Sequence record: NC_079184.1 | Length of the DNA stretch: 53,998 nucleotides | Source of the DNA: Escherichia phage vB_EcoM_DE15 | Reading direction: 5' to 3' (one strand) | Shown: positions 1 to 53,998 of the stretch, piece by piece | How positions within the stretch are numbered: position 1 is the first letter of the stretch | How the letters are laid out: every line of letters starts with the position of its first letter | Notes under the pieces: generated by a model | Told to the model about the DNA's origin: nothing | The model's database searches: none | What the model saw: only the letters and a program-made list of their open reading frames with translations | Position numbers and translations under genes: made by a program

Positions 1-92
1 CGATTATATGCGAGAAGAGATTCGATGCGTTAGCGTCGTTTCTCTTTGAGCTAGAATAAGACAAGTAAATTAAATATTTATTTATTCCCAAT

Positions 93-390
93 ATTGCTAC
101 AATATTAAGAGTAATATTAGGAATGCGTAAAGTTAAAACCAAATGGTACATGGTCGGTCAACTGTATCTCCTTCGGAGAAGGTACTTGGACCAATCTTCG
201 TTCACGGTCGGTCAGCTGTATCTCGCCGAAATTTGTTCGAACAGAAGTCCGACTATGAAATAATTTTTTTATAATTTTTTTTTTATTTTTCAATATTGCT
301 ACAGAATTAATGAGACTAGAATTCGTAACAAAGCTACGAGACTCGAATTGTTTCAATATTAACGAGACTCAATCTGTGACAATATTATAA
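93..390. repeat. Repeat-rich non-coding leader: direct repeats GGTCGGTCA(A/G)CTGTATCTC at 152-170 and 206-224; three GAGACT(A/C)(G/A)AAT copies at 312, 338, 364 with 26-nt spacing; poly-A/T tract 250-290; palindromic CAATATTG octamers
   Basis: Read directly from sequence; no + strand ORF in 1-651. Confidence 0.6.
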
Positions 391-567
391 TTTTATTTTT
401 GGGACGGCGAGGAGGGGAAGCCCAACGTCCTATCGGACTTAAAATACGGTCCCTACCCCAACTTTTTCCTACAGCCTATCGGCTTTCAAACAACACCAAG
501 TTAGGCGCTTCGCTTATGGGTCAAGGTCAAAGTCTCCGTGCTGTTGTAACAATGGCACAGGTTTGTG

Positions 568-588
568 ATATTAGTTGGACGTGAATTG
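568..588 (+). promoter_or_regulatory. Phage promoter-like motif (ATTAGTTGG core) upstream of the RNA polymerase gene
   Basis: Copy of the recurring 20-nt motif ACATTAGTTGGAT(A/T)TGAA; here ATATTAGTTGGACGTGAATTG. Confidence 0.4.
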
Positions 589-651
589 TGTAATGGCTAC
601 GCTATTATAATCCGTTTCAGTTAAATCATACACAATCTTGGAGACTTACAA

Positions 652-2592
652 ATGACTACTATCACCACTCAAACTATCAAATCCGTTGTTCCTGCTATCA
701 CTGCTCTGGTATACCGTGCCAAAGAGAAACAGAACTATATGCAGCCTCAGACTTGTGCTATTGCTGCCTTAGCCATCTTCAAGATGATGACGTCTTTCAC
801 TCGTGATGACGTTGTCCCTGCCATCGCGATGGTTGAACTGGCTTCTGCTTCTATTGCTGATGCCAACCGTTATAACAACGATTTGAAAGCAATGCACTAT
901 GTTGACCCAGCTATCAACCTCATTGGTCTGGCTAAGCACTTTGGCTTCATCACCATGAACGAAGACAAGTCATTCCAACAGACTGACACATGGGTTGAAC
1001 TGGTTACAACCAAAGACACCGCAGTGCCATTCACTGAGCGTGTTACATCTGAATCTCGTCGCAAGCCTTTCGTTAAAGGTGGCAAAGTTAAGCCATCCAA
1101 AACTCTGAAAGCTGCAATCGAATTCCTGCAAGATACTGAGTACCATGTGGAGACTGAGATGGTTCGCATCATCCAGTCCATGCTTGAGCAACGTACTTAT
1201 GGTGGCTTGCAGATGCCAGAAGCAATCCAGACTGAACTTCATGTTTGGAACAATGCTGTAGCAATGATGAATCAGGACACACTGTATTCTGACTACTTTG
1301 CTGACAACCGTGGTCGCCTGTATCATGTAGCATGTGCTGGTCCTAACCCACAATCTTCTGACTTTGCTCGTTGCTTGTATTCTCACAATGTTGAGAACAT
1401 CGTTAAGAAGTTTAACGAAGATGGTTCTACTACCATTGCATACAATATGTTCATGGCAGAACTGGAAGACATTTCCGGTGGTGAATGGTGCACTGCCAAG
1501 CGTTTGACTTATGTTGCTCAGAATCCAGCTGGTTCACTTGCTCGCATGATGAACATGCCTAAAGCTGAACGTCCTTCCAAGCCATTCACTTATGTTCGTC
1601 TGGCTCTGGATTGGTTCAAGTTTGAGACTACAGGTGAATGCGATTCTCGTGTAGGCTTTGGCTTAGATGCTAAATGTTCTGGTACTCAATATCTGGCATT
1701 CATTGCTGGCAATATGGAAATGGCTCGTGCAACAGGTCTGGTTGATTCTGAGACTAAAGCATCTGACCCATACCAGTTGAGTCTTCGTGAACTGTTGAAG
1801 CTGTTGGACAAGTCTTCAATGAAACCATCTCCTGAAATCATGGATGAATTCTTGAATCCGAAAGCTGGTCGTAAGTTTATCAAAACTCCGTACATGGCTA
1901 TTCAATATGGTGGTGGTAAAGCTGCACTAACTGGTTCATCTGACTTCATCAGCTACATGACGGAAGCTCTCCAGATTCCTATGGAGAAAGCTGAGGCATT
2001 TGCTGAACTGTGTGTAGAAGCAATCCATAACGCATTGGGTGCTAAGATTAACATGTTCATTGAGAAAGCTGCTGAGGCTGCATACAACCGTTGTGTTGAA
2101 CTCAACAAAGAGTACATCACATATCGTCACACTGATGGTCAGGTTGTAATGAAGCCTTGCTTCCCATCTCGTGAAATCTGTGAGGCATTCAGCATTCGTG
2201 TTGACAGCCAAACTCGTGTTATCTTTGGTCAGATTCAGGAGAATAAGCCTTGGACCATTCGTGAATCCAACCCAACTAAAGAAGAATTCAAGCGTACTTT
2301 CGTTGTTAACTACATTCAAGGTATTGACGCATTGGTTGCTCGTACTGTTGCAGTTAAAGCTAAAGAAGCTGGTCTTCGTGGTTTCACTTCAATCCACGAT
2401 TGTTTCCGTTGCTGTTTGGCAGATGCTCCACGTATGATGGAAGTTATTCGTGCAGCATATGTTGAAATCTTTGTAACCAACAATCAATTCGAGAATCTGT
2501 CTAAGCAACTTGGTGGCATTCAGATGTATCATGAGAACATCGTAACTGAAGAACTCCTGATGTCTGAACACGCTTACTACTTCTGTCAATAA
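652..2592 (+). CDS. Single-subunit (T7-type) DNA-dependent RNA polymerase, compact 646-aa form
   Basis: Motif A GLDAKCSGTQY (T7 DGSCSGIQH), motif B RKFIKTPYMAIQYGG (T7 RxxxKxxxxxxYG), motif C IHDCF (T7 HDSFG); only ~130 aa precede the palm region. Confidence 0.8.
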   Translation: MTTITTQTIKSVVPAITALVYRAKEKQNYMQPQTCAIAALAIFKMMTSFTRDDVVPAIAMVELASASIADANRYNNDLKAMHYVDPAINLIGLAKHFGFITMNEDKSFQQTDTWVELVTTKDTAVPFTERVTSESRRKPFVKGGKVKPSKTLKAAIEFLQDTEYHVETEMVRIIQSMLEQRTYGGLQMPEAIQTELHVWNNAVAMMNQDTLYSDYFADNRGRLYHVACAGPNPQSSDFARCLYSHNVENIVKKFNEDGSTTIAYNMFMAELEDISGGEWCTAKRLTYVAQNPAGSLARMMNMPKAERPSKPFTYVRLALDWFKFETTGECDSRVGFGLDAKCSGTQYLAFIAGNMEMARATGLVDSETKASDPYQLSLRELLKLLDKSSMKPSPEIMDEFLNPKAGRKFIKTPYMAIQYGGGKAALTGSSDFISYMTEALQIPMEKAEAFAELCVEAIHNALGAKINMFIEKAAEAAYNRCVELNKEYITYRHTDGQVVMKPCFPSREICEAFSIRVDSQTRVIFGQIQENKPWTIRESNPTKEEFKRTFVVNYIQGIDALVARTVAVKAKEAGLRGFTSIHDCFRCCLADAPRMMEVIRAAYVEIFVTNNQFENLSKQLGGIQMYHENIVTEELLMSEHAYYFCQ

Positions 2593-2600
2593 GAGAAACA

Positions 2601-2630
2601 GGGCTGGCAATAGCTGGCCCTATTCTTGTT
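2601..2630 (+). terminator. Hairpin (8-bp stem incl. 2 GU, AATA loop) followed by T-rich run after the RNAP gene
   Basis: GGGCTGGC-AATA-GCTGGCCC then TATTCTTGTT. Confidence 0.4.
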
Positions 2631-2693
2631 CATCAACAACTAAATCCCAATATTCAAGCAATATTGCTGCATGTAATATTGCTCCGATATTCG

Positions 2694-2714
2694 ACATTAG
2701 TTGGATATGAAGTA
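2694..2714 (+). promoter_or_regulatory. Phage promoter-like motif ACATTAGTTGGATATGAAG
   Basis: Member of recurring 20-nt motif family. Confidence 0.4.
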
Positions 2715-3670
2715 AAAGAATACGGAGAAATATTCCGCATGTCATGTTGAATCATTCTAGAAACATTCAGCATGTCAGCTTTGAGTTACAGCGTTGTAAT
2801 GATGTGGCAATCATTGAACTCCCTGGGAAGGCCACCTATAGTTCCAGCAACCATGACTTAGAGTAGGAATATCTATCCGAAACTTGGACTTCATTGTAGT
2901 TTGGTGTGCTTCATCGTGAGAAAGGTTGTGATAACTTTCGTAAGCAGGTGTTGAACTAACAACAGAACATCGTGTTAGCCATCTTGATTAAGTTACAAGA
3001 AAGTCAACAAATCAGCATGTCTATTAGTAACAATCTTGTTCCTTCTCCTATTATCAAGGCCCACCCACAAGCCGGGAGATAACTTTGACAAGACTGGAAC
3101 TTTTGGACATGCTTCTTTCTTTCTACAAGAATTCGAAAGAAGAGAAGAGTCGGAGCAAAGCCGCGAAACTAATCCCGTAGCCCGCCCCCGATTTTGAGCA
3201 ACAAATATTGTGACAATTGCGTCGCAGTATGGCATGTAAATATTGCTACAAATTGGCATGTTGGAATGTGGCAGAATTGTTAGAGGACTAATCACCTCGA
3301 AGATACAATCGTCTACCAATCTGGCATGTTAATTTTGTAACAGTATTTGTGCCAATTTCGCATGTAATAGTTGTATCAGTATTGACCCAATATTCTTGCA
3401 ACCCGCATGAATACTGGCTTCCAGCCAAGCGAAGGCTTTATCATCGCATGTAATATTGTGACAATATTGGGATAAAACCCTTTATTTAAATCATTTAGTT
3501 TATTAATTAAATGGTCGGTTTTCTGTACATAGGTATTCAACTGTTTGTGCCAAATACAAACAAGTTGGCTGCTTCTACAGAACTCCAGTGCTACAAATGT
3601 TCGTGCCAATCTGCTGCAATTTATCTCATTTGGCGGGGTAATATTGTATTAGGTTGGTACGTCATTATTT

Positions 3671-3692
3671 CGATTAGTTGCATGTGAATAAG
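3671..3692 (+). promoter_or_regulatory. Phage promoter-like motif variant GATTAGTTGCATGTGAATAAG
   Basis: Member of recurring motif family, one core substitution. Confidence 0.3.
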
Positions 3693-3964
3693 ACCAAATC
3701 TCTGTAAATTCTGTGACAGATTTTAGAGAGATTATGTCTCCAAGCTAATCATTGTAGTTCTTCGGCACTTAATGTGTCACATATATAGCCTGTGAAAAAC
3801 GTGTGGTTTATTGCTGGATTGCAACGCGCCCACCAGACTAGGGAGTCCGTGATGGCGGCACACAGGAATACTATATAACTCCCTACAACTTTAAGGTGGA
3901 TTGAGGTAAGACAAGACCTCCACAATCGTTCTGTAGGGAGTTTTCTTTAACTTGGGAGAATAAA

Positions 3965-4213
3965 ATGGATACTGTGACTAAAGCTGCTTACTTTAAAGAC
4001 TTGTCAGATGGTCAAATATTTTCTATTCGCTCTGTAAAGTGGATTAAAGTAAATGAATCAGACAAGTACAATGCTGTAAAGTTCTTTGATTCAAGCAAGG
4101 CATGTACTTTTAGTGACAATATTGTTGTAAATATTGAAGTCGAATTAGAGCCAGATGATTCAAATGATGAAATCATTCTGCGTAAAACTGTTGGATACAC
4201 TAAAGGATTCTGA
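3965..4213 (+). CDS. Hypothetical early protein (82 aa)
   Basis: ORF with GGGAG RBS upstream of ATG. Confidence 0.5.
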   Translation: MDTVTKAAYFKDLSDGQIFSIRSVKWIKVNESDKYNAVKFFDSSKACTFSDNIVVNIEVELEPDDSNDEIILRKTVGYTKGF

Positions 4214-4214
4214 A

Positions 4215-4445
4215 ATGGATTATGCACTGTATCACTATATAAGCAGGACTGGGCTTGTTCGTCACGCTTTGGTCAACATTAAAACCAAAGACATACTGTT
4301 GGCTGGCTTGTCAATTTACGAAAACAATTTAGTATGGAAACGTGCTGTACATCCTGGACATGTTTGGGATGTAATTCAGTCTGACAAATACCACAAAATT
4401 GTTGCAATGGCTAACCGACCAGAGCACATCAAGCCGAGGAAATAA
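4215..4445 (+). CDS. Hypothetical early protein (76 aa; ORF track gives 4155 start)
   Basis: ATG at 4215 directly after upstream stop; tight gene packing. Confidence 0.4.
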   Translation: MDYALYHYISRTGLVRHALVNIKTKDILLAGLSIYENNLVWKRAVHPGHVWDVIQSDKYHKIVAMANRPEHIKPRK

Positions 4446-4447
4446 TC

Positions 4448-4636
4448 ATGGACTTCATCGTCTACTTTAAGTTAAATGGTGTAGAGCAAAGTTTGTACTT
4501 CAATTCTTTACTTCGTTTGCAACAGTGGGCGGAGAAGTTTGTTGGTTACGACTTTGATTACATCAATGCATGTACAACTGACGAACATGAGGAAATCGTG
4601 TTCAGTTCTTTAAATCAAATTCTGGAGGCCAAGTGA
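4448..4636 (+). CDS. Hypothetical early protein (62 aa)
   Basis: ORF, ATG start, packed with neighbours. Confidence 0.45.
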   Translation: MDFIVYFKLNGVEQSLYFNSLLRLQQWAEKFVGYDFDYINACTTDEHEEIVFSSLNQILEAK

Positions 4637-4824
4637 AGAGCAAGATTCTTAAGTCAGCAATGTATAATCTGCATTTCGGACTCAGCTACCCTACAGTAAA
4701 GCGTCAAGAGAAACGATTTTCACGACTACCTGCACGGACTGTTGCCAAAGAGGTTAAGAAGGCGAGCGAGATTCTAAAGTTCGTTATGTGGAAACGTGTT
4801 GTATTAACTCCGGAGACCAAATGA
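4633..4824 (+). CDS. Hypothetical early protein (63 aa, GTG start)
   Basis: ORF in track; start uncertain. Confidence 0.35.
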   Translation: MKSKILKSAMYNLHFGLSYPTVKRQEKRFSRLPARTVAKEVKKASEILKFVMWKRVVLTPETK

Positions 4825-5087
4825 GCCAGTTTAAGTTAAAAGCAGATTTAATCGAGTTGGCCTCTTATGAAGAGAAAATCGAATTCATCCAAGAACGTTT
4901 GGTTGTCAACTACGGTGGTTGGATTGATGTTTCTACAAATGAGTTGGTGGTTCGTATCAAGGAAGAGTTTGGTATTGAAATCACTAACAAACAGTTTTAT
5001 GAAGATGTTCTCACAGATAAAGTTATTCGAGGCATCACAAACAATTTCATGTCCAGCTTTATGGAAGGTGGGCCACGTTTAAAATGA
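4821..5087 (+). CDS. Hypothetical early protein (88 aa; ORF track gives 4788 start)
   Basis: ATG 4821 in frame of ORF 4788..5087. Confidence 0.4.
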   Translation: MSQFKLKADLIELASYEEKIEFIQERLVVNYGGWIDVSTNELVVRIKEEFGIEITNKQFYEDVLTDKVIRGITNNFMSSFMEGGPRLK

Positions 5088-5248
5088 AGAAGCTCAAATA
5101 TATGACCAAAACGGTTACATATATGGCTATGTATGGTGCTTCAAAGCGTAAGGCTAAGAAATTGGCAAGAGCTGCAAATCCTCGTATGCCAGCACGTAAA
5201 GTGGCCAAAATCGTTAATCTGGTATTTGGCAATTGGAGTATTAAGTGA
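5084..5248 (+). CDS. Small basic protein (54 aa)
   Basis: ATGA overlap with upstream stop; translation MKKLKYMTKTVTYMAMYGASKRKAKKLARAANPRMPARKVAKIVNLVFGNWSIK. Confidence 0.3.
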   Translation: MKKLKYMTKTVTYMAMYGASKRKAKKLARAANPRMPARKVAKIVNLVFGNWSIK

Positions 5249-5427
5249 ATTATGAGAATCTGCTATTAAGAACTAGTGGTGGGATGCTCATACTGACCAC
5301 ACCTGAGTTTCATTTCACAAGGGTATACTCCGAAGAATTTAAATCCTGGTTCCCAGCAAATCTAAAAACACGATGGCTTAAAGATTGTGTGCCTGTTGGG
5401 AAGAATGTAAAGCTAAGGAGTAAATAA
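5245..5427 (+). CDS. Hypothetical protein (60 aa, GTG start)
   Basis: ORF in track only. Confidence 0.25.
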   Translation: MNYENLLLRTSGGMLILTTPEFHFTRVYSEEFKSWFPANLKTRWLKDCVPVGKNVKLRSK

Positions 5428-5600
5428 TGAACGACCAGCAATTCAACACATTCATGCAGCAAATTAATCATCAAGAACTGATGGATGCCATTAAAGGCAA
5501 GAAGCCAGTCGAACGTCAATATCGTAAAATTGATAATTATATGCCAACAATCATTGCATGTGTTGGTGTTGCTATTGTTCTCTACTTCCTGGTGAAATAA
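5427..5600 (+). CDS. Small protein with C-terminal transmembrane segment (57 aa)
   Basis: AAGGAG RBS 5415-5420; hydrophobic C-terminus TIIACVGVAIVLYFLV. Confidence 0.4.
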   Translation: MNDQQFNTFMQQINHQELMDAIKGKKPVERQYRKIDNYMPTIIACVGVAIVLYFLVK

Positions 5601-5686
5601 TGTCGATTGCTAAGAAACTGTTATTCTGTATCGTAATGTTCCCTATGGTGCTGCTCGTTGTGGGCAGCTTCATGTACTTAAACTAA
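5600..5686 (+). CDS. Very small membrane peptide (28 aa)
   Basis: TAATG overlap; MSIAKKLLFCIVMFPMVLLVVGSFMYLN. Confidence 0.3.
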   Translation: MSIAKKLLFCIVMFPMVLLVVGSFMYLN

Positions 5687-5695
5687 GGTAATTAA

Positions 5696-6004
5696 ATGGC
5701 TTCTTTACTCGAATTCTCAAATATTGCAAATGTTGCTAAGAATTCTATTCCGGAAAATCCGGACGTAATTGCGTACATGCGTGTTGATGTAAGTTTGTTA
5801 GCTTTTGTAATGGACCACATCAACCTTGTTGAAGCGCAGTTATCTCAGTCTTACGAAACAGTTGACACTCTTCGTGGACTTCGTACAGCAGAGCAACAGG
5901 CTTATGCTGACCTCATGGAGCAAAAGAACAAGCTCCAAGAACAACTGGCAGACGCACTTCAACAAATTGAAGACATGAAGCCACCAGCAGAATCAACCAA
6001 ATAA
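5696..6004 (+). CDS. Hypothetical protein with coiled-coil C-terminus (102 aa)
   Basis: ORF with RBS. Confidence 0.5.
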   Translation: MASLLEFSNIANVAKNSIPENPDVIAYMRVDVSLLAFVMDHINLVEAQLSQSYETVDTLRGLRTAEQQAYADLMEQKNKLQEQLADALQQIEDMKPPAESTK

Positions 6005-6022
6005 TCAAACTTAGGAGTTGTT

Positions 6023-6283
6023 ATGGCTACCAAAACAGGCATGATGATTGTCCCAAGCCGTAATAACTCTTTAAGCGGCTTTACACCATATAAAATCTAC
6101 GAAGTGATTTCTGGCACTGGTGAAGCAAACCTGTCAGAAGTTGCTTTGAAGTTGGGCCGTATGGTCCACTCCGAAATCTCCTGTAACGTAGTTGATGATG
6201 AAGGTAAAATCCGTTTTGTAACAATGGATTTCTTTCGTGAATTTAACCTCAAATCTGAATTAGGAGTCCTGTATCATGAATGA
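6023..6283 (+). CDS. Hypothetical protein (86 aa)
   Basis: ORF with GGAG RBS. Confidence 0.5.
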   Translation: MATKTGMMIVPSRNNSLSGFTPYKIYEVISGTGEANLSEVALKLGRMVHSEISCNVVDDEGKIRFVTMDFFREFNLKSELGVLYHE

Positions 6284-6464
6284 GGATGATGATGATGTTG
6301 TTTGCCCGAAGTGTGGCAGCAATAACGTAGACCATGTAGCACACGAAGCAGTGGGAATGTATGGTCCCGTAGTTCTGGACAGTGCATTCTGTGTAGATTG
6401 TGGTTTAAACATTTATCATGGAAAACTTATAGACAATAGTGGGAATATCCCGCCAAAAGGATAA
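6276..6464 (+). CDS. Small zinc-ribbon protein (CPKCG...CVDCG)
   Basis: Two CxxC pairs. Confidence 0.45.
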   Translation: MNEDDDDVVCPKCGSNNVDHVAHEAVGMYGPVVLDSAFCVDCGLNIYHGKLIDNSGNIPPKG

Positions 6465-6466
6465 TC

Positions 6467-6694
6467 ATGAAATTTAAATGTGTTGCTTCAACCAAAGATT
6501 ATGTTCCAGTTGGCTTCATCGTTGAAGGTGAAGCTATCTCACCTTTGGAATTTAAAGTGACCAAATCGGCTGAGAGTGTTTCTCCAGCATTTCGTAAAGG
6601 TGCTGTAGTGCCTATGAATGGTACATTCTGGACATGGCAGCGCGACCATGAAGCAGAATTTGCAGACATTTGTGAACAAGGTTTATTGCAATGA
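6467..6694 (+). CDS. Hypothetical protein, paralog A (75 aa)
   Basis: N-terminus MKFKCVASTK..., shares KFKCV.ST and W.W pattern with next gene. Confidence 0.5.
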   Translation: MKFKCVASTKDYVPVGFIVEGEAISPLEFKVTKSAESVSPAFRKGAVVPMNGTFWTWQRDHEAEFADICEQGLLQ

Positions 6695-6921
6695 CAAAGT
6701 TTAAATGTGTGAAATCAACCTCTTCATCTGAACATACTCCGAAAGTTGGGGATGTGATTGAGGGAGAACTTATCCACATACAGAGAAGACACGGAACAGA
6801 CACTCGAATAGTTATTTCGAATGTTGGAAACCGAATGGCTGCAAACGGAAGGCCATATTGGAACATTGGTGAAAAGGTTCCGCTAAAAGGTAGTGTCTGG
6901 TCCTGGGAAGAAGTTAAATAA
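6691..6921 (+). CDS. Hypothetical protein, paralog B (76 aa)
   Basis: N-terminus MTKFKCVKST...; tandem duplicate of previous gene. Confidence 0.5.
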   Translation: MTKFKCVKSTSSSEHTPKVGDVIEGELIHIQRRHGTDTRIVISNVGNRMAANGRPYWNIGEKVPLKGSVWSWEEVK

Positions 6922-6984
6922 TTTCCTCAACCACTTTTGTAATGAGAGTGGTTGCTGAATATTATTAATTAACTTGGAGCATTT

Positions 6985-7275
6985 ATGAAACAACGTACTC
7001 GTTTACAACGTGACCCAGCCACAGGTCGCATGTTGCCAGCATACTTGAAAGTTGGTGACTTGGTTTACACTCGCGACTTTGCTTTTGACATTTGCCCAAG
7101 CAAAGCATATGAAGTTCTTGCCACCAGCTTGTCTGGTCCTAAAGTAATATTTGGTGCACTTGAGCCAATCCAGTTAACCGGAACTCAGTTTGTCATTAAA
7201 GACGAATCTGGTTGCAACCGAATCTTCAATCTTGAAGGAGGTTTATCCAAATGGGAGAAGGTGAAGCGTGGGTAA
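6985..7275 (+). CDS. Hypothetical protein (96 aa)
   Basis: ORF with RBS. Confidence 0.5.
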   Translation: MKQRTRLQRDPATGRMLPAYLKVGDLVYTRDFAFDICPSKAYEVLATSLSGPKVIFGALEPIQLTGTQFVIKDESGCNRIFNLEGGLSKWEKVKRG

Positions 7276-7501
7276 GAATTATATCGAAATGTTTAAGCGA
7301 TTGTCTGTAAATGGGCAGGAGTTCTTGTTAAACGATGCAAGACAAGATATTGAATTGTCTGACAAGTATTCTTATTTTGCCCAAAAGACAATTGTGAAGT
7401 GGACATTCTCTTACATGTCCGCCAGTATTCCAGGAGAAACGCTCGTAATTAGCGGTTCTGGAGATTCAGTTTTAGCAGCTTTGGAGAAACTAAAGCAATG
7501 A
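7268..7501 (+). CDS. Hypothetical protein (77 aa)
   Basis: ORF. Confidence 0.4.
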   Translation: MGKNYIEMFKRLSVNGQEFLLNDARQDIELSDKYSYFAQKTIVKWTFSYMSASIPGETLVISGSGDSVLAALEKLKQ

Positions 7502-7785
7502 ACAAGAATTCAATTTTGCGTTATGTTGGTAAAACAAACTACAACTTTACCAACGGTAAGAAATACAAAATCGTCGCAGGTCGTGGTGACGGGGTTCCTC
7601 GCAACAACGGTACACTCGGTGCGTATATTCAATCTCCTTTGGGTTTTGTCGTTAATGATGATAACAGCAATTTATGTTATCGTACATTCTCCGATAATTG
7701 GGAACTTGTGAAAGATTCTGGTGAAGTTAGTTGGTATAAACCTGAATCAACAATCGACCCAATTCCTATTTCAAAATCTATGTGA
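7498..7785 (+). CDS. Hypothetical protein (95 aa)
   Basis: ORF. Confidence 0.45.
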   Translation: MNKNSILRYVGKTNYNFTNGKKYKIVAGRGDGVPRNNGTLGAYIQSPLGFVVNDDNSNLCYRTFSDNWELVKDSGEVSWYKPESTIDPIPISKSM

Positions 7786-7826
7786 TTAACAATGGGCATC
7801 TTCTGTAGGTGTCCATGATTAATCCA

Positions 7827-7848
7827 ACATTAGTTGAATGTGAATAAC
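7827..7848 (+). promoter_or_regulatory. Phage promoter-like motif ACATTAGTTGAATGTGAATAAC
   Basis: Motif family member 18 nt upstream of next gene. Confidence 0.45.
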
Positions 7849-7865
7849 AACTACTGGAGCAGATT

Positions 7866-8306
7866 ATGCCAATCGTATTCGAAGGTAAGGCCAACGTATT
7901 TACTGTGGATGCACAAACTGTAACTTGTACTGTGAATGTTGTTGGTGTAATGGGTGCTGGTGTTGCAAAAGAGTACAAACGTCGCTACCCAGAGGCATTT
8001 AAGAACTACAGAACTGCGTGTAATCGTGGGTTCAAAACTGGACAATTGTTGCTGCAACGTCTTAATGATGGGCGTCTTGGACTATGTTTCCCAACAAAGC
8101 AACATTGGCAAAATCCTTCTCAACTTGAATGGATTGAGCAAGGTCTTATTAAGCTGGTGGAAACTTACAAGCGGTGTGGAATCACTTCACTTGCAATAAC
8201 CCCACTTGGTTGTGCAAATGGGCAGTTGGATTATGCTACTCAAGTTCGTCCACTTATGCTTAAATATTTAAATCAGTTGGATATTCCAGTATTCATCTGC
8301 AAATGA
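7866..8306 (+). CDS. Macro-domain protein (ADP-ribose binding/hydrolase-like)
   Basis: NVVGVMGAGVAKEY resembles the macro N-x(5)-G-G-G-V loop; SLAITPLGCANGQLD resembles the second glycine loop. Confidence 0.55.
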   Translation: MPIVFEGKANVFTVDAQTVTCTVNVVGVMGAGVAKEYKRRYPEAFKNYRTACNRGFKTGQLLLQRLNDGRLGLCFPTKQHWQNPSQLEWIEQGLIKLVETYKRCGITSLAITPLGCANGQLDYATQVRPLMLKYLNQLDIPVFICK

Positions 8307-8342
8307 TTATCAGGGTGCATTTACGAGTGTACCCGAATAATC

Positions 8343-8363
8343 CAATTAGTTGGATTTGAAGAG
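8343..8363 (+). promoter_or_regulatory. Phage promoter-like motif CAATTAGTTGGATTTGAAGAG
   Basis: Motif family member. Confidence 0.45.
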
Positions 8364-8432
8364 ACAAAGCTATTCCGTGGTTAGCAATGTCACTGAAACT
8401 TAAACTGTAATTAACTTAAGAGAATCTTAATC

Positions 8433-8810
8433 ATGGCACAATATTCAGATGTAAACACTGGCATTATCGGTCCTAACGGCTTCAAGAAAGACCCAAAACA
8501 TCCTGACATTCGTGGACGTATTAACGTTGACGGAATCTGGTATTGGGTATCTGGCTGGAATAAGCAAGCAAATGGTAATGAGTTTACCTCACTTGCATTG
8601 ACCATCATGACTCAGGAACAGGTTGATGAAATGATGCGTAAGCGTGAAGAGAAAGCTAAAGCCAAAGCTCAACCTCAAGCCGCTGCACAACAGCAACAGC
8701 AACGTCAGCAACCTTCTGCTGCACAGCAACAGCAAGCTCCTGCTCAACAACAGCAGGGTAATTACAATCCGAACGAGCCGAAAGGCTTCGACGACGACAT
8801 TCCATTCTAA
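8433..8810 (+). CDS. Small protein with Q/A-rich linker and C-terminal DDDIPF (host SSB acidic tip); SSB-like or SSB-tail mimic
   Basis: C-terminus NEPKGFDDDIPF matches the E. coli SSB tail; preceding low-complexity Gln-rich linker. Confidence 0.55.
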   Translation: MAQYSDVNTGIIGPNGFKKDPKHPDIRGRINVDGIWYWVSGWNKQANGNEFTSLALTIMTQEQVDEMMRKREEKAKAKAQPQAAAQQQQQRQQPSAAQQQQAPAQQQQGNYNPNEPKGFDDDIPF

Positions 8811-8932
8811 TTGGGGATGCCCTATGAAAATTCTATGTTTTATAGGGCTACATAATTGGGAAATTTCACATGAAAACGATTATGTAACCTTTTGGGTTTG
8901 TAGGCATTGTTCAGCAATGCGTGAGGAATATC

Positions 8933-9829
8933 ATGGCAACTAACGTTATTGAAATACCTGCCAACTTAGTCAAAACTGGCGACGTTGTAATTCATGAAGG
9001 TAAAGAGTATCTGATTGGGTATGTCTTCAGAATGGGTGTAGTTCAACTGCAATATTCTGGTGGATGTTTCAATTTTGAGTGGGACCAGGCAGTCAAAATC
9101 TTGGATAAACGTCCTACTACAGACTCCTTTGCAAAACCGGGCGCAACAACACGCGCAGTATTGGCAAGTCAAGTTCGACCCGGCAACACTTTATCTTATG
9201 GAATCAGGCTCTTTAAGATAAAGGAAGTTAAAGACCTGGGGGAAAGTGAGGTTCGCTTAATCCACGAAACAGGCTACTTTGACTTTTTACACAACCGCGT
9301 AGTCCATATTGTTAACGAGCCACCAGCTTTGGAAACTCCAACAATGGCATTCAACACCGAGATAAAGCCAGTGTTCCTTCCTTACGAGGGAGCAGTGAAA
9401 CCATTCTCAGATGAAGAAGATGTTAAAGGTGCTGATGTTGAAGTTGGCGATGTTATCCGGTATAAAGGTGATTGGGCAACTGTCACAAATGCGTACAAAC
9501 ACCCAAATTCACCATACAATAAAATCAATATTAACTACGGCGACGTAAAAGGTTTGCAAGTACGTCTGATATTAACTGGAACTTATTCGAGAAAGGTAAG
9601 AGCAGTAATGGAAACATTAAATATTCAAAATGCAATCGAAGCACAACGTATTCTTCTGCAAAAGCTGGAGCAAATGCTTGATTTAACCCAGCTTCCTCCA
9701 ACAGAAGATGGCAAGATGGCAATTGGCAATGCATCAATTCGTGTGGACAAGGCAACAGTTGTTAAAGCCGCACGCGATGAAATGAAAGCTGCCGCAAACA
9801 AATCAGCAGAGCTTATCAAGAAGCTGTAA
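8933..9829 (+). CDS. Hypothetical protein (~298 aa; ORF track gives GTG 8921)
   Basis: ATG 8933 with GAGGA RBS. Confidence 0.5.
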   Translation: MATNVIEIPANLVKTGDVVIHEGKEYLIGYVFRMGVVQLQYSGGCFNFEWDQAVKILDKRPTTDSFAKPGATTRAVLASQVRPGNTLSYGIRLFKIKEVKDLGESEVRLIHETGYFDFLHNRVVHIVNEPPALETPTMAFNTEIKPVFLPYEGAVKPFSDEEDVKGADVEVGDVIRYKGDWATVTNAYKHPNSPYNKININYGDVKGLQVRLILTGTYSRKVRAVMETLNIQNAIEAQRILLQKLEQMLDLTQLPPTEDGKMAIGNASIRVDKATVVKAARDEMKAAANKSAELIKKL

Positions 9830-9881
9830 TTAACAGAGGTCATTCCACTTCGAGTGGCCTCGATTAATTATCGGAGGAATT

Positions 9882-10091
9882 ATGGAAATACATATGTCTG
9901 GAGGTTTCTCCGGAGCAAAGATGCAAGGTGTAGTTTGTCCTGATTGTGGTCATGGTGGTGGCTCAAGCTACCCATGTTGGTGCAGTAGATGCTACGACAA
10001 AGGTAATAAAGTTTTAATGCTACCTTCCGTAAACAAATTCACTTATGTTTGCAGTTGGTCTGAATCCTTAAAATTCCAACAGAGTAAATAG
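9882..10091 (+). CDS. Small Cys-rich zinc-binding protein
   Basis: CPDCGHGGGSSYPCWCSRC; GGAGG RBS. Confidence 0.45.
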   Translation: MEIHMSGGFSGAKMQGVVCPDCGHGGGSSYPCWCSRCYDKGNKVLMLPSVNKFTYVCSWSESLKFQQSK

Positions 10092-10227
10092 TATATGTGG
10101 GATATTTATCTTGAAGGTGTTGACGAGCCAATTTCAACACTTAACACACAATTTGTTACGGTTGGGTGTGCAATCCTCTACAAAGGTAAGCTGTACACCG
10201 TATCTAAAATCGTTCAGAGGTTTTAAT

Positions 10228-10578
10228 GTGAAAACTTTATACATTGCACTAACAATCTTATTCGGAGTATTCGCATTCAAATCGGAAGCGTCTGTTCGTA
10301 ACTTCCAATGTGGCGGATACAAAATGTCCGTTGAAACAATTACAATGAACCAGCCACTCATTGCAACAATTTCTTTGCACGAAGGTACTTGGATTGAGAT
10401 TCCAGATAACGGAAATCCTAACCCAATGTCCACAGTGTTCTATAACACACAGAGCAGTAAGCTGGCTTTAGTTGGTGTTGACGCTGAGGAACGTTTAGTG
10501 CTACAGATTTATCGTGACATTGACTTCTTTCATGCCAAATTTCCACTGTTATCCACATATTGTAAGGAAGTTAAATGA
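10228..10578 (+). CDS. Putative secreted protein with N-terminal signal peptide (GTG start)
   Basis: MKTLYIALTILFGVFAFKSEA signal-like N-terminus; ORF track starts it at TTG 10111. Confidence 0.35.
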   Translation: MKTLYIALTILFGVFAFKSEASVRNFQCGGYKMSVETITMNQPLIATISLHEGTWIEIPDNGNPNPMSTVFYNTQSSKLALVGVDAEERLVLQIYRDIDFFHAKFPLLSTYCKEVK

Positions 10579-10808
10579 CGTCATCCGAATTTACCATTGA
10601 TGGAGTACCGTACTTACTTGAATCCAGTTGCGAATATCGTCACTGGTCAGTAATTCGCGACCGAGTAGTCAAATTCTTGGAGCGAGTAGGGAAAGATGCA
10701 GCTATTCTGACTACAGCCACAGTAGAAGGGACAACCGAAATCAATCGGGAGCTTGTATCTTTTAAATTAACCATCAACCCAACAGGGAATCCATTCCGTG
10801 AAAGTTGA
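10575..10808 (+). CDS. Hypothetical protein (77 aa)
   Basis: ORF. Confidence 0.4.
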   Translation: MTSSEFTIDGVPYLLESSCEYRHWSVIRDRVVKFLERVGKDAAILTTATVEGTTEINRELVSFKLTINPTGNPFRES

Positions 10809-11067
10809 AGAACTGGCTGACCAACTTAAGGCAGCAAAACGAGAGTCTGCAAATCAATCAGAACGCGTTGCAAAACTGAAAGGGCAAGGCTCAACGTCTG
10901 AAGAAATCCAGTTATTTACAGATAATGTCTGGTTTTCAATGAATCGTGCACAATTTATCGAGATTCAGGAAGAACGTCTTACTGAACTGGAGAAGCGTGT
11001 AGAAACACTTGAGAGCTTGCTTGTAACACTGCAAGAAACTCTGGACCAGGAACTGAAAAATGTCTAA
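10798..11067 (+). CDS. Hypothetical coiled-coil protein (89 aa, GTG start)
   Basis: ORF. Confidence 0.4.
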   Translation: MKVEELADQLKAAKRESANQSERVAKLKGQGSTSEEIQLFTDNVWFSMNRAQFIEIQEERLTELEKRVETLESLLVTLQETLDQELKNV

Positions 11068-11476
11068 CGTTAAGCTGGGCCAACGCTCCCTTGACCGACT
11101 CAAGGGTGTAAATCCTTCATTGGTGGCAGTTTTCAAGCGTGCATGTGAAACAATGCCGTTTGATGTAACTGTTCTTGAAGGATTGCGTACTTATGAGCGT
11201 CAACAAGAGCTTTTAAAGCAAGGTGCAACCAAAGTTTCAGTTAGCCGACACATGTCAGGCAACGCCTTAGACCTTGCACCATATCCGATTGACTGGAATG
11301 ACCTCGAACGATTTAAAGTTCTAGCTCATCACATGTTCAAAGCTGCAAAAGAGCTTGGAATTACCATTCGTTGGGGTGGAAACTGGAGCCGTATTGATGA
11401 AAATCAGCCGTATCCACCACTTGCACCAGGTAAGAAGAAGCTGATTGATATGCCGCACTTCGAACTTCCAGCATAA
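11060..11476 (+). CDS. Peptidase M15 family (L-alanyl-D-glutamate / D-Ala-D-Ala peptidase-like) peptidoglycan hydrolase
   Basis: SRHMSGNALDL (SxHxxGxAxD) and DMPHFE zinc-ligand motifs. Confidence 0.7.
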   Translation: MSNVKLGQRSLDRLKGVNPSLVAVFKRACETMPFDVTVLEGLRTYERQQELLKQGATKVSVSRHMSGNALDLAPYPIDWNDLERFKVLAHHMFKAAKELGITIRWGGNWSRIDENQPYPPLAPGKKKLIDMPHFELPA

Positions 11477-11484
11477 CTTCATCA

Positions 11485-12042
11485 ATGGAGAATCCGATGG
11501 AAAACCAAATTACTCAAGCAGTAGAACAACTTAAGTCCTGGCGTAGAGACGAAACCTTATTGGTTCGTTTCTACACAGGCGAAACTAATTCTGAATTTGT
11601 AGATGCGTGGATTGATGGCCTGTCTTGGCGTCACTATGATTTCGACATGCGGGAGTATTTGCATGAAGAATACGGCATTGAATACCCAGAAGCCGGTGCA
11701 TATGACGTAATTGAATCAAATGAAGAGGATGTTACCGAAGTTTGCTTTGCCAATGGACTGTTCAGCATTCGCAGATACGACAAATTCAACGAACTGCTTG
11801 TTGATACTGATTTGGATGTAATTCTTGCAGCATTCCGCAGTGGTGAGATTGATATTTTCACTGTGGATGATTTGAACGACATGTTTATTGCACGTTGCGA
11901 CTCAATTACAGAATATTTGAAGCAAAGTGAGGCACTGGATATTCCAGACCGACTTGCACCATATATTGATTGGGATGCAATCACCAGAGATTATGGAAGT
12001 GACTACATTTTCTCTGAGGGAATATTATTCTTAAATGCGTGA
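11485..12042 (+). CDS. Highly acidic protein, possible ArdA-like anti-restriction DNA mimic
   Basis: VRFYTGETNSEFVDAWIDGLSW resembles the ArdA N-terminal pattern as I recall it; strongly D/E-rich throughout. Confidence 0.35.
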   Translation: MENPMENQITQAVEQLKSWRRDETLLVRFYTGETNSEFVDAWIDGLSWRHYDFDMREYLHEEYGIEYPEAGAYDVIESNEEDVTEVCFANGLFSIRRYDKFNELLVDTDLDVILAAFRSGEIDIFTVDDLNDMFIARCDSITEYLKQSEALDIPDRLAPYIDWDAITRDYGSDYIFSEGILFLNA

Positions 12043-12274
12043 TTTAAATATTGCTGAACTTGAGGCTGGATTGATTGTTCACCACCAGCCTCGAAACACT
12101 TTCTATCGTATTCTTGGGCCTACAAAGATTAAAACTCACTGCGGAAGTTGGGTGGATGGGTTTGCTTACCAAGAAGTGAAGAAGTACGGGGACCATACTT
12201 TCTTAAGTATTGATTCCTCTACTATCTACACACGACCGAAAGAGCTATTTGACTCAGACTGGAAAACACTATAG
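12035..12274 (+). CDS. Hypothetical protein (79 aa)
   Basis: ORF. Confidence 0.4.
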   Translation: MRDLNIAELEAGLIVHHQPRNTFYRILGPTKIKTHCGSWVDGFAYQEVKKYGDHTFLSIDSSTIYTRPKELFDSDWKTL

Positions 12275-12343
12275 TTCCAGGCGGGTTTCTTCGAAGTGCC
12301 AAGCGGGTTTTGTACTCGCATTGGCCTTCGGCTTTAGTCTGAA

Positions 12344-12364
12344 ACATTAGTGGGATTTGATTCT
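12344..12364 (+). promoter_or_regulatory. Phage promoter-like motif (first of three in tandem)
   Basis: ACATTAGTGGGATTTGATTC. Confidence 0.4.
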
Positions 12365-12494
12365 GACCACTTAGGGAAGAAAGGCATTATACACTTATCG
12401 CCAAATGGGTGTCAAGCACTTTCTTCATTTATTTTAATTTATTCTTATTATTCTTTTTGTTTGGAATATTGGAATAATTCTGAAACATTAATTG

Positions 12495-12516
12495 GAATTG
12501 AATTAGTGTAATTCTG
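12495..12516 (+). promoter_or_regulatory. Phage promoter-like motif (second of three)
   Basis: ACATTAATTGGAATTGAATTAG, preceded by a 70-nt AT-rich tract. Confidence 0.4.
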
Positions 12517-12621
12517 TCTGTACTCTTTTCCACTAGCAATTGTAGAGGAAGTCCACTGCAATAAGCGCAGCCTCAAACAACCAAGTCTGGACAACTTGGG
12601 AAGAGAGTACAGCACAAAATC

Positions 12622-12642
12622 ACATTAGTTTGAATTGAAACA
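12622..12642 (+). promoter_or_regulatory. Phage promoter-like motif (third of three)
   Basis: ACATTAGTTTGAATTGAAAC. Confidence 0.4.
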
Positions 12643-12651
12643 ACATCAGAT

Positions 12652-12724
12652 AAGAGCTTTGTAACTAGGTAGTCCGTCTGGTACCAAGACGTGTGAGAAC
12701 GTTCGATTCGTTCTACAAAGCTCT
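12652..12724 (+). other. Structured element: perfect 12-bp stem (AAGAGCTTTGTA / TACAAAGCTCTT) closing two internal hairpins, one T-arm-like (GAACG-TTCGATT-CGTTC)
   Basis: Inverted repeats read directly; located just downstream of third tandem promoter. Confidence 0.35.
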
Positions 12725-13273
12725 TTTCGATGGAATGTTTCCATCATATACATTTATCTTTTAACATAGGCCAAAGGGCCGGAATACTTATCCACAGAAA
12801 GCTATTCACTTGTTATAGGCGATGTATTGGGATGAATTGGAACTAAATAAGCAAGCTGTTAGGGCTGAATAATTAGAGGGTAATGCCTCATGCTTATGTT
12901 AGTCATTCGAAAATAGGTTTGTGCCACAAGCTGCTGGTGCTCCGAGGAAGTCGGACAAACAGGGCTTAGAGTGGCATAATCCGCACAAAACCGCGCCACC
13001 AGCTATGCCAAAGCGGGTGGTTTGGGTGAATGTATTGGGAAGGGTTGCAAAGCCTCTGTGACACGCCTGAGCCGCAAGGCGACGACACTCATGTGATTAG
13101 CGTATCGCACCCTAACGGGAGTAACCCTTCGCCAATGCAGTTATCCAGAATTGACACAAACGGTAGGCAGTGGCCCGATTTTCGGCCTTCCTGCGCTACT
13201 CTGTGGCCTGTTTCCTGGGCCAAAAGATGAGAAGAGAAGTCACAAACACTGAATCGAAAATTGGAGAGTTCCT

Positions 13274-13588
13274 ATGATTCGCAAGCATTCTGCTAAAGTT
13301 TTGACGTTAAGAAGGGTAAGGGTCGGTCTTACAGGTAATGAAGAGGAAACAATACACTTCGTCCTGGTTGGAGGTCTTTGGTACTACAATGGTACTAATG
13401 CCTTTTCCGTGAGAATCTCAGAAAAAGATGGGTTCTGGAAGCACACTTTCGAAGAGATACTAGGCACCAGTGCCAAATACACCCTTGCAGAAATTAAGAA
13501 ATATTTCTATATAGGCCCAAACAAGTCCATGCAAATAGCAATCCGCAAATGGACAACAAACCAACCGATTTACGGAGTTCCATTTTGA
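13274..13588 (+). CDS. Hypothetical protein (104 aa)
   Basis: GGAGAG RBS, ATG start. Confidence 0.45.
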   Translation: MIRKHSAKVLTLRRVRVGLTGNEEETIHFVLVGGLWYYNGTNAFSVRISEKDGFWKHTFEEILGTSAKYTLAEIKKYFYIGPNKSMQIAIRKWTTNQPIYGVPF

Positions 13589-13875
13589 ACTTACAAGACA
13601 AATCTAAAGAAGAGTTGATTGAGATTATCCAGAAAGAGCACGAACTCGCTGGCATCACAATTAACTTTGAACTCCAGGCAATGCAAGCTGTTGCTTTGGG
13701 TCATGGTCTAATGGCTACACTCATTCATGCCAAGAATGTGTTAGGCGTTGACAACGAAAAATACCAAATTCTGGAGAAAGCTGCGCAAGAGCGGATTTCG
13801 CAGTGCTTGGTGACATTAGTTGATTTGGGAATCGACGCAGAAACTGCGAACAAACGTATCCTACAAGGCCACTAA
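13549..13875 (+). CDS. Hypothetical protein (108 aa)
   Basis: ORF; overlaps upstream gene by 40 nt, start uncertain. Confidence 0.35.
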   Translation: MDNKPTDLRSSILNLQDKSKEELIEIIQKEHELAGITINFELQAMQAVALGHGLMATLIHAKNVLGVDNEKYQILEKAAQERISQCLVTLVDLGIDAETANKRILQGH

Positions 13876-13876
13876 A

Positions 13877-14551
13877 ATGTCTTATCATGATGATGACAAA
13901 GAGATTGCACTATCAACGTGTAAGCAATGGCTCAATGATAATGATGCCGTCTATCTTGCCAAGGAAGATGTTATCATTATGTGGGTCCATTTTAATCCAG
14001 AATCGAAGCGCGGTGAGTGGCAACGCTACAAGATGAAAGAGGCTTGTCGCATAATTAAAGCCACACGCGCTGGCTTCTCTGCTATGAAGTATATTAAGCC
14101 AGAGATGCTGATGCTTGCTGCACAGGAAGAAGAACGTGCATATAAGCAAGCTGTTAAATCTCGTTCAACTGTTCCTCCAGAGTTCTTTAATTTGGAGCGC
14201 GCTGGACACTTCAACAATTTAGAAATGTTGACACTGTGCCTGTTGCAAGAATTAGTTGGAAGAGGACAAAACATTGAAGCTGTTTGTCTTGGGGAACTCA
14301 TGAAAGAGTTGTTCTCGGCAAAGGGCTTTGCTGTGCCAAATCGAACTTTACGCTGGAAATTGTTGCGAGCAGTCGCGCAAGAAGCTGGTGTAGTTGTTCG
14401 TGACAGAACAAACCGACTCACTGTAACTGGAGTTGGGCGTTTTGTAGCAATCCAGATTGAGGGTTATGACGAATCAATCATCACTGAACTCACTGTCGCT
14501 GAGACAAAGGATTTAGTAAATAAAACATTAGAACGATTCAATAGATATTGA
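13877..14551 (+). CDS. Hypothetical protein (224 aa; ORF track gives 13820)
   Basis: ATG 13877 immediately after upstream stop. Confidence 0.45.
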   Translation: MSYHDDDKEIALSTCKQWLNDNDAVYLAKEDVIIMWVHFNPESKRGEWQRYKMKEACRIIKATRAGFSAMKYIKPEMLMLAAQEEERAYKQAVKSRSTVPPEFFNLERAGHFNNLEMLTLCLLQELVGRGQNIEAVCLGELMKELFSAKGFAVPNRTLRWKLLRAVAQEAGVVVRDRTNRLTVTGVGRFVAIQIEGYDESIITELTVAETKDLVNKTLERFNRY

Positions 14552-14580
14552 GTCGTTTGTCGAATCAGAGCAGTTCTGAA

Positions 14581-14601
14581 ACATTAGTTGGATGTGGAAA
14601 G
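14581..14601 (+). promoter_or_regulatory. Phage promoter-like motif ACATTAGTTGGATGTGGAAAG
   Basis: Motif family member. Confidence 0.45.
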
Positions 14602-14675
14602 AGAAAGGCTCTTTAATTTTTATCTAAGTCACGTCACCGTGGCGTGCAAAACTATTCAATATAAGGTATATACAA

Positions 14676-15014
14676 ATGGCTAAGATTGTAACCGTAACTC
14701 AGTACGAAGCTAACGATGGTTCCCTGTTCCTGACCGAAGCAGAGTGTAATGCACATGACTTCAAACTGGAAAACGGTGCTAAAATTGAGAAAGCTGCCGA
14801 AGCGTACCTGAACACCGTTGGCGCTATCGACCGTTCTCGCTCCATGCAGAAGAACACCATCGAGCAGTTCCTGGCATTCTACCTGCCGTGGGTTGAAGCT
14901 GGTGAGCCGGAAGTTGAGCGTACTAAGTTCGATACTCCGAAAGAAGCTAAAGTTGCTGACGCAAGTGTTGCCGAAGCTGCCGAAGCTGCTGTTGAAGAAG
15001 CTCCGGTATTCTAA
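14676..15014 (+). CDS. Acidic protein (112 aa) with host-like high-expression codon usage
   Basis: CTG/CCG/CGT-rich codons unlike neighbours; Ala/Glu-rich C-terminus. Confidence 0.5.
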   Translation: MAKIVTVTQYEANDGSLFLTEAECNAHDFKLENGAKIEKAAEAYLNTVGAIDRSRSMQKNTIEQFLAFYLPWVEAGEPEVERTKFDTPKEAKVADASVAEAAEAAVEEAPVF

Positions 15015-16104
15015 GTTGCCGATGGCAAACTTGAGAGACTAAGCTAAATCGATCTGGCATGCACTGGAAGATTTCCGGTGCTGCCTTGAACCCATTCTGA
15101 AAGGAAGAGTGGGCTTCAATGAGCATTCTTGTGATTAGAGTTGGGAGGTAGGCCGATGCCCAAGCTCATGGCCCAGACAAGAGTGTTCATTGAAGTTACT
15201 TCAATATGGATTGTCGCCAAGTTGTGGAAGGACGTGCACACAGATTTAACGAAGAAAAGTAACAGCCTGAGAACTGTGAAAATTTCCCGTTATGTCGTGG
15301 GGAAGTGCACCATAGCTTGGGTTCTTCACGTAGATATTACTCAGATATTTGCGGCTCGCTGAATGTGAGCATCCATATTGAAGTAGTTTTCTGAGTCTTA
15401 CGACGGGCCTAAACTGCCTGAAGTTATTGCGACTGTTTTATTCATTTAAAATAAATGCAAATGATTCTGAAATGCGAGTTGCGGCTTAATTAAATTTAAG
15501 TCCTCTCCGTGGTCTTCCAATCCCACGTAACCAAATTTGGCGCATTGTGGCTTCGAGATGTGATTAATAAATCGGAGCAATAATTAATTTGTATTCTGCG
15601 ATGCAATGCAGGCTTAAGTCCCTCAGTGCGCGTGGGGATGTGACAGAGTACAAACTTAATTATGCAGTTGGATATTTCTAGAGGACGGACGAGCACACTG
15701 GAATGTCTTCAATTGGTTTAGTGTGAGAAGCTATGCCAATATGAAACGTAACTCCTTGGGGAAGTGCTCCTCTGGATTTCCCTCCACACAGGAATCTCAA
15801 GCCTGTGGCAGCGACTTCGAAGCTGCACTGCGTAACCTAAATTCACCCTAAAGTGAGTTGCCCTGAGTATGGAAATAAACTGCTCATAACCGATGGTATC
15901 TACAAAGGTAGATTAAATCAGGTTGCCTGTTGGTACTTGGGTTCAACACCTGCTTGCACTCGCAAAGTAGTGCCTCGTACCTGAGATGAAGTGAGTCGGG
16001 ACCATCAATCCCACGTTATGTCAAAACACAGTAGGCGGCTCACGGATTCTACAAGCCTCGCAGTTCGGGAAAACCTGCGTTATCAAAACCCCCCTCTTTT
16101 ATTT

Positions 16105-16196
16105 GGACGAGTAGCTCAGAAGGTTTGCATTGTGCTCAGTCAGGTAGAGCAATCTGTTCGACAGATGTGTCGTTGGTTCGAATCCAACCTCGTCCA
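16105..16196 (+). tRNA. tRNA-like gene (anticodon loop GUUCGAC, anticodon UCG, Arg) carrying a 20-nt insertion in the D-loop; possibly pseudo-tRNA
   Basis: Acceptor GGACGAG/CTCGTCC, TA at 8-9, D-stem GCTC/GAGC, T-arm GTTGG-TTCGAAT-CCAAC, discriminator A; D-loop 29 nt with duplicated GCTCAG. Confidence 0.4.
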
Positions 16197-16228
16197 CCCA
16201 CTTTAATAATAGCAATACTGGAGTCCTT

Positions 16229-16369
16229 ATGGATTTTGATGCACTTGATAATTTAGACTTCGGTGCTGCCGAAGAAGCAATTGAAGAACTTAAGAAGAAA
16301 CAGGACGAAGAAGCAATCGTTCCTGGTGAGGGCGATAACGACTGCTCAAGTGGTGCGTGCGCCATCTAA
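16229..16369 (+). CDS. Small acidic peptide (46 aa) ending CSSGACAI
   Basis: GGAG RBS; MDFDALDNLDFGAAEEAIEELKKKQDEEAIVPGEGDNDCSSGACAI. Confidence 0.3.
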   Translation: MDFDALDNLDFGAAEEAIEELKKKQDEEAIVPGEGDNDCSSGACAI

Positions 16370-16377
16370 GGTGATTC

Positions 16378-16614
16378 ATGCAACAGCTTAAGTCAATCTT
16401 TCTTGGCGTCTTGACTGCATTGGGTATTCTCCTTGCAGTGTTCCTCAAAGGCAAAAGCTCAGGCAAAGCCGAGGAGCGCCAGGAAGCCAAAGAGAAGCAA
16501 TTCGATTCCATTAAAGAATCTATCGAGATTAAAACGCATGTTCAGAAAGAAGTGTCTAGCAGTTCTGATAGCAATGTCGATAGTGAGTTGCTCTCAAAGT
16601 GGGTTCGTAAGTGA
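16378..16614 (+). CDS. Small membrane protein, i-spanin-like (N-terminal TM helix plus charged coiled-coil)
   Basis: AAGGTGA RBS; MQQLKSIFLGVLTALGILLAVFLKG then K/E-rich region. Confidence 0.35.
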   Translation: MQQLKSIFLGVLTALGILLAVFLKGKSSGKAEERQEAKEKQFDSIKESIEIKTHVQKEVSSSSDSNVDSELLSKWVRK

Positions 16615-16738
16615 TTACTGCATGATTGCACAACCAATCTATTTGGATGTTGCAGAAGTGAAAGTTTTATCACGCGAAACCAAAACACAGATTTTAGTCC
16701 ACAATGAAACGTGGGCACAAAAGTGTTCGAAACGATGA
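16538..16738 (+). CDS. Lipoprotein in alternate frame overlapping the previous gene, o-spanin-like
   Basis: MFRKKCLAVLIAMSIVSC: signal peptide with lipobox-like IVSC. Confidence 0.3.
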   Translation: MFRKKCLAVLIAMSIVSCSQSGFVSDYCMIAQPIYLDVAEVKVLSRETKTQILVHNETWAQKCSKR

Positions 16739-17181
16739 AATTATCAAAGCAGTATATTTACGACAGAGTTTCTAAGCGTCAGGAACCTACTTGGCAAGTA
16801 GACACAGATGGGTATTTATCTGCTTCGATTACTTTGCCAGAAGGCACTTTCAACGTAAGAAAACACATCTTGGTGTTCTACAAAACAAACGGATACATTC
16901 CAGATTTTGTGGACCATAAAGACAACAACAAATTAAACAATGCTCCAGACAACTTGCGAGAAGCAAGCAAGTGCCAGAATCAACAGAACTCCAAACGACC
17001 AAAGAATAACTCTTCTGGCGTTAAGGGTGTGTCACTAACCAAACACGGTAAATGGCAAGTTCGTATTATGGCAAATGGTGTGAAGCATTACGGTGGATTG
17101 TTTGACTCTCTCGAAGATGCCAAACAACACATAGAATCATTACGATTGAAATTACATAGTGATTTTGCTCGTAGTGTGTAG
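16735..17181 (+). CDS. HNH homing endonuclease with AP2-like DNA-binding domain
   Basis: DHKDNNKLNNAPDNLREASKCQNQQN (HNH) and GVKGVSLTKHGKWQVRIMANGVKHYGGLF (AP2-like). Confidence 0.65.
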   Translation: MKLSKQYIYDRVSKRQEPTWQVDTDGYLSASITLPEGTFNVRKHILVFYKTNGYIPDFVDHKDNNKLNNAPDNLREASKCQNQQNSKRPKNNSSGVKGVSLTKHGKWQVRIMANGVKHYGGLFDSLEDAKQHIESLRLKLHSDFARSV

Positions 17182-18097
17182 AGTTAGCTTACCCGACAGT
17201 GAGTGAACAAGACGGACGTCTATAACTTCCCACATGGCCTAGCTAGTTGGTGGTGTAAAAGACTGACCAAGGTGACGACAGCCAAAGTCGAGGGAGTGCG
17301 CGACTTTAAATAACGAGACTCTAGCAACTTGTTGCGATGATGGTGTAAGCCCATGCGTTTGGAAGCAGGACTCCAACTCAAACAAACCTGCAAGTTGCTC
17401 TGGGCATAACAATTGAAATTGCTGCCTCGCATTGAACGCGAGAAAGTTCAGGTAGTCACTTCCTAGAACAGTGTCCGAGAACACCCTCGCCAAAGTGCTT
17501 GAGAACGTTAGCTCTGTCTTGCCAGCATTAATGGCACGTTGGCCGCGTAAAGGCCACAGCGTCTGACCAACGTATCGGTCACCAAATTCAATGGATTCGT
17601 AGAGTTAATTAAACCTGCACGATGGGATAGGGATGAAGCATCCGAGGCCGACTGTGTAATTGTGAACTTATCGTTCGCCGAATCCGCCAATTTACCTCCA
17701 ACAGTTATGCCTCTGTTCAAAAGGCTCAAGAGAGCGTCTGGCATACCGTAGCGATACGGCTTAGTTGCGCTGATTGTGTTGTGCAGAAAGAAAGTTCAGG
17801 CTTTCGTTTGGGTTACTCCTCATCCCGAAGTTAGCTGGATTCAAAATCCAGACTATGTTCCTATACACATGAAATATGCAAGTCGAGGGTTCTTAATGTT
17901 CAAACATGATGCGAGCATTAAGCGGGTTTATACTTTTCCCCGATGGTCCCCATAAACAAGGCTGATTCACTTGGGCGGTTCGAATCAAATTTAATAAGTG
18001 TCTTGGCCGCAGTGGAAACATCATTTAAGCCAATGTTTTGTAATGTTCGTAATAGTCCACGTCAGGACACTTAATTAAATTTTAACTGGAGAGAGAC

Positions 18098-18319
18098 ATG
18101 AAAACTGCTGAAATTGCCGAAGAGATTTATAAGGCCGTAATAGCCAGCCAAATCACAAGTGAAGTCCTGCACATGGATATTGAAGAAGTTCGCAATGCCT
18201 TTGGTGGTTTTGCAATCTTGTCAATAGAAGCTGCGGAAGCACTGACAAACACGTACAATCAACGCGAATATGAAAAGCGTTCTGTACTAAATGCGTCATT
18301 ACAGGCGTCATTAAAATAA
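18098..18319 (+). CDS. Hypothetical protein (73 aa)
   Basis: GGAGAG RBS. Confidence 0.45.
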   Translation: MKTAEIAEEIYKAVIASQITSEVLHMDIEEVRNAFGGFAILSIEAAEALTNTYNQREYEKRSVLNASLQASLK

Positions 18320-18375
18320 TACCATTATCATGGTGCGGAGCTAATTAATCTCCCACCATATGAACCGGAGAGCAA

Positions 18376-19026
18376 ATGATTACTGCAACACTCGTTGACC
18401 ACATGGGCAGCGACCTCACAACTGTTAATGCTGCACGAGTTTCCTATGGTGCAGAGTCGCATGAAATATCTTTACGTGACGAGAAGCTGATTGAGTTTCT
18501 TGCAAAGCATAAGCACATTACGCCGTTTCGCCACGCACAGGTAACATTGCGTTGCAAAGCTCCAATCTTCATTGCACGTCAGCTTGGCAAACATCAAACT
18601 GGCTTTAGTTGGAATGAGGTTAGCCGTCGTTACAAAGATGGTGAAGCAATCTCTATTGAATGCTTTGTACCAGATGTTGTATTTGGTCGTCCTGAAAAGT
18701 TGATGACTCAGACTGCACAACCGTTGCCGCAAGATTTTGCTGACGATATTCATTATCGCATGGAAAGCCATAACAAGGCTTGCATCGCTGAGTATGAAAC
18801 GTTAATTGGTTTGGGGATTGCCCCAGAGCAAGCTCGCATGGTTCTTCCACAATCCATGACGACTGAATGGATTTGGACTGGCTCACTTTATGGCTGGGCA
18901 TCTATGTATAATCAACGTTCCTCCGAACATGCGCAATATGAAGTTCGCTTGTTTGCGGAAGAAGTGAATAAAATCATGTCAGAACTGTTCCCAATTTGTT
19001 GGAAGGCTCTGACCAACCAGGAATAA
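18376..19026 (+). CDS. thyX: ThyX-like flavin-dependent thymidylate synthase homolog with altered RHR motif
   Basis: AARVSYG, PFRHA, SRRY align to ThyX signature regions; canonical RHR position reads KHQ. Confidence 0.5.
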   Translation: MITATLVDHMGSDLTTVNAARVSYGAESHEISLRDEKLIEFLAKHKHITPFRHAQVTLRCKAPIFIARQLGKHQTGFSWNEVSRRYKDGEAISIECFVPDVVFGRPEKLMTQTAQPLPQDFADDIHYRMESHNKACIAEYETLIGLGIAPEQARMVLPQSMTTEWIWTGSLYGWASMYNQRSSEHAQYEVRLFAEEVNKIMSELFPICWKALTNQE

Positions 19027-19030
19027 ATAA

Positions 19031-20794
19031 ATGAACGTCAAGCAATGTGTGGCTAAGATTAAGCACGATGTACCAGACTGTAAATCCACATCTGGCAAGT
19101 CTTTACAGGTTTGGTTGAATGTCGATGAAGCTGGTAATAAGAACTTCTCTGGTTACTGCTTTGCGTGTGGCGTTCTAGTACCAAATCCTTATGGCAATAA
19201 TCCGGAGAACATTCCAGAGATTAAAGTCAAAACTCCAGAAGAAATTCAGGAAGAAGTTGATGAAATCACTGCTTGTCCTCCGTTTGATTTAACCCATCGC
19301 AGCATTGAGCCGGAGTTCTGGAAAGCTGCTGGTGTTCGACTTCTGTATTCAGAGTATGATGGTAAGACTCCAAATGCTCTGGCACATGGCTACACCAAAA
19401 ATGGTAAACTTGTTCGTTGGAAGATTAAACTTCTGAACAAGAAAGTTATGTGGTCCGTTGGCGACACCCAGGGTAACGACCCTTACAACTGGATGGCTGC
19501 AAAAGCAATTGGCGGTAAGACACTGTTCATCACAGAAGGTGAAGAAGACTGTATCGCATTGCGTCAAATCCTCAAAACCATGAACCGTGGTGGTGCATAT
19601 GAAGATTTGGATTTTGCTGTAATTAGTTTGAGTGACGGGAGTGATTCCGTACACAAATGTTTGTCACCAGTTGCAGAAGAAATTAAGCAACGTTGGGAGC
19701 AGGTTGTTATTGTATTTGATGACGATGAACCTGGACGTAAAGCTGCAAAAGAAGCATGCCGATTGTTGCCTGGTGCAATGATTGCAACTCTTCCGGCTAA
19801 CGATGCCAACGATTGTTTGAAGCGTGGCTTGCTCAAAGCTACTCAATCTGCTGTTGTATTCCGTGCTGCTCGTCCTCTACCTACAGCACTTGTCAATAAA
19901 GAACTTCTTATGGAAGAACTTGATGATGAGGTTGAACAAGGTGTGGACTATCCTTGGCCCAAGTTAACCGACTTAATGTTTGGTCAACGTCGAGCCGAAG
20001 TTATTACAATCGGTGGTGCAGAAGGTGGTGGTAAAACTACGCTGTCCCGTCAGATTGTGCATCACAACATTACCAAGCATGATTGGGGAGTGTTTACTGC
20101 ATACATGGAGGAAACTCCTACAGAAACATTGCGCCGAATGGCTGGCCTCAATGACAACTTGCCATATTGGGAGCCTGCGTTTACTCGTGAAGACCCTCGA
20201 TATGATGAAGCTAAGTTCCGTCAAACTGCTGCGAAGATGCTTCGTAACATGGAGATTTGGGACCGCAAGCAAGCTGGAGAAGACCCTTATGAAACCTGGG
20301 ATGGGTTAAAGACGATTCTTCGTCAGATTGGACCAGACATTGATATGTTTGTCCTTGATAACTTAACCTACTTATCGGAAGGGATTTCTGCCTCAGAGAA
20401 GAACGACTTCTTAGGTAAGCTGTATGCAGATATTACTAAGCTGGCAGACCAATATCAGTTCCATGTAAATATTCTGTCGCACCTTAACCCTGTGGCAAAA
20501 GGTCAACGACCTCATGAGGATGGTGGACGTATTAAGAAGTCAGACTTTACTGGCTCCCGTGCTGCTGCTAAGTATTCTCATGGTATGTTCGGCTTTGAGC
20601 GTAATAGCCAGGCAGTTGACCCAAACTGTTCTATCATTCGTTCTATTAAGGCTCGTAAGAGTGGTAAAACAGAAGGCTTCAAAACGTACTACGACACCGA
20701 ATCTGGTCGAATCATTCAACGTTCTTGGGATGACTCGCTGTTCGAAACTAAAGAGATTGTTCAACTTACCAAGAAGAACGGTCCTCATCAATAA
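19031..20794 (+). CDS. DNA primase/helicase (T7 gp4-like)
   Basis: N-terminal Cys zinc finger, TOPRIM FITEGEEDCIAL, Walker A GGAEGGGKTT. Confidence 0.85.
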   Translation: MNVKQCVAKIKHDVPDCKSTSGKSLQVWLNVDEAGNKNFSGYCFACGVLVPNPYGNNPENIPEIKVKTPEEIQEEVDEITACPPFDLTHRSIEPEFWKAAGVRLLYSEYDGKTPNALAHGYTKNGKLVRWKIKLLNKKVMWSVGDTQGNDPYNWMAAKAIGGKTLFITEGEEDCIALRQILKTMNRGGAYEDLDFAVISLSDGSDSVHKCLSPVAEEIKQRWEQVVIVFDDDEPGRKAAKEACRLLPGAMIATLPANDANDCLKRGLLKATQSAVVFRAARPLPTALVNKELLMEELDDEVEQGVDYPWPKLTDLMFGQRRAEVITIGGAEGGGKTTLSRQIVHHNITKHDWGVFTAYMEETPTETLRRMAGLNDNLPYWEPAFTREDPRYDEAKFRQTAAKMLRNMEIWDRKQAGEDPYETWDGLKTILRQIGPDIDMFVLDNLTYLSEGISASEKNDFLGKLYADITKLADQYQFHVNILSHLNPVAKGQRPHEDGGRIKKSDFTGSRAAAKYSHGMFGFERNSQAVDPNCSIIRSIKARKSGKTEGFKTYYDTESGRIIQRSWDDSLFETKEIVQLTKKNGPHQ

Positions 20795-20859
20795 CAGAGC
20801 TGCTACGCTGCATGGTTCGCCCACCAGCGTAGCCCTCACCAATCCATTGGAGCCATACT

Positions 20860-22794
20860 GTGTTGTATCCTTGGGAAAACATGTACGCCAGTGACATTGA
20901 AACAACTGGCCTGTTGGAGCAAATGCGTAAGCAAGCTGCACCACGTCTTCACAACATTGGATATATTGATGTTCTGACTCGTGAAGAAACTGTAATAGAG
21001 TGGACCGACAGAAAATCTATCCAAGCATTTCTGGATACAGGCCCAACATTAATCATGCACAACGGCGCAACCTTTGACTTTGAAGCACTGAGGTTCCTAG
21101 GCTACGACGTTTCAAAATGTACACTAATTGATACTTTGTTTATCAGTTGGTATCTGCAACCTCGTCGTGTTAAGCACGGCTTAGAAGGTTACGGCGAAGA
21201 GTTTGGTGTGCCAAAACCAGTCATTGAAGATTGGGAAAATCAAACTCAAGAAGAGTACAACCATCGTGTGATGGAAGACTGCAAGATTCAGTTGAAGCTG
21301 TGGGAACAGCAATACATTCAACTCTTGAAGATTTATAAATCTCCTAGCGAAGTTAAGCGCTTCGTTGAATATCTGATGACAAAAGCTCGTCAACAAGTTA
21401 TTCAACAACGTACTCGCTGGAAGCTGAACATTGAGAAGGCATTGGCGTTTAAGGCCAAGCTGGAGCCAATGATTAAAGAGAAGACGGACGCATTGGAAGC
21501 ATCAATGCCGCGTGTTCCGGAATACGTTATCAAAACCCGTCCAGCTAAATGCCACAAGATGAACGGGCAACTGTCTGCCACTGGAATTAAGTGGAAGGCC
21601 ATTTGTGATGCAAACGGTTTGGACTGGAAAGACCCAGACTTAGCTATCAAGGTTCTTAAAGGCTATAAGAAGCCTAATGCTGGTTCACATGTTCAAATTA
21701 AAGATTGGTTGTTCAGCTTAGGCTGGGAACCAGAAACCTTTAAGTTTGACCGTAATAAGGAAACAGGTGAAACTCGCCAGATTCCACAAATCACTGTGAA
21801 GGATGAGGATGGCAATCCTGAAATATGTCCGAGCTTGCATAAGCTGGCGGAAAGAAACCCCGACTCTGGTATTCAACATCTTATTGGGATGGGCGTGTAT
21901 AAACACCGTCTGTCTGTTGTTAATGGCTTCCTTCGCGACGTCGATGAAGATGGGTTCCTTACTGCACGATGCGGTGGCCTTACCAATACTTTACGCCTTA
22001 AACATCGCGAACTTGTTAACCTCCCTTCTATTCGTGTATTTGGCGGTGAAGAACTGCGTTCAATGTTGGAAGCGTGGCGCGAAGACTACGAACAGTTAGG
22101 CTCTGACTTGTGTTCTCTGGAAGACCGCTGTAAGCACCACTTCCAGTGGATGTATGACCCTGAATACGTTAAGAAGCAGTTGGCACCAGACTATGATGCT
22201 CACCTTGCAATTGGCGTGATTGGTGGATTCATTACTGAACAAGAATCCCAGGACCACAAGGACGGAATTAAGAAGTGTAAACAACGTCCAATGTTTAAGA
22301 CCACAAACTATGCTTGTCAGTATGGTGCTGGTGTACCAACTGTAGCTCGTTCTGCTGGCTGTGACCAGACTACTGCTGCACGACTGCATAAAGCATATTG
22401 GGACTTGAACTGGTCTATTAAAGAGATTGCTGCAAACACTAAAGTGGTAACAATTGATGGTCAGATGTGGCAACAGAATCCAGTAAACAAATTCTGGTAT
22501 TCACTGCGTACAGAGAAAGACCGCTTCTCCACATTGTGTCAGGGTACTGGTGCATATGTGTTTGATGTTTGGTGCAACAACATCATTGCAATTTGTAATG
22601 AACGTTGGGGCTGTGACCCACTTCTGTCCGGACAATTCCACGACGAATTGATTCTCCAAGTTAAGAAAGGTTTCCGTGATTTGTGGACGGACTTGCTTAA
22701 TGAGGCAATGGACCGAACCAACAAAGAACTTAAACTTAACCGTGATTGTGCATGTGATGTGCAGTTCGGTGATAACTACGCGGAGATTCACTGA
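20860..22794 (+). CDS. Family A DNA polymerase with 3'-5' exonuclease domain (644 aa)
   Basis: Exo I DIETTGL; motif B KQRPMFKTTNYACQYGAG; motif C QFHDELIL. Confidence 0.8.
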   Translation: MLYPWENMYASDIETTGLLEQMRKQAAPRLHNIGYIDVLTREETVIEWTDRKSIQAFLDTGPTLIMHNGATFDFEALRFLGYDVSKCTLIDTLFISWYLQPRRVKHGLEGYGEEFGVPKPVIEDWENQTQEEYNHRVMEDCKIQLKLWEQQYIQLLKIYKSPSEVKRFVEYLMTKARQQVIQQRTRWKLNIEKALAFKAKLEPMIKEKTDALEASMPRVPEYVIKTRPAKCHKMNGQLSATGIKWKAICDANGLDWKDPDLAIKVLKGYKKPNAGSHVQIKDWLFSLGWEPETFKFDRNKETGETRQIPQITVKDEDGNPEICPSLHKLAERNPDSGIQHLIGMGVYKHRLSVVNGFLRDVDEDGFLTARCGGLTNTLRLKHRELVNLPSIRVFGGEELRSMLEAWREDYEQLGSDLCSLEDRCKHHFQWMYDPEYVKKQLAPDYDAHLAIGVIGGFITEQESQDHKDGIKKCKQRPMFKTTNYACQYGAGVPTVARSAGCDQTTAARLHKAYWDLNWSIKEIAANTKVVTIDGQMWQQNPVNKFWYSLRTEKDRFSTLCQGTGAYVFDVWCNNIIAICNERWGCDPLLSGQFHDELILQVKKGFRDLWTDLLNEAMDRTNKELKLNRDCACDVQFGDNYAEIH

Positions 22795-23039
22795 TGCGTG
22801 TTCTGGCAGTATACGACCTTCATGGTCAACAACTTTATCAAGCGGCTGGAGATGTTCCGGCCACAGAATTGGCGTTGTCTTTAGTTGAGATGCACGCTTT
22901 GGCATTATTTGGTGATGGGTTTACAGACAACTCTGTCTATAAAGCCACAATTAAATCGTTGAAGGAATCAAAAGATTTCTCCGACACTCAATCAATCCTG
23001 TCCAGCGTGGATATGGATTCTCACATTATTGAAATTTAA
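22794..23039 (+). CDS. Hypothetical protein (81 aa)
   Basis: ORF overlapping polymerase stop (TGATG). Confidence 0.45.
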   Translation: MRVLAVYDLHGQQLYQAAGDVPATELALSLVEMHALALFGDGFTDNSVYKATIKSLKESKDFSDTQSILSSVDMDSHIIEI

Positions 23040-23050
23040 AGGTACTCAAA

Positions 23051-23917
23051 ATGGCATTTGCTGCTCCTACACTGGCCTCGAACAAGACTCCTTCTGCTGC
23101 ACCATTACTGGAAGCGGGTGGTTATCCTGCTCGTGTTTGCCGTATTATCGACCTGGGCTTACAGCCTGGTTCTGCTAAATATCCTACTCCGTCCCTGAAA
23201 CTTCTGGTGACTTTCGAACTGCTCGACGAGTACATGAAAGAAGTTGACGGTGAGGGCAAAATGGTCATGGTTCAAGACCCAGACGAAGATGACGGCATCA
23301 TGATGGCGAAGAATCTTGAAGACAAGCCGCGTTGGTTTGACTTTGAGTTTACCTATAATGCTGACGGCTTCATGGGTGAGAACTCCCACATCTACAAATT
23401 CGCTAAGGCGATTGATGCACTGGAAGTTAAACCTAACCTGGAACAAGGCATTCAGGGCCATCCTGCCAAGAACCTGCCGGACTGGTTGGGCGAACCTCTG
23501 ATTGTTGGCATTGTTCAATATACCAAGCAGTCAGGTAAGAATGCTGGTCAGGTTGCGAACAAAGTTGCTACCTTCTCCCCGATGAAGTCTAAAGAGAAGA
23601 AAGAAGCTAAAGCCCTGGTTAACCCGACTGTCTTCTTTGACATGTCCGAGCCGGACTTAGAAGTATTCAACAAACTGCCAGGTGGCGAATCTCCGTATGC
23701 AATCAAGAACCGTATTACTTCCGGTGTTGATTTCTACAAGACTAAGCTGTCTGCACTGTTAGGCGGTAAACCTGCCGATGAAGGTGCTGTACCGAATCAG
23801 GCCTCTGATGAAGAAGTTGATGCAGCTATGAAAGCTGAACTGGAAGCACAGGCTGCTGCAAAAGCACAGCGTGAAGCGGAAGGTGGTGCTGCTGGCGGTA
23901 CGGGTATGCCGTTCTAA
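23051..23917 (+). CDS. Highly expressed 288-aa protein of replication module; possible ssDNA-binding protein
   Basis: Host-like codon usage; acidic Ala-rich C-terminal region ending in Phe; position between polymerase and exonuclease. Confidence 0.3.
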   Translation: MAFAAPTLASNKTPSAAPLLEAGGYPARVCRIIDLGLQPGSAKYPTPSLKLLVTFELLDEYMKEVDGEGKMVMVQDPDEDDGIMMAKNLEDKPRWFDFEFTYNADGFMGENSHIYKFAKAIDALEVKPNLEQGIQGHPAKNLPDWLGEPLIVGIVQYTKQSGKNAGQVANKVATFSPMKSKEKKEAKALVNPTVFFDMSEPDLEVFNKLPGGESPYAIKNRITSGVDFYKTKLSALLGGKPADEGAVPNQASDEEVDAAMKAELEAQAAAKAQREAEGGAAGGTGMPF

Positions 23918-23927
23918 TTATAAATAT

Positions 23928-23951
23928 GGCTCCTTCGGGAGCCTTTAATTT
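23928..23951 (+). terminator. Perfect UUCG-tetraloop hairpin (GGCTCC-TTCG-GGAGCC) followed by TTTAATTT
   Basis: Read directly from sequence; sits 11 nt after the upstream stop. Confidence 0.55.
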
Positions 23952-23964
23952 GGAGCTTACCAAA

Positions 23965-24987
23965 GTGAGTAAGAAACGAGTTTTGTTGCTGGTTGACGGC
24001 GACATGGTTGCATTCAGTCACTGTGCTGCTGAGGAATACGGCAAAGATTCAGAAGATATTAACTTTGCTAAGATTCAAATGTCAATGGATTCCAAGATGG
24101 AATTCCTTGCGAAACGTGTAGGAGCTACAGAAGTAGTTACCTGCATTTCACCATCCAAAACATTCCGTAACGTTCTCGCCGAGAATTACAAAGGCAATCG
24201 TGATGACGTATGGCGACCAGAAAACTTGAAGAATGCGAAAGCACATCTTATGGTTGCCTGGAACGGTGTATGGATGAAAGGTCTGGAAGCAGATGACCTT
24301 CTTGCTGTATTCGCACGTCATGAATACGAAATGACAATGGGTAAACGTAATGAGATTAAGAGCCTCAAGCGCATTGGTCCTTGCACATATGATGAAGTCT
24401 GGATTGCGTCGTTGGACAAAGACTTGCGACAAATCGGGCAGAACGGTAGTGTTGGTCCAGTAATTAAACATTATCAATGGGAACGAGAAACCCAGGGTAT
24501 TGGTGAGAAGGTTGTAACTCCGAAGGATTACGGCGAACTCAAACTAATCATCAAGGACAATGGCAAGTCGAAGAAGAAAGAAGTTAAGGGCAATGGCCCT
24601 AAATTCTTCTTGCATCAATTGCTTATTGGCGACTCAACGGATAACGTTATGGGTTGCGGAGTTCTTGAAGAAAGAATTTACAAAACTGGTGCCAAAGCCG
24701 GAGAAACTTATTTCCGTCGTGATGGCATTGGTGCAGTTGCTTCATTCGAAATGCTGGATGGTACAACATCCTATGCAGAAGGTTTGAAGAAAGTTATTGG
24801 TGCATACATTATGCGCTTCGGAGATGGTTGGGAACAAGAGCTGCTCAAAGTGGGCCGTCTTGTTTACATGCACCATCAAATTGAAAAGGGTAATTGTGTT
24901 CGCTTGTGGCATTACAAGAACATTAACGAATACTTTGACCTTAAAGAGAATCGTATCCTCACTCAAGAAGAGTACCTCCAGAAATAA
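23965..24987 (+). CDS. 5'-3' exonuclease (FEN / T7 gp6-like); GTG start after hairpin (ORF track ATG 23926)
   Basis: LLLVDGDMVAF N-terminal acidic motif; GGAG RBS before GTG 23965. Confidence 0.7.
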   Translation: MSKKRVLLLVDGDMVAFSHCAAEEYGKDSEDINFAKIQMSMDSKMEFLAKRVGATEVVTCISPSKTFRNVLAENYKGNRDDVWRPENLKNAKAHLMVAWNGVWMKGLEADDLLAVFARHEYEMTMGKRNEIKSLKRIGPCTYDEVWIASLDKDLRQIGQNGSVGPVIKHYQWERETQGIGEKVVTPKDYGELKLIIKDNGKSKKKEVKGNGPKFFLHQLLIGDSTDNVMGCGVLEERIYKTGAKAGETYFRRDGIGAVASFEMLDGTTSYAEGLKKVIGAYIMRFGDGWEQELLKVGRLVYMHHQIEKGNCVRLWHYKNINEYFDLKENRILTQEEYLQK

Positions 24988-24998
24988 TTGGAGTTGGA

Positions 24999-25523
24999 AT
25001 GGCTTACGGTTATTGTGGAACGGAAGCCAAGTTTGTATCTTGGCTCCAATCTGCTATTCGAAGTGTTTGGTCTAAACACCCAAGCAAACTTGCGCTAATA
25101 CAATCTCGACGCATTGCATTGAAGGTCGGTGACTCAAAGAAACCAATCTTCCACATTCAATGTTACCATTGCAAGAAGTTGTATAAGCTCAAAGAGATTG
25201 AAGTAAACCACAAAGTTCAAGTTGGTGGCCTCCTTAAATTGGAAGACCTGCACCGCTTTGTGGACAACCTTCTACTGGTTCAGCCAGAAGATTTGGAATT
25301 GCTGTGTAAAGATTGTCACGGCATTATCACATACATGGAACGATATGGTGTATCACGTCGTGATGCAGTCATTGAGAAGAAGTGTATTGCGTTTGCCAAA
25401 TTGTCTGACGAAGAGCAAATTGCCAAGTGCAATCTTGCTAAAATAGAGCCAGTTCCTAAAACCAAAATCGGACGCAAGAATGCTGTTCGAGAATACCTGA
25501 GAAAGAATCTTAATGTCTATTAA
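24999..25523 (+). CDS. HNH endonuclease
   Basis: CYHCKK...EVNHKV...LLCKDCHG. Confidence 0.6.
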   Translation: MAYGYCGTEAKFVSWLQSAIRSVWSKHPSKLALIQSRRIALKVGDSKKPIFHIQCYHCKKLYKLKEIEVNHKVQVGGLLKLEDLHRFVDNLLLVQPEDLELLCKDCHGIITYMERYGVSRRDAVIEKKCIAFAKLSDEEQIAKCNLAKIEPVPKTKIGRKNAVREYLRKNLNVY

Positions 25524-26268
25524 GCTCCTCGATGATGGTACAAAATACACAAAGGCTCACGCACATGATTGGGAAGACCCAGACTGCCGTATCAAAGGGC
25601 GCTGTGAACTCTTCATCAAGATTGACGGAATTCGAGCTATCCGTAATAAATCAGGTAGTGTCTGGAGTCGTAATTCCAAACCCCTACCTCATTTGGACCA
25701 CTTACAGTTCAGAGATGCTGAGATATTCCGTAATAGTTGGAATGAGACTTCTAGCATCCTCGGACGTATTGACCCGCCAAGCATCCCTCTAACCCAGGAC
25801 AATGTGTATGAGCTTAGTGATGGTGCTGTTGACCCACGCTTGTACATCGGCTGGTGCAAAGACCCAAGCAATGAAAACCTTAAGGCATTGATGGATAAAT
25901 ATCTGGCGCTTGGTCATGAAGGTATCATTGTCCGTGATGCAAAAGGTAAATGGTGGAAGATTGTACCATATAAATATGCCGATGTGAAGATTACTGGCAT
26001 GAAAGAAGGTACTGGTGCTCTTAAAGGTATGTGTGGTTCTATCTCCTCGAACTACGGCAGTGCTGGCTCAATGGTGAAAGATTGTCTGGCAGACCACGGT
26101 ATTCCAGAATCTAACACATTGATTCGTAAGTGGTTGTGGGAACATCGCCACGAGCTAATTGGTTCGATTATGCAAGTTCGATATCGTGAGAAGACAGAAG
26201 CTGGCAAGTTCCGGTTCCCGTCACTCGTTCGTTTACGTGCAGACAAAAGTGAGGAAAGTTTTGATTAA
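25513..26268 (+). CDS. ATP-dependent DNA ligase (small)
   Basis: Motif I KIDGIRA (KxDGxR). Confidence 0.7.
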   Translation: MSIKLLDDGTKYTKAHAHDWEDPDCRIKGRCELFIKIDGIRAIRNKSGSVWSRNSKPLPHLDHLQFRDAEIFRNSWNETSSILGRIDPPSIPLTQDNVYELSDGAVDPRLYIGWCKDPSNENLKALMDKYLALGHEGIIVRDAKGKWWKIVPYKYADVKITGMKEGTGALKGMCGSISSNYGSAGSMVKDCLADHGIPESNTLIRKWLWEHRHELIGSIMQVRYREKTEAGKFRFPSLVRLRADKSEESFD

Positions 26269-26887
26269 GCGATTAGCTGTTATTCTCAATGGACCTCCTG
26301 GCTGCGGTAAAGACACCATTGCAAATAAGATTGTTGCTGCCGAGGAACCTTACTTTCTTGGCAGACGCAAATTCATTAAACACCAGTTTAAGGATGCACT
26401 GTATGAGCATACTGCCAAACACTTTCAAGTTGATGTGGACAAGTTTATCCACTACGCTTCGGACCGTGACCTCAAAGACTCTATCTCCCTTGCAGGTCTT
26501 GGTGGCAGAACACCTCGTCAGGCTCTTATTCACGTTAGCGAAGATGTGTATAAACCTCGCCACGGACAAGACTACTTCGGTAAGGTTGAAGCTGCTCGTG
26601 TTGAAGAACTCGCGGGGCGTATGGGTGGCATTATTAATGTCATTTATCCCGATGGCGGTTTTGGTGATGAAGTCGTTGCCATTGAGTCTGCTTATGATTT
26701 TGTCCTCATTGTGCGTTTGCATCGTGATGGTTTTGATTTCAAGGGCGATTCTCGCAGATACATCGAACTCCCAAACACACCTACCCGCGTAACAGTGGAT
26801 GAACATCTAATTGATGGTAAAGTGGGTGATTCTGTATTCAAAGTGTTCAACTGGATTGAGCGCGTAACTCATCAAGTAGAGAAATAA
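26261..26887 (+). CDS. Deoxynucleoside monophosphate kinase-like P-loop protein (TTG start)
   Basis: VILNGPPGCGKDT Walker A; FKDAL; resembles T4 gp1 as recalled; GAGGAAAG RBS. Confidence 0.55.
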   Translation: MIKRLAVILNGPPGCGKDTIANKIVAAEEPYFLGRRKFIKHQFKDALYEHTAKHFQVDVDKFIHYASDRDLKDSISLAGLGGRTPRQALIHVSEDVYKPRHGQDYFGKVEAARVEELAGRMGGIINVIYPDGGFGDEVVAIESAYDFVLIVRLHRDGFDFKGDSRRYIELPNTPTRVTVDEHLIDGKVGDSVFKVFNWIERVTHQVEK

Positions 26888-26889
26888 TC

Positions 26890-27495
26890 ATGTCTTGTAT
26901 GACTCAAGTTGTTGCTGTAAAGCGAGTGCATCCTAATGCGAAATTACCTGTGTACGCTACTGCTGGCGCTGCTGCTGCTGACGTTTGCACTATCTCCAAC
27001 AGCACTGTTGTTATCAATCCCGGCTGCTCTGCTGTTTTCGATACTGGCCTCCAGTTCGAGGTTCCAATTGGATACGAACTCAAAGTGCATAGCCGTTCTG
27101 GTCATGGCTTTAAGTCTGGTATTCGCCTGGCAAACTGTACAGGGATTCTGGACTCCGATTATCGTGGTAATCTTATGGTTAAGCTGCACAACGATTCGGA
27201 CACAGCCTTTGTGGTTCAGCCAGGTGAACGTATTTGTCAGGTGCAAGTTAGTAAAGCTACTCAACACCATTTCGTCGAAGTTGACCGCCTGAATGCAACT
27301 GGTCGTGGTGAAGGTGGATTTGGTTCTACTGGACGTGTAGAAGTTGGTGAGCATGGCAACAGTCGTGTAGCACCTGGCAGCTACGACCCAAGTATTACTG
27401 TGCCGTCGAATGGTTCACACTCACACATCATCACTGGCCCAAGTGGAGTCTACGACGTAGGAACTCCAACCCACAACCCCAACATTACCAAGTAA
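26890..27495 (+). CDS. dut: dUTPase with ~50-aa C-terminal extension
   Basis: GILDSDYRGNLMV (motif III) and RGEGGFGSTG (motif V). Confidence 0.75.
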   Translation: MSCMTQVVAVKRVHPNAKLPVYATAGAAAADVCTISNSTVVINPGCSAVFDTGLQFEVPIGYELKVHSRSGHGFKSGIRLANCTGILDSDYRGNLMVKLHNDSDTAFVVQPGERICQVQVSKATQHHFVEVDRLNATGRGEGGFGSTGRVEVGEHGNSRVAPGSYDPSITVPSNGSHSHIITGPSGVYDVGTPTHNPNITK

Positions 27496-27514
27496 TGTAC
27501 CTCATGGAGCATCC

Positions 27515-27721
27515 ATGTTAGAACAGTTGGAAGAACTTCTTTCACATCTTAATGCGGAAGATAACGAAATGGCCTTAGAGTTTAAGGCCAAGTTGAAACA
27601 ACTCCAGGATAAAGCAGACAAAGATGCCTTGTGGCGTGAGTGTCTGGTATCCGGTGGAGTTGATAATTGGTCCTGGTATTCCGAATCCCTTCAGGAGTAT
27701 TGGGACACCTACGGCTATTAA
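27515..27721 (+). CDS. Hypothetical protein (68 aa)
   Basis: ORF. Confidence 0.4.
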   Translation: MLEQLEELLSHLNAEDNEMALEFKAKLKQLQDKADKDALWRECLVSGGVDNWSWYSESLQEYWDTYGY

Positions 27722-27738
27722 TCTGGAACCTATCTGAA

Positions 27739-28068
27739 ATGAAACTGTCCTCACCTGTTGTAGTAAATAACCGCAAAGTTAAGTTTGCATATCTCAAGTC
27801 CAACGTTACCTCCACTGGTGGCGGGACTTATCTCACCCGTGCACTTGCAGTTCGCAATGAAACAGGTGCGGATGTTATCGTTTTCATGCTTCCTCATGGT
27901 GAGAACACAATCAAGAACGTCGAACGTATCAAGCGTGGGCGCGAAGATTTAATGTCGGCTGTTAAGCCGCTGATACTGCCATTTAAGATTGTGGTGGTTG
28001 TTGGTTCTACCCAAGCATATCTTGAAGATTTCTATAAAGATATGGCCTGGAGCGATATTAAATATTAA
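27739..28068 (+). CDS. Hypothetical protein (109 aa); possible small terminase subunit by position
   Basis: ATG 27739; upstream of large terminase. Confidence 0.3.
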   Translation: MKLSSPVVVNNRKVKFAYLKSNVTSTGGGTYLTRALAVRNETGADVIVFMLPHGENTIKNVERIKRGREDLMSAVKPLILPFKIVVVVGSTQAYLEDFYKDMAWSDIKY

Positions 28069-28123
28069 GCGACACGCATAATTAGGGAGGCTATCTGGCC
28101 TCCTATCTTATTCGGAGTCGCTT

Positions 28124-28309
28124 ATGCGCACAATACAATGTCCTAACTGCCATTATGAAATTGCAGAAGATGATTTCATAACGCAACAATGTCCTATCTG
28201 TGATTCATATATGCCACTAAACCGCCTGTATTTAAAGGCCGATTCTGGTTTAGGCAGCATCATTCGCATCAATCCCGTGCAAACTCAGCCATTAGTGGAT
28301 TGTGATTAA
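28124..28309 (+). CDS. Small zinc-ribbon protein
   Basis: CPNCHYEI...CPICDSYMP. Confidence 0.4.
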   Translation: MRTIQCPNCHYEIAEDDFITQQCPICDSYMPLNRLYLKADSGLGSIIRINPVQTQPLVDCD

Positions 28310-30347
28310 AAACAAAGAGAACGAATCAATGTCAAAGACTGATGACCTCGGACCGGAGTTTAATGATACAGTAGCCTCGTATCTTGCCAAGCACTACGGT
28401 GACGTATTAAAAGTCTCAAGAGAAAGATTCTGTATTCTATCTTTGCCATTGCTCCGTCGATATATTTCAGAAAATACTGCAATAGTTGACAGCTATGAAG
28501 AACAAATTCAAGCAGAGTTAGAAGGCCAGGGTCTTGAAAACGATGCTGTATTGCGTTCCGTTTTCAGAGCACAACTTGAGCGTCTTCGCTCTGGCGACAA
28601 GAAAGACTCAACTGCCTATGCAGACGAGTTGAAGAAAGGTATTCAAGCTGGTGTTACTGACCGTGTTGTGGGTTCTACTTTGGAAGAGCCAAACTCGGAA
28701 TACGATAACACCGATGAACTCGTAGACAAGATTCTGCACGACCCACATAACGTGGACCCAACTGTAATCCCTGCCAAGGTTGCAGAACGTGTTCGCAAAA
28801 TCTTGATGAAAAGTTTCGAAGCCTTTGGTAAATGGCAGTTCCATATCCAGATGGGATTTCCATTTCAAGCACAAGACTTTCACGATGTGATATTTAACGT
28901 TGGGCAAAAGGTTGTTGATGGTGAGATTGACCGCTTAATAGTGACCATTCCTCCACGACACTCTAAGACCCAGCTTATGAGTATTGCATTGCCCTTGTAT
29001 TCATTTTGCCACAATGAATCAAGTCACAACATTATCACCTCGTATGCAGAAGACGTTGTTCTTGAATCGAGTGGTTACATCCGTGCTGTAATGATGGACC
29101 CACTGTTCCAACGCATATTTCCGAAGGTGAGAATCGACCCCAACAAACGTTCACTTGAGCGTTGGGGTACAACCAAAGCTGGAGTTATGCACGCAGTACC
29201 TACTGGTGGTAAGCTAACTGGTAAAGGTGCTGGTCTTCTTGTTGCAAAATACTCCGGCTGTTTCGTGGTGGATGACGTTATCAAACCGAAAGATGCTTAC
29301 TCTGACACAGTTCGAGCAGAAATCAACGACCGATTTGATAACACCTTTATGTCCCGTCTTGCCAACGATGGTTGCATAACTGATTCATACGGAAACCAAA
29401 TTAAGTGTGCCCGTACACCAATGGTTATCATCATGCAGCGAGTTCATGACCAGGATTTAGTTGGTTACATACTCCGTGGTGGCTCTTCCGACAAATACCA
29501 TTATCTCAATATCCCAGCGATTATTGAGAAAGGTGTTGGAAGTGCTGAGTGGTATGATAAGTTAATCAAGAAGCAGAACTACACTCATGCTATTCCCATT
29601 CTGTATAATTTGAACAGGAAGGAAGAGAAGTCTGCATTATGGCCTTCACGTAAGAGTTTAGAATCTCTGGAGGCAATGAAAGAGTCTAACCCATACACAT
29701 ACAATTCACAGTATGCTGGCGACCCATCTGCACAAGGCCACGGCCTTATCAAAGAAGATTGGTGGCAAGAGTATGAACCAGACGTTTTCGACAGAAGTCG
29801 CATAGTCAGAAGTTTTATCACAGCGGATACGGCATCAACTGCCAAATCTTATTCTGATTATTCGGTCCTTAAGCATTGGGGCGTGACTAAAGAGCGTGAT
29901 GTTTATTGTTTAGATATTATGCTCGGTAAGTTTGAAACTCCAGAACTCAAGACTGCTATTATCGACTTCTGGAACAAATGCAACAAGTTGGACTTGAAAT
30001 GTGTAGGTTGTATTCCTCGTGCATTGTACATGGAAGACAAGTCTGCTGGACAATTCTTGAACCAACAATTCATTAGAGATGGGAGTGTCCGAGTTTTACC
30101 ACTGCCTCGTGATGGCATTAATGGTAATGACAAGGTAACTCGATTCCTTAACGCAATCCCATATTTCTCGCAAAAGAGAATATTCTTCCCTGCTGGTCAT
30201 GAACACATTGACCACGTTAGACGTGAAATACTTGGATTCACTTCTTTGGGTAGTGGTACTGGACACGACGATTGCGTCGATAACGTTTCAGATATGGTTG
30301 CAATCGAATTCTCTGGCCCAAGTGCCAACTACTCCGCATGGATGTAA
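28302..30347 (+). CDS. Terminase large subunit (alternative ATG start 28329)
   Basis: Size 681 aa, position before portal, ATPase/nuclease-like layout. Confidence 0.7.
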   Translation: MIKNKENESMSKTDDLGPEFNDTVASYLAKHYGDVLKVSRERFCILSLPLLRRYISENTAIVDSYEEQIQAELEGQGLENDAVLRSVFRAQLERLRSGDKKDSTAYADELKKGIQAGVTDRVVGSTLEEPNSEYDNTDELVDKILHDPHNVDPTVIPAKVAERVRKILMKSFEAFGKWQFHIQMGFPFQAQDFHDVIFNVGQKVVDGEIDRLIVTIPPRHSKTQLMSIALPLYSFCHNESSHNIITSYAEDVVLESSGYIRAVMMDPLFQRIFPKVRIDPNKRSLERWGTTKAGVMHAVPTGGKLTGKGAGLLVAKYSGCFVVDDVIKPKDAYSDTVRAEINDRFDNTFMSRLANDGCITDSYGNQIKCARTPMVIIMQRVHDQDLVGYILRGGSSDKYHYLNIPAIIEKGVGSAEWYDKLIKKQNYTHAIPILYNLNRKEEKSALWPSRKSLESLEAMKESNPYTYNSQYAGDPSAQGHGLIKEDWWQEYEPDVFDRSRIVRSFITADTASTAKSYSDYSVLKHWGVTKERDVYCLDIMLGKFETPELKTAIIDFWNKCNKLDLKCVGCIPRALYMEDKSAGQFLNQQFIRDGSVRVLPLPRDGINGNDKVTRFLNAIPYFSQKRIFFPAGHEHIDHVRREILGFTSLGSGTGHDDCVDNVSDMVAIEFSGPSANYSAWM

Positions 30348-30349
30348 AT

Positions 30350-30562
30350 ATGGCGGTTATCACTCGATTAGATGCCCGCTCACGCAAGAACAATTCCTTC
30401 CAGATTCAAGATTTGGAAGGAAACATTTTGTGTGTGATTGAGGCAGTTTCTACCACAGAGAGCGACTGTGTTAAGTTAAAGCACGAGTCAAATCTGCGAC
30501 TCCACACCTCCGACAACATTCAAATTGTTAAGGGTAATGGAACTATTCTAAGGAAGAAATAA
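30350..30562 (+). CDS. Hypothetical protein (70 aa)
   Basis: ATG after terminase stop. Confidence 0.35.
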   Translation: MAVITRLDARSRKNNSFQIQDLEGNILCVIEAVSTTESDCVKLKHESNLRLHTSDNIQIVKGNGTILRKK

Positions 30563-31878
30563 TGACTTCCAAGAAGAAAAACAATCTTTCTGTTAAAGTT
30601 GCAGATGGGTTAGAAAACCTTGTAACGGGGTTGGGCGGTCAGGCAGATAAGTCCACTTTTAACCAGTGGACTTTCTCAAACAAGAACGCGAACTATCGCG
30701 AACTTATGAACCGCTTCCGTGAGGATTGGGTGGCACAGAAAGTGTGTACCGTTATTCCTCAAGATATGACGCGTAAGTGGCGACATATTGATAGTGAAGA
30801 AGGACGCAAAGCGGATAAGAAACTTCGTATTCGTAAGCTGTTCCGTGAAGCATATCAATGGGCCAGATTGTATGGTACTTCATTTGTTCTGCTCGACCTG
30901 AAAGGTACGGGTAAACTCGATACGCCGTTGCGACTGGATAACTTGAAGACTGGATGTATTAAATCCATGAGAGTTATTGACCGCTCACGCCTATTTGCCG
31001 CAGGGACTATGGTTCTGGACCCTTTGAGTCCTCACTATGGTTTGCCAGAGTATTACACTTTGGCTGGGTATCCCGGCTATATCCATTACACTCGTTTCCT
31101 TCGGTTCGAGGGTACTGAACTACCGCTGTTCGAATTCCAACGTAACATGTGGTATTCCGATTCGGTACTTATTCCACTGCTGAAAACGATTGACCAATTC
31201 TATACAACTGCTGCTGCTGCTGCCAGCCTTGCCCAAGAAGCCACCATTGATGTGGTAACTGTTGAAGGCTTGCAATCTTTGCTTACATCACCGGAAGGTG
31301 AAGCTGCTGTGATGAAGCGCTTCAAACTTATGAAGCTGGCAAAGAGTATTTATAACGTCTTAATTCTCGATAACACTGAGAAGTATGACACCAAGTCAAT
31401 TGCACTATCTGGTGTGAAAGATTTGATTTGGGAATACTTGAAGATAGTTGCTGCCGCAGTTGGTATTCCGGCTACACGTTTCCTTTCTGCATCTCCAGAC
31501 GGTATGAATGCTACGGGCGAATCTGACCTCGTAAACTATATCGACTTGTTGACTGGCTTGCAGACTTCTGTGTTCGACCCTCGTTTAGATGTGGTAGACA
31601 AGATTGTCCAGGCGCACTTTGGCATTGAAGAATATAACTACGAATGGTTAGATATCTTCCCTGAATCCAATGTTGAGAAAGCGAAGCGAGCTAAAGATTT
31701 GGCATTTGCTGTTGACCTGCTGGTTAACAACGGTACTATCACTACCGAAGTTGCAAACGAAGTCATGTTCCATTCGGGCGTGTTCGGAACTTGTGACCTT
31801 GGCAAACCAAATCCTAATCCTCCTAACATCCAAAAGGGTAACGCAAGTGAAGCAAAACCAAAACCTGGTTCAGCTTAA
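30562..31878 (+). CDS. Portal protein (putative)
   Basis: Position after terminase, 438 aa. Confidence 0.5.
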   Translation: MTSKKKNNLSVKVADGLENLVTGLGGQADKSTFNQWTFSNKNANYRELMNRFREDWVAQKVCTVIPQDMTRKWRHIDSEEGRKADKKLRIRKLFREAYQWARLYGTSFVLLDLKGTGKLDTPLRLDNLKTGCIKSMRVIDRSRLFAAGTMVLDPLSPHYGLPEYYTLAGYPGYIHYTRFLRFEGTELPLFEFQRNMWYSDSVLIPLLKTIDQFYTTAAAAASLAQEATIDVVTVEGLQSLLTSPEGEAAVMKRFKLMKLAKSIYNVLILDNTEKYDTKSIALSGVKDLIWEYLKIVAAAVGIPATRFLSASPDGMNATGESDLVNYIDLLTGLQTSVFDPRLDVVDKIVQAHFGIEEYNYEWLDIFPESNVEKAKRAKDLAFAVDLLVNNGTITTEVANEVMFHSGVFGTCDLGKPNPNPPNIQKGNASEAKPKPGSA

Positions 31879-32911
31879 CGACGAAGATACCGTGAATGAA
31901 GTAGTTTTGTTGAACGACAAGGCTACTTTAACGACCCGTCGTTTACGTGACTCTGGCGAAATGATTGCAGAATGCACCATCGCTCGTACTGGCATTATGC
32001 TGTACAAGGCGAAAGAACTTGGTGAAATTGCAAAACATCTGGACCCAGAATCTATTTGCCGTGTTCGTACCAAGCCGGAAGTATTATTTGACGAAGCAAC
32101 CATCGAAGGCTGTCGTTCAATCCCGGTTACTATCGGCCATCCGAAAAATGATGTTAACATCAAGAACAACAAAGAACTCCAGAAAGGGTTCATCGAAGGG
32201 CGTCCAGTTGCAGACGGTTCTTTCTTAGCTGCATCAATCGTTTTGAATGACGAGCAAGCTATTCGATTAGTTGATTCTGGTGTTGACCAAATCTCCTTGG
32301 GCCATAATGCTGAACTGGCTGTATCAGAAGATGATGAAGCCGACTTCGATAAAGTTCGCATTATCCCTAACCATGCTGCAATTGTTGTTCGTGGTCGTGC
32401 TCAGACTACTCGCATTGGTGACTCTGGTGAAGAGATTGCCATTGTTGATAAGGCAACCTTTGACGTTGTTGAAGCAGAGCGTGATGCAGCGCTTGACAAG
32501 ATTAGTGTCCTTGAGCAGAAACTTGCTGATGCAGAAACTGCACGACTATCCGATGAAGCCATTCAGGCTGAGGTAGACAAACGTGTAATTGCTCGTACAG
32601 CACTGCTTGTTGATGTGGCACGTCTTGGCGACGAGTTCTCCAACCTCGATTTCTCCGGCAAAACCGATGCAGAAATTAAGTTGGCTGTAGTTAATAAATT
32701 GCATGACAAGGATTTCAGCGATAAGAGCGAAGACTATATCTCCGCCCGTTTCGATGCGGCTCTTGAAGATTGCGATTCCATTACTTTGGGAGATGCCCTG
32801 AATCAGTCTATGCAATTCTCTGCTAAGAAAGATTCAGAAGCTCGTAAACCTAAAGTTTCTATTTCCGAAGAAGCTAACAAACGTCGTTTAGAACGCTTCA
32901 ACTCTTTATAA
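31847..32911 (+). CDS. Putative prohead protease / scaffolding protein (GTG start; ORF track 31670)
   Basis: Coiled-coil acidic C-terminal half; position between portal and capsid. Confidence 0.45.
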   Translation: MKQNQNLVQLNDEDTVNEVVLLNDKATLTTRRLRDSGEMIAECTIARTGIMLYKAKELGEIAKHLDPESICRVRTKPEVLFDEATIEGCRSIPVTIGHPKNDVNIKNNKELQKGFIEGRPVADGSFLAASIVLNDEQAIRLVDSGVDQISLGHNAELAVSEDDEADFDKVRIIPNHAAIVVRGRAQTTRIGDSGEEIAIVDKATFDVVEAERDAALDKISVLEQKLADAETARLSDEAIQAEVDKRVIARTALLVDVARLGDEFSNLDFSGKTDAEIKLAVVNKLHDKDFSDKSEDYISARFDAALEDCDSITLGDALNQSMQFSAKKDSEARKPKVSISEEANKRRLERFNSL

Positions 32912-32920
32912 GGTAAGACA

Positions 32921-33394
32921 ATGCCAAAGCAAGATTGGTCTATTAATACTGGTGAAGCATATGCAGGTGAACAATATGGCCTGGCTACCACCAACTCCCA
33001 GCGCCTGACCTACGTTGCCGAAGAAGAAATGGCAAACTTTGGTCTGGCTGTTGTTCAGGGCACGGCCTCTAATCAGGTTAAACCTGGTATTGAAGCAGAC
33101 GGCACTGTTCTGGGCATTACCATGCGCCAGATTAACATCGAATCAGCCACTCGTCCTGGTGACGGTACTGTTGCTATTAAAGTTGGCTGGCCTCTGGGCG
33201 TTATGCTGTCTGGCCCAATCATGGTCAAACTGAAAACCGCAATCACCGATAAAGACATTGGCGTATCTGACACTGGTCAATTTGGTGGCGTTGGTGCTGG
33301 CTATACTAAAGCAACCAACCTGACTGCACTTCGTTATCCGGCTGCTGCTGGTGATGTTGTTCCGGTAATGATTAACGTAGTCCCAAAGCCGTAA
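32921..33394 (+). CDS. Head structural / decoration-like protein (157 aa), highly expressed
   Basis: Host-like codon usage; slippery CCCAAAG 6 codons before stop. Confidence 0.5.
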   Translation: MPKQDWSINTGEAYAGEQYGLATTNSQRLTYVAEEEMANFGLAVVQGTASNQVKPGIEADGTVLGITMRQINIESATRPGDGTVAIKVGWPLGVMLSGPIMVKLKTAITDKDIGVSDTGQFGGVGAGYTKATNLTALRYPAAAGDVVPVMINVVPKP

Positions 33395-33969
33395 CGCCAC
33401 CTCCAGCTCCTGCGGTGTCTGCTGTAGCAGGGACTGTAACTGCGGACGCATCTGCATCTGATGCCACTGTAACTGTAGACAAACTGTTTACGTTTGAGAA
33501 CTCTACAGCAACAGATTACAACTTCGCCGTTACTCCTGCTGTAGCTGGTGTTTCTGTGGCGGCAAACGGCACTGTGACTGTACTAAGTGCAACGACTACA
33601 GCCACTTCTGCGACAATCAAGGCAACGAATAAAACAGAGCCTGGTGTAACTGCATCTAAAGTGATTACGATTAAGCCTAAACCTCCTGCACCTACGGTGT
33701 CTGCTGTAGCTGGAGTTGTAACGGCTGATGCGTCTTCTACTGATGCCACTGTAACTGTAGACAAACTGTTCAAGTTTGGTAACTCTGCAGCAACAGACTA
33801 CACCTACGCTATTACGCCTCCTGTGATTGGCGTTTCTGTGGCTGCAAACGGTACTGTAACCGTCTTGAATGAGACAACTACCGATACCTCTGCCACGGTT
33901 AAGGCAACAAACAAAACAACCTCCAGCGTGACTGCAACTAAAGAAATTGCTATTACGCCGAAGTCTTAA
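33382..33969 (+). CDS. -1 frameshift extension of the previous gene adding two tandem ~95-aa Ig-like repeats
   Basis: No start codon or RBS; -1 frame opens at 33376; repeats share SAVAG..TADAS..DATVTVDKLF..GVSVAANGTVTVL..KATNKT. Confidence 0.5.
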   Translation, partial: PKAVTPPPAPAVSAVAGTVTADASASDATVTVDKLFTFENSTATDYNFAVTPAVAGVSVAANGTVTVLSATTTATSATIKATNKTEPGVTASKVITIKPKPPAPTVSAVAGVVTADASSTDATVTVDKLFKFGNSAATDYTYAITPPVIGVSVAANGTVTVLNETTTDTSATVKATNKTTSSVTATKEIAITPKS

Positions 33970-33977
33970 GTTGTGAT

Positions 33978-33998
33978 GGCGCAATTAATAGTTGCGCC
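33978..33998 (+). other. 7-bp stem-loop GGCGCAA-TTAATAG-TTGCGCC between Ig-like extension and capsid gene
   Basis: Read from sequence. Confidence 0.4.
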
Positions 33999-34024
33999 TC
34001 ACCAAACAAAACGGATTAATTTAC

Positions 34025-35032
34025 ATGCCTAAGATGATTAAACTGGCGGACGGTTCTGAATTCGAACTGAACGACGCTATCACCCGTATTCAGGATTCTG
34101 GCACTGTTGTCCTGAATGACGACGATGCAGTATTCTTTCAACGCCAGCTTGAGTACATTGAAGCTCAAACTTACGACACTCTGTATCCAGAACTGGAAGC
34201 TCGTGCTGCTTTCGGTGTGGACACTACTGGTGGTGCTGGCGTAAACACTCTGACCTACCGTTCTTACAACCATGTTGGTAAAGCTCAGGTAATTAACGCC
34301 CGTGCAACCGACCTGCCTAAATCCAGCATTTCTGGTAAAGAATACAGTATCCCTGTTAAATCTGTTGGTACTGCATTCGACTACGATATTGATGAAGTGG
34401 CATCCGCTGCTGTTACTGGCCTCCCGCTGGAAACTCGTAAAGCAAATGCTGCTATTCGTGGTTACGAACAGTATGTTAACTCTGCTGCATGGTACGGCGA
34501 TAAAGCTAACGGCTTTGTTGGCTTCTTCGAAAACCCAGACATTACCAAAGCAACTGTTGCTCAGGGTGCTGGCGGTTCTACCAAGTGGGCCGAAAAGACC
34601 CCGACCGAAGTTATTGCTGACCTGACTGCTGCTGTGTCTGCAATGTATGCTTCTACTCTGAAAATCATGCGCCCGGACGAAATCTGGATGCCTGTCGAGC
34701 ATGAGCAGTACATCTTCAACACTGCACGTTCTGAGCAGTCTGACAAGACGATTGGTCAATTCTTCATTGACAACAACCAGTTCATCAACTCCCGCGATAA
34801 AATCAAGGGTCTGAACGCAATCAAAGGCCATGGCGATTCTGGTTCTGATTGCTTCGTCGTTGTTTGCCGCAATGCAATGGGCAACCGTACTTTCCGTCTG
34901 CGTGAGCCTCTGCCGCTGACCTGGCAACCAGTACAGCTTCATGGCCTGGTTTATGAAGTTCCTGGCCGTGGTCGTTTCGCTGGCTTCCAAGCGATGTATC
35001 CGGCAGCAATCTCCATCAACTCCGGCATCTGA
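34025..35032 (+). CDS. Major capsid protein (putative)
   Basis: 335 aa, host-like codon usage, position after scaffold; ATG 34025 preferred over TTG 33992. Confidence 0.65.
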   Translation: MPKMIKLADGSEFELNDAITRIQDSGTVVLNDDDAVFFQRQLEYIEAQTYDTLYPELEARAAFGVDTTGGAGVNTLTYRSYNHVGKAQVINARATDLPKSSISGKEYSIPVKSVGTAFDYDIDEVASAAVTGLPLETRKANAAIRGYEQYVNSAAWYGDKANGFVGFFENPDITKATVAQGAGGSTKWAEKTPTEVIADLTAAVSAMYASTLKIMRPDEIWMPVEHEQYIFNTARSEQSDKTIGQFFIDNNQFINSRDKIKGLNAIKGHGDSGSDCFVVVCRNAMGNRTFRLREPLPLTWQPVQLHGLVYEVPGRGRFAGFQAMYPAAISINSGI

Positions 35033-35038
35033 TAAATA

Positions 35039-35058
35039 GGGCGGGACTATTCTCGCCC
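35039..35058 (+). terminator. Strong hairpin GGGCGGGA-CTAT-TCTCGCCC after capsid gene
   Basis: Read from sequence; no clear U-tract. Confidence 0.4.
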
Positions 35059-35078
35059 ATAACTTAAGAGAAATAGTA

Positions 35079-35519
35079 ATGCAGATTAAGAACAACGAAT
35101 CACGCAACCTTCAATTCTTCTTCTACAAGAAGGGAAAGTCTGGCAAAGCTGAACTGGACTTTGTTCACATTCCTGGTGGCGCAACTGTAGAAATCGACGA
35201 TGAAATCTACAAATCTCTTACGGCATCTCTGACGGAAGTTGAAGAACTGCGCGAAGAAGTGGTTCCGCTTGATGACGAGAATATCGGTGCTTCTGTTAAG
35301 ACCGGTAAAGAAGCTCTTGTCATTAAAGAGTATTACAGCACTGGCAAAACTCGCAAAGTCAACCTGGTTAAAGAGGCAATCAAAGCTGGCTCTCTTACCA
35401 TTGTTGAACGTGTGAAAGTTGGTATGCCTGACATTGATGCTATTCTGACTAAGAATGGTATTGATATTAAGGGTATGCCGGAAGACGTTAAACTGGCACT
35501 CTACGATAAGTTGGCGTAA
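35079..35519 (+). CDS. Virion protein (head-tail joining region)
   Basis: ORF, position. Confidence 0.4.
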   Translation: MQIKNNESRNLQFFFYKKGKSGKAELDFVHIPGGATVEIDDEIYKSLTASLTEVEELREEVVPLDDENIGASVKTGKEALVIKEYYSTGKTRKVNLVKEAIKAGSLTIVERVKVGMPDIDAILTKNGIDIKGMPEDVKLALYDKLA

Positions 35520-35909
35520 ATGATAACACTGACCGATTTGGTTAAACGTTATCCGGCAATGGCTGACATGACCTCAGAGCGTTTTGATATTCTAGTTGAA
35601 GATGCAAAACTTATCATGGGGACAATCGAATCGCGTTGGTGTGGGTTTTATGACCCAGCTATGGCATCACTTATAGCGCATTGGTCTGCAACAATTGATG
35701 ACCTAATGCCTGGTGATGCCGCAATGCCAGCTATGCCTGTTAGTCGTACCGATGTGGACGATGTTCAGGTAGAGTTTAGCGACCGAATCATTTCAACAAT
35801 TCCTTATGTTGAAGCTGATTTCATGTCTACTGTGTACGGTCAACGTTACTTGCAATGGCGGCGAATGGCATTTGCTGGGCCGAGGGTTAGCCCTGGGTCG
35901 CAGTTTTGA
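35520..35909 (+). CDS. Head-tail connector/completion protein (putative)
   Basis: ORF, position. Confidence 0.4.
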   Translation: MITLTDLVKRYPAMADMTSERFDILVEDAKLIMGTIESRWCGFYDPAMASLIAHWSATIDDLMPGDAAMPAMPVSRTDVDDVQVEFSDRIISTIPYVEADFMSTVYGQRYLQWRRMAFAGPRVSPGSQF

Positions 35910-36268
35910 TTAACCAGCGTCGGGCATTTAACCGCTACACAACCACTCGTATGTATCTTGAGGTATATCAAGAAGGTTACTACGATGACAAAAATAATTG
36001 GGTTGGTGATTCATATGCTCCAAAGAAACCCATCCGATGTACTCCCATACCTTATGGTGACAGGGATTCTGGCGTAAGCGGTCAATCGCTTAAAGCTACA
36101 GAAGTCGGAGAGCGCCAACCTGCATTCATGCAAGTACATTCCCGAACTGAAATGCCGATGAAGTCTATCCTAACTATCTACGGCCTTCGTTATAAAGTTA
36201 TTTCTGTTTCTGACTACAAGGCAGCTGGATTCTTTGAAGTCATTGCTGCAAAGGAGCTAGAGAAATGA
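35906..36268 (+). CDS. Head-tail connector/completion protein (putative)
   Basis: ORF, position. Confidence 0.4.
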   Translation: MINQRRAFNRYTTTRMYLEVYQEGYYDDKNNWVGDSYAPKKPIRCTPIPYGDRDSGVSGQSLKATEVGERQPAFMQVHSRTEMPMKSILTIYGLRYKVISVSDYKAAGFFEVIAAKELEK

Positions 36269-36777
36269 TTTATGATGAAGATATTCAGGCGATGAAGGAT
36301 ATTGTGGACGTCTGTGTTGGCGTCCCACGCTTCTCTTATGAGATGCAGATAAACGCACCTCGACCATCTGATAACTATGCCGCAATAAAATGTGTGTCGT
36401 CAGTTAATCCAGGCTTTGATGAAACTCGAATCGAAGTACGCGATGGTGAGGAGGTATTTGTTACGAGAGGGATTCGAATCTTAACCTTCTATATTCTCTT
36501 CTCACGTCGTGGGAGTGAATATGTTAAGTTTGATAATTCCTTCTTCCGTCCAGATGTTCAGGCCATGCTTAAGAGCAAGGGCTTTGCAACACTTGACAAA
36601 AATCCACTGAATCTTGCCTCGTTAACTCTTGAGACGAATTGGGAATTCCGAGAAGGAATCCAAATCAAATTCAATGTTCTACGTGAAGACGTAATGAGCA
36701 TTGGAACAATGTCTGACGCCAGTGTTGGCGGCAAATTCTACGACGGTGGTGAACCCATCCTAATTAAGGGAATCTAA
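36265..36777 (+). CDS. Tail completion protein (putative)
   Basis: ORF, position. Confidence 0.4.
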   Translation: MIYDEDIQAMKDIVDVCVGVPRFSYEMQINAPRPSDNYAAIKCVSSVNPGFDETRIEVRDGEEVFVTRGIRILTFYILFSRRGSEYVKFDNSFFRPDVQAMLKSKGFATLDKNPLNLASLTLETNWEFREGIQIKFNVLREDVMSIGTMSDASVGGKFYDGGEPILIKGI

Positions 36778-38226
36778 ATGGCAATTCCAATTTCCGACAT
36801 CATCCAGGTCAACATTGCGGTAAGTCCTAACGCTGTTGCCGTGGAAGGTTTTGGTCCTCTTCTGTTTCTGAGCAAGGAGTTTACTCCAGCCCCAGGCGAA
36901 GCTGTTCCTGTTCGTCAGTATACCAGCATGGCTGCTGTATCTGCTGATTTCCCATCTGGTGAAATTTATCAAGCTGCTCTGGCATGGTATTCTCAGAAAC
37001 CAACTCCAAAGTATTTCCTCGTAGGTGCTATCACCCATGAAGATGTTACTCTGGCAACTCCTGGTACTGTAACCGCATCTTCTGCTGCGACTCTGGAAAC
37101 CATTACTGCGTTAACTAATGGTGTTCTGTCCATTAATATTAACGGCGTTGATAAGTCTACTGCACCAATCAATTTCTCGTCCGCAGACGATTTTGCTGCT
37201 GCTGCATCAATGCTTAATGCTGCATTTGTTGCTGCCGATATTCCTGCAACTGTTACGCAGACCACAGGCACTTTCAAAATCACTACCAACGAAACTGGCG
37301 TAAATTCCATCATTGGTAACGTGTACGGTTCTGCTGCTGCGGCATTTAAACTTGATTCTGCTTCAAGCCCTGTGCATGTTCAAGGTACTGATGAAGTATC
37401 TATCGGCACCGACTTGAATGCAATCTTGAACTCTACGTTCGACTTCTTCTTTGTTGCTATTGACCGCAAATATCGTGGCAGTGCTGATGGTAATAACCAG
37501 ATGACTGTTGCCAAATGGGCAGAAGCAAACGGCAAAGTATTTGGTTGGGCTGATAGCGACCCGCAGATTCTGGTTCCTGGTGCTGAGTCTAGCTTTAAGC
37601 GTGCCAAAGAGCAGAACCTCCAACGCACTCTGTTGGTGTATGATGCGTCTGATAATGGCGACGAGTATCCAGAAGTTTCTATCCTGGGCCGTGCATCGAC
37701 TGTTAACTTCAACGTTGCAAACTCTTCGCTCGTTCTGGCATTTAAACAAGGTCCAGCTATCAAGACTGCTGACTTGTCCCCGAACCAGCTTGCTGCACTT
37801 GAGCGTGTGAATGGTAACGCATTCATCAACGTCGGCGGGAACACTATGTTCTACAACGGCAAGATGGCTGACGGTACTTGGTTCGATACCGTGCAGGGTG
37901 TTTCTTGGTTAACCTCCAAGATTCGTGCTAACGTGTTCAACCTGTTCTACACCTCCACTACCAAGATTCCTTGGACGGACACTGGTGTTGCTCTGGTGAA
38001 CCAGCAAGTAACCCTGGCTCTGGAACTGGCAGTGACCAATGGTCTGATTGCTCCAGGTTACGACAATGAAGGCAACTTCTATCCAGATGGCTACAAAGTC
38101 TTGGCTACCGACTTGGCTCTGATGCAATCTCAGAAAGGTGCTCGTATCTGGGAAGGCACTTCCTTCATTGCAATTGGCTCTGGCGCATTGCAGGGTGCAG
38201 TTATCTCTGGCAACTTCGTTCAGTAA
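36778..38226 (+). CDS. Tail sheath protein (putative)
   Basis: 482 aa followed by ~150-aa tube-like gene, chaperone and tape measure. Confidence 0.5.
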   Translation: MAIPISDIIQVNIAVSPNAVAVEGFGPLLFLSKEFTPAPGEAVPVRQYTSMAAVSADFPSGEIYQAALAWYSQKPTPKYFLVGAITHEDVTLATPGTVTASSAATLETITALTNGVLSININGVDKSTAPINFSSADDFAAAASMLNAAFVAADIPATVTQTTGTFKITTNETGVNSIIGNVYGSAAAAFKLDSASSPVHVQGTDEVSIGTDLNAILNSTFDFFFVAIDRKYRGSADGNNQMTVAKWAEANGKVFGWADSDPQILVPGAESSFKRAKEQNLQRTLLVYDASDNGDEYPEVSILGRASTVNFNVANSSLVLAFKQGPAIKTADLSPNQLAALERVNGNAFINVGGNTMFYNGKMADGTWFDTVQGVSWLTSKIRANVFNLFYTSTTKIPWTDTGVALVNQQVTLALELAVTNGLIAPGYDNEGNFYPDGYKVLATDLALMQSQKGARIWEGTSFIAIGSGALQGAVISGNFVQ

Positions 38227-38236
38227 GGTGCGATAA

Positions 38237-38692
38237 GTGAAACAATATTCTTTCTATAATACCGACCTCATTATCGACGGTGCTCGTGTAGATGGTTTTA
38301 CCTCTGGTAATTCCATCATCACTGCTCGTCGTAACGCACCTCAACACCTGCCTGTTATTGACGCGTATGGTAAGTTGGCTGTAGCTACTACGGCTGACTT
38401 ATCTGGTACTATTACTTTCCCGCTTCTGCAAACCGCAGACTGGAACGAAATCTTGTACAGCCGTGCTCAGTTAACTCAGGCAACTGGTCTGTCTGGCAAC
38501 AAATCTCTGTGGCAACCGCTCCAGATTCAGATTGTTGACAAGATGGGTGATGTGCTGGTCAATGGTGTAAACGGCGCTATCTTGCAGCAACCTGCAATTC
38601 AGCGTGGTGTGTCCTTCACGTCTAACGTGTGGTCTATCTTTGTAGAGCGCCTCCAGATTAAGACTGGTTCTTATCCGGAAATTGGCGTTTAA
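38237..38692 (+). CDS. Tail tube protein (putative)
   Basis: 151 aa, position. Confidence 0.45.
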   Translation: MKQYSFYNTDLIIDGARVDGFTSGNSIITARRNAPQHLPVIDAYGKLAVATTADLSGTITFPLLQTADWNEILYSRAQLTQATGLSGNKSLWQPLQIQIVDKMGDVLVNGVNGAILQQPAIQRGVSFTSNVWSIFVERLQIKTGSYPEIGV

Positions 38693-38703
38693 TTGGAGTA
38701 AGT

Positions 38704-39162
38704 ATGGCTTGTGAATTGCTTCAACGTGAATTCACAAACTCCAAAGGCGAAACAGTGTTAGTCGTTGTTCGACAATTGTCGGCTTCGGCTGCACTGTCTC
38801 TTCACGCGGAGTTGGTAAGCAAGTTAGGCTCACGAGTATTCCCATTCATCGAAGGTAAATATAACTTCGCTGATATTATATACTTGATGCAGCAAGTAGA
38901 GCATACCGTATTCACAGAATTGTTTAAGCGTGTTATCAGCATGCACTCGTCCATAGATGGACAAGAAATCAAACCTGCATTATATGATATGCAGTTCAAT
39001 GGCGAATTGATGTTGTCTTGCCATGTCTTTGCTTTCGTGCTCGAAGCAAACTTCCTTGATTTTTTCAAGCAAGGGCTCGAAATCAACGAACAGAGACGAT
39101 TGGAGGCGGAGGAAGCATCCAAGCTGGCAGAGCAGAAGAATTCGAGTCCGGAGACAGTTTAG
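38704..39162 (+). CDS. Tail assembly chaperone (G-like)
   Basis: Acidic C-terminus; TTTTTTC slippery site at 39060; position before tape measure. Confidence 0.55.
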   Translation: MACELLQREFTNSKGETVLVVVRQLSASAALSLHAELVSKLGSRVFPFIEGKYNFADIIYLMQQVEHTVFTELFKRVISMHSSIDGQEIKPALYDMQFNGELMLSCHVFAFVLEANFLDFFKQGLEINEQRRLEAEEASKLAEQKNSSPETV

Positions 39163-39338
39163 TATCCCTGTTCCCCGACATAAAATATTTTCTGCATCGT
39201 CCTATAATCGAAGATAGTTCTCTCTGCAAGTTACGTGAATTGCAAGATGGAACCTATTCGATTATGGACTTATTGCTATTCCACGACATTCTCGATTTGC
39301 GTAAGAAACTCGAACCAGTAGATGAAGACAATGGCTAA
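39060..39338 (+). CDS. -1 frameshift extension of tail assembly chaperone (GT-like product)
   Basis: -1 frame opens exactly at the slippery heptamer (stop TGA 39057-39059) and runs 92 codons to 39338. Confidence 0.5.
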   Translation, partial: FFQARARNQRTETIGGGGSIQAGRAEEFESGDSLVSLFPDIKYFLHRPIIEDSSLCKLRELQDGTYSIMDLLLFHDILDLRKKLEPVDEDNG

Positions 39339-42300
39339 TCAAAAAGATTTAATGAAGTTGAGCGTTAATGAGTTAATTGCATTAGGCTCTCAAAGCGGTC
39401 TGACTTTCCATGCTGGTATGAAGAAGTCGCACATGGTTCAACAACTTAGTGCGAGCGCTGCTTCGGGATGGCTGGATACAAATGCAGAATTAATGGGTGG
39501 GTCGTTCGAAGATGACAGTTTGATTACTGAATCTTTGGGTGACTCTTCCATGATTTCAGACGCTGCCCACATTGCACAAGTGCTTTCAAGTGCTGGCTAC
39601 ACAGAAGCATTTCATGCAGCAATGAATGGCCCATCACACCATGTAGAAGCTGTTCACGCATACATGGAAAGGCTTGGCGTTAGCACAGATGATGTGTGGA
39701 TGCACATGCCAAAGCCAAATCCGAACCTACCGCAAGGTAGCTTCAACATGCTTAATGCCTATATGCGAGATACTTTGCAAGGGCATCAAGATATTATGCC
39801 GGAAATCCCAGGCCATTATGCTGGGGATATTATGGCTGAATACTCCACCAACCGTGGAAACATTGCTGACTCCTACAACTACATGGCCCACATGTATGTT
39901 GACCGTGAGCAATATAGCAATCATGAACAATACGCAAGAGACATTAGTCGAGTTGCCAAACGTCTGGAACGAGAGTTACCCTCAGCCTTTAAGGAAGTTG
40001 GGTATACATCCGCATCTAATGTAGGAAATAAATCGGCCCCACATATTTCTTACATGGATGCACTCCCTCAGATTGGTTCTCCTTCGATTGTTTCTGGCAT
40101 TGCACATCCTCGTGCACCTCTTAACGCATCTGGACTTCCTCTTGGTTCTTATGGTTCTGGCATAAATCCAGAATACTCCCTCACTGCCTCGCTAACTGGT
40201 GGCACTGGTTGGAGTGAACCAAGCAAGGCTTTATATTCCTCTATTAGCGAAGCTGTTAAATCTGCTGCCAAAGTTTATTCTGGTTCCAAAGGGATGATGA
40301 ATACTCGTCACGAAGTATCTGACCGTGACATGATTATGGACAGTGCAACTCGCTACACAGATTTGGAAGAAGCCAGAAGCGGATACGAAAACCTTCGTTC
40401 TGAACTTGCAGATGAACCAGCTTATTCTGCATCAAGTGTTCGAGCTATTCTCGAAAACACTTACGATAGAATGGATGCCGAACCTGTTCGCATTCCAAAG
40501 ATGAAGGGAGCTTCACAGCGAGTCGATAAAGATTCACTGTCAACATCTACAGATTTTACAGCACAACTTGGAGAGGCCACCAATTGGAACTCTGCAAGAA
40601 TGCGTCGTGAGGAACTTGCGATTGCAAATATGGATAGTGCTGGATTCCGTGATGTATCAGACTATGGTACAGGACGTTCCGAGTCCCCCGTCCGATTCCA
40701 TGACTTAGAACAGGGCAGCCAAGAGTGGCTGGACTTCCGTAAAAATTATGACATAACTGGCTCAACTGTTGGAACTTTCTTAGGAAACAACCCATACACC
40801 CGACCTTGGGCTGGTATGATTGATAAGATTGGCTTATCTCGTAGTAAAGAGCACAGCGATTTCACCAAAAAGATGTTCGCTGATGGTCACAGGACGGAAG
40901 AAGAAGCACGCGCTCGTGTTGGTAAGGAATTTGGATTCGATATCAAACAAATTGGCGCTATAACAAATGACAACTATCCCGCCTTCATGTATTCTCCTGA
41001 TGGTCTTATTGGGGATGATGCCATTTGGGAGCACAAGAATCCGCAAAGGGCTGGTAAGTTTGCTGACCTTCTTAAAGGCGACCATCCAGACTACATGGAC
41101 CAAATTCAATTTGGTATGCACGTTTCTGGCCGTTCTCGTGCTTTGTTCTCACAAACCATCAACGACGAAACACGTTCGCAGTGGATTGAGAAGGACGAAG
41201 GATGGTACGAAAGAAACCGAAATCGCCTTGATTCTGTGCTTGGCCGTCTTGATGCTGGGCGAGAGTTTGTTAGAAACAATGCTGGATTAGAACGAGAAGA
41301 GCTGATTGCTGGTGCAAGAAGTGCAATGACTGGTGATGGAATCTGGAAAGATATTCGTCAAAGGTCTACTCGTGGCTATTCTGCTGCTGCTGGTACTCCA
41401 GAAGACCCGTTTATTGGTTCACGTTCTTCGTACAATCCAGAAGCATCCTACTCTGACTACAAGCCAAACTTTGTAATGCACGAGCAAAACTTTCCGGCAA
41501 CTACTGGAAATGGTGACACCGGAAATGACTCGATGGCATTGTCTGTTAAGAAAGGTATTCTTGCTGCTCAGGAAGAAAACAGGCAGAAAGGTATTGGTGC
41601 AGATGCAGACTTTGATGGCAAAGCCGATTCAATGGGCTGGAACCGTGAAAGATTTGATGCTGCCAATGGCGGTGGATATTCTGGCGGTGGTGGTGGTCGT
41701 GGCGGCAACTTCACAAGTGGTGGCAACTACTATGATGACTACGGTCGCATGGGTGGTTCGTTAGCTGCTGGCATTGCTGGTGGCAGTATTGGTTCAGCAA
41801 CCAACGGAGTTATGCAAGCATTGATGGCAACTCCTGCTGGACGTATGGCTGCTGTAGGCATTGGTGCTATTCAGATTGGCAATGAAGCTGCTGAATACAT
41901 GAATGACTTTATCGGCAACTCGCTTGATGCTGGTGTGATAAATCCTAATGAATATTCTTCCATGTCGCAAGGCTTGGAGATGTTAGGACTCAACTCACAA
42001 CAAGCGGCACGTCTGAATCAAACCACACATAGTGCCTATAACACCATGCTTAACGGCGACCCCAGCGCCGCTGTGAACATCGTTCGCGGCAGTAGGGGAT
42101 TGCTCACCATAGGTGATATTCGTGCGACAGGCGGCGACCCTGTGGCCCTGGCTCGCATCATGCAGGAAAGGGGCAAGGAGCGTGGCTGGAGTCAGGCCCG
42201 TATCGCAGGTGCTGCCGAAATGGCTGGCCTACAGGGTATGGCGCGAGCATACGACCGCACGGAATACAGCCATGAGCAAGCTGGCTCGGTGGTAGAAGCG

Positions 42301-43047
42301 GGTAGAAACTCCGACTTTGCCGAAGGTATGGCCCAATCGGAAATGTTGCAGGGAAGCCGCGCACGGATGCTGCCGAGCTACAACGTGCCACAAAGTGTCC
42401 TATCTAATGGCGCTTCTGTATTTGAGGCTGGCAGTGATGCACTTGACAGTGTACGCACTGGATTCAACAGGACACGAGAGTTTGCTGGAAGTGTTTACGA
42501 CTTTATTGCTCAGGAAGAATCTGGCGGTCGTGAATACAACAAAGATGGTTCTCGTGTAACAAGTCCAACTGGCGCTCGTGGGATAATGCAGATTCTCCCT
42601 TCGACTGCCCGTGACCCAGGATTTGGAATCAGGCCGTCTGATGGAACTCCAGAAGATGATGCACGAGTTGGTCGTGAATACTATGACGCAATGTACAAGC
42701 GTTATGGCGACCACGAGAAAGCAATGGCTGCTTACACCGATGGTCCTGGCACTGTTGACAAAGCTGTTGATAAGAATGGGTTGGATTGGCTTACTGCTGT
42801 TCCTGCACAGGCACAGAATCGCGTCAAAGCATTCCGTGAATGGTCCAAGTCTTCTCAATCTTTGGAAGAAGGTGCTACAGGGTTTACTCGTAATGGAATG
42901 TCATACGGTCAAACCCAAACTGTTGTTAATGTTAAGATTGATGCTAAGGTCAACAACCAGACTGCTTCTGCTACAGTTGCAATTCCTGGTGGTCAGACTG
43001 TGACTCAACAAATGAACATGAACAACGGTGCGCAACAAAGACGTTAA
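39322..43047 (+). CDS. Tape measure protein (1241 aa) with internal YqaJ-like PD-(D/E)xK nuclease domain and C-terminal lytic transglycosylase (SLT) domain
   Basis: QGSQEWLDFRKNYDITGSTVGTFLG and YSPDGLIGDDAIWEHKNP (YqaJ-like); EESGGREY...GARGIMQILPSTA (SLT); Gly-rich hydrophobic stretch. Confidence 0.65.
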   Translation: MKTMANQKDLMKLSVNELIALGSQSGLTFHAGMKKSHMVQQLSASAASGWLDTNAELMGGSFEDDSLITESLGDSSMISDAAHIAQVLSSAGYTEAFHAAMNGPSHHVEAVHAYMERLGVSTDDVWMHMPKPNPNLPQGSFNMLNAYMRDTLQGHQDIMPEIPGHYAGDIMAEYSTNRGNIADSYNYMAHMYVDREQYSNHEQYARDISRVAKRLERELPSAFKEVGYTSASNVGNKSAPHISYMDALPQIGSPSIVSGIAHPRAPLNASGLPLGSYGSGINPEYSLTASLTGGTGWSEPSKALYSSISEAVKSAAKVYSGSKGMMNTRHEVSDRDMIMDSATRYTDLEEARSGYENLRSELADEPAYSASSVRAILENTYDRMDAEPVRIPKMKGASQRVDKDSLSTSTDFTAQLGEATNWNSARMRREELAIANMDSAGFRDVSDYGTGRSESPVRFHDLEQGSQEWLDFRKNYDITGSTVGTFLGNNPYTRPWAGMIDKIGLSRSKEHSDFTKKMFADGHRTEEEARARVGKEFGFDIKQIGAITNDNYPAFMYSPDGLIGDDAIWEHKNPQRAGKFADLLKGDHPDYMDQIQFGMHVSGRSRALFSQTINDETRSQWIEKDEGWYERNRNRLDSVLGRLDAGREFVRNNAGLEREELIAGARSAMTGDGIWKDIRQRSTRGYSAAAGTPEDPFIGSRSSYNPEASYSDYKPNFVMHEQNFPATTGNGDTGNDSMALSVKKGILAAQEENRQKGIGADADFDGKADSMGWNRERFDAANGGGYSGGGGGRGGNFTSGGNYYDDYGRMGGSLAAGIAGGSIGSATNGVMQALMATPAGRMAAVGIGAIQIGNEAAEYMNDFIGNSLDAGVINPNEYSSMSQGLEMLGLNSQQAARLNQTTHSAYNTMLNGDPSAAVNIVRGSRGLLTIGDIRATGGDPVALARIMQERGKERGWSQARIAGAAEMAGLQGMARAYDRTEYSHEQAGSVVEAGRNSDFAEGMAQSEMLQGSRARMLPSYNVPQSVLSNGASVFEAGSDALDSVRTGFNRTREFAGSVYDFIAQEESGGREYNKDGSRVTSPTGARGIMQILPSTARDPGFGIRPSDGTPEDDARVGREYYDAMYKRYGDHEKAMAAYTDGPGTVDKAVDKNGLDWLTAVPAQAQNRVKAFREWSKSSQSLEEGATGFTRNGMSYGQTQTVVNVKIDAKVNNQTASATVAIPGGQTVTQQMNMNNGAQQRR

Positions 43048-43052
43048 TGAGT

Positions 43053-43068
43053 TGGGGAGAAATCCCCA
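43053..43068 (+). terminator. Hairpin TGGGGA-GAAA-TCCCCA after tape measure gene
   Basis: Read from sequence. Confidence 0.4.
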
Positions 43069-43078
43069 GCTTACTTTA

Positions 43079-43099
43079 ACATTAGTTGAATATGTATTA
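43079..43099 (+). promoter_or_regulatory. Phage promoter-like motif ACATTAGTTGAATATGTATT upstream of baseplate genes
   Basis: Motif family member. Confidence 0.45.
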
Positions 43100-43119
43100 A
43101 TTTCAATAGGTATATTGCA

Positions 43120-44229
43120 ATGCCGTGGCTACGCAGAGTTGAGGTAATAGTTTCACGTAAAGAAGACCCAAGCATTCGAACAATATTTAAATCACATCGT
43201 ATTGATTTTGAAGTTCGTTCTACTGTTGGGTGGCCCGCCGATACAGCAAACATAACTCTGTTTAACTTGTCATTAGAAGAAGTTAAGTTCCTCCAGGACA
43301 AGACCTACGGAGATATGTATATTGAAATTCGTGCAGGGTATGCAGAAGATGAACGTTCGGACTCTGGTGGTGGAACCTCTAGTGGCGGTGTTAAGAAGTT
43401 TGGTCAAAAGGCCGAACAGAGCGACCGCGTAACAGTGTCCACATCACTACCAACCATCTTCTCTGGAATTATTACAAACGCAGTTGGCTACAGAAAGCCT
43501 CCTGAACATGTAACACAATTGTTTTGTATTTCCAAGGCATATGGTGCATCCACTGATTTCAAACAGTTGACTGCAATCAAGCCTGGAACCAAGCTCATTG
43601 ATGCAATGCGCTCAATGTGTTCTGACTATGGATTCAATACCATCTCCACATTTGGTGTTGAAGATTCGGTCCTTGAAACAGTGATGCCTCGTGGGCGTGT
43701 GTTTCATGACACATTCTTAAACGAATTTCGTAACATGCTTGGCGAGTATAACTTGCTATACACTGTTACAACTGGTGAAGTGCAAATCTTCCCAGACACC
43801 TTTGGTGATAAAGATGCAGTAAACAGAATGTCCAAAGACAGAGAGCCAGTTAAGCTGGATGCCAACTCAGTCATTGGAAACCCTGTTGCTGGAATCTGCA
43901 CCTACACTTTAAACACATTCCTAAACCCATCTTTCCAACCAGGGATGATTCTTGATGTATCTCCTTTGCTTGGAGACAAGCTACTTGCCAATGGTGTGAC
44001 CTCTGTTTCAGGGGAAGGTATTGTACTCAATACAGACCAGTCCGTATTCCGGTGGGCTGTTGAAGACAAATACTTTATCATGGAAGTTGTGCATAAAGGT
44101 TCGACTCACACAACCACTTATCAAACATCAATCACTGCAATATTGGGTGGCAATACAATGATGGGTGGTAAGGAAGCTGCGTGGCAGGAAATGTATGCTA
44201 ACAGTGGAATGGCAATGGAGTCATTTTAA
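43120..44229 (+). CDS. Baseplate-proximal virion protein (Mu gp43-like by position)
   Basis: Position after tape measure. Confidence 0.35.
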   Translation: MPWLRRVEVIVSRKEDPSIRTIFKSHRIDFEVRSTVGWPADTANITLFNLSLEEVKFLQDKTYGDMYIEIRAGYAEDERSDSGGGTSSGGVKKFGQKAEQSDRVTVSTSLPTIFSGIITNAVGYRKPPEHVTQLFCISKAYGASTDFKQLTAIKPGTKLIDAMRSMCSDYGFNTISTFGVEDSVLETVMPRGRVFHDTFLNEFRNMLGEYNLLYTVTTGEVQIFPDTFGDKDAVNRMSKDREPVKLDANSVIGNPVAGICTYTLNTFLNPSFQPGMILDVSPLLGDKLLANGVTSVSGEGIVLNTDQSVFRWAVEDKYFIMEVVHKGSTHTTTYQTSITAILGGNTMMGGKEAAWQEMYANSGMAMESF

Positions 44230-45116
44230 TGTCTATCTTTGATACCGACCTCATTGGTGGTGTGTCCTCTGGCTTGAAGAATTTCAGTTACGGGCATCAT
44301 CCATCTATTGTTATGTGGTCCAATGGACCTGCATCCCAGAAAGAAGAAGAGTCAGGACTGTTTGGTGGGTTTGCGAAATCTCTTGAGAGCTTGCCTGTTG
44401 TTGGCGAATCTGCCGTCGAAAGTTTTAACTCTTTTAAATTCGATGCTATGGTCAGTGAAGAGCACGCATCGGAAACAACTGTAACCAAGTTCCCCGTTAG
44501 TTCTGGGTTCATGGTTAGCGACCATGTTATTAATCAGAACAGGGTACTTAAGTTAACCGCTGTTGCTGTCAACATGCAGAACTCCTCCATGTGGACTGCA
44601 TCTGTACAAGGTTTGTCTGTTGCTTCTGGTGCAATCTTCAATAGTCCTGTTATCCCAATTCTTGGTGGAATTGCTGGTGGCGTTGCTTCTGCATTTGAGA
44701 CAAGCAACCGAATCCAGTCCACTTATGATTTGTTTAACAGCTTCCGTGTTACGGGGCAGAAGTTATACATCTCCACCATTCTGGGACCCTATTTGAATTG
44801 TGTAGTAACCTCAATCAAAACCAAACATGATAAGATGACTTCCGCAATGTTGTCAGTTGAAATCTTGTTTGAAGAGCTGCAAACAATAGGAGAAGATGTT
44901 CTTGCTAGCGAGGCTCGCAAGGCGATGGAATCAATGTCCGACTACTCTGAATTTGCAAAGGTTGCTCAAAGTTTGGGGATGGGTGTTCTTGGAGGTGTTC
45001 CGCTTCCTGGACTTGGTGCTCTTGGCACTCTTCCGACCAAACAGTTATCTAACTTGAAAGGTAAGTTGAGTAAACTGGCTTCTCCACTTTCTTCCATCAA
45101 GGGGCGTATCCTATGA
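44229..45116 (+). CDS. Baseplate hub-like protein (by position)
   Basis: TAATG overlap with upstream gene. Confidence 0.35.
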   Translation: MSIFDTDLIGGVSSGLKNFSYGHHPSIVMWSNGPASQKEEESGLFGGFAKSLESLPVVGESAVESFNSFKFDAMVSEEHASETTVTKFPVSSGFMVSDHVINQNRVLKLTAVAVNMQNSSMWTASVQGLSVASGAIFNSPVIPILGGIAGGVASAFETSNRIQSTYDLFNSFRVTGQKLYISTILGPYLNCVVTSIKTKHDKMTSAMLSVEILFEELQTIGEDVLASEARKAMESMSDYSEFAKVAQSLGMGVLGGVPLPGLGALGTLPTKQLSNLKGKLSKLASPLSSIKGRIL

Positions 45117-45475
45117 TTGAGCAGGAACATCAAGCTCTAAAGCAAATTGCTGAACTTCTGCCAACCGGATACGTGAAGAGTGTGCCTTACAGCATAAGGA
45201 AGGATGTATCGTTTGAGTTTAATGGTGTGACAGTTAAAATGTCTGCACTGTACTTAAACGAACCTTTAAACTGTTACATGTTTGACTTAGCGTGGGGAGC
45301 CACGAATAAAATATTCGGAATCCCTATTCGATGTGGTATTGATATTCTTAAGCAATACAAGACTCCGCTTCCAAACATGTATGCAGCTAACACAGTATTC
45401 CCTGGTGAAGAAATAACAAGCTACCGACAACTCTACCTATTCATTATTGACGAGAGTGTACTCGAACGTGGCTAG
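45113..45475 (+). CDS. Baseplate assembly protein (hypothetical)
   Basis: ORF. Confidence 0.35.
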   Translation: MIEQEHQALKQIAELLPTGYVKSVPYSIRKDVSFEFNGVTVKMSALYLNEPLNCYMFDLAWGATNKIFGIPIRCGIDILKQYKTPLPNMYAANTVFPGEEITSYRQLYLFIIDESVLERG

Positions 45476-46262
45476 TCATAACAATAACCAAAATGCTCCT
45501 GACATTAACACAAGTTATCCAGGGCACATTTACAACTTCGATGCAGCAACCCAAACTTGTGAGGTCCAGCTTGCAATCGAAAACTTGTTCGTGGGTTATG
45601 CCGAAGCCTACACCTTGCAGCCAAAACAAAGGTTGCAGGGTGTTCCTGTTCAGTTTATTCAGGGTGGCGGCTGGAGTTTAACTCATCCGGTTCCAGATGG
45701 AACCCCATGCTACGTCCATTTCTCCCAGCGAGGAATAGACCATTGGTTGTCGGAGAACAAGAGTAGTGCTGGCTTAGTAAACGGGCGACCTGCCCCAGAG
45801 TTCAGCCAACTGTTCTCCCACAATGCTGCCGTATGTACTATCGGGACTCAGCCTTTGACCAAAGTTATTCCAGGATTTAATGGTGGAGTAACAGAGCTGC
45901 GTAATGCGGACAGGAGCCAAAGACTAACATTGCATGGTGATGGTTTAATTGAAATCATTACTGGTGCTGCGAAGATTCAAATCACAAAAGATTCGGAGAT
46001 TCTCGTTGAAGTTACGTCGCAAGCTACAGTTAAAGCGCCGCAGATTACATTGGATGGCGATACGACCGTTACAAAATCTTTAACAGTGTTAGGTGGCATG
46101 GCTGTATCTGGGACCAAAGATGGCTCTACTGCAACGTTCACTGGTGACTTCAAGATGGACGGCAACATGGTTCAAACTGGCTCCCTCACTCTTAATGGTA
46201 TTAAGGTTGATGGTCATACTCACACTAACCCAGAAGGCGGCGATGTTGGGCCGATGAAATAA
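45447..46262 (+). CDS. Baseplate spike-like protein (start uncertain, TTG 45447 or GTG 45468)
   Basis: ORF, position. Confidence 0.35.
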   Translation: MTRVYSNVASHNNNQNAPDINTSYPGHIYNFDAATQTCEVQLAIENLFVGYAEAYTLQPKQRLQGVPVQFIQGGGWSLTHPVPDGTPCYVHFSQRGIDHWLSENKSSAGLVNGRPAPEFSQLFSHNAAVCTIGTQPLTKVIPGFNGGVTELRNADRSQRLTLHGDGLIEIITGAAKIQITKDSEILVEVTSQATVKAPQITLDGDTTVTKSLTVLGGMAVSGTKDGSTATFTGDFKMDGNMVQTGSLTLNGIKVDGHTHTNPEGGDVGPMK

Positions 46263-46633
46263 TGGCTGGAAATTTAGCTCTTGATTCAAACCACGACATT
46301 ATTATCGGTCGTGGAACAACTCGTATTTCAGGTGCTGCTCAAGTCGCTCAATTGGTTAAGTGCAGATTGCTGACAATCTTCGGAGAATGGAAGCTCGACA
46401 ATTCGTTGGGCTTGCCTTGGTTCGAAGCAATCTTCACAAAGCAAGTGCGTCCCTCGGATATTGAGGCGGCAATAGCCAACATTATTCGTGGAACTGCTGG
46501 TGTTCAGCAACTTATATCCATAGATATTGATGCAGACTACCGAGCAAGAAGCCTTGGAATCTCCTTTACTGCATTGTCTGATTATGGCAACATCACGGAA
46601 TTCTTAACATGGCAACAATCAAATACGGCGTAA
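46262..46633 (+). CDS. Baseplate wedge protein (GPW/gp25-like)
   Basis: ~120 aa, position before J-like gene. Confidence 0.45.
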   Translation: MAGNLALDSNHDIIIGRGTTRISGAAQVAQLVKCRLLTIFGEWKLDNSLGLPWFEAIFTKQVRPSDIEAAIANIIRGTAGVQQLISIDIDADYRARSLGISFTALSDYGNITEFLTWQQSNTA

Positions 46634-47766
46634 CAGAGAACGGTTTTGTTCGCAAGCCTGTGGCCGACGTTGTATCAAGTCTTAATAACAAATTCATTGC
46701 TGCATTTGGTTCCAACTTTGATATAAGTCCGGAATCTCCTGACGGGCAATATATTGGAATTATGGCCGATGAAATCGCCTCGTGCTGGGAACAGGCTGAA
46801 CAAGTATTTAACGCATTCCGTCCAGGTGCTGTATCAGGCATTGGACTAGACAACGTTTGCGAATTAACAAATACTGTTCGATATGTTGACAAGCCTTCTC
46901 AAGCAACTGTCTTGTGCGATGGTGATATGGGAACTACTGTTCCTGCTGGTTCTATCGTAACGGATGGCACCATGCGCTTTATTCTCGACACAGATGTAAC
47001 ACTTCCAGGTGACGTAACTGTTATTGCAGAAGAGCCTGGTGAGTATTATATTGCACCGAGAACAATCAACCAAATCGTAACTCCTGTTGCCGGATGGAAT
47101 TCTGTAATTAACGAAACAGTTGGCGAGACTGGTATTAACTATGAATCAGACCCACAACTCCGAGCACGTCGAGAAAAGACTACGGCAGTCAGCAGCACAG
47201 CCACAGTCGAAGCCATCTATGCTTCACTCGCTGACCTCGATATTGATTACATTCGTGTTCGTGATAATGATACCGGCTCTCCTATTGGCAATCAGCCTTC
47301 GGGCACTGTATTTGTTGTAGTTGATGGCGGTACGAGTAATGATATTGCACGTCGAATCTACAATGCCAAAACTGGCGGAGTTCCGACATATGGCGATATC
47401 ACAATTACTGTAGCAGACTCGAAAGGCTACCCACACGATATTCATTTCAGCCGACCAACTTACACCGACATTTATGTCAAAGGTACGTTCCGTCGTCGTG
47501 CAAATGCCAACATAAGTTCGAACGATGCTATTCGTCAGCTTACAGATGCAACCATTGAATATCTCAACTCCCTGCAACCAGGGCAGAGTGTGGTATGGTC
47601 CAACATGTTTGCTCCTATCATGGCTGCAACACAGTATCTTGAGATTGATTCACTGTTTATTGGTATTGCACCAAACCCAACTGGCATAGCAACGATAGAA
47701 TTGGATATCGACAAACGTGCTCGTGGGGTTGCTGCTAACATAACTTACACTGATGTGACGGTATAA
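46609..47766 (+). CDS. Baseplate J-like protein
   Basis: 385 aa, position in P2/Mu-like order. Confidence 0.5.
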   Translation: MATIKYGVTENGFVRKPVADVVSSLNNKFIAAFGSNFDISPESPDGQYIGIMADEIASCWEQAEQVFNAFRPGAVSGIGLDNVCELTNTVRYVDKPSQATVLCDGDMGTTVPAGSIVTDGTMRFILDTDVTLPGDVTVIAEEPGEYYIAPRTINQIVTPVAGWNSVINETVGETGINYESDPQLRARREKTTAVSSTATVEAIYASLADLDIDYIRVRDNDTGSPIGNQPSGTVFVVVDGGTSNDIARRIYNAKTGGVPTYGDITITVADSKGYPHDIHFSRPTYTDIYVKGTFRRRANANISSNDAIRQLTDATIEYLNSLQPGQSVVWSNMFAPIMAATQYLEIDSLFIGIAPNPTGIATIELDIDKRARGVAANITYTDVTV

Positions 47767-47767
47767 T

Positions 47768-48409
47768 ATGGCTGGTAAACATGGCTTAGATATGCTGCTT
47801 TCACAGTATGCACTGTCGCCAAACCTTCGTAAGTATATTTCAATCTTCTTAGAAGAGTTTGCAGAAGTTAAACAGGCCATGACTGACTCAGTTAAGTACA
47901 GATACTTAGCAGATTCGTTCGGAGTCATGGTTGACGACCTTGCGTATATTGTGGGAGCTTCTCGTGTAATACAAGGTGCTGCGGCACTTGGGTATTTTGG
48001 CTTCTACGCCAACCCAGGTGCATTTCCTGCTGGTGATGACAACGACCCAGGTATTGGTGGTATTCTGAAATCAGATTACGACAAAGACTCTGGAGACTTT
48101 GTTCGAACAGATGGTCAGTTAAAGGATGCAATACGTGCCAGAATCATTAAGATAACTGGCAACTGCACCATTGAACAGCTTATCATGTATATCGAGTTGG
48201 TCGTAGGAAGGGAACTGAAACTCCAAATCGTAGAGGGGTTTCAGACAATGGACTACATTATTCATGAAGAGTTGTCTGTGGCCGAGAAAGTTCTCATGGC
48301 CTACATGCTCCCGAACTTTAAGCCTGTTGGAGTTAAGATTACCCTAAGAGATACTAAAGGTAACATCGCTCTGGTTTATGGTTCCAAAGATTATCCTCCG
48401 GAGAAATAA
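47768..48409 (+). CDS. Baseplate gpI-like protein
   Basis: Position. Confidence 0.4.
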   Translation: MAGKHGLDMLLSQYALSPNLRKYISIFLEEFAEVKQAMTDSVKYRYLADSFGVMVDDLAYIVGASRVIQGAAALGYFGFYANPGAFPAGDDNDPGIGGILKSDYDKDSGDFVRTDGQLKDAIRARIIKITGNCTIEQLIMYIELVVGRELKLQIVEGFQTMDYIIHEELSVAEKVLMAYMLPNFKPVGVKITLRDTKGNIALVYGSKDYPPEK

Positions 48410-49554
48410 TGACTCAACGTCTTAAGTTTAATTTTCCCTGGGCGCAAGATGGTGAAGTTAAAGACCCGGACTTGGATACCACTGCGCCAAGTTTTATCGA
48501 AAACAGGTACGCCAATCTGGGCTGGGAAGCTGAAAAGCCTCCCAATGAGTGGCAGAACTTCTTATCCCAAATTAGTGATTTGAAGATTATATCTCTGCTG
48601 TTCAGTGGCATTGCTGAGTTTGATTCAAGTGTGACTTATCAAGTTGGTGCAGTATCTTCTCTCAATGGTGTTGTTCGTGTATACACACCCACAGGTTGGG
48701 AAGAGGTGATGGACCTCAAGAGGGTCGACTACCTTAATGACGTCAGTAACTTGAAGTCCCTCTACGATAATCACTTGGCTGCAACCAATCCACATAAAGA
48801 AACTGTGGATACCATTACAGATAAAACTTATAGCAAAACTGATATAGATGATGCCTTTGGAAGCCCTACAGACCCAAGGACCATCGTGTATCATAAGCTA
48901 CAAACTGGCCGCGTACACCAAGAAACTCCACAACAGCTTGGAACACTTCCAACATCTGGTGGCAAGTTTTCCGGACCTGTGTCACTGTTGGGTGGTATGA
49001 AGTTTGGAACAAACATCACAATTCAAATGAACCCAGGAAATGGGAGAATTGAGATGCGAGCAGGTAATAGGATTCTATCCATTGATGCACTTGGCAATGT
49101 TCTGTGGAGCATAGTTGGTGGTGCAGAATATCCAGTGATGACAGAGCTGAATTACTCAGAATTTCAGATTCGCTGGGGAAACAGGTTTGCACTCCCTACA
49201 CCATATTTGCAAATGGACTTTGCGAGAAGCATTAATGATGGTTCATCTGTTCGTGACTGGACAATCACAACCACAGAAACACCAGTGTTTCACCCTAGCG
49301 GTGGGTTGAAGATAGATGACAACACTGTCACGTTTTCAGGATTTAATATCACTATTCCGACAACCATAGTTGCACTCACCAGAAACTCTGCTGGCGCACT
49401 TGGGAGGGGCAACTCAGATGCTCCATCTGGAGGATATACGAGCCTAAACACCCTGCTTACAAACTTGGGTGTATCAGATGCTGCATACATTGTCAGTATT
49501 ACTTGTTACCCAACACTTACCGCTTATCAGAAATCAATGTTAGTGAGGCCATAA
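48409..49554 (+). CDS. Tail fiber protein (proximal)
   Basis: Position; fiber-like composition. Confidence 0.45.
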   Translation: MTQRLKFNFPWAQDGEVKDPDLDTTAPSFIENRYANLGWEAEKPPNEWQNFLSQISDLKIISLLFSGIAEFDSSVTYQVGAVSSLNGVVRVYTPTGWEEVMDLKRVDYLNDVSNLKSLYDNHLAATNPHKETVDTITDKTYSKTDIDDAFGSPTDPRTIVYHKLQTGRVHQETPQQLGTLPTSGGKFSGPVSLLGGMKFGTNITIQMNPGNGRIEMRAGNRILSIDALGNVLWSIVGGAEYPVMTELNYSEFQIRWGNRFALPTPYLQMDFARSINDGSSVRDWTITTTETPVFHPSGGLKIDDNTVTFSGFNITIPTTIVALTRNSAGALGRGNSDAPSGGYTSLNTLLTNLGVSDAAYIVSITCYPTLTAYQKSMLVRP

Positions 49555-50939
49555 TGGCAATTCGTCCTAAACTGAACCGAGTCTGGACTTCAAACAACTC
49601 TGTCGCAAGACGTGACCCAGGGGATGAAAAATACCTCAAGGGTTGGGTTGCGGAGATTCCGACCTATCAGGTTCTTAACTACCTGCAATACAAGATTGAC
49701 ACCACAATGCTTGCACAAGCAGAGCGTGGAATCTTTGAGTGGGGAAATGATGTAAGTTATGGCGTTGGTAGTTTGGCTTGGGACGAAACAGACAAGACTA
49801 TCTATGTTTGTACTGTCACCAACCCTAACAAAACACTACGCCCAAGTGCAAACTCTGCACAGTGGAGTCCAAGCTCCATCCAAGTTCCTCGTGCAAATTA
49901 TGACTCAATTGTGGCAGCAATCAATGCACACATTGCAGACATAACCTCAAACCCGCACAAAGTAACTGCTGCACAAATTGGTGCATACAACAAGTCCGAA
50001 CTTGATTCGATTGTTGCCAACTATCGTGCAATGGTACAGGCACACGTAACGGACTACAACAACCCGCACCAACTTACTGCAACTCAGGTTGGTGCTGTTC
50101 CTGTAACTGGTGGCGCATATACTGGTGAAGTAACTTTCACAACTGTGTATCTGAATGATTCCAAAACTGCACAGATTGTAAATGACGGTGGATTGTATCT
50201 TCGTAATGGAAGCTACTACCTTGGAGTCAATGGAACCACAGGAAATCCAGAGGCAGGCACTGCTTCAAGTAAGTCGCGTATTGTAACGGAACTAAACTTC
50301 CCAGATGTTAAGGCAGCACAAGAGCCTGGGTATGCTCACCTGGAACCAACATTCCAAATGAACTTTATAAACTCACTTAACATAGTGAGGGGTTCTGGAA
50401 CAGTGTCTTCTACAGAAGGCATGGATATTCGATACGACCAAGCTAATGGTGGTGTGTTCCTGTTTGACCAGGGTGGCATTGGACATTCGATAAGCGGTAG
50501 CGACGAACTTGTAGCAACTGGTGAAAACGTGCCATTTACGATTGCATTTGACTACTACCCAAACAATCCGATAGATTCTACATCTTGGCAGTTTACCATA
50601 GGACTACTTGGGTATAAGGTACTGTTCCGAGTAAACAACAACATGTACTTGGAGATTAGAAACTCTTCTGGCTCCAATGTGCAGAGATGCGCCAACCCCT
50701 ACGTTGTAGCTCCATATACATGGAGCAGGATTGTCGCAACATACGACGGAACTACATATCGTCTATATGTAAATGGCGTACAGATTGCTGAAGAGGCTGG
50801 TGGGTTTGCAACACATAACAACTCTGCCAGTCGCAAATTCATGTTGAACCTTGCAGCAAATGTTCAGAAGGCTGTTAGATTCCGTGGATTTAGGCTCTGG
50901 CCTTACTCGCTTAATGCCAAGCAAATTTCAACTTTATAG
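49554..50939 (+). CDS. Tail fiber protein with NPH-type repeats and C-terminal concanavalin A-like lectin domain
   Basis: NPHKVTAAQIGAY / NPHQLTATQVGAV repeats; C-terminal YRLYVNGV-type jelly-roll pattern; ATG 49554 with GAGG RBS. Confidence 0.5.
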   Translation: MAIRPKLNRVWTSNNSVARRDPGDEKYLKGWVAEIPTYQVLNYLQYKIDTTMLAQAERGIFEWGNDVSYGVGSLAWDETDKTIYVCTVTNPNKTLRPSANSAQWSPSSIQVPRANYDSIVAAINAHIADITSNPHKVTAAQIGAYNKSELDSIVANYRAMVQAHVTDYNNPHQLTATQVGAVPVTGGAYTGEVTFTTVYLNDSKTAQIVNDGGLYLRNGSYYLGVNGTTGNPEAGTASSKSRIVTELNFPDVKAAQEPGYAHLEPTFQMNFINSLNIVRGSGTVSSTEGMDIRYDQANGGVFLFDQGGIGHSISGSDELVATGENVPFTIAFDYYPNNPIDSTSWQFTIGLLGYKVLFRVNNNMYLEIRNSSGSNVQRCANPYVVAPYTWSRIVATYDGTTYRLYVNGVQIAEEAGGFATHNNSASRKFMLNLAANVQKAVRFRGFRLWPYSLNAKQISTL

Positions 50940-50947
50940 GATTCAAA

Positions 50948-51976
50948 ATGGCTAAAGGTTATTCTTTAGATGCGTTGGTTAAGGAGAAGTGGTCGAGATA
51001 TGCCGAATCCTTAACCAGTGGGTTGGACTTTAATGACTTCTACGGTGTGGAAAAGTCCGGCATATACATGGTTGCTGCCAATAATATAGCCACTACACTG
51101 CTAAACATGCCAGAAAAGGTTGCTGGTGTACTCGAGGTAATGCCCTGGACATCAACGGGGCTAAGCATCCAAAGGTACACTACATACAACCTTGCCAGAC
51201 TATATGTTCGCACAAAGGAGTCCCCAAATGTGGACTGGGGTCCGTGGAAGCTTCAGATAGACGCATCAAACATATTTAATACCATATACCCAATTGGTAT
51301 TGTATTGCAGTTTGATAACGCCACCAACCCAAACAATTCATTCCCAGGCACAGTTTGGGAACAAATCCTAGACGGTCGCTCTGCTCGTTCTGCAACTTCT
51401 GCTGAAGCTGGTACAACTGCTGGTCAAATTGGTTCCACTGGTGGCTCTGATACCGCATCTCTTGCTGTGGCAAACATTCCTGGACACACTCACGGAATGC
51501 AAAACCACACGCACAGTATTGCAGCACACACCCACACGATGGCCCACACCCACTCCATCAACCACGACCACGGTGCCGTGACGTCAAGTTCCAGTGGTGC
51601 ACATACACACAGTGTGTCCGGTACTGCCGCAAGCAACGGTGCTCACACGCACACAGCCGGAACTGGTTACACTGGTGCAGGTAACTACATTGGTGCAGGT
51701 ACTGGGACTGGCCTGGGTACGATGACCACTAACTCTGCTGGTGCGCACACACACAGTGTAAGCGGAACTGCTGCGTCTGCTGGTGCACACACCCACTCTG
51801 TAGACTTACCTAACTACACAGGTACAAGTGGTGGCTCCAGTGCTGCCAATACGGGCGGTACGGCGTTAACCACTGGTGGGCCAAGCAACAATGAAACAAC
51901 CTCAACCGGAAGCGGCACAGCCTTCACTGTGACCAACGCCGTTCACTACTATGCCTTCTGGAAACGGGTGGCTTAA
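50948..51976 (+). CDS. Tail fiber / receptor-binding protein with His-x-His repeats
   Basis: GHTHGMQNHTHSIAAHTHTMAHTHS and three GAHTHSVSGTAAS-like units. Confidence 0.55.
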   Translation: MAKGYSLDALVKEKWSRYAESLTSGLDFNDFYGVEKSGIYMVAANNIATTLLNMPEKVAGVLEVMPWTSTGLSIQRYTTYNLARLYVRTKESPNVDWGPWKLQIDASNIFNTIYPIGIVLQFDNATNPNNSFPGTVWEQILDGRSARSATSAEAGTTAGQIGSTGGSDTASLAVANIPGHTHGMQNHTHSIAAHTHTMAHTHSINHDHGAVTSSSSGAHTHSVSGTAASNGAHTHTAGTGYTGAGNYIGAGTGTGLGTMTTNSAGAHTHSVSGTAASAGAHTHSVDLPNYTGTSGGSSAANTGGTALTTGGPSNNETTSTGSGTAFTVTNAVHYYAFWKRVA

Positions 51977-51984
51977 GGAAAACA

Positions 51985-52326
51985 ATGGAACGATTATCCA
52001 TTCAGATGTTTCTGGACCTCATGCACCAATATGGCGTATGGCACGGCTTGCTCGCTGGTCTGACGGCTTTAATCCGTGGGGCATATGAGAGTGAGGGTTT
52101 AAGCAAGGCGTTGCTAGATGCGACGCTGTGCAGCTTAATCGGCCTGTTTGCATTTCAGGTCGCTGGCACATTTGAGACTTTCACGACTAACGTCACTATG
52201 CAGTTAGTTTTGGCTATCGTGATTGGTGTCATCGGTGCTAACCTCATTATCACAACTGTCAGAGAAAGTTTCTCTGGCGCAATCAAACAACTTAATCCTT
52301 TGACGTGGTTCAAGAAGGCACGATGA
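51985..52326 (+). CDS. Holin (putative, 3 TM segments)
   Basis: Three hydrophobic stretches in 113 aa; directly upstream of lysin. Confidence 0.5.
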   Translation: MERLSIQMFLDLMHQYGVWHGLLAGLTALIRGAYESEGLSKALLDATLCSLIGLFAFQVAGTFETFTTNVTMQLVLAIVIGVIGANLIITTVRESFSGAIKQLNPLTWFKKAR

Positions 52327-52343
52327 AATGATAAGGAACTCGG

Positions 52344-52898
52344 ATGCTATCATTCAAAGTTCTTGCACTTCTGACAGCTTTAGTTCACATCAACGCCCCA
52401 GCTTCGGTTGGGGCAGTGAATTCTGCTATTACAGATTTTGCAAGTCATTCCTATTTAAATGGAAGTCTGAAATTATCTTCTTCACAACGCAAAGAGCTAG
52501 AATGCTACACTAAAGTAATCTGGTACGAAGCTCGCGGAGAAGACAAACATGGAAAGATTCTGGTAGCTAATGTCGTCCGTAATAGAACAGAGTTCGGGAA
52601 GCCATTCGCTAACACCGTTTGTAATGTTGTCTATCAACGCAATCAATTTGCATGGACACGAGAAGCAAAGAAGAAGAATGCTCAATGGAAGCATGTAGCA
52701 AAGATTAATTATGCCACAGAACAACAACAAGTTCTGGACACCATTAATGTTGCAATCTCTTTTGTACTATTTAATCAACCCTCTGTCACCAAAGCAACTC
52801 ACTTTTGTACAGCATCGGAGAAGTGCAACTTCAAGAATGTCAAAGGTCTGGGACGTTATGGTGGCCATAAATTCTATGAGTATCTAGGAAATCTGTAA
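52344..52898 (+). CDS. SleB-type cell wall hydrolase with N-terminal signal/SAR-like segment (endolysin candidate)
   Basis: [21 protein letters not shown] matches the SleB/Hydrolase_2 core; N-terminal [25 protein letters not shown]. Confidence 0.65.
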
Positions 52899-53998
52899 TG
52901 GCTTACACTACCTTTTCACAAACCAAGAATAACCAACTATTAGAACCAATGTTCTTTGGTCAGAACGTTAACGTTGCTCGATATGACCAACAGAAGTACA
53001 GCGTCTTCGAGAAGTTAATCGAGAAGCAGTTATCTTTCTTTTGGCGACCTGAAGAGGTTGATGTTAGCCAGGACCGAATTGACTATGCTGGTCTGCCTGA
53101 ATGCGAGAAGCACATCTTTACCAGCAATTTACGATACCAAATCCTGCTTGATTCCATTCAGGGACGTGGACCAACCACAGTTTTGCTGCCAATTGTGAGC
53201 ATTCCTGAACTGGAAACTTGGATTGAAACTTGGTCTTTCTCAGAGACAATTCACTCCCGTTCTTACACGCATATTATTCGTAATATCGTGACAGACCCAA
53301 GTGTAATTTTCGATGAAATTGTGGAGAATGAGCACATTAAAATGCGTGCAATCGGCATCTCCCAATATTATGACGAGCTTCAACATCTAACTTCCATGTG
53401 GCATCTGCATGAAGATAAAGTTTCCCTTCGTGAGCTTAAGAAGAAGCTGTATTTATGCCTCATGTCCATCAATGCACTAGAAGCAATCCGCTTTTATGTC
53501 AGCTTTGCTTGCTCATTTGCCTTCGCTGAACGCAAGTTGATGGAAGGAAATGCCAAGATTATTCGCTTAATTGCTCGTGATGAAGCACTCCATTTGACCG
53601 GAACTCAACACATGCTGAACCTTCTTGCAAGTGGTGTTGATGACCCAGAAATGGCAGAAATTGCTAAAGAATGCCGTCAAGAATGCCAACTCATGTTCGA
53701 AAATGTGGCCCAACAAGAGAAAGATTGGGCTGATTATTTGTTCAAAGATGGCTCAATGATTGGCTTAAATAAGCAAATTCTGTGCGGATATGTGGAATAT
53801 ATCACGAATATTCGTATGCAAGCAGTTGGATTGGATGCTCCATTCAAAGGTGCTACTAACCCGATTCCTTGGATTAACGCATGGTTGAATTCGGATGCTG
53901 TACAGGTTGCTCCACAAGAAACGGAGATTAGTTCGTACCTTGTCGGGCAGATTGATTCCGAAGTTGACACCAATGCTCTGGGCGGATTTGAGCTTTAA
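52898..53998 (+). CDS. nrdB: Class Ia ribonucleotide reductase beta subunit (NrdB), host-like
   Basis: [11 protein letters not shown]...[18 protein letters not shown]...[18 protein letters not shown] strongly resembles enterobacterial NrdB as recalled. Confidence 0.85.

Follow-up and report, generated by a model that had tools for sequence, protein, structure and literature searches.

A conserved noncoding locus downstream of ArdA

The window analyzed here, the whole stretch of 53,998 nucleotides, is a Carltongylesvirus (Chaseviridae) genome, that of a phiEcoM-GJ1-like coliphage encoding a T7-like RNAP, DNAP and helicase/primase together with an SSB. Its early genes, the last of which are ArdA and a 79-aa ORF, are separated from the next gene block by a conserved noncoding locus of about 1 kb, whose front end is the part studied here, 12344-12790. 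The locus adjoins ArdA, an anti-restriction gene, and is preceded on the + strand by a terminator-like hairpin at the end of the ArdA/79-aa ORF operon (12291-12331; -23.8 kcal/mol, z = -3.95). In the SA91KD record, a rho-independent terminator is annotated at the homologous site.

A sequence-only reading of this DNA had seen no ORF before 13274, and we found no convincing one either: no ORF of at least 67 aa occurs on either strand of 12275-13273, the longest having 66 aa. The 53-aa GTG ORF at 12350-12511 is disrupted by 1-nt indels among close relatives, different small ORFs are annotated over the same DNA in relatives, and Pfam gave no match for the flanking ORFs, the ORFs of the cassettes described below or the ORF inserted in GJ1. 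These frame-breaking indels and the lack of Pfam matches exclude coding for the locus, and the covariation is of the kind that RNA pairing would produce.

The locus is present in related phages, being syntenic in every Cleopatravirinae genus examined; PP101 and PA_03 have a noncoding gap of 0.7-1 kb at the same genomic place. The downstream marker protein is present in 107 Chaseviridae records. A metagenome scan for relatives gave two contigs, and scans of viral collections returned mostly known isolates plus L027, L065 and L068. Another 111 genome-scan matches were rejected as relatives, since all lie in unrelated bacterial or archaeal contigs and look like chance matches. We also rejected the idea that the locus is a genome terminus, because in 4HA13, whose 3.1-kb terminal repeat is defined, it lies 10.4 kb in.

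Opposed promoters around an AT-rich tract

Both strands of the window were scanned for the 17-mer promoter motif CATTAGTTGGANNTGAA, allowing at most 3 mismatches. There are 15 matches, 15/15 on the + strand, for an expectation of 2.45 +/- 1.57 on both strands, and the observed count was reached in 0/100 shuffles. The three promoter-like motifs that the earlier reading had picked out in the locus are all among them, on the + strand. P1 (CATTAGTGGGATTTGAT, 12345-12361, 2 mismatches) is thus a copy of an enriched, strand-specific motif that we take as a phage-RNAP promoter. P2 (12486-12502, 1 mismatch) is the most conserved promoter of the locus. P3 (12623-12639, 1 mismatch) is a promoter copy that accompanies an inserted cassette: it is found wherever a cassette, be it the element A described below or small ORFs, follows P2, and it is absent where there is no cassette. 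P1 and P2 correspond to “putative phage promoter 4” and “putative phage promoter 5” of GJ1, and both are annotated as promoters in SA91KD, where P3 carries no annotation. P1-like motifs occur at the equivalent position in 4HA13, phiA050, PP101 and PA_03. The flopper record breaks inside P2, which is probably an assembly artifact at the repeated promoters. Other promoters in the window likewise precede hairpins, and a further long-stem element lies at 15114-15195.

Facing P1 on the - strand is a perfect sigma-70 promoter, TTGACA-18-TATAAT (12415 to 12386), which has 12/12 consensus positions and is the sole perfect site on either strand of the window. Judging from the position of its hexamers, transcription would start near 12379 and proceed leftward, into a region with no obvious terminator or ORF for such a transcript. 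Across six lineages at the genus level (the Carltongylesvirus group, 4HA13, Faunus, phiA050, PP101 and PA_03), the spacers are six unrelated sequences, yet the hexamers and their distance of 17-18 nt persist, and this promoter is unannotated among the genome records compared. SSEM1 and the metagenomic L068 have both hexamers just 8 nt apart, a distance that cannot work as a sigma-70 promoter. Hence, the hexamers may serve something else. The same DNA, read on the + strand, folds in the P1 transcript into a nested hairpin followed by a U-rich run (12376-12426; -18.8 kcal/mol, z = -2.5), which holds the sigma-70 promoter on its opposite strand. The inner inverted repeat of this hairpin lies within the sigma-70 spacer and recurs with other sequences in 4HA13 and phiA050; in the window the hairpin includes G-U pairs that are functional on the + strand only.

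The AT-rich tract noted earlier between the first two promoters spans 12420-12480 (GC 15%), and only one 60-mer in the 54-kb window is more AT-rich than its positions 12420-12479 (GC 0.15). It starts about 60 nt 3' of P1, lies upstream of P2 and P3, and contains TTATTC repeats at 12439-12444 and 12448-12453 and GGAATA repeats at 12463-12468 and 12471-12476. Extra GGAATA/TTATTC copies, in both orientations, are found in 4HA13, Faunus and phiA050. The 17-mer TGGAATATTGGAATAAT together with P2 is identical in phages of E. coli, Erwinia and Aeromonas, and the ArdA of the phages sharing this identical block is just 30-36% identical to that of the window.

Could this tract be an origin of replication? 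The resemblance to the T7 primary origin layout pointed out in the sequence-only reading is real as a layout: an AT-rich tract comes after P1, and the RNAP, DNAP and helicase/primase of the phage are T7-like. Every T7 origin holds a T7-RNAP promoter, the primary origins being phi1.1A/phi1.1B (PMC8373140), and phage-RNAP promoters are present at the sequence level here (P1, P2 and P3). In a T7-type origin, a short RNA from P1, together with upstream read-through, would enter an unwinding element at 12420-12480 and prime rightward DNA synthesis, the leftward sigma-70 promoter and the rightward P2 would help to open the tract, and a loading or initiator factor would bind the GGAATA repeats; the RNA modules downstream could then be separate features. 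The replication proteins of the phage, SSB included, and the position of the AT-rich 60-mer relative to P1 are in line with such an origin, as is the hairpin of the P1 transcript, whose U-run ends within the tract. The repeats form iteron-like arrays in both orientations whose copy number varies among genera, and the tract is conserved far above what AT-richness alone would need. However, T7-type origins need no iterons, and the cumulative GC skew is monotonic, rising steadily through the locus without any origin signal. A perfect DnaA box lies at 12788, but boxes of this kind are no more frequent in the window than chance predicts, and this one is not conserved. Positions 252-311 are more AT-rich still and also lie near another promoter. 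Moreover, the more distant relatives SSEM1 and L068 lack the AT/GGAATA/P2 block though they retain the RNA domains and other parts of the locus. The A/T-rich stretch just upstream of the leftward sigma-70 promoter is UP-like, which accounts equally well for the proximal part of the tract; this, or repeated protein sites beside P2, would be simpler explanations. We therefore regard an origin at this place as possible but, on balance, somewhat unlikely.

Exchangeable RNA modules downstream of P2 and P3

The compensatory covariation on the + strand of element A, element B and a large RNA further downstream strongly supports the noncoding RNA half of the sequence-only reading. Comparison of these sequences indicates that the RNA 3' of P2 and P3 consists of modules arranged in a chain, each folding independently, exchangeable and selected for base pairing. 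The modules come in the order element A, element B, an invariant hairpin and the domains D1 to D4, and the chain ends at the RBS of the next ORF. Elements A and B appear as two exchangeable Y-shaped RNA cassettes with strong compensatory covariation.

Element A lies between P2 and P3 (12515-12614, + strand; z = -4.2 to -5.1). It is made of a long closing stem, a CUGC...GCAG hairpin and a CCAAGU-CUGGACA-ACUUGG hairpin, with a possible GUCCA/UGGAC pseudoknot, and RNAalifold on 6 sequences gives compensatory changes in 12/23 pairs. Its closing stems are wholly different in the window, TH25, TH26, phiA050 and SSEM1 and are complementary every time, over 13-17 bp or, in phiA050, about 22 bp. GJ1 and 4HA13 lack element A, which is an optional cassette: the slot after P2 can be empty, hold A and P3, or hold small ORFs and P3. 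The slot of element B can in turn be filled by a type 1 element, a type 2 element, an A-like RNA or, in one relative, a 6-bp hairpin only. Ahead of this second slot is an invariant leader, GAAACAACAUC (12637-12647, + strand), identical across 17 sequences except for one base in PYps16N. Between its CAUC and the GAUG at 12729 a pairing is possible that bridges whatever insert is there; in phiA050 this pairing forms one continuous long stem (about 22 bp).

Element B (12648-12728, + strand; MFE -27 kcal/mol, z = -2.7, 0/200 shuffles) contains the perfect 12-bp stem closing two hairpins that had been described from the sequence. AAGAGCTTTGTA (12652-12663) pairs with TACAAAGCTCTT (12714-12725), around the hairpins CGTCT-GGTACCA-AGACG (12675-12691) and (A)GAACG-TTCGATT-CGTTC(T) (12696-12714). 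Its general plan is a closing stem of 11-12 bp, a joining strand containing GG, a hairpin with a palindromic apex and a T-arm-like hairpin (G-UUCGAUU-C). In the alignment 98% of the cells are paired, and both sides have changed in 10 pairs, compared with 3.5 +/- 1.2 after shuffling (0/500). The element scores 104 bits under its covariance model, R1, which detects type 1 copies only and neither type 2 nor the Faunus variant. PYps23T and MLP1 have the same shape with a UUCRAUG loop and unrelated sequence. The T-loop-like motif is well founded: a 5-bp stem closed by G-C carries a U-U-C-R-A-N-N loop, as GAACG-UUCGAUU-CGUUC in the window, with UUCGACU, UUCGAAU or UUCAACU in relatives, and one stem pair has a compensatory change. 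In the type 2 element, which is unrelated in sequence, the corresponding hairpin is ACAGG-UUCAAUG-CCUGU.

These features raise the possibility that A, B and perhaps D1 to D4 are free-standing accessory small RNAs, either tRNA-like decoys or sponges against host RNA- or tRNA-targeting defenses, or regulators, with element B dimerizing through its palindromic loop. This would explain why swappable cassettes sit beside an anti-restriction gene, the locus adjoining ArdA. It would also fit the promoter copy that comes with each cassette and the variation in presence or absence among close relatives, the G-C-closed UUCRA T-loop shared by two sequence types that are otherwise unrelated, both of which have a GG in a joining strand, and the perfect GC-rich apical palindrome of at least 6 nt (6-10 nt) in all six variants of the middle hairpin of element B. 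Yet the palindromic apex could simply lengthen the stem around a 4-nt loop, a 6-bp hairpin is all that the B slot of one relative holds, and the processing, accumulation and target of such RNAs are all putative. Neither 5,426 E. coli genomes nor PLSDB yielded a blastn match for the RNAs of the locus, so that no similar sequence there points to a mimicked host RNA. We consider this explanation distinctly unlikely.

The two later hairpins that the earlier reading had listed are also there, GATGGAAtgtTTCCATC at 12729-12745 and GGCCaaagGGCC at 12769-12780 (given then as 12771-12782); altogether, every element in that reading was found, with coordinates within about 2 nt. The first of them, GAUGGAA-UGU-UUCCAUC (+ strand), is identical in 17/18 sequences, and the sole change, in phiA050, turns an A-U pair into G-U. 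It is followed on the + strand by a multidomain structured RNA of about 435 nt (12776-13209; z = -4.9), composed of D1 (12833-12909), D2 (12916-12982), D3 (13023-13147), a long helix with a swappable tip, and D4 (13162-13200), with a possible long-range closure of 12776-12783 with 13202-13209. RNAalifold on 18 sequences gives 105 pairs with 95.4% of cells paired. Both sides have changed in 51/105 pairs, compared with 16.1 +/- 2.9 after shuffling (0/500) and 12-21 in slid controls. These domains recur, partly reordered, in PP101, SSEM1, PA_03 and L068. Between D4 and the next gene lies a purine-rich linker, GUCACAAAC...AUUGGAGAGUUCCU (13210-13273, + strand), which includes the RBS of ORF 13274-13588 and shows conservation throughout the Carltongylesvirus sequences as well as in 4HA13 and phiA050. 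The seemingly empty 480 nt downstream of the hairpins first noticed hold covariation-supported structured RNA. The earlier reading had missed this RNA, as well as element A, the leftward sigma-70 promoter and the GGAATA/TTATTC repeats.

We searched for known families among these RNAs. At the gathering threshold, Rfam 15 finds only a tRNA at 16105-16196 in the whole window, and at E <= 10 there is nothing credible in 12200-13350 and nothing consistent in six relatives; the families without a match include group I introns, Y RNA-like RNAs, GOLLD, ROOL, RNase P and riboswitches. The folded RNAs of the locus are unannotated among the genome records compared. What looked in GAGGAAGUC like the conserved region CR-I of RNase P proved to be a local hairpin whose stem covaries and whose loop is G(G/A)AAG. 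That the large RNA and the endonuclease ORF of GJ1 are a group I intron, or its remnant, is very improbable. GJ1 does have a 133-aa HNH-like endonuclease ORF (PHROG 2340, E = 9e-10) at a peripheral position in the structured RNA, and an ORF-less remnant of this insertion persists in 4HA13. But the Rfam intron models have no match at E <= 10 in the window and the six relatives, there are no flanking exons and no interrupted gene, and in PP101, SSEM1 and L068 the domains are separate and reordered, with promoters between them. Finally, element B as a tRNA gene, tRNA pseudogene or tmRNA-like gene is effectively refuted: the T-arm looks canonical (equivalent to G53-UUCGAUU-C61), a 5-bp stem with a 7-nt loop occupies the position of the anticodon arm and the 5' joining strand has a GG, but ARAGORN finds no such gene at 12648-12728 at standard or lowered thresholds in four element B variants (its metazoan-mitochondrial mode alone gives calls, which are mutually inconsistent), the Rfam tRNA and tmRNA models do not match even at E <= 10, and the acceptor-like stem has 11-12 bp instead of 7, with no D stem, U33 or conserved anticodon-like loop.

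A proposed host/phage promoter switch and its closest parallels

The two-way proposal of the sequence-only reading, an origin or a noncoding RNA, is partly supported. We give about an even chance to the locus being a phage-RNAP-transcribed, modular, structured leader or noncoding RNA placed behind a host/phage promoter switch. How would such a switch work? Early transcription meets the terminator-like hairpin. Early in infection, the consensus sigma-70 promoter would be occupied by host RNAP transcribing leftward against the early operon. The host RNAP footprint, reaching to about +20 (near 12359), would then occlude P1. Once the phage RNAP has taken over, P1, P2 and P3 would fire, and the transcript from P2 and P3 would form a long structured leader whose long closing stems may be processing or stabilizing modules, much as RNase III sites accompany many of the T7 promoters. 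Processing could release stable small Y-shaped RNAs and leave a protected 5' end on the downstream mRNA, and cassettes may be exchanged between phages through recombination at the duplicated promoter copies. R-sites of the T7 type offer host RNase III about two turns of dsRNA, often with an internal loop. Counting against such processing, the closing stems here, at 11-17 bp, are short for that enzyme; the 11-12-bp stem of element B is extended by 2 bp and by the CAUC/GAUG pairing. One relative has nothing but a 6-bp hairpin in the B slot, which rules out cleavage as the essential role of the slot. The literature searched gave no transcript data on Chaseviridae, and the start sites, the processing and the stability of these RNAs are predictions.

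A more ambitious proposal joins these elements. The Cleopatravirinae could have a family-specific array of modular, horizontally exchangeable Y-RNAs acting in trans, for example as decoys for host tRNA- or RNA-directed defenses, as regulators or as replication primers, with one RNA combining a tRNA-like T-loop elbow and a self-complementary kissing loop. The array would be transcribed by the phage RNAP from the most conserved promoter, and a conserved face-to-face host/phage promoter switch, set on a T7-style origin, would gate it. This is speculative, and we think it unlikely as a whole.

The results have implications for a family of phages under development for biocontrol. The ICTV profile states that Chaseviridae promoters are not yet identified, and the Chaseviridae literature that we searched describes no noncoding RNA, origin or transcript map. 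The locus supplies a statistically supported promoter motif and a concrete origin candidate, and it reveals a single conserved host-type promoter directed against an otherwise strictly one-directional gene layout. It also contains about 0.7 kb of covariation-supported structured RNA without an Rfam family; it is unusual for a lytic phage of 54 kb to devote nearly 2% of its genome to folded RNA that is conserved. That the small RNAs behave as cassettes beside an anti-restriction gene would be of interest for phage-host conflict. Lastly, a large structured leader heads the next gene block, and its possible tie to temperature control is of interest because temperature-dependent growth is known for these phages from the literature.

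Several known systems share parts of this arrangement. With tRNAs and tRNA-like structures, such as the tRNA-like domain of tmRNA or the bacterial Y RNA YrlA, element B shares a G-C-closed stem of 5-6 bp with a UUCRANN loop. As in tRNA-like elbows, the T-hairpin stacks directly on the helix formed by the 5' and 3' ends, and the GG of the joining strand could dock on the T-loop. Unlike a tRNA, element B has a terminal helix of 11-12 bp and no D stem, anticodon loop signature or CCA. The leftward promoter recalls pO/oop of lambda, where host RNAP makes a short transcript antisense to the end of a convergent operon beside the origin. In each case a strong sigma-70 promoter opposes all neighboring genes, is aimed at the 3' end of the operon upstream and has an AT-rich, repeat-bearing tract beside it. 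The locus differs in having no evident terminator or defined short RNA and in that its promoter faces a phage-RNAP promoter, and no sequence relationship with lambda was found.

Another parallel is the primary origin and class II promoter region of T7, with phi1.1A, phi1.1B, an AT-rich region and the RNase III site R1.1, a layout whose details reportedly go back to Dunn & Studier 1983 and Saito et al. 1980. In both regions, tandem promoters serve a single-subunit phage RNAP, the first of them is followed by an AT-rich tract, and a long-stemmed RNA structure comes straight after the promoters. Each region is placed between the RNAP or early genes and the gene block that follows, and the replication proteins of both phages are T7-like. 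The AT-rich tract of T7 follows phi1.1A/phi1.1B, that is, both promoters, whereas here it lies between P1 and P2, carries GGAATA/TTATTC repeats and is separated from P1 by a perfect leftward sigma-70 promoter. The RNAs are cassette-variable three-way junctions instead of the simple bubble hairpins of T7, with about 435 nt more of structured RNA, and the origin and RNase III roles are putative here. Also close to our results is the annotation of the putative phage promoters of phiEcoM-GJ1 (GenBank EF460875 and OL960574), of which promoters 4 and 5 are the homologues of P1 and P2. Beyond this annotation, three findings are new here: the logic of the cassettes, a P2 that is invariant from genus to genus, and a motif whose enrichment is strand-specific. 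The GJ1 promoters, as carried in the GenBank records, reportedly stem from Jamalludeen et al. 2008.

The locus and its phage promoters

The 999-nt non-coding stretch at 12275-13273 matched 49 phage records, with Escherichia phages JL1 (98.7%) and ST32 (95.9%) at the top and phiEcoM-GJ1, SA91KD, Mangalitsa, and the Yersinia PYps phages among the others. The matching phages are Carltongylesvirus, of the family Chaseviridae, described in the ICTV profile and database records as myoviruses of 52-56 kb that encode a single-subunit RNA polymerase of the T7-like kind. One record, PP952070 (“Staphylococcus phage Pel53,” labelled as a Staphylococcus hyicus phage), has a locus ~93% identical and a matching gene set; its Staphylococcus host label is likely wrong. 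All genes of the window are on the + strand. The locus has an ArdA anti-restriction gene and a 79-aa ORF on its 5' side, and on its 3' side a block of small ORFs followed by the genes of thymidylate synthase, helicase/primase, and DNA polymerase. In the late-gene part, a 282-nt unit occurs twice in tandem (33399-33962; 77% identity). All Cleopatravirinae genera examined have a non-coding gap of 0.7-1 kb at the position of the locus, and pAh6-C (Nefertitivirinae) has none there. No Rfam family matched the locus, and nothing resembling it was found in the E. coli genomes or plasmids searched.

A search of both strands of the window for CATTAGTTGGANNTGAA with up to 3 mismatches returned 15 copies, all on the + strand, when 2.45 ± 1.57 were expected over both strands. 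This enrichment supports the three promoter-like motifs noticed by the sequence-only reading, whose sequence elements are all present: P1 (12345), P2 (12486), and P3 (12623), all rightward. The promoters are partly known already, P1 and P2 being “putative phage promoter 4/5” in the phiEcoM-GJ1 record and annotated promoters in SA91KD, where P3 has no annotation; the ICTV profile lists Chaseviridae promoters as unidentified. The claim that no ORF occurs until 13274 also holds: no ORF of the gap exceeds 66 aa, and a 53-aa GTG ORF spanning P1-P2 has its frame disrupted by 1-nt indels among close relatives. The flopper genome (MN850594) as deposited starts inside P2 (record position 1 is window ~12496), which probably reflects an assembly broken at the repeated promoter copies and not a physical terminus.

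A leftward host-type promoter and the AT-rich tract

The - strand carries a sigma-70 promoter sequence, TTGACA-18 nt-TATAAT (12415..12386), matching 12/12 consensus positions, the sole perfect site on both strands of the 54-kb window. The Carltongylesvirus group, 4HA13 (Sabourvirus), Faunus, Aeromonas phage phiA050, PP101 (Suwonvirus), and Proteus phage PA_03 (Myducvirus) all retain both hexamers 17-18 nt apart, with six spacers of unrelated sequence. In each of these phages the -35 element has an A/T-rich, UP-like sequence upstream. Such a phylogenetic footprint shows that the predicted promoter is conserved. Its leftward start would lie near 12379, and neither an ORF nor a terminator is obvious in the RNA. 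Since the polymerase footprint to ~+20 would overlap P1, host and phage promoters would stand face to face. Their use could be mutually exclusive, generating a handover switch between the two polymerases. However, a role as sigma-70 promoter only would leave unexplained the retention of TATAAT and TTGAC(A/G) in Pantoea phage SSEM1 (L006, 2365-2390) and the metagenomic contig L068 (reverse strand, ~3650-3680). There, a 10-nt deletion, one helical turn, leaves them only 8 nt apart, a spacing that sigma-70 cannot use.

The AT-rich tract reported between the first two promoters lies at 12420-12479 (15% GC) and ranks second for AT-richness among the 60-mers of the window. It contains TTATTC and GGAATA twice each in inverted arrangement, with extra copies in both orientations in 4HA13, Faunus, and phiA050. 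P2 is part of the block TGGAATATTGGAATAAT-N5-AACATTAGTTGG, which does not differ among phages of E. coli, Erwinia, and Aeromonas whose ArdA has only 30-36% identity to that of the window; this block is absent from SSEM1 and L068. These alignments show the repeat-bearing tract to be ultra-conserved. P1 followed by the tract fits the layout of T7 origins, which always include a phage promoter (PMC8373140). The tract has other plausible roles, and we regard a T7-type replication origin here as a less probable but live rival or complement to the reading as a promoter and structured-RNA locus. A perfect DnaA box, TTATCCACA (12788-12796), is also perfect at the homologous 4HA13 site and mutated in most close relatives; such boxes are as frequent in the window as expected by chance.

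Further intergenic stretches of very high AT content lie at 56-400 (including the most AT-rich 60-mer, 252-311), 2654, and 3463-3512. They carry paired AATATTG(N4)AATATTGGGA motifs in both orientations, and the AATATTGG core of these motifs is similar to the GGAATATTGGAATAAT block in the locus. These sites could be early promoters, operators, or edges of a ~3-kb terminal repeat.

Modular structured RNAs

Two Y-shaped RNAs follow on the + strand. Element A (12515-12614) has a long closing stem with two hairpins (z = -4.2 to -5.1). Its closing stems in the window, TH25, TH26, phiA050, and SSEM1 have no common sequence and are complementary in all, and across six sequences 12/23 pairs have compensatory changes. 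A pseudoknot could form between an invariant GUCCA and the loop sequence UGGAC, likewise invariant. Element B (12648-12728), where the 12-bp stem enclosing two hairpins folds as had been claimed, has 24 pairs with 98.1% of cells paired; both sides change in ten pairs, versus 3.5 ± 1.2 when shuffled (0/500) and 0-2 in slid controls. Its 3' hairpin resembles a T-arm (G-C closing pair, UUCGAUU loop), and PYps23T and MLP1 have an element that is unrelated in sequence but also Y-shaped, with UUCRAUG as its loop. Its middle hairpin has a perfect 6-10-nt apex palindrome in 6/6 variants (GGUACC, CGGCCG, CGGCGCCG, GCGGCCGC, UGGUACCA, and UGCGGCCGCA), compatible with loop-loop dimerisation. The invariant hairpin (12729-12745, + strand) is identical in 17/18 sequences, the sole change retaining pairing as G-U.

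ARAGORN and Rfam were both negative for element B, ruling out a tRNA or tmRNA gene. The only tRNA of the window (16104-16200) is a 97-nt tRNA-Leu(CAG) according to ARAGORN, and its Rfam alignment shows 23 inserted nt in the D-loop region; the ST32 paper describes its homologue as a tRNA-Arg of 95 bp “without an intron.” A second non-coding stretch (15040-15200) has two hairpins and then a branched RNA (15114-15195; 19-bp closing stem, z = -5.9) weakly matched by the element B covariance model (15.1 bits, E = 0.34). The model also matches SA91KD at the same place, and the 15.0-17.5-kb region of SA91KD is largely without annotation.

The Y-shaped elements behave as cassettes. The slot directly 3' of P2 is empty in GJ1, TH23, TH37, MLP1, PYps23T, and 4HA13. 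It holds element A and an extra promoter copy in the window, SA91KD, ST32, TH25, and TH26, and one or two small ORFs and an extra promoter copy in Mangalitsa, Ecp_YSF, PYps16N, PYps3T, TH29, Faunus, and phiA050. The B slot, from the invariant leader GAAACAACAUC to the invariant hairpin, contains B type 1 or type 2, a different interior in Faunus, an A-like RNA closed by a long stem in phiA050, and a 6-bp hairpin alone in the metagenomic relative L065. Whatever the insert, CAUC of the leader is complementary to GAUG of the hairpin. Recombination at the promoter repeats may exchange these cassettes.

The seemingly empty DNA up to 13274 also folds as a structured RNA (12776-13209; z = -4.9). RNAalifold on 18 sequences from four genera gave 105 pairs with 95.4% of cells paired; 51 pairs change on both sides, versus 16.1 ± 2.9 when shuffled (0/500) and 12-21 in slid controls. 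Its domains D1-D4 have swappable hairpin tips. D1, D3, D4, and the GUCACA tail are found again in PP101, SSEM1, PA_03, and L068, in partly changed order and interspersed with promoters or ORFs; hence, this RNA is a chain of modules, not one rigid fold. In phiEcoM-GJ1 (L002, 2046-2447) it is interrupted by a 133-aa HNH-like endonuclease ORF (PHROG 2340, E = 9e-10; CxxC...HH...CxxHH) with no Pfam match, annotated as “putative exonuclease SbcC.” In 4HA13 (L003, ~2960-3230) the insertion flanks remain without the ORF. The covariation shows selection for pairing in the predicted + strand structures of the locus. It thus supports the non-coding RNA proposed by the sequence-only reading, and this RNA reaches well past the interval then assigned to it.

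A proposed structured leader

No record examined annotates the leftward promoter, the repeat tract, the Y-shaped RNA modules, or the large structured RNA, and no Rfam family matched them; all four appear to be undescribed. Our literature search found no transcript data for any Chaseviridae phage. We suggest that the P2 and P3 transcripts would begin with a structured leader and that its long closing stems may serve for processing or stabilisation. The T7 counterpart of these stems would be its pairs of promoters and RNase III sites.

Follow-up and report, generated by a model that had tools for sequence, protein, structure and literature searches.

A conserved low-coding island of Chaseviridae phages with a candidate tmRNA-like messenger RNA that lacks a tRNA-like domain

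Organization of the island and its protein genes

The window analyzed here, a 53,998-nucleotide stretch of DNA from Escherichia phage vB_EcoM_DE15 (NC_079184.1), belongs to a phiEcoM-GJ1-like phage of the Chaseviridae. Its segment 15015-18097 is embedded in the gene order gp29 homologue, ~1 kb gap, small genes and spanins, a second ~1 kb gap, gp32 homologue, thyX and primase/helicase. The features described below are on the + strand, except for one variable cassette to which no strand is assigned. The initial annotation had described a low-coding stretch, and indeed no open reading frame (ORF) of at least 90 amino acids is present in 15015-16432 or 17182-18097. The higher GC content that it also reported is not seen, as the island has a GC fraction of 0.442 and the genome 0.441 (0.449 and 0.460 for the two flanks). 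The claim of many hairpins fails as well. The MFE z-scores of 200-nt flank windows average -1.31 compared with -1.0 in coding controls, a difference that is not significant (p=0.26), so that thermodynamic structure enrichment of the flanks was rejected; the sole outlying flank window is 15015-15214 (z=-5.5).

The island gene order is common to the four genera Carltongylesvirus, Faunusvirus, Sabourvirus and Loessnervirus, and the comparison with related genomes that had been proposed for its presence or absence found the unit to be syntenic in every Chaseviridae genome examined. It had been suggested that the region is a mobile or hypervariable insertion. Foreign DNA in the island or its flanks would be consistent with the segments that are present or absent between close relatives (the HNH gene, 15121-15373 and 15664-15850, together with several smaller indels in the right flank), with the HNH homing endonuclease in the island and with other HNH genes that occupy different places of the same region in relatives. 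Nevertheless, insertion of the island was rejected because four genera share the layout. Moreover, the GC content equals the genome average, and the core blocks are 82-97% identical in distant genera, above the ~70-80% of the flanking protein genes. A foreign origin is very improbable, and what stands of the suggestion is that sub-cassettes come and go. The chances are roughly balanced that the island is a conserved stable-RNA region of the Chaseviridae that carries small accessory genes and one inserted homing endonuclease, and not foreign DNA.

The small genes foreseen in the initial annotation are present at the center of the island. An acidic, cysteine-containing ORF of 46 residues (16229-16369) is annotated in relatives and has no Pfam or PHROG match. 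It is followed by an Rz-like i-spanin gene (16378-16614; phrog_1026, E 8e-19) and an Rz1-like o-spanin gene that overlaps Rz in another frame (16538-16738; phrog_1275 over residues 34-100 of the long ORF). The Rz1 product starts MFRKKCLAVLIAMSIVSC with a lipobox readable in the sequence; an i-spanin gene with an overlapping o-spanin lipoprotein gene thus makes up a two-component spanin (Rz/Rz1). The last Rz1 codons have been replaced through the insertion of a 454-bp cassette (16734-17187) that carries a free-standing HNH homing endonuclease gene (ATG at 16735, stop at 17181; Pfam HNH_3, E 3e-13; phrog_99, E 9e-46). The junction is precise, with 16733 joined directly to 17188 in relatives without the cassette, which occurs at this site in one other phage record only, that of Shigella phage 2KOFFS. 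The HNH domain and the sporadic presence at a precise site identify a free-standing HNH homing endonuclease, whereas the AP2 part that had been claimed with it was not detected at E≤0.01. Within the island, this 454-bp cassette is the only mobile part.

The outer flanks had been described as devoid of convincing ORFs. A PHROGs search for protein remnants with 10 flank ORFs gave no match, in agreement with this description, but the left flank contains a 68-residue ORF (15156-15362; no PHROG match) that is preceded by the Shine-Dalgarno sequence GGAGG and carries an annotation in the two relatives SA91KD and Mangalitsa. The ORF lies in a variable cassette (15121-15373, strand not assigned) that is absent from phiEcoM-GJ1. 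Just past the gp29 homologue, a 9-bp hairpin was read from the sequence (15061-15081). It lies within the outlying flank window 15015-15214, phage SA91KD carries a terminator annotation at the homologous site, and the hairpin is possibly a terminator or processing site. A homologue of the phiEcoM-GJ1 gp30 ORF (15741-15984) is frameshifted by 1-nt indels, and these differ between the copies in the window and in the four relatives L002, L003, L005 and L010 despite 94-99% nucleotide identity, a pattern that marks the ORF homologue as one that is not a maintained gene. Structured RNAs or decayed genes had been expected in the flanks, and this is supported: the left flank combines this frameshifted ORF with a tmRNA-like RNA supported by covariation, and the right flank combines a tRNA-like element with conserved hairpins.

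The tmRNA-like element of the left flank

The Rfam scan recommended for the flanks was productive in part. Scanned over the window at the gathering thresholds, and by E-value over the island and seven homologous loci, Rfam returned no known family above threshold besides tRNA, but sub-threshold tmRNA matches were obtained in the left flank. Such matches to the tmRNA families recur on homologues from several phage families, with best scores of 20.8-30.7 bits against gathering thresholds of 47-84 (RF00023, permuted, alpha and beta families). Model R1 matches the window at 15443-15581 with 113 bits, with no second copy in the window, and matches E. coli ssrA in register from the resume codon to the stop hairpin (21.5 bits, E 2e-4). 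ARAGORN made no tmRNA call in the window or in ~130 homologous regions.

Model R1, covariation and the sub-threshold Rfam matches together point to a tmRNA-like messenger RNA of ~195 nt (15385-15578) without a tRNA-like domain, comprising a 5' AGUUUUC motif, an A-rich leader, a tag frame, a hairpin with the stop codon and two pseudoknots. The tag frame (15457-15489; GCA AAT GAT TCT GAA ATG CGA GTT GCG GCT, then TAA) specifies ANDSEMRVAA. It has neither a start codon nor a Shine-Dalgarno sequence and opens with the Ala resume codon GCA. In 75 of 75 distinct homologues, most of which were gathered by a pattern fixing codons 1-3 and the loop UGUGAUUAAUAA so that the invariance of those parts is partly by construction, the frame has exactly 10 sense codons and then a stop. 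Codons 1, 2 and 10 vary synonymously among these copies; codon 10 is GCG, GCT or GCC, Ala every time, and codon 9 encodes Ala or Val. The other two reading frames of the element are variable in length among distinct copies. As judged from the sequences, the reading frame is under selection.

The stop codon of the tag frame lies inside a helix-5-like hairpin, and the pseudoknots are located downstream of the frame. Tag codons 7-10 overlap a helix, and their conservation may be partly structural. Pseudoknot A (15508-15540) is formed by the stem 15508-15512/15523-15527 (99.5% paired, three covarying pairs), the loop of which (15517-15520) pairs with 15537-15540 (100% paired, three covarying pairs). 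Pseudoknot B (15541-15578) is formed by the stem 15541-15546/15557-15562, with one pair found as CG (48), UA (14) or GC (13), and by a second pairing of the loop 15550-15555 with 15573-15578 that spans the conserved linker AUUAAUAA and occurs in at least nine different complementary sequence versions. In the structure, 98.3% of cells are paired, whereas shuffles reach 87.5% and slid controls 21-45%; 12 pairs have changed on both sides. An all-against-all column covariation analysis was dropped as too confounded by relatedness.

A perfect 15-bp inverted repeat (15197-15385; arms 15197-15211/15371-15385, 100% complementary) abuts the 5' end of the RNA with its 3' arm and is probably a processing stem; at lambdoid-type loci, closed stems likewise abut the GUUUUCG motif. 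Where tmRNA has its pseudoknot PK1, immediately ahead of the resume codon, each subgroup allows a putative stem that closes ~7-11 nt from that codon (UUUUA/UAAAA here, CUUUG/CAAAG in most others). The candidate CCATATTGAAG/CTTCAATTGG for a helix closing around the element was rejected, as it is not conserved in relatives, and the same applies to a hammerhead ribozyme considered from a CUGAUGA motif in a neighboring module, the motif not being conserved. A search for a T loop inside 15385-15578 found none, and that for a complement of the RNA 5' end within 1.5 kb found nothing consistent.

As in tmRNA, an A-rich stretch precedes the Ala resume codon GCA at which the phage frame opens without a start codon, and its stop codon in the helix-5-like hairpin is followed by H-type pseudoknots. 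The E. coli SsrA tag is ANDENYALAA, compared with the phage tag ANDSEMRVAA and the 10-residue phage pattern AN[DE]xxxxx[AV]A. Unlike tmRNA, the phage element has no acceptor stem, T arm, G3:U70 pair or CCA end, measures ~195 nt instead of ~360 nt, contains two downstream pseudoknots instead of three, and is phage-encoded at the head of, or within, tRNA clusters. By these sequence features, the RNA at 15385-15578 is a copy of the tag-coding half of tmRNA without the tRNA-like half. A coding chain separate from the amino-acid-carrying chain is also characteristic of two-piece (circularly permuted) tmRNA, as known from alpha-proteobacteria, cyanobacteria and others, and the best Rfam matches of the element are to tmRNA_permuted. 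However, the coding piece of two-piece tmRNA starts with the 5' acceptor strand and pairs with an acceptor piece encoded just upstream, whereas neither an acceptor piece nor a 5'-end complement was found at the phage element.

T4 species 1 and 2 RNAs and GOLLD/ROOL are structured non-coding RNAs found by phage tRNAs and apparently co-transcribed with the tRNA genes. The element resembles them as a structured RNA in a phage tRNA cluster, but they are not known to carry a tag-like reading frame, and no sequence or Rfam relationship was found. With the phage tmRNAs of the mycobacteriophage Bxz1 group and Bacillus phage G, it shares the character of a phage-borne ssrA derivative. Phages can keep one tmRNA half, mycobacteriophage DS6A carrying little more than the tRNA-like domain (TLD), and an exhaustive ssrA survey scored enterobacterial phages as being without ssrA (PMC4131195). 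Known phage tmRNAs are complete or TLD only, whereas the element of the enterobacterial phages is the complementary half, messenger only. No description of it was found in the full-text literature searched, sequence strings included, and it is also absent from Rfam, ARAGORN and PGAP.

tRNA-like elements and the right flank

The tRNA-like gene of the initial annotation was recovered at 16104-16200 by ARAGORN and by Rfam, its cloverleaf scoring 45.2 bits, above the Rfam tRNA threshold of 29. Its acceptor stem and T arm follow the canonical form. A variable insert of ~23 nt interrupts the D region, and the loop of the anticodon arm is 5 nt long, so that a 7-nt anticodon loop and a normal D arm with a single unambiguous anticodon are not found. 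On near-identical relatives, ARAGORN calls Leu, Ser or nothing. Pairing of the D-region insert with the resume-codon region amounts to 9 bp here and is absent in the other insert variant, and is regarded as unproven. Just upstream of this gene, a hairpin CGCAG-loop-CUGCG followed by UUAUCAAAACC (16059-16095) is conserved family-wide; it recurs, with a loop that varies, in Erwinia, Pantoea and Aeromonas phages.

A second tRNA-like element (17593-17689) is predicted by the MFE fold, with a 7-bp acceptor stem (GGAUUCG/CGAAUCC) on which a 6-bp arm is stacked, a 3' G-CCA and no anticodon loop. Neither ARAGORN nor Rfam calls it. Faunus keeps the two ends of the element around another central arm, and in phage flopper the position is occupied by a different element with a canonical T arm. 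The G3:U70 pair needed by AlaRS is absent from both tRNA-like elements.

Sequence comparison revealed conserved non-coding blocks with local hairpins on either side of this element. Those in 17283-17590 (17283-17321, 17391-17428 and 17447-17496) are 90-97% identical in Erwinia and Sabourvirus phages, with indel cassettes between them, and the segment shows both compensatory hairpin changes and indels. The block 17700-18097, with hairpins upstream of the gp32 homologue, is 74-79% identical in Aeromonas phiA050, 4HA13 and Faunus; eight pairs have changes on both sides, and its ORFs have no PHROG match. A T-loop-like remnant, GGTTCGAATC, is seen at 17977. The right flank (17182-18097) could conceivably act at the DNA level, as the replication origin or as a regulatory region of the replication genes downstream, and not as an RNA gene. 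It lies directly upstream of the gp32-thyX-primase/helicase-polymerase module and is conserved although no ORF in it is maintained in relatives. Against such a role, no iterons or tandem repeats were found in the flank, it is not AT-rich (GC 0.46), the cumulative GC skew does not turn there, several of its hairpins bear compensatory changes, and the tRNA-like element within it ends in CCA. A DNA-level element is therefore considered unlikely.

Distribution, origin and possible role of the element

Chaseviridae, Ackermannviridae, Schitoviridae, Ounavirinae and Klebsiella siphoviruses all have the tmRNA-like element, in every case in DNA without annotation. P1-like plasmids carry it too, as do lambdoid prophages, where it is situated between Q and the gene for the holin. 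It mostly adjoins tRNA genes, and 690 of 5426 E. coli genomes (~13% of complete genomes) contain it. The flanks might be taken for dead relics, namely a decayed tRNA gene cluster and a fragment of captured host ssrA, given the aberrant and inconsistently called first tRNA-like gene, the T-loop-like remnants and the frameshifted gp30 homologue. This is quite improbable in view of the covarying helices and intact frame that are kept across several phage families. Each of 97 loci has exactly one copy, and own sigma-70 promoters are kept, as TTGACA-17-TAGATT ends 12 nt before GUUUUC in 18 of 86 distinct upstream contexts. Since a scan of one genome each from 185,579 species gave only six matches, the matches to the element are not host ssrA genes.

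The best explanation, to which we assign a probability of about one half, is that the locus is a stable-RNA region whose key product is an RNA of the tmRNA messenger half, used as a tag template. The ~195-nt RNA would descend from the messenger half of enterobacterial tmRNA. No match to a phage-promoter consensus or to sigma-70 was found inside the island, and the RNA would be cut from a read-through transcript starting at a phage promoter at 14579. Ribosomes of the infected cell may then read it as a tag template in trans-translation, with an acceptor supplied in trans by host tmRNA or tRNA, or by the phage anticodon-less tRNA-like RNA. The window encodes no SmpB; host SmpB would take part. 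Points against this reading are the missing tRNA-like domain, the lack of a G3:U70 pair in both tRNA-like elements and the absence of a promoter from the island. With no T loop inside the element and no 5'-end complement nearby, the reading also gives no account of how the RNA would reach a stalled ribosome.

The features of the element suggest that its function is most likely that of a tag template for trans-translation and, failing that, of a decoy. A decoy would mimic the tag and pseudoknot part of tmRNA and bind the host factors by which this part is recognized, namely the SmpB tail, ribosomal protein S1 and RNase R, or else a nuclease directed at it, damping or protecting host trans-translation without ever being translated. 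The missing tRNA-like domain and the resemblance of the invariant single-stranded motifs AGUUUUCG and UGUGAUUAAUAA to binding sites are consistent with this idea. So is the converse case of DS6A, a TLD-only RNA of the type that inhibits tmRNA, perhaps via SmpB titration (PMC4131195). But a decoy needs no open 10-codon frame with synonymous changes, a fixed stop and an Ala/Val-Ala C-terminus in every distinct copy, and we regard it as a doubtful though credible alternative. Returning to the tag template, we tentatively suggest that at least six lineages (Chaseviridae, Ackermannviridae, Schitoviridae, Ounavirinae, P1-like and lambdoid) may possess a "bring-your-own-tag" messenger RNA without a tRNA domain, which host SmpB and a trans acceptor (host tmRNA or tRNA, or phage tRNA-like RNAs) would load onto stalled ribosomes. 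Such a split, modular trans-translation might raise or re-program ribosome rescue during the destruction of host mRNA.

tmRNA is defined by the union of a tRNA-like part and an mRNA-like part. A conserved, selected and widespread RNA that consists of the mRNA-like part only raises the question of whether the two functions of tmRNA can be separated. So far unannotated, this ~195-nt element is carried by P1-like plasmids and lambdoid prophages and by ~13% of complete E. coli genomes, and model systems allow direct tests. If the tag frame is read, phages would intervene directly in ribosome rescue and proteolytic tagging and so add a new layer to host takeover. If the frame stays unread, the element would naturally inhibit, or serve as a decoy for, an essential pathway of bacterial quality control against which antibiotics are also directed. 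For the Chaseviridae, the large "empty" gaps would be read as RNA-gene regions, and neither as junk nor as foreign DNA.

A structured RNA with a tag reading frame under selection

The left flank of the low-coding island (15015-18097) contains a structured RNA of ~195 nt (15385-15578, + strand) that is similar to tmRNA. This element carries a reading frame without a start codon, which in this phage, as derived from the alignment, follows AAAAUAAAU and reads GCA AAU GAU UCU GAA AUG CGA GUU GCG GCU UAA, encoding ANDSEMRVAA. In comparison, the E. coli SsrA tag is ANDENYALAA, and the tags of other phages are ANDDVVLMAA, ANEEMYLAVA, ANDEQFLAVA and similar. Selection acts on the frame. Ten sense codons are followed by TAA or TAG in all 75 distinct copies (75/75), codon 10 is GCG, GCT or GCC, specifying Ala throughout, codon 9 specifies Ala or Val, and codon 7 mostly Leu; the lengths of the two alternative frames in the same copies are scattered. 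The pattern ATAAATGCAAAYGA-N(80-105)-TGTGATTAATAA served to collect the majority of loci, so that codons 1-3 and the TGTGATTAATAA loop are invariant by construction in the pattern-derived loci; the frame length, stop position, C-terminus and helices were left free. The loci derived from BLAST (YX22, with GCT AAT GAT, the P1-like loci and Chaseviridae) exhibit the same frame beginning.

The fold is supported by RNAalifold and by pair counts, first for 33 representatives and subsequently for 75 distinct sequences. A hairpin encloses the stop codon. The first pseudoknot comprises a 5-bp stem whose loop of 10 nt pairs with a segment further downstream, and this second pairing is 100% maintained in the versions CCAA:UUGG, CCGA:UCGG, UCGA:UCGA and CCAG:CUGG. 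The second stem, CGCAnU/GnUGUG, varies at its central pair (C-G 48 times, U-A 14 times, G-C 13 times), and its loop pairs with the sequence past the conserved AUUAAUAA linker, forming a second pseudoknot with at least nine distinct complementary versions. Overall, 98.3% of cells are paired, compared with 87.5% in shuffles and 21-45% with the partners slid. The succession of leader, resume codon, 10-codon frame, stop hairpin and pseudoknots thus reproduces the architecture of tmRNA's messenger half.

Distribution and expression signals

Sensitive BLAST searches with the left flank showed that ~140-200 nt around 15430-15580 are kept in all Chaseviridae and also occur in unrelated phages: Ackermannviridae (YX22, Madison), Schitoviridae (PGN829.1, TR2), Klebsiella siphovirus VLCpiS13b and Ounavirinae (phiEa104). 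The copies found by BLAST all lie in unannotated DNA, most of them inside or adjoining a tRNA gene cluster. The covariance model R1, built from the phage copies, matches exactly once per locus in 97 loci and once in the window, and at least 120 IMG/VR contigs match the collection pattern. The element is present in 690 of 5426 complete E. coli genomes, mostly on P1-like plasmids of ~90-100 kb between dmt and tRNA-Asn/Thr; other copies reside in lambdoid prophages, in the gap from the Q antiterminator to the holin gene (e.g. 2142-3215 of locus L142, a prophage of E. coli E2865). PGAP places no annotation under the element itself in the E. coli genomes. With one genome per species, only 6 matches were obtained among 185,579 species and, therefore, the matches do not represent host ssrA genes.

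The sequence TTGACA-17-TAGATT ends 12 nt before the invariant GUUUUC in 18 of 86 distinct upstream contexts, a placement that puts the RNA start just upstream of GUUUUC. In this phage, no promoter was found within the island, the closest phage-type promoter being at 14579. A perfect 15-bp inverted repeat (15197-15211/15371-15385) has its 3' limit exactly at the RNA 5' motif, and in lambdoid-type loci closed stems adjoin the same motif. These features suggest that here the element would be processed out of a read-through transcript. In the prophage-type contig L024 (3950-4140), which resembles the lambdoid prophages, a putative late promoter with its terminator can be read just upstream of the element; if so, synthesis of the element would await Q antitermination, and the element would form the leader of the late transcript.

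The island and its other RNAs

The window (53,998 bp) is essentially the whole genome of a phiEcoM-GJ1-like phage (Chaseviridae, Carltongylesvirus), with every long ORF on the + strand. The island is bordered by homologues of gp29 (14676-15014, phrog_17419) and gp32 (18098-18319, phrog_32967), the latter followed by thyX and a primase/helicase gene. The initial annotation considered the island a likely mobile or hypervariable insertion. Instead, comparison with relatives reveals one gene order in Erwinia phages Faunus and Fifi44, Escherichia phage 4HA13 and Carltongylesvirus phages: the gp29 homologue is followed by ~1 kb in which gene annotation is sparse or absent, a group of small genes (the spanins among them), a stretch of ~0.9-1.2 kb devoid of gene annotation, the gp32 homologue, thyX and primase/helicase. 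Some 50 phiEcoM-GJ1-like phages match the island piecewise at 92-98% identity. Leaving aside its tmRNA-like RNA content, the island is an ordinary conserved trait of the phage family in which cassettes alone vary. Indels affect 15121-15373, 15664-15850 and several segments of the right flank. Since 16733 is joined directly to 17188 in relatives, the HNH gene represents an insertion of 454 bp; it took the place of the last Rz1 codons, and the o-spanin ends in ...KSVRND* in the window (16733-16738, 17188-17210) versus ...KSVTRQ* in insertion-free relatives. Only one further phage record, Shigella phage 2KOFFS, has the HNH gene at this site. PP952070.1 ('Staphylococcus phage Pel53', host given as Staphylococcus hyicus) is a Chaseviridae genome, and its host label looks doubtful given 85-95% identity to E. 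coli phages over the island.

The proposed tRNA-like gene (16104-16200), small acidic peptide (46-aa ORF, 16229-16369) and spanin-like pair are present, Rz (16378-16614) and Rz1 (16538-16738) both matching spanin families. The endonuclease described as HNH-AP2 retains its HNH assignment (Pfam HNH_3, phrog_99), but an AP2 part was not detected. In the outer stretches, thought to be without a convincing ORF, none is maintained and 10 candidate ORFs have no PHROG match, although a 68-aa ORF (15156-15362), preceded by a good Shine-Dalgarno sequence, is possibly a real gene. The GC content is not raised (0.442 versus 0.441 for the genome), nor are hairpins enriched, as the flank folding-energy z-scores are statistically indistinguishable from those of coding controls (p=0.26), except for a strongly structured 200 nt directly after gp29. 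The suspected structured RNAs or decayed genes were found on both flanks: on the left, the covarying tmRNA-like RNA and a frameshifted gp30 ORF (annotated in phiEcoM-GJ1), whose frameshift positions differ between the window and four relatives at 94-99% nucleotide identity; on the right, hairpins with compensatory changes. The right flank is a mosaic, with blocks 90-97% identical in distant genera and intervening indels that are not multiples of three. A second stretch without an ORF of at least 90 aa (12043-13273; GC up to 0.50 near 12800-13400) matches the phage promoter consensus at 12342 and 12483, and has no RNA match in whole-window Rfam and R1 scans.

In the first tRNA-like gene, the acceptor stem and T arm are normal, the 'anticodon' loop has 5 nt, and the D region contains an insert of ~23 nt that differs among close relatives; the ARAGORN call for this gene varies between Leu, Ser and none across near-identical phages. 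A hairpin just 5' of it is conserved family-wide. The D insert (GUUUGCAUU, 16123-16131) has 9-bp complementarity with the resume-codon region (AAUGCAAAU, 15454-15462), which may be due to chance as it is missing in relatives with the other insert variant. The 'anticodon' stem (16150-16165) contains AUCUGUU, a putative pause/termination signal of class II, as for T7 RNA polymerase; the polymerase of the phage family is T7-like. At the equivalent position in Fifi44 (~4815-4870), ~50 nt were recognized by eye as a putative mini tRNA-like element (GGUGGCA, hairpin, GGGUUCGAUUCCC, UGCCGCC-CCC; U3:G70 pair), on which ARAGORN makes no call. 

A second tRNA-like element lies in the right flank (17593-17689). 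It is built of an acceptor stem (7 bp) on which an arm of 6 bp is stacked, and terminates in G-CCA. In Faunus the two ends are retained around another central arm; in phage flopper the position is occupied by an unlike element whose T arm is canonical. Our confidence that this is a genuine tRNA-like structure is moderate, since acceptor-plus-CCA matches alone arise at random at a rate of roughly one per 2-3 kb. Lambdoid, P1-like and siphovirus loci exhibit a series of further structured modules before or after the tmRNA-like RNA (L018 2075-2315; L027 4300-4680; L141 1975-3160; L086, L090 and L105 downstream of the element). Each has a long closing helix, CACAAC-AGGUAAGrGCAUUG ... CAGUGCUCUUUCC-GUUGUG, with compensatory changes between loci. 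Some have a perfect T arm; others form complete tRNA-like cloverleaves that possess D and T arms but, in place of the anticodon arm, an insert of 60-80 nt; ARAGORN calls none at these loci.

Relation to tmRNA and possible function

The Rfam scan proposed in the initial annotation, applied to the window and homologues of several phage families, returned on the element only tmRNA families (tmRNA_permuted, alpha, beta and standard tmRNA), all sub-threshold. R1 matches E. coli K-12 ssrA exactly at the tag region, the alignment spanning resume codon through stop hairpin (21.5 bits, E 2e-4 in a 901-nt search). ARAGORN detected no tmRNA in the window or ~130 homologous regions, and the element goes unrecognised by Rfam 15, ARAGORN and PGAP alike. 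A T loop is absent from the element, a protein gene begins directly after the second pseudoknot in several Chaseviridae, no complement to the RNA 5' end occurs within 1.5 kb, and the phage has no SmpB gene. We rate the element as a tmRNA-derived RNA without the tRNA half. An exhaustive tmRNA survey lists phage ssrA only for mycobacteriophages and Bacillus phage G (PMC4131195). The part of the full-text literature that was searched, also with sequence strings, yielded no description of the element.

The weak point of a role as tag template is that, the tRNA-like domain being missing, it would depend on an acceptor provided in trans. Both tRNA-like RNAs of the window lack G3:U70, the pair required for charging with alanine, and no conserved pairing was found between the element and these RNAs. 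The main rival is a decoy that binds factors recognising the messenger and pseudoknot part of tmRNA. Such a decoy would be the mirror image of the RNA of mycobacteriophage DS6A, which consists of the tRNA-like domain only (PMC4131195). The tag template is nevertheless the preferred model, its function being inferred: selection that keeps the frame open, constant in length and SsrA-like at its C-terminus argues that ribosomes read it. Phage-induced mRNA decay should yield many stalled ribosomes, and the element may provide the tag template for trans-translation during infection.

Follow-up and report, generated by a model that had tools for sequence, protein, structure and literature searches.

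The window analysed here comprises 53,998 nucleotides of the Escherichia phage vB_EcoM_DE15 (NC_079184.1), a Carltongylesvirus (phiEcoM-GJ1-like) phage, and carries on its plus strand a tRNA-shaped gene at positions 16105-16196; all features described below lie on the same strand. The orthologue of this gene in phiEcoM-GJ1 is recorded as "tRNA-Arg; may contain an intron". The Rfam tRNA model RF00005 matched it with 45.2 bits over exactly 16105-16196 (gathering score 29, E = 1.8e-6 over the whole window), a match far beyond chance. The preliminary description of the locus had considered that every program might place it below any tRNA threshold; with this score, that is not the case. The alignment to RF00005 contained a 23-nt insert in the D-loop and two deletions in the anticodon loop. 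Relatives scored between 41.5 and 45.6 bits, a range whose scope excludes four loci of the majority haplotype that were missed by the search filters. Besides tRNA, a permissive Rfam scan returned only two chance-level matches and no ribozyme or other family. ARAGORN found no tmRNA, and there was no Rfam match to the YrlA/tmRNA models.

The body of the gene follows the canonical tRNA layout. The 5' strand of the acceptor stem, GGACGAG (16105-16111), is invariant among the 13 haplotypes and pairs at all seven positions with 16189-16195; acceptor pair 5-68 has changed from G-C to G-U in some relatives. It is followed by U8 and A9 (TA) and the 5' strand of the D stem, GCTC, which together occupy 16112-16117 and are invariant. 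GCTC pairs with GAGC at 16147-16150, which with A26 forms a further invariant segment (16147-16151), and it is the only choice of D stem that survives a 6-nt deletion in the isolate SA91KD. The variable loop GTGTC (16167-16171) has five nucleotides and is invariant, and its C48 can make a Levitt pair with G15. The T arm, GTTGG-TTCGAAT-CCAAC (16172-16188), has the canonical GTTCGAAYC loop and a single variable site, T or C at loop position 60. The 3' strand of the acceptor stem, CTCGTCC, pairs with the 5' strand and is followed by the discriminator A16196 and by CCC, the whole segment spanning 16189-16199. Among relatives the discriminator is A or G, and the 3' end is encoded as CCA in GJ1, Ecp_YSF and TH37. 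All pairs of the 7-bp acceptor stem, the 4-bp D stem and the 5-bp T stem with its GTTCRANYC loop form in 13/13 haplotypes. Pairing and the RF00005 score thus bear out the 7-bp acceptor stem and canonical T arm of the preliminary description. RNAfold and RNAalifold gave non-cloverleaf folds for the gene family, which were set aside, the cloverleaf pairs being present in 100% of cells.

The D-loop, AGAAGGTTTGCATTGTGCTCAGTCAGGTA (16118-16146), is expanded to 29 nt and is the place where RF00005 puts its insert. The majority haplotype has a D-loop of 30 nt and SA91KD one of 24 nt, as against about 7-11 nt in canonical tRNAs. The 20 extra bases can be assigned to 16120-16139, which is one of seven equivalent placements since GCTCAG is repeated, with copies at 16114-16119 and 16134-16139. 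Removal in silico of any 20-nt frame between the two copies yielded a canonical D arm, TAGCTCAGTCAGGTAGAGC. ARAGORN, proposed earlier as a check on the locus, called the intact gene tRNA-Leu(CAG) and returned tRNA-Arg(TCG) once the 20 nt had been removed. The 29-nt D-loop with a 20-nt insertion bounded by duplicated GCTCAG, as first described, is therefore confirmed by its coordinates, by RF00005 and by the in-silico removal. In the majority haplotype the direct repeat is imperfect (GCTCAG/GCTTAG).

Comparison with the same locus in relatives, also proposed earlier, found the extra D-loop bases in 27/27 of those having the gene (25 cultured phages and two metagenome contigs), in two main haplotypes and with an insert length of 20-21 nt. 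The suggestion of a disrupted tRNA-Arg is not upheld, as gene and insertion are conserved together in every relative that has the gene. The expansion contains two blocks without any substitution among relatives, AGAAGGT (16118-16124) and GTCAGGTA (16139-16146). For the blocks AGAAGGT and AGTCAGGTA, 0/16 sites are substituted compared with 25/46 third-codon sites (p = 6e-5); the 6-nt deletion of SA91KD runs into the second block. Between them lies a variable core (6/14 sites variable) with a possible mini-hairpin, GCA-UUG-UGC at 16127-16135, which in the other haplotype reads GCU-CCAG-AGC. Three base pairs are common to the haplotypes, with one compensatory change from A-U to U-A. In the majority haplotype the insert folds into a hairpin of 7 bp that contains one G-G mismatch (-5.8 kcal/mol); the haplotype of the window, in which this hairpin is weakened, folds weakly (-0.8 kcal/mol). 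Retention of the insert in the mature RNA would fit the invariant blocks within it.

The anticodon-like arm (16152-16166) consists of an invariant, perfect 5-bp stem, ATCTG/CAGAT, and the 5-nt loop TTCGA (16157-16161) with the triplet TCG at 16158-16160. With 15 nt it is shorter than the canonical 17 nt (5 bp and a 7-nt loop), a length found in 123/132 control viral tRNAs. The letters of U33, anticodon UCG and A37, from which an anticodon arm had been read, are present, but a 7-nt loop is obtained only by opening a G-C pair, which leaves a 4-bp stem. The deficit of one nucleotide formerly placed at position 26 or in the variable loop is in fact one of two nucleotides in the anticodon arm, A26 and the 5-nt GUGUC being canonical. 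Four loop variants, TTCGA, TTAGG, TAAGA and TCGAA, place the triplets UCG, UAG, AAG and CGA on an otherwise identical body. This variation goes back to only 3-4 mutational events, and the TCGAA of TH29 corresponds to the loop simply inverted inside a perfect hairpin. Four of the five loop sites are variable, with a pi of 0.167 compared with 0.156 at neutral sites and 0-0.02 in the body (loop versus body, p = 5e-5), which indicates that the loop drifts at the neutral rate and that the anticodon is without constraint. The Watson-Crick pair G32-C38 never varies, and a further pair between U33 and R37 is possible in each of the four variants, giving a 6-bp stem and a triloop. Each variant also retains U33 and a purine at 37, the four triplets are all sense anticodons, and the UAG triplet is accompanied by G37, the context for m1G37. 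The identity set of E. coli ArgRS comprises A20 as the main determinant, C35, G36 or U36, and A or G73. C35 and G36 are present in vB_EcoM_DE15, C35 is lost in Bp7, JL1, TH26, FXie, PYps16N and TH29, and A20 is absent, both GG motifs being followed by U (GGU, GGUA). The label "Arg" derives from the triplet alone, and this triplet differs in close relatives while A20 is missing.

In order to assess constraint on the gene, 46 third-codon sites of the adjoining ORF were used as a neutral proxy. Only 2/72 sites of the tRNA body are variable compared with 25/46 of the third-codon sites (Fisher p = 6e-11), and the frozen body extends across phages of E. coli and Yersinia. The stems pair throughout, having changed only from G-C to G-U and in one compensatory pair. 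These data indicate that the gene, including its expansion, is under strong purifying selection. On the other hand, the gene is absent in PYps3T, PYps4T and PYps16T, and a terminator-like hairpin takes its place in BSBP01 and 2KOFFS; it is dispensable and sits in an exchangeable slot. The flanking context includes a conserved upstream block, GCAGTTCGGGAAAACCTGCGTTATCAAAACCCC (16060-16092), in which 3/33 sites are variable and which is kept even where the tRNA is absent or replaced; no significant fold was detected in it (z = +1.05). The nine annotated GJ1 promoters share AACATTAGTTGGATGTGAA, to which no convincing match was found upstream of the tRNA, and no sigma-70 promoter or terminator was found adjoining the gene. 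A BLAST search with the 3' 63 nt of the gene gave no match in 5,426 E. coli genomes that could point to a host tRNA origin. A spanin protein search for a syntenic tRNA in more distant Chaseviridae returned only the same 44 records. In viral contigs, metagenomes and bacterial genomes only two new members of the family were found. The candidates L033, L034 and L036 were rejected as chance matches, L036 being a GC-rich actinobacterial assembly sequence without a tRNA call.

The "tRNA-Arg" annotated in phiEcoM-GJ1, ST32, SKA49, Ecp_YSF and Pel53 is the same gene, and its annotations conflict: it is given as 95 nt that "may contain an intron", as 92 or 95 nt with "no intron", as a 71-nt tRNAscan call and as "Arg or Leu", and "0 tRNAs" are recorded for Mangalitsa. 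The 71-nt tRNAscan "tRNA-Arg" of Ecp_YSF and Pel53 starts inside the insert and pairs at only 4/7 acceptor positions; it was discarded as an artefact of the disallowed D-loop insert. By haplotype, ARAGORN called Leu for V1, nothing for V2 and Ser for SA91KD, and Thr with an intron under -i. Because the results of the tRNA finders range from no call at all to Arg, Leu, Ser or an intron-containing Thr, database annotations of the locus are not trustworthy.

A pattern scan of viral contigs yielded at least 120 loci. The matches listed parse to 82 distinct ones, some of which are tandem tRNA fragments, and among these matches 54 distinct elements pass filters for acceptor and T-stem pairing, which was not part of the search pattern. 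Among the matches listed, 54/54 of the filtered elements carry a hairpin insert at this same point of the D-loop. Their central region, which runs from N26 through the anticodon arm to the end of the variable loop, does not exceed 21 nt in 13/54 of these listed elements, compared with 1/132 control tRNAs with normal D-loops. The central region of the vB_EcoM_DE15 gene has 21 nt, as have those of L066, L114, L115, L152 and L155; L155 also has an identical T arm and a 5-bp stem with a 5-nt loop. Several of the viral-contig elements carry UNCG or GNRA tetraloops or pentaloops instead of an anticodon loop. In one D-loop-hairpin family the hairpin is backed by compensatory changes in 4/5 pairs. One family keeps a GAA triplet in a 7-nt loop, including in members with a 4-bp stem; owing to this conservation, an expansion combined with a short stem may be compatible with decoding. 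BLAST of one large family against cultured phages gave no match. For the other large family, matches to tRNA-Phe genes of Bacillus phages were confined to the 3' two-thirds of the query, which lie downstream of the hairpin in the D-loop. The scan suggests that many similar genes have been missed or mislabelled. In the searchable literature, which may not be exhaustive, no description of D-loop-expanded phage tRNAs was found.

Taken together, the reading we tentatively prefer, and to which we give slightly less than an even chance, is that the locus encodes a mature pseudo-tRNA that keeps its D-loop element and works via the acceptor/T-arm/elbow half. It is suggested by the short, non-canonical arm and by three central bases that change at the neutral rate. 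It also agrees with the absent A20, the major capsid gene free of CGA, the wider class in viral contigs and the dispensability of the gene. According to this proposal, the locus would give rise to an RNA derived from a tRNA, about 92 nt long with a further CC at the 3' end, and kept by selection together with its 20-21-nt expansion. The features expected for maturation and folding of the tRNA type are present, namely the acceptor and D stems, U8, A14, G15-C48, GG, A21, the T arm, and the discriminator with CC. A polycistronic phage transcript could be cut by RNase P and trimmed at its 3' end, and the CCA enzyme would complete the terminus. If retained, the D-loop element would project from the elbow at nucleotides 16-17. 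The arm opposite the acceptor, with 5 bp and 5 nt or 6 bp and 3 nt, does not resemble a working anticodon arm. Host or phage factors that bind tRNA may then recognise the acceptor/T-arm/elbow half, and no particular codon would be read. As to its role, preference goes to action in trans, as a decoy or surrogate substrate for tRNA-directed enzymes of the host or for defence toxins, although this is possible rather than probable; a cis-acting RNase P punctuation or 3'-end element is an unlikely alternative. The tRNA mimic named in the preliminary description is accordingly the suggestion that the conserved body and insert and the drifting loop favour, but they fall short of proof. Retention of U33 and R37, the sense triplets, the use of CGA, the GAA-keeping family, the small number of mutational events behind the loop variation and the weak fold of the insert speak against a pseudo-tRNA.

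Several of these points fit a decoding tRNA(UCG) with an additional arm in the D-loop, a reading that deserves serious consideration even though it is probably not the right one. The insert would be retained, and opening of the G-C pair at the base of the loop would leave a stem of 4 bp and a loop of 7 nt (G32 U33 U34 C35 G36 A37 C38). Such a tRNA would nominally be charged with Arg and read CGA and CGG, which are poorly read by E. coli I34, and in relatives the anticodon would have shifted to UAG, AAG and CGA. The unusual arm and elbow might aid escape from host tRNA nucleases. The RF00005 score above threshold, U33 and R37 in every variant with G37 alongside UAG, and an unrelated D-loop-hairpin family that retains a GAA anticodon with 4- or 5-bp stems all agree with decoding. 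ArgRS tolerates A73 as well as G73, which also counts for decoding. CGA accounts for 15% of the Arg codons of the phage (6.9 per 1000 codons), roughly twice the E. coli average, but it is wholly avoided by the major capsid gene (0/16 Arg codons). Evasion of nucleases has been proposed for phage tRNAs (PMC10264068), and those with weakened anticodon stems resist a host nuclease and yet decode (PMC12445682). However, a decoder does not explain an anticodon that evolves neutrally on a frozen body, and charging of one body with Arg, Leu and Ser is implausible, with A20 missing. The invariant Watson-Crick pair G32-C38 is avoided by real anticodon loops, the reading with a 7-nt loop costs one base pair and position 26, and phages without the gene are viable (PMC8762354).

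An intervening sequence of 20 nt, removed after transcription to leave a canonical 72-nt tRNA, is very improbable. The textbook D arm obtained by precise removal, the direct repeat that flanks the insert and the wording of the GJ1 GenBank record ("may contain an intron") would agree with splicing, but 20-21 nt is far below the size of group I or group II introns, no ribozyme family was matched, and the two haplotypes share no bulge-helix-bulge motif. E. coli is not known to possess a splicing endonuclease. A Pfam scan of ten ORFs of the window brought up no RNA ligase; it matched only a ligase of the DNA type, an HNH_3 endonuclease and, below threshold, an antirestriction hit of the ArdA type. 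The ligase of the phage is of the DNA-ligase type. The phiEcoM-GJ1 annotation lists neither an RNA ligase nor any enzyme related to tRNA. Moreover, the repeat is imperfect in the majority haplotype, an anticodon arm 2 nt short would stay unrepaired, and invariant blocks in the insert are unexpected if splice junctions alone mattered. The unusual processing considered in the preliminary description thus has nothing in its favour, given an insert that is too short for a group I intron, the lack of a bulge-helix-bulge common to both haplotypes, the RNA ligase not found among the ten ORFs or in the phiEcoM-GJ1 annotation, and the invariant blocks.

Dispensability of the gene (absent from PYps3T/4T/16T, replaced in BSBP01 and 2KOFFS) and an anticodon without constraint would also be expected of a decaying pseudogene, that is, a tRNA-Arg which a 20-nt duplication or insertion has inactivated and which is passively carried. 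Such decay is hardly credible with 2/72 variable sites in the body versus 25/46 neutral ones (p = 6e-11) and with stems that pair in 100% of cells and whose changes are limited to G-U and one compensatory pair. Furthermore, the insert is common to all lineages and is therefore old. The call of a type II tRNA-Leu(CAG) by ARAGORN (16104-16200, score 111.6), with GCTCA/AGAGC as anticodon stem, CAG at 16141-16143 and the ATCTG...CAGAT hairpin as long variable arm, would explain why the hairpin loop varies freely and why GTCAGGT is invariant, but it can practically be dismissed, as its D stem consists of one Watson-Crick and one G-U pair, ARAGORN is silent on the majority haplotype and calls Ser(GCT) for SA91KD, in which the supposed anticodon is deleted (6 nt), five unpaired nucleotides follow the "variable arm", and GCTCAGTCAGGTAGAGC is a textbook D arm from which other phage tRNAs align onward.

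Returning to the pseudo-tRNA, current accounts of phage tRNA genes invoke codon compensation or the replacement of host tRNAs destroyed by nucleases, both of which assume decoding. The frozen body, the conserved 20-nt expansion and the drifting anticodon point to a third use of the tRNA shape. Speculatively, and rather improbably on present data, the Carltongylesvirus "tRNA-Arg" could be the first cultured, genetically tractable member of a widespread and so far undescribed class of phage pseudo-tRNAs. With the same low confidence, members of this class would combine a structured D-loop expansion at the elbow with a truncated or degenerate anticodon loop and act outside decoding. If so, they might, for example, neutralise the tRNA-directed immunity of the host as decoys or surrogate substrates, or accept amino acids independently of the anticodon. 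There are natural variants with no gene, with a terminator instead of it or with other loops, and the phages grow on E. coli K-12, so that the question can be tested directly.

Compared with known systems, the gene shares with phage elongator tRNAs the canonical acceptor, D stem and T arm, the nucleotides of tertiary interactions and a score above the Rfam threshold; it differs in a D-loop of 29-30 instead of 7-11 nt, an arm that is 2 nt short and a triplet that varies among orthologues. YrlA Y RNAs and the tRNA-like domain of tmRNA are tRNA-derived, keep the acceptor, T arm and elbow and are acted upon by tRNA enzymes, without ordinary decoding (PMC4201824). In contrast to YrlA, the ends of the vB_EcoM_DE15 gene form a normal acceptor stem followed by CC, and the expansion lies inside the D-loop; no Ro60 gene is annotated in phiEcoM-GJ1. 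The tRNA-Other of Bacillus cereus, as cited in PMC5389517, is likewise a pseudo-tRNA. As with archaeal bulge-helix-bulge introns at non-canonical positions, the D-loop among them, a tRNA gene of otherwise canonical form is broken within its D-loop by a short insert, but here a conserved bulge-helix-bulge is lacking, the bacterial host has no splicing endonuclease, and the sequence of the insert is partly conserved. Type II tRNAs (Leu, Ser, Tyr) similarly add a fifth helical element to the cloverleaf, in their case in the variable region and here in the D-loop. The viral D-loop-hairpin elements occur within phage genomes, often inside tRNA arrays. They show no sequence kinship to the gene beyond the generic tRNA motifs used in the search, and they have clean insert hairpins of 5-7 bp, whereas the insert hairpin is weak in the vB_EcoM_DE15 haplotype and has 7 bp in the majority haplotype. 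Common to both are extra bases between A14-R15 and G18G19-U-A, a canonical acceptor stem and T arm, and an anticodon arm of non-canonical length, as is often seen in the viral elements. Their recurrent arrangement of N26, a 5-bp stem with a loop of 5 nt, and a variable loop likewise of 5 nt, which add up to 21 nt, is exactly that of the vB_EcoM_DE15 gene.

The tRNA-shaped gene occupies 16105-16196 (+) and reads GGACGAG-UA-GCUC-[29-nt loop]-GAGC-A-AUCUG-UUCGA-CAGAU-GUGUC-GUUGG-UUCGAAU-CCAAC-CUCGUCC-A, followed by CCC. The Rfam tRNA model matches exactly these limits with 45.2 bits (threshold 29; E = 1.8e-6 for the window) and is the sole Rfam match across the 54 kb, which bears out the preliminary description of a tRNA-like gene with an expanded D-loop. 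The alignment places 23 inserted bases in the D-loop and lacks 2 bases in the anticodon loop. The 20-nt insertion bounded by a repeated GCTCAG (16114-16119 and 16134-16139) had likewise been read correctly, as the D arm returns to its textbook form, UAGCUCAGUCAGGUAGAGC, whichever 20-nt frame between the two repeats is removed in silico; ARAGORN then calls tRNA-Arg(TCG). One nucleotide had also been reported missing at position 26 or in the variable loop. There is a shortage, but it amounts to 2 nt and lies in the anticodon arm, a perfect 5-bp stem with a 5-nt loop, whereas A26 and the 5-nt variable loop GUGUC are placed normally. The bases of the described U33-UCG-A37 loop are present, but a 7-nt loop can form only by opening a G-C pair, leaving a 4-bp stem. 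A20 is a determinant of E. coli ArgRS; it is absent here, both GG motifs being followed by U. The anticodon stem AUCUG/CAGAU (16152-16166) includes a paired CUG/CAG, a pseudo-palindromic CNG motif of the kind reported in tRNA anticodon stems as the P2-OLD cleavage site (PMC12445682).

The locus was aligned for 25 cultured phages, two metagenome contigs and the window, and the expansion is kept in every sequence that carries the gene. The V1 insert, GGUUUGCAUU-GUGCUCAG, is found in the window, phiEcoM-GJ1 (GJ1), Bp10, SKA49 and ST32, and the V2 insert, GGUCUGCUCCAGAGCUUAG, in the majority; TH24 carries a variant differing by one base, and SA91KD lacks 6 nt. As the neutral proxy, third positions of codons in the neighbouring ORF were used (25/46 variable, pi 0.156). 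Only 2 of 72 positions vary in the tRNA body (pi 0-0.02; Fisher 6e-11 vs neutral) and none of 16 where the expanded D-loop reads AGAAGGU and AGUCAGGUA (pi 0; 6e-5 vs neutral), whereas 6/14 vary in the insert middle (pi 0.153; 1.5e-4 vs body). All cloverleaf pairs form in 13/13 haplotypes, and stem changes are limited to G5-C68 becoming G-U and one compensatory A-U/U-A pair, which sits in a 3-bp mini-hairpin common to V1 and V2. The better hairpin is that of V2 (7 bp, AAG.UCUG-CUC-CAGA.CUU), weakened in V1 and hence in the window. The SA91KD deletion (TAGTCA, equivalent to window ~16137-16142, inside the expanded D-loop) is seen in a single isolate and could be genuine or an assembly error. It leaves the Rfam score unaffected (45.6 bits), and because it removes the second GCUY, the D stem can only be the first GCUC and last GAGC there. 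These patterns point to an RNA maintained by selection, with the expansion among the maintained parts, and not to the disrupted tRNA-Arg proposed earlier.

The 5-nt anticodon loop is variable at 4/5 positions (pi 0.167; 5e-5 vs body) and indistinguishable from neutral. On an otherwise identical body four loops occur: UUCGA in most sequences (anticodon reading UCG, Arg), UUAGG in Bp7 and JL1 (UAG, Leu), UAAGA in TH26, FXie and PYps16N (AAG, Leu) and UCGAA in TH29 (CGA, Ser). In TH29 the common TTCGA (window 16157-16161) is exactly reverse-complemented, to TCGAA, inside a perfect inverted repeat, indicating loop inversion by template switch and not three separate substitutions. U33 and a purine at 37 are kept in all four forms and are able to pair (U-A or U-G), which would give a 6-bp stem whose triloop varies at every position. 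Positions 32 and 38 always form a Watson-Crick pair, G32-C38, which real anticodon loops avoid there. One body cannot plausibly be charged correctly as Arg, Leu and Ser.

Viral contigs were scanned with the pattern TAGCTCAG-N15-45-GGTAGAGC-N22-34-GGTTCRANYCC, which yielded at least 120 loci. Once tandem tRNA fragments had been discarded, along with elements whose acceptor or T stem paired poorly, 54 distinct elements remained among the matches listed. In these, 6-7/7 acceptor and 4-5/5 T-stem pairs form, which the pattern does not demand, and in all 54 a hairpin of 17-44 nt separates A14-G15 from G18G19-U-A. Many lie within phage tRNA arrays; their scores with the Rfam tRNA model are 30-55 bits, and ARAGORN overlooks most of them. 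Examples among the IMG/VR loci (L039-L155) are L039:7875-7964(-), L155:4156-4269(-), L087:202-298(-) and 474-564(-), and L152:6735-6844(+). For 18 members of one family, RNAalifold gave a D stem enclosing a 5-bp hairpin, with compensatory changes in 4/5 pairs. The central region, which comprises N26, the anticodon arm and the variable loop (canonically 23 nt), sets expanded elements apart from ordinary viral tRNAs by its length: it is 23 nt in 11 and 21 nt or less in 13 of the 54 elements among the matches listed, against 123 and 1 of 132 control viral tRNAs that share the motifs but have a D-loop of normal size (Fisher 3.6e-7; families are not independent, and more than 12 separate lineages are involved). 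Several expanded elements have UNCG/GNRA tetraloops or pentaloops in place of the anticodon loop, and many have non-canonical arms, including 8-nt loops; in other families a GAA triplet persists within loops of 7 or 8 nt, at times on a 4-bp stem. Also recurrent in unrelated contigs (L041, L044, L068, L077, L084, L097, L117, L142, L144) is a 5' tRNA fragment (acceptor strand, D arm, anticodon-stem start) directly upstream of a complete tRNA gene.

The reading tentatively preferred is that of a pseudo-tRNA acting through its acceptor/T-arm/elbow half and reading no specific codon, because the body is frozen, the expansion conserved, the arm short with a neutrally drifting loop and the ArgRS determinant missing, and because the anticodon loop of its class is often replaced by a structural loop. 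The tRNA mimic of the preliminary description thus survives as the favoured option, with this caution. A serious rival, conceivable although somewhat doubtful, is a tRNA(UCG) that carries an extra arm and truly decodes. The neutral-level loop diversity, the missing A20 and the major capsid gene, in which CGA makes up 0/16 Arg codons, all argue against it. Yet U33 and R37 are kept, UAG comes with G37, a GAA triplet is conserved in a sister class, CGA is enriched in the phage, where its use is moderate (6.9 per 1000, 15% of Arg codons), and published phage tRNAs with weakened anticodon stems resist host nuclease yet decode (PMC12445682; PMC10264068).

For the pseudo-tRNA, the favoured sub-role, itself rather unlikely, would be to serve in trans as a decoy or surrogate substrate for host enzymes or toxins directed at tRNA. 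Alternatively, though improbably, it could work in cis, as RNase P punctuation or a 3'-end element; the main hint of this comes from the same slot in two other phages. There, in Escherichia phage BSBP01 (L037:733-806) and Shigella phage 2KOFFS (L038:1-65), a stable imperfect hairpin (-23.7 kcal/mol, z = -5.05; window ~16093-16215 equivalent) followed by AUUUUU lies between conserved flanks and looks like a terminator. Yersinia phage PYps3T, like PYps4T and PYps16T, is without exactly the tRNA, as noted in PMC8762354, and keeps both flanks (window ~16093-16205 equivalent). These genomes show the gene to be dispensable and its slot exchangeable. Its surroundings are a mosaic accessory region: over the 2.5 kb around the locus, BLAST coverage reaches only 62-74%. 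An HNH_3 endonuclease ORF (16711-17181, +, E = 3e-13) is found 0.5 kb downstream of the tRNA; relatives differ here in a mosaic fashion, and in Pel53 an HNH gene lies on the upstream side instead. Directly before the tRNA, a 33-nt block (16060-16092) is almost invariant (3 variable sites) and persists even in phages that lack the tRNA or have something else in its place; it has no significant fold and does not match the phage promoter consensus.

The closest annotated phage promoter lies ~1.3 kb upstream, so excision of the RNA from a polycistronic transcript would be required, with RNase P and 3' trimming as the presumed route. Unusual processing by splicing of the insert, as raised earlier, is very unlikely. 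A group I or II intron would need more length than the insert has, and no Rfam ribozyme family matches it; no bulge-helix-bulge motif common to V1 and V2 was found. The ligase of the phage is a DNA-type enzyme, and neither a Pfam scan of ten window ORFs nor the phiEcoM-GJ1 annotation gave a tRNA or RNA-repair enzyme. A pseudogene is hardly credible beside a body that varies so much less than neutral positions. A type II tRNA-Leu deserves next to no credence: the ARAGORN run proposed earlier did return tRNA-Leu(CAG) for the window, but by assigning the anticodon stem to the second GCUCA/AGAGC and a long variable arm to the true anticodon hairpin, with the D stem essentially unpaired, and the SA91KD deletion takes out this "anticodon". 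For other haplotypes the outcome was no call, Ser(GCT) or an intron-containing Thr. With Rfam cmscan, in gathering and E-value modes alike, four relatives with the majority insert (L002, L005, L022, L028) yielded no tRNA, and the nearly identical L023, L014 and L001 scored 41-46 bits; the speed filters of cmscan seem to lose the match when the D-loop insert is 24 nt.

The window genome belongs to Chaseviridae/Carltongylesvirus and is related to phiEcoM-GJ1, whose orthologue is annotated in GenBank as "tRNA-Arg, codon recognized CGA; may contain an intron" (95 nt). Descriptions published or deposited since then conflict: the gene is 95 bp "without an intron" in ST32, 92 bp and intron-free in SKA49, a 71-nt tRNAscan call starting within the insert in Ecp_YSF and Pel53, and a "tRNA for arginine or leucine" in a Yersinia phage paper, and "0 tRNAs" are stated for Mangalitsa. 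The Pel53 record (PP952070.1, 'Staphylococcus phage Pel53', host S. hyicus) has a 181-nt tRNA locus 86.8% identical to the window and a spanin with 83% protein identity; its Gram-positive host looks doubtful because such identities are typical of the E. coli/Yersinia Carltongylesvirus group.

The gene itself has been annotated since 2007. New are the universality of the expansion within the group and the selection acting on it, the freedom of the "anticodon" from selection, and the recurrence of the same syndrome in many uncultured phages. No description of such genes was found in the literature searched, coverage of which is incomplete and novelty unproven, and no counterpart of the two largest expanded families was found among cultured phages. 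The interest of this tRNA-derived RNA lies mainly in its direct testability in an E. coli phage. Among the viral-contig elements, L155 shares with the window an identical T arm and the 5-bp stem/5-nt loop architecture. The GGTTGWGG family (L048, L051, L054 and relatives) fits an 8/4 acceptor/T layout, GGTTGWGG/TCCCAACC with a 4-bp T stem, better than 7/5, which recalls the 8/4 tRNAs reported in phages (PMC5389517).

Follow-up and report, generated by a model that had tools for sequence, protein, structure and literature searches.

The segment between positions 16,229 and 16,738 lies in a window of 53,998 nucleotides (NC_079184.1), by which we mean the whole stretch of DNA that was analysed, and which is the genome of a Carltongylesvirus (Chaseviridae, phiEcoM-GJ1-like myophage). 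An earlier note, made from the letters alone, had described three ORFs in this segment, and the ORF list bears it out on the coordinates and length of each. The features of the locus and of the distant lysis genes are:

14579-14598, plus strand: phage-RNA-polymerase promoter-like site, the nearest one upstream of the module (exact 20-mer)
16229-16369, plus strand: gene of a 46-aa acidic peptide (ORF list)
16378-16614, plus strand: predicted i-spanin gene, 78 aa (ORF, hydropathy, phrog_1026, orthologue of phiEcoM-GJ1 gp31)
16538-16738, plus strand: predicted o-spanin gene, 66 aa (ORF, phrog_1275, lipobox, conserved Cys)
16538-16614, plus strand: dual-coding overlap, 77 nt (i-spanin C-terminus and o-spanin signal peptide plus lipobox)
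16734-17187, plus strand: HNH homing-endonuclease cassette, 454 bp (CDS 16735-17181, 148 aa)
51985-52326, plus strand: holin, 113 aa (Pfam Phage_holin_3_1, 6e-08; annotated as holin/anti-holin in Mangalitsa)
52344-52898, plus strand: endolysin, 184 aa, Hydrolase_2/SleB-type with a hydrophobic N-terminus (Pfam Hydrolase_2, 2.5e-15)

The promoter-like site is identical to the 'putative phage promoter 7' of phiEcoM-GJ1 (20/20 nt). It is probably the start of a transcript that carries the tRNA, the peptide, the spanins and the nucleotide-metabolism genes, although this transcriptional role is one that we infer. A scan of positions 14500-18400 found neither a sigma-70-like promoter nor a plus-strand terminator, the tRNA was the sole match in an Rfam scan of the 14-19 kb region, and none of the three small proteins matched a Pfam family.

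As judged by hydropathy only, the 78-aa protein contains a single hydrophobic stretch (residues 7-21, mean Kyte-Doolittle value of 2.75) and no second one. The transmembrane helix would span approximately residues 7-23 (nucleotides 16396-16446). The remaining 54 residues, which are predicted to be periplasmic, comprise 11 K/R and 11 D/E and are devoid of Cys. This is the topology of an i-spanin, and hydropathy together with the charge count agrees with the N-terminal helix and charged tail that had been proposed for this protein. Its match to phrog_1026 ('Rz-like spanin', 7.6e-19) aligns residues 1-78 with profile positions 4-84 of 85, and its conserved C-terminus, VQKEVSSSSDSNVDSELLSKWVRK, is encoded within the 77-nt overlap. 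For the phiEcoM-GJ1 i-spanin, the supplement of Kongari et al. 2018 (PMC6139136) gives helical structure in 35 of the 55 periplasmic residues and one coiled-coil segment, 26-58.

The 66-aa ORF runs from an ATG at 16538 to a stop at 16738 in the +1 frame relative to the i-spanin gene. Its product starts with MFRKK followed by a hydrophobic core and then IVSC, with a predicted signal peptide MFRKKCLAVLIAMSIVS. The segment AVLIAMSIVS-C18 satisfies the PROSITE-PS51257-type rule {DERK}(6)-[LIVMFWSTAG](2)-[LIVMFYSTAGCQ]-[AGS]-C, the n-region has three K/R, and the lipobox residue Cys18 corresponds to codon 16589-16591. The predicted mature protein is 49 aa long and contains Cys28 and Cys63. Hence, the signal peptide, the lipobox-like IVSC and the Cys-containing mature part of ~49 aa that the earlier note had suggested are all in place. 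The same rule is passed by 10/10 o-spanin homologues, and C18, C28 and C63 are invariant in these 10 sequences, which come from different genera and are 31-45% identical. Position +2 is occupied by Ser in this phage and by S, Q, T or V in the homologues. With Asp never found there, the protein is predicted to be sorted to the outer membrane. In terms of presence only, periplasmic cysteines for a homotypic disulfide are found in the o-spanin (C28 and C63) and are absent from the i-spanin. The match to phrog_1275 ('Rz-like spanin', 5.2e-18) aligns residues 1-65 with profile positions 4-71 of 81. Modelling the o-spanin by itself with single-sequence AF2 gave an uninformative structure (pLDDT of 48.6).

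A lipobox in an alternate frame could in principle be fortuitous, with the 78-aa protein being the sole real gene and the 66-aa ORF remaining untranslated. The six frames of the window contain two lipobox-bearing ORFs versus about one in shuffled windows, and the other of the two (40795, minus strand) is clearly spurious. The ribosome-binding site of the o-spanin gene is weak (GAG, 13-15 nt upstream). Furthermore, gene callers usually miss this ORF: the protein database holds only two o-spanin entries, which are near-identical, and many records lack the annotation. A lipobox ORF by itself is not above chance. The position and the conservation of this one are above chance, and no other ORF in the window is a credible lipoprotein.

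A comparison of nine distinct Carltongylesvirus sequences bears directly on this question. None of the overlap sites is variable (0/74), whereas the flanking coding sequence has 57 variable sites out of 417 (14%; overlap versus flanks, P about 1.9e-5). Outside the overlap, each spanin gene shows a third-position bias in its own frame, and in the o-spanin-only part, past the i-spanin stop, the variable sites are distributed as 4, 1 and 9 over the three codon positions of the o-spanin frame. Both ORFs are conserved across six genera. In Faunus, 4HA13 and phiA050, the o-spanin ORF barely overlaps the i-spanin gene, yet the ORF, its lipobox and the three Cys are retained. These patterns indicate that selection acts on both reading frames as genuine genes, and they make a chance ORF extremely improbable. 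The earlier note had placed the 66-aa ORF inside the 78-aa gene in another frame. That the ORF is in another frame was correct (it is the +1 frame), but the containment was not: the o-spanin gene has 77 nt in common with the i-spanin gene and extends for another 124 nt beyond its end, so the architecture is 'overlapped' and not 'embedded'.

The data support the assignment of the 78-aa and 66-aa proteins as a predicted two-component spanin, one that was known before this analysis from prediction alone. In the supplement of Kongari et al. 2018 (PMC6139136), the phiEcoM-GJ1 pair appears as an overlapped ('ovl') two-component spanin with a 77-nt overlap and an i-spanin of 78 aa. Having been catalogued since 2018, the pair is ordinary. 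The orthologue of the i-spanin in phiEcoM-GJ1, gp31, is annotated as an Rz-like spanin and its o-spanin is unannotated in the record; both genes are annotated as spanins in the RefSeq entries of Mangalitsa (gp37/gp38, 'Rz-like spanin') and Shigella phage 2KOFFS. Six genera of Chaseviridae retain the pair in this genomic location. The PHROG matches of both proteins are to lysis families and nothing else, with similarity to other Rz-like PHROGs limited to weak profile matches (E of 0.003-0.009). The Rz/Rz1-type reading of the earlier note thus holds on four counts, namely the full-length PHROG matches, the Kongari listing, the RefSeq annotations and the homologues in lysis cassettes. With 54 and 48 residues, the predicted periplasmic parts are very short compared with that of lambda Rz (~130), and equally short spanins are catalogued in the same supplement (PMC6139136). 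A literature search on this spanin family found no experimental report, and the genome announcements of Mangalitsa and Myduc do not discuss lysis genes. Many public Carltongylesvirus records omit the o-spanin or label the i-spanin 'endolysin'.

The 3' end of the o-spanin gene is altered in this phage by the HNH cassette, which is inserted 14 nt before the ancestral stop codon with both flanks colinear with Mangalitsa. The ATG of the HNH CDS, which matches Pfam HNH_3 and phrog_99, overlaps the new o-spanin stop (ATGA), and the C-terminus changes from ...KCSKLTRQ to ...KCSKR. The same arrangement is annotated in Shigella phage 2KOFFS. Since the lost LTRQ is conserved across genera, this o-spanin allele could be impaired. 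As a natural truncation at the C-terminus, it could reveal whether the conserved LTRQ tail is of importance.

Linkage to the holin and endolysin genes, which is usual for spanins but does not define them, is not found here. The holin and endolysin lie 35.2 kb downstream of the pair, and both are supported by Pfam, as is consistent with the gap of ~35 kb to a holin and a SleB-type lysin reported by the earlier note. The endolysin gene is followed directly by nrdB; the ORF list shows no spanin beside the endolysin, and the genome has no other spanin candidate. The surprise that the earlier note implied in a distant spanin is nothing new, however, as the T4 genes pseT.3/pseT.2 are unlinked from t and e, and Chaseviridae share the position seen here.

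The location nevertheless raises the question of whether a transmembrane protein and a lipoprotein could form an early or middle envelope module that serves in superinfection exclusion or receptor masking (cf. T5 Llp and Cor-type proteins). Such a function would account for the place of the genes among early/middle genes, after a phage-RNA-polymerase promoter and at a distance of 35 kb from the holin and endolysin genes. In Mangalitsa, a T4 Imm-like gene lies ~0.4 kb upstream of the peptide gene and 0.5 kb upstream of the i-spanin gene, which shows that the neighbourhood tolerates exclusion genes, and the spanin function of the family is itself known from prediction only. Against this, in mEp390 and AF the place of the spanins directly behind the endolysin is taken by homologues of the two proteins, paired and frame-overlapped genes are a hallmark of spanins, the PHROG matches point to lysis families alone, an envelope module would leave the genome with no spanin candidate, and T4 demonstrates that unlinked spanins are normal. 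We therefore find an envelope module quite improbable.

Hence, very probably, positions 16378-16738 encode an overlapped two-component spanin that acts in lysis, a function suggested by its signals, its synteny and analogy. The N-terminal helix would anchor the i-spanin in the inner membrane, and its short, charged and largely helical domain would extend into the periplasm. The o-spanin would be exported, lipidated on Cys18 and, having no Asp at +2, sorted to the outer membrane by the Lol system. By analogy with lambda Rz/Rz1 and T4 PseT.3/PseT.2, the C-terminal parts of the two proteins would then bind to each other and form a bridge across the periplasm. Homotypic disulfides could stabilise this bridge covalently, as in T4; with no Cys in the i-spanin, they are assigned to the two cysteines conserved in the o-spanin. 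The peptidoglycan mesh would keep the bridge inactive until the wall has been removed by the action of the holin (51985) and the SleB-type endolysin (52344), upon which the spanin complexes would fuse or disrupt both membranes, the last step of lysis. The pair probably shares a transcript from the phage-RNA-polymerase promoter with the middle genes (nucleotide metabolism and replication). Such transcription would do no harm, as spanins stay inactive for as long as the wall is intact.

The gene immediately upstream encodes a 46-aa peptide with a net charge of -11 and a tail that ends in DNDCSSGACAI. An AF2 model of the peptide has a helix at residues 11-28 and a disordered region at residues 29-46. 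The gene is under purifying selection, with 2, 1 and 14 variable sites by codon position. As to the good expression that the earlier note ascribed to the peptide, the one sequence feature that bears on it is a GGAG 5 nt upstream of the gene. The peptide belongs to a family of 44 clusters of small phage proteins (38-60 aa) that end in D-C-x2-4-C-K-I, with DNDCGD(A/G)CKI as the consensus end.

Its location raises the question of whether it could be a cytoplasmic third partner, or a regulator, in the spanin module that is translationally coupled to the i-spanin. The peptide gene is immediately upstream of the i-spanin gene in five Chaseviridae genera and overlaps its start in Faunus, phiA050, Myduc/PA_03 and SSEM1. 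On the other side, phage 4HA13 and phages of the PM1/Okapia type keep the spanins without the peptide, the mEp390 and AF cassettes lack it, and in 2KOFFS a separate ORF lies between the peptide and i-spanin genes. The peptide has no export signal. Spanins are absent from the genomic contexts of the peptide family in other phages, and the adjacency is found only in Chaseviridae; the contexts outside this family are unrelated (methylase islands, an SU10-like podophage, phiKZ-like jumbo phages and next to DUF7484). We rejected the spanin accessory on the basis of these contexts and consider it very improbable. From its sequence and its surroundings, the peptide is an independent, uncharacterised small phage protein of a widespread unannotated family and not a spanin component.

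The ending of the peptide resembles the redox tail of E. coli NrdA (class Ia RNR alpha, Cys754/Cys759), as both have an acidic disordered D-C-x-S-G-A-C-x-I motif at the extreme C-terminus. The tails compared were IVPGEGDNDCSSGACAI for the peptide and LVPSIQDDGCESGACKI (...DDGCESGACKI) for E. coli NrdA, and the gammaproteobacterial NrdA consensus was taken as DD[DG]C[AES][GS]GACK[IL]. An hhalign comparison with NrdA C-termini aligned the two end-to-end (P of 2.6e-4, probability of 42%), with the match confined to ~13 columns, which amounts to no more than a motif-level resemblance. There are differences as well. The peptide is free-standing, with no RNR barrel attached, so that the 46-aa ORF does not form part of an RNR alpha polypeptide. 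Its family has a Cys spacing of 2-4, whereas that of gammaproteobacterial NrdA is fixed at 4, and it possesses an extra conserved N-terminal helix, phi-D-F-D-x-phi-E.

One could imagine that the peptide, as a free-standing protein, mimics the C-terminal redox tail of host NrdA and functions as a shuttle or a decoy, and we regard this as rather unlikely. As a shuttle, it would take electrons from host thioredoxin/glutaredoxin and re-reduce the RNR active site in trans, resulting in more dNTP, and as a decoy it would capture thioredoxin or glutaredoxin. Carltongylesvirus carries an orphan, host-like nrdB, the product of which is 79.5% identical to E. coli NrdB. No nrdA was found in the window or in Mangalitsa, so the phage NrdB must pair with host NrdA. 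If the peptide were a mimic, it would complement this orphan nrdB. A co-occurrence of the peptide with nrdB was considered and rejected: Orgeat (50.0/53.6 kb scanned) and phiA050 (50.0/53.3 kb scanned) have the peptide, and no nrdB was seen. Neither the peptide nor nrdB is present in 4HA13 and Okapia. Host-specific co-variation of the peptide and NrdA tails was likewise unsupported, as the NrdA tails of gammaproteobacteria are nearly uniform (C-x4-C-K-I) and the Cys spacing in the peptide varies (2-4). The peptide profile produced chance-level matches only when compared with PDB sequences, and a literature search for an RNR-tail mimic returned general RNR phylogeny papers only.

In summary, the pair adds nothing new as a spanin, because it is catalogued for the type phage of the genus and its separation from the cassette has a textbook precedent in T4. 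Its modest practical value lies in the gaps in public-record annotation, the very short predicted spanins and the HNH-clipped allele. Only the upstream peptide offers a lead of potential interest. Should its NrdA-like ending be functional, the peptide would constitute a new kind of phage intervention in the redox chemistry of host nucleotide reduction.

Among known systems, the closest are phiEcoM-GJ1 and Mangalitsa, in which the orthologous pair is located between the tRNA and thyX and the DNA identity is 92-98%. Over residues 1-65, the o-spanin of this phage does not differ from Mangalitsa gp38. In phiEcoM-GJ1 and Mangalitsa, the o-spanin has 69 aa and ends in ...KCS(K/Q)LTRQ, whereas here it has 66 aa and ends in ...KCSKR.

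More distant homologues of both proteins, also encoded by overlapping genes, were found in mEp390 (gp51/52), HK639 and Pseudomonas phage AF (AF_021/022) by tblastn and alignments, with an identity of 26-37%. The i-spanins have in common the transmembrane helix, a G-K/H-S-S/R-G motif and a C-terminal D-x-E-L...R, and the o-spanins share the lipobox Cys, two conserved Cys and a K...HN motif. The BcepNazgul o-spanin family of Kongari et al. (Table 4, PMC6139136) takes in the short pairs of mEp390/HK639 and AF. In mEp390 and AF, the pair directly follows the endolysin (the order in mEp390 is holin-holin-endolysin-i-o), whereas here it is 35 kb away.

In this last respect the pair resembles T4 PseT.3/PseT.2, the genes of which are also unlinked from the holin and endolysin. 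The T4 i-spanin is likewise free of Cys, and the T4 o-spanin has two periplasmic Cys, both of which are required in T4. However, no sequence homology to the T4 proteins was detected (no PHROG cross-match), the T4 genes are separated and not overlapped, and their products are larger (117 and 83 aa). With lambda Rz/Rz1, the pair shares the predicted topology and the mechanism class, that is, a type II inner-membrane protein and an outer-membrane lipoprotein encoded in the +1 frame. It differs from lambda in that Rz1 is fully embedded in Rz, Rz has 153 aa with two Cys, and the lambda genes are part of the lysis cassette.

The unlinked gene pair proposed in the earlier note is a predicted spanin of Carltongylesvirus that has already been catalogued. 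The original reading was right and the feature is known at prediction level only. It agrees with PHROG spanin families, an 'overlapped' entry for phage phiEcoM-GJ1 and homologues in the canonical spanin slot. The proposed positions of all three small ORFs were exact.

16229-16369: ORF of the 46-aa acidic peptide
16378-16614: ORF of the 78-aa protein (i-spanin)
16538 (ATG) to 16738: 66-aa ORF (o-spanin), +1 frame relative to the i-spanin
16734-17187: 454-bp insertion, clean relative to the related phage Mangalitsa, with an HNH endonuclease gene at 16735-17181 (HNH_3, phrog_99)
51985-52326: holin (Phage_holin_3_1)
52344-52898: SleB-type endolysin (Hydrolase_2)
52898-53998: orphan nrdB (small subunit of ribonucleotide reductase, RNR)

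The only hydrophobic segment of the i-spanin spans residues 7-21 (mean Kyte-Doolittle 2.75), and the other 54 residues are charged and Cys-free, as expected from the N-terminal transmembrane helix and charged tail described previously. The o-spanin starts with MFRKK, followed by a hydrophobic core and IVS-C18. It passes a PROSITE-type lipoprotein rule with Ser at +2, and its mature part of 49 aa carries Cys28 and Cys63, which bears out the signal peptide, IVSC lipobox and Cys-bearing mature region of ~49 aa recognized before. The small ORF is not embedded in the 78-aa gene, as had been claimed: the genes share only 77 nt and the o-spanin runs 124 nt further, which is an 'overlapped' architecture. 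Neither protein has a Pfam match; both match Rz-like spanin families over the full length (i-spanin, phrog_1026, 7.6e-19; o-spanin, phrog_1275, 5.2e-18).

The lipobox ORF by itself is not above chance, and conservation carries the case. The six frames of the window contain two lipobox-bearing ORFs, compared with about one in shuffles. Besides the o-spanin, the sole Met-initiated ORF of at least 40 aa that passes the lipoprotein rule in the window (40795, minus strand, 79 aa) lies antisense within the tape-measure gene; its hydrophobic core is poor, and the match is most likely fortuitous. Variable sites were counted on an alignment of nine distinct Carltongylesvirus sequences.

Variable sites in the spanin pair
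i-spanin only: 26/160; by codon position 9, 4, 13 (i-spanin frame)
o-spanin only: 14/119; by codon position 4, 1, 9 (o-spanin frame)
74-nt overlap: 0/74; none at any codon position

At the background rate of 57/417, a fully invariant overlap has P ~1.9e-5, and both frames are therefore under purifying selection.

For the 2-kb stretch around the pair there are 46 matching phage records (90-99% identity), and nearly all come from Escherichia or Yersinia phages of Carltongylesvirus, a Chaseviridae genus with phiEcoM-GJ1 as its type. The window contains the expected gene set (T7-like RNA polymerase, terminase, portal, thyX, holin, SleB-type lysin and nrdB). 'Staphylococcus phage Pel53' is 92% identical to this coliphage region, which makes its stated host, S. 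hyicus, doubtful. RefSeq labels phiEcoM-GJ1 gp31, the orthologue of the 78-aa protein, an Rz-like spanin, and both genes are labelled spanins in Mangalitsa, 2KOFFS and BSBP01, with 'Rz1-like' used in PYps23T. Kongari et al. 2018 place phiEcoM-GJ1 among the 'overlapped' two-component spanins, and their supplement lists a 78-aa i-spanin at 14724-14961 and a 69-aa o-spanin at 14884-15094, overlapping by 77 (PMC6139136). This is the same gene pair, which was therefore already known as a prediction. Some annotations are wrong: PYps23T, PYps4T, PYps16T, PYps16N and PO103-1 mislabel the i-spanin 'endolysin', and Pel53 calls it 'L-alanyl-D-glutamate peptidase'; phiEcoM-GJ1, flopper, JL1 and EcoM1 leave the o-spanin unannotated, and PYps23T and PA_03 place its start too far downstream, so that the signal peptide is lost.

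A tblastn search with the o-spanin found ORFs of 31-51% identity in other Chaseviridae genera and also reached unrelated phages, among them lambdoid mEp390 and HK639 and Pseudomonas phage AF. The gene orders holin-holin-endolysin-i-spanin-o-spanin (mEp390) and endolysin-i-spanin-o-spanin (AF) show that these homologues fill the canonical spanin slot. Ten aligned o-spanins all pass the lipobox rule, none has Asp at +2, and the lipobox Cys, C28, C63, K49 and H55-N56 are invariant. The aligned i-spanins lack cysteine; their shared features are a TM helix, the motif G-(K/H/R)-S-S-G-K and, C-terminally, D-x-E-L...(W/F)-x-R. The o-spanins of Faunus, 4HA13 and phiA050 (stretches L015 1392-1701, L016 1368-1692 and L017 1398-1707) begin at an ATG whose overlap with the i-spanin stop is just 4 nt and have a different signal peptide, and the i-spanin 3' end of these phages retains in the +1 frame a relic 'M(F/Y)RKK...LI..S' without the lipobox Cys. 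The architecture appears to have switched within one spanin family from a 77-nt overlap to nearly separated genes.

The ATG of the inserted HNH gene overlaps a new o-spanin stop codon, and the o-spanin ends in ...KCSKR instead of the ...KCSKLTRQ of the insertion-free Mangalitsa; Faunus, 4HA13 and phiA050 keep the LTRQ(K) tail. The clipped allele is evidently viable, as Shigella phage 2KOFFS carries the same insertion. Upstream, at 16104-16200, ARAGORN predicts a 97-nt tRNA-Leu(CAG), its anticodon being at position 38 (Rfam score 45.2 bits). It predicts the same tRNA in phiEcoM-GJ1 but none at the corresponding site of Mangalitsa; in GenBank and in the literature the gene is a tRNA-Arg that 'may contain an intron'. 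In the preceding ~1.1 kb (15015-16100), which is a mosaic when relatives are compared, no ORF exceeds 73 aa. The place of a T4 Imm-like superinfection-immunity gene of Mangalitsa is taken in the window by unrelated sequence at 15664-15850. Rfam matches to tmRNA at 15382-15544 are sub-threshold only.

The 46-aa peptide is the only part that merits a follow-up experiment. It does lie just upstream of the i-spanin; its description as well expressed did not stand, as expression is not legible from sequence. It is a real gene: its variable sites number 2, 1 and 14 by codon position, it is at least 95.7% identical in 44/44 relatives, and Faunus, phiA050, Myduc/PA_03 and Loessnervirus phages have homologues of it right before the i-spanin gene. 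An exhaustive profile search points to a widespread phage family of 44 clusters at 50% identity, mostly 38-60 aa long, with a few C-terminal fusions to larger proteins and with the motifs phi-D-F-D-x-phi-E (N-terminal) and D/E-C-x2-4-C-K-I (C-terminal). Outside Chaseviridae these genes have no spanin neighbours and occur in methylase and AcrVA2-like islands, an SU10-like podophage and phiKZ-like contigs, and the peptide is missing from 4HA13 and Okapia, both of which have spanins. The peptide is therefore ruled out as a spanin component. In 2KOFFS (L005 237-443), an extra 68-aa ORF (~205 bp inserted) separates it from the i-spanin, so the two are not obligatorily coupled. Two unrelated contigs (L034 7019-8135; L037 384-2069), one of them phiKZ-like with TubZ and phiKZ_IP, have family members beside DUF7484 proteins. 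In two other phage-like contigs (L026 986-2068; L028 3969-4649), the motif makes up the last 40 residues of longer proteins (226 and 360 aa), whose neighbourhood includes DNA methylases and an AcrVA2-like gene.

The peptide tail ...IVPGEGDNDCSSGACAI is close to the extreme C-terminus of E. coli NrdA, the RNR large subunit (...LVPSIQDDGCESGACKI; consensus DD[DG]C[AES][GS]GACK[IL] in 97 distinct gammaproteobacterial tails). Class I RNRs re-reduce their active site via just such a disordered double-Cys tail (PMC9669993). An AF2 model of the peptide is helical at residues 11-28 and disordered in the tail (mean pLDDT 62.6), and hhalign aligns the C-termini of the peptide and NrdA end-to-end (P 2.6e-4, probability 42%) over 13 columns only. 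The resemblance seen in these alignments is at the motif level only, and it is unlikely that the peptide mimics the NrdA tail. The phage NrdB is 79.5% identical to that of E. coli K-12 and keeps the NrdA-binding C-terminus (compared with ...SEVDTDDLSNFQL); no nrdA was found in the window or in Mangalitsa, and the partner of the phage NrdB must be the NrdA of the host. Carltongylesvirus alone has nrdB among the Chaseviridae genomes that were checked; the gene seems to have been captured recently from an enterobacterial host, and its co-occurrence with the peptide was not seen in other genera.

By analogy, the i-spanin would be tethered to the inner membrane and the lipidated o-spanin to the outer one, and their C-terminal parts would associate to span the periplasm in a complex stabilised by disulfide-linked o-spanin homodimers. 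Degradation of peptidoglycan by the SleB-type endolysin would then free the complexes to fuse or disrupt both membranes. The bridge would have to be made by only 54 + 48 periplasmic residues, but equally short spanins have already been catalogued (Kongari et al. 2018, PMC6139136).

The holin and endolysin lie 35.2 kb downstream of the pair, in agreement with the earlier estimate of ~35 kb, and since nrdB directly follows them, the usual slot holds no spanin. Upstream of the pair, the closest sites that resemble phage-polymerase promoters lie at 14247 and 14579; no sigma-70-like promoter or + strand terminator was found in 14.5-18.4 kb. The pair is probably co-transcribed with the middle genes, which would do no harm, since spanins stay inert as long as the wall is in place. 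Some 4.9 kb before the spanins, in the early region, the genome has another peptidoglycan hydrolase gene (11060-11476, Peptidase_M15_4), annotated in Mangalitsa as the 'endolysin', a T5-like L-alanyl-D-glutamate peptidase; there are therefore two candidate lysins in different transcription blocks. The spanin pair has the same location, upstream of thyX, in PM1, Faunus, 4HA13, phiA050, SSEM1/Orgeat and Myduc/PA_03 (where the examined stretch stops short of thyX), and adjoins the holin and endolysin in none of them. The unlinked location is thus a family trait, and it has a precedent in T4, whose spanin genes pseT.3 and pseT.2 likewise lie apart from t and e. The likeness extends to the proteins: as in the window's pair, the T4 i-spanin is Cys-free and the o-spanin has two Cys, both of which are required in T4.
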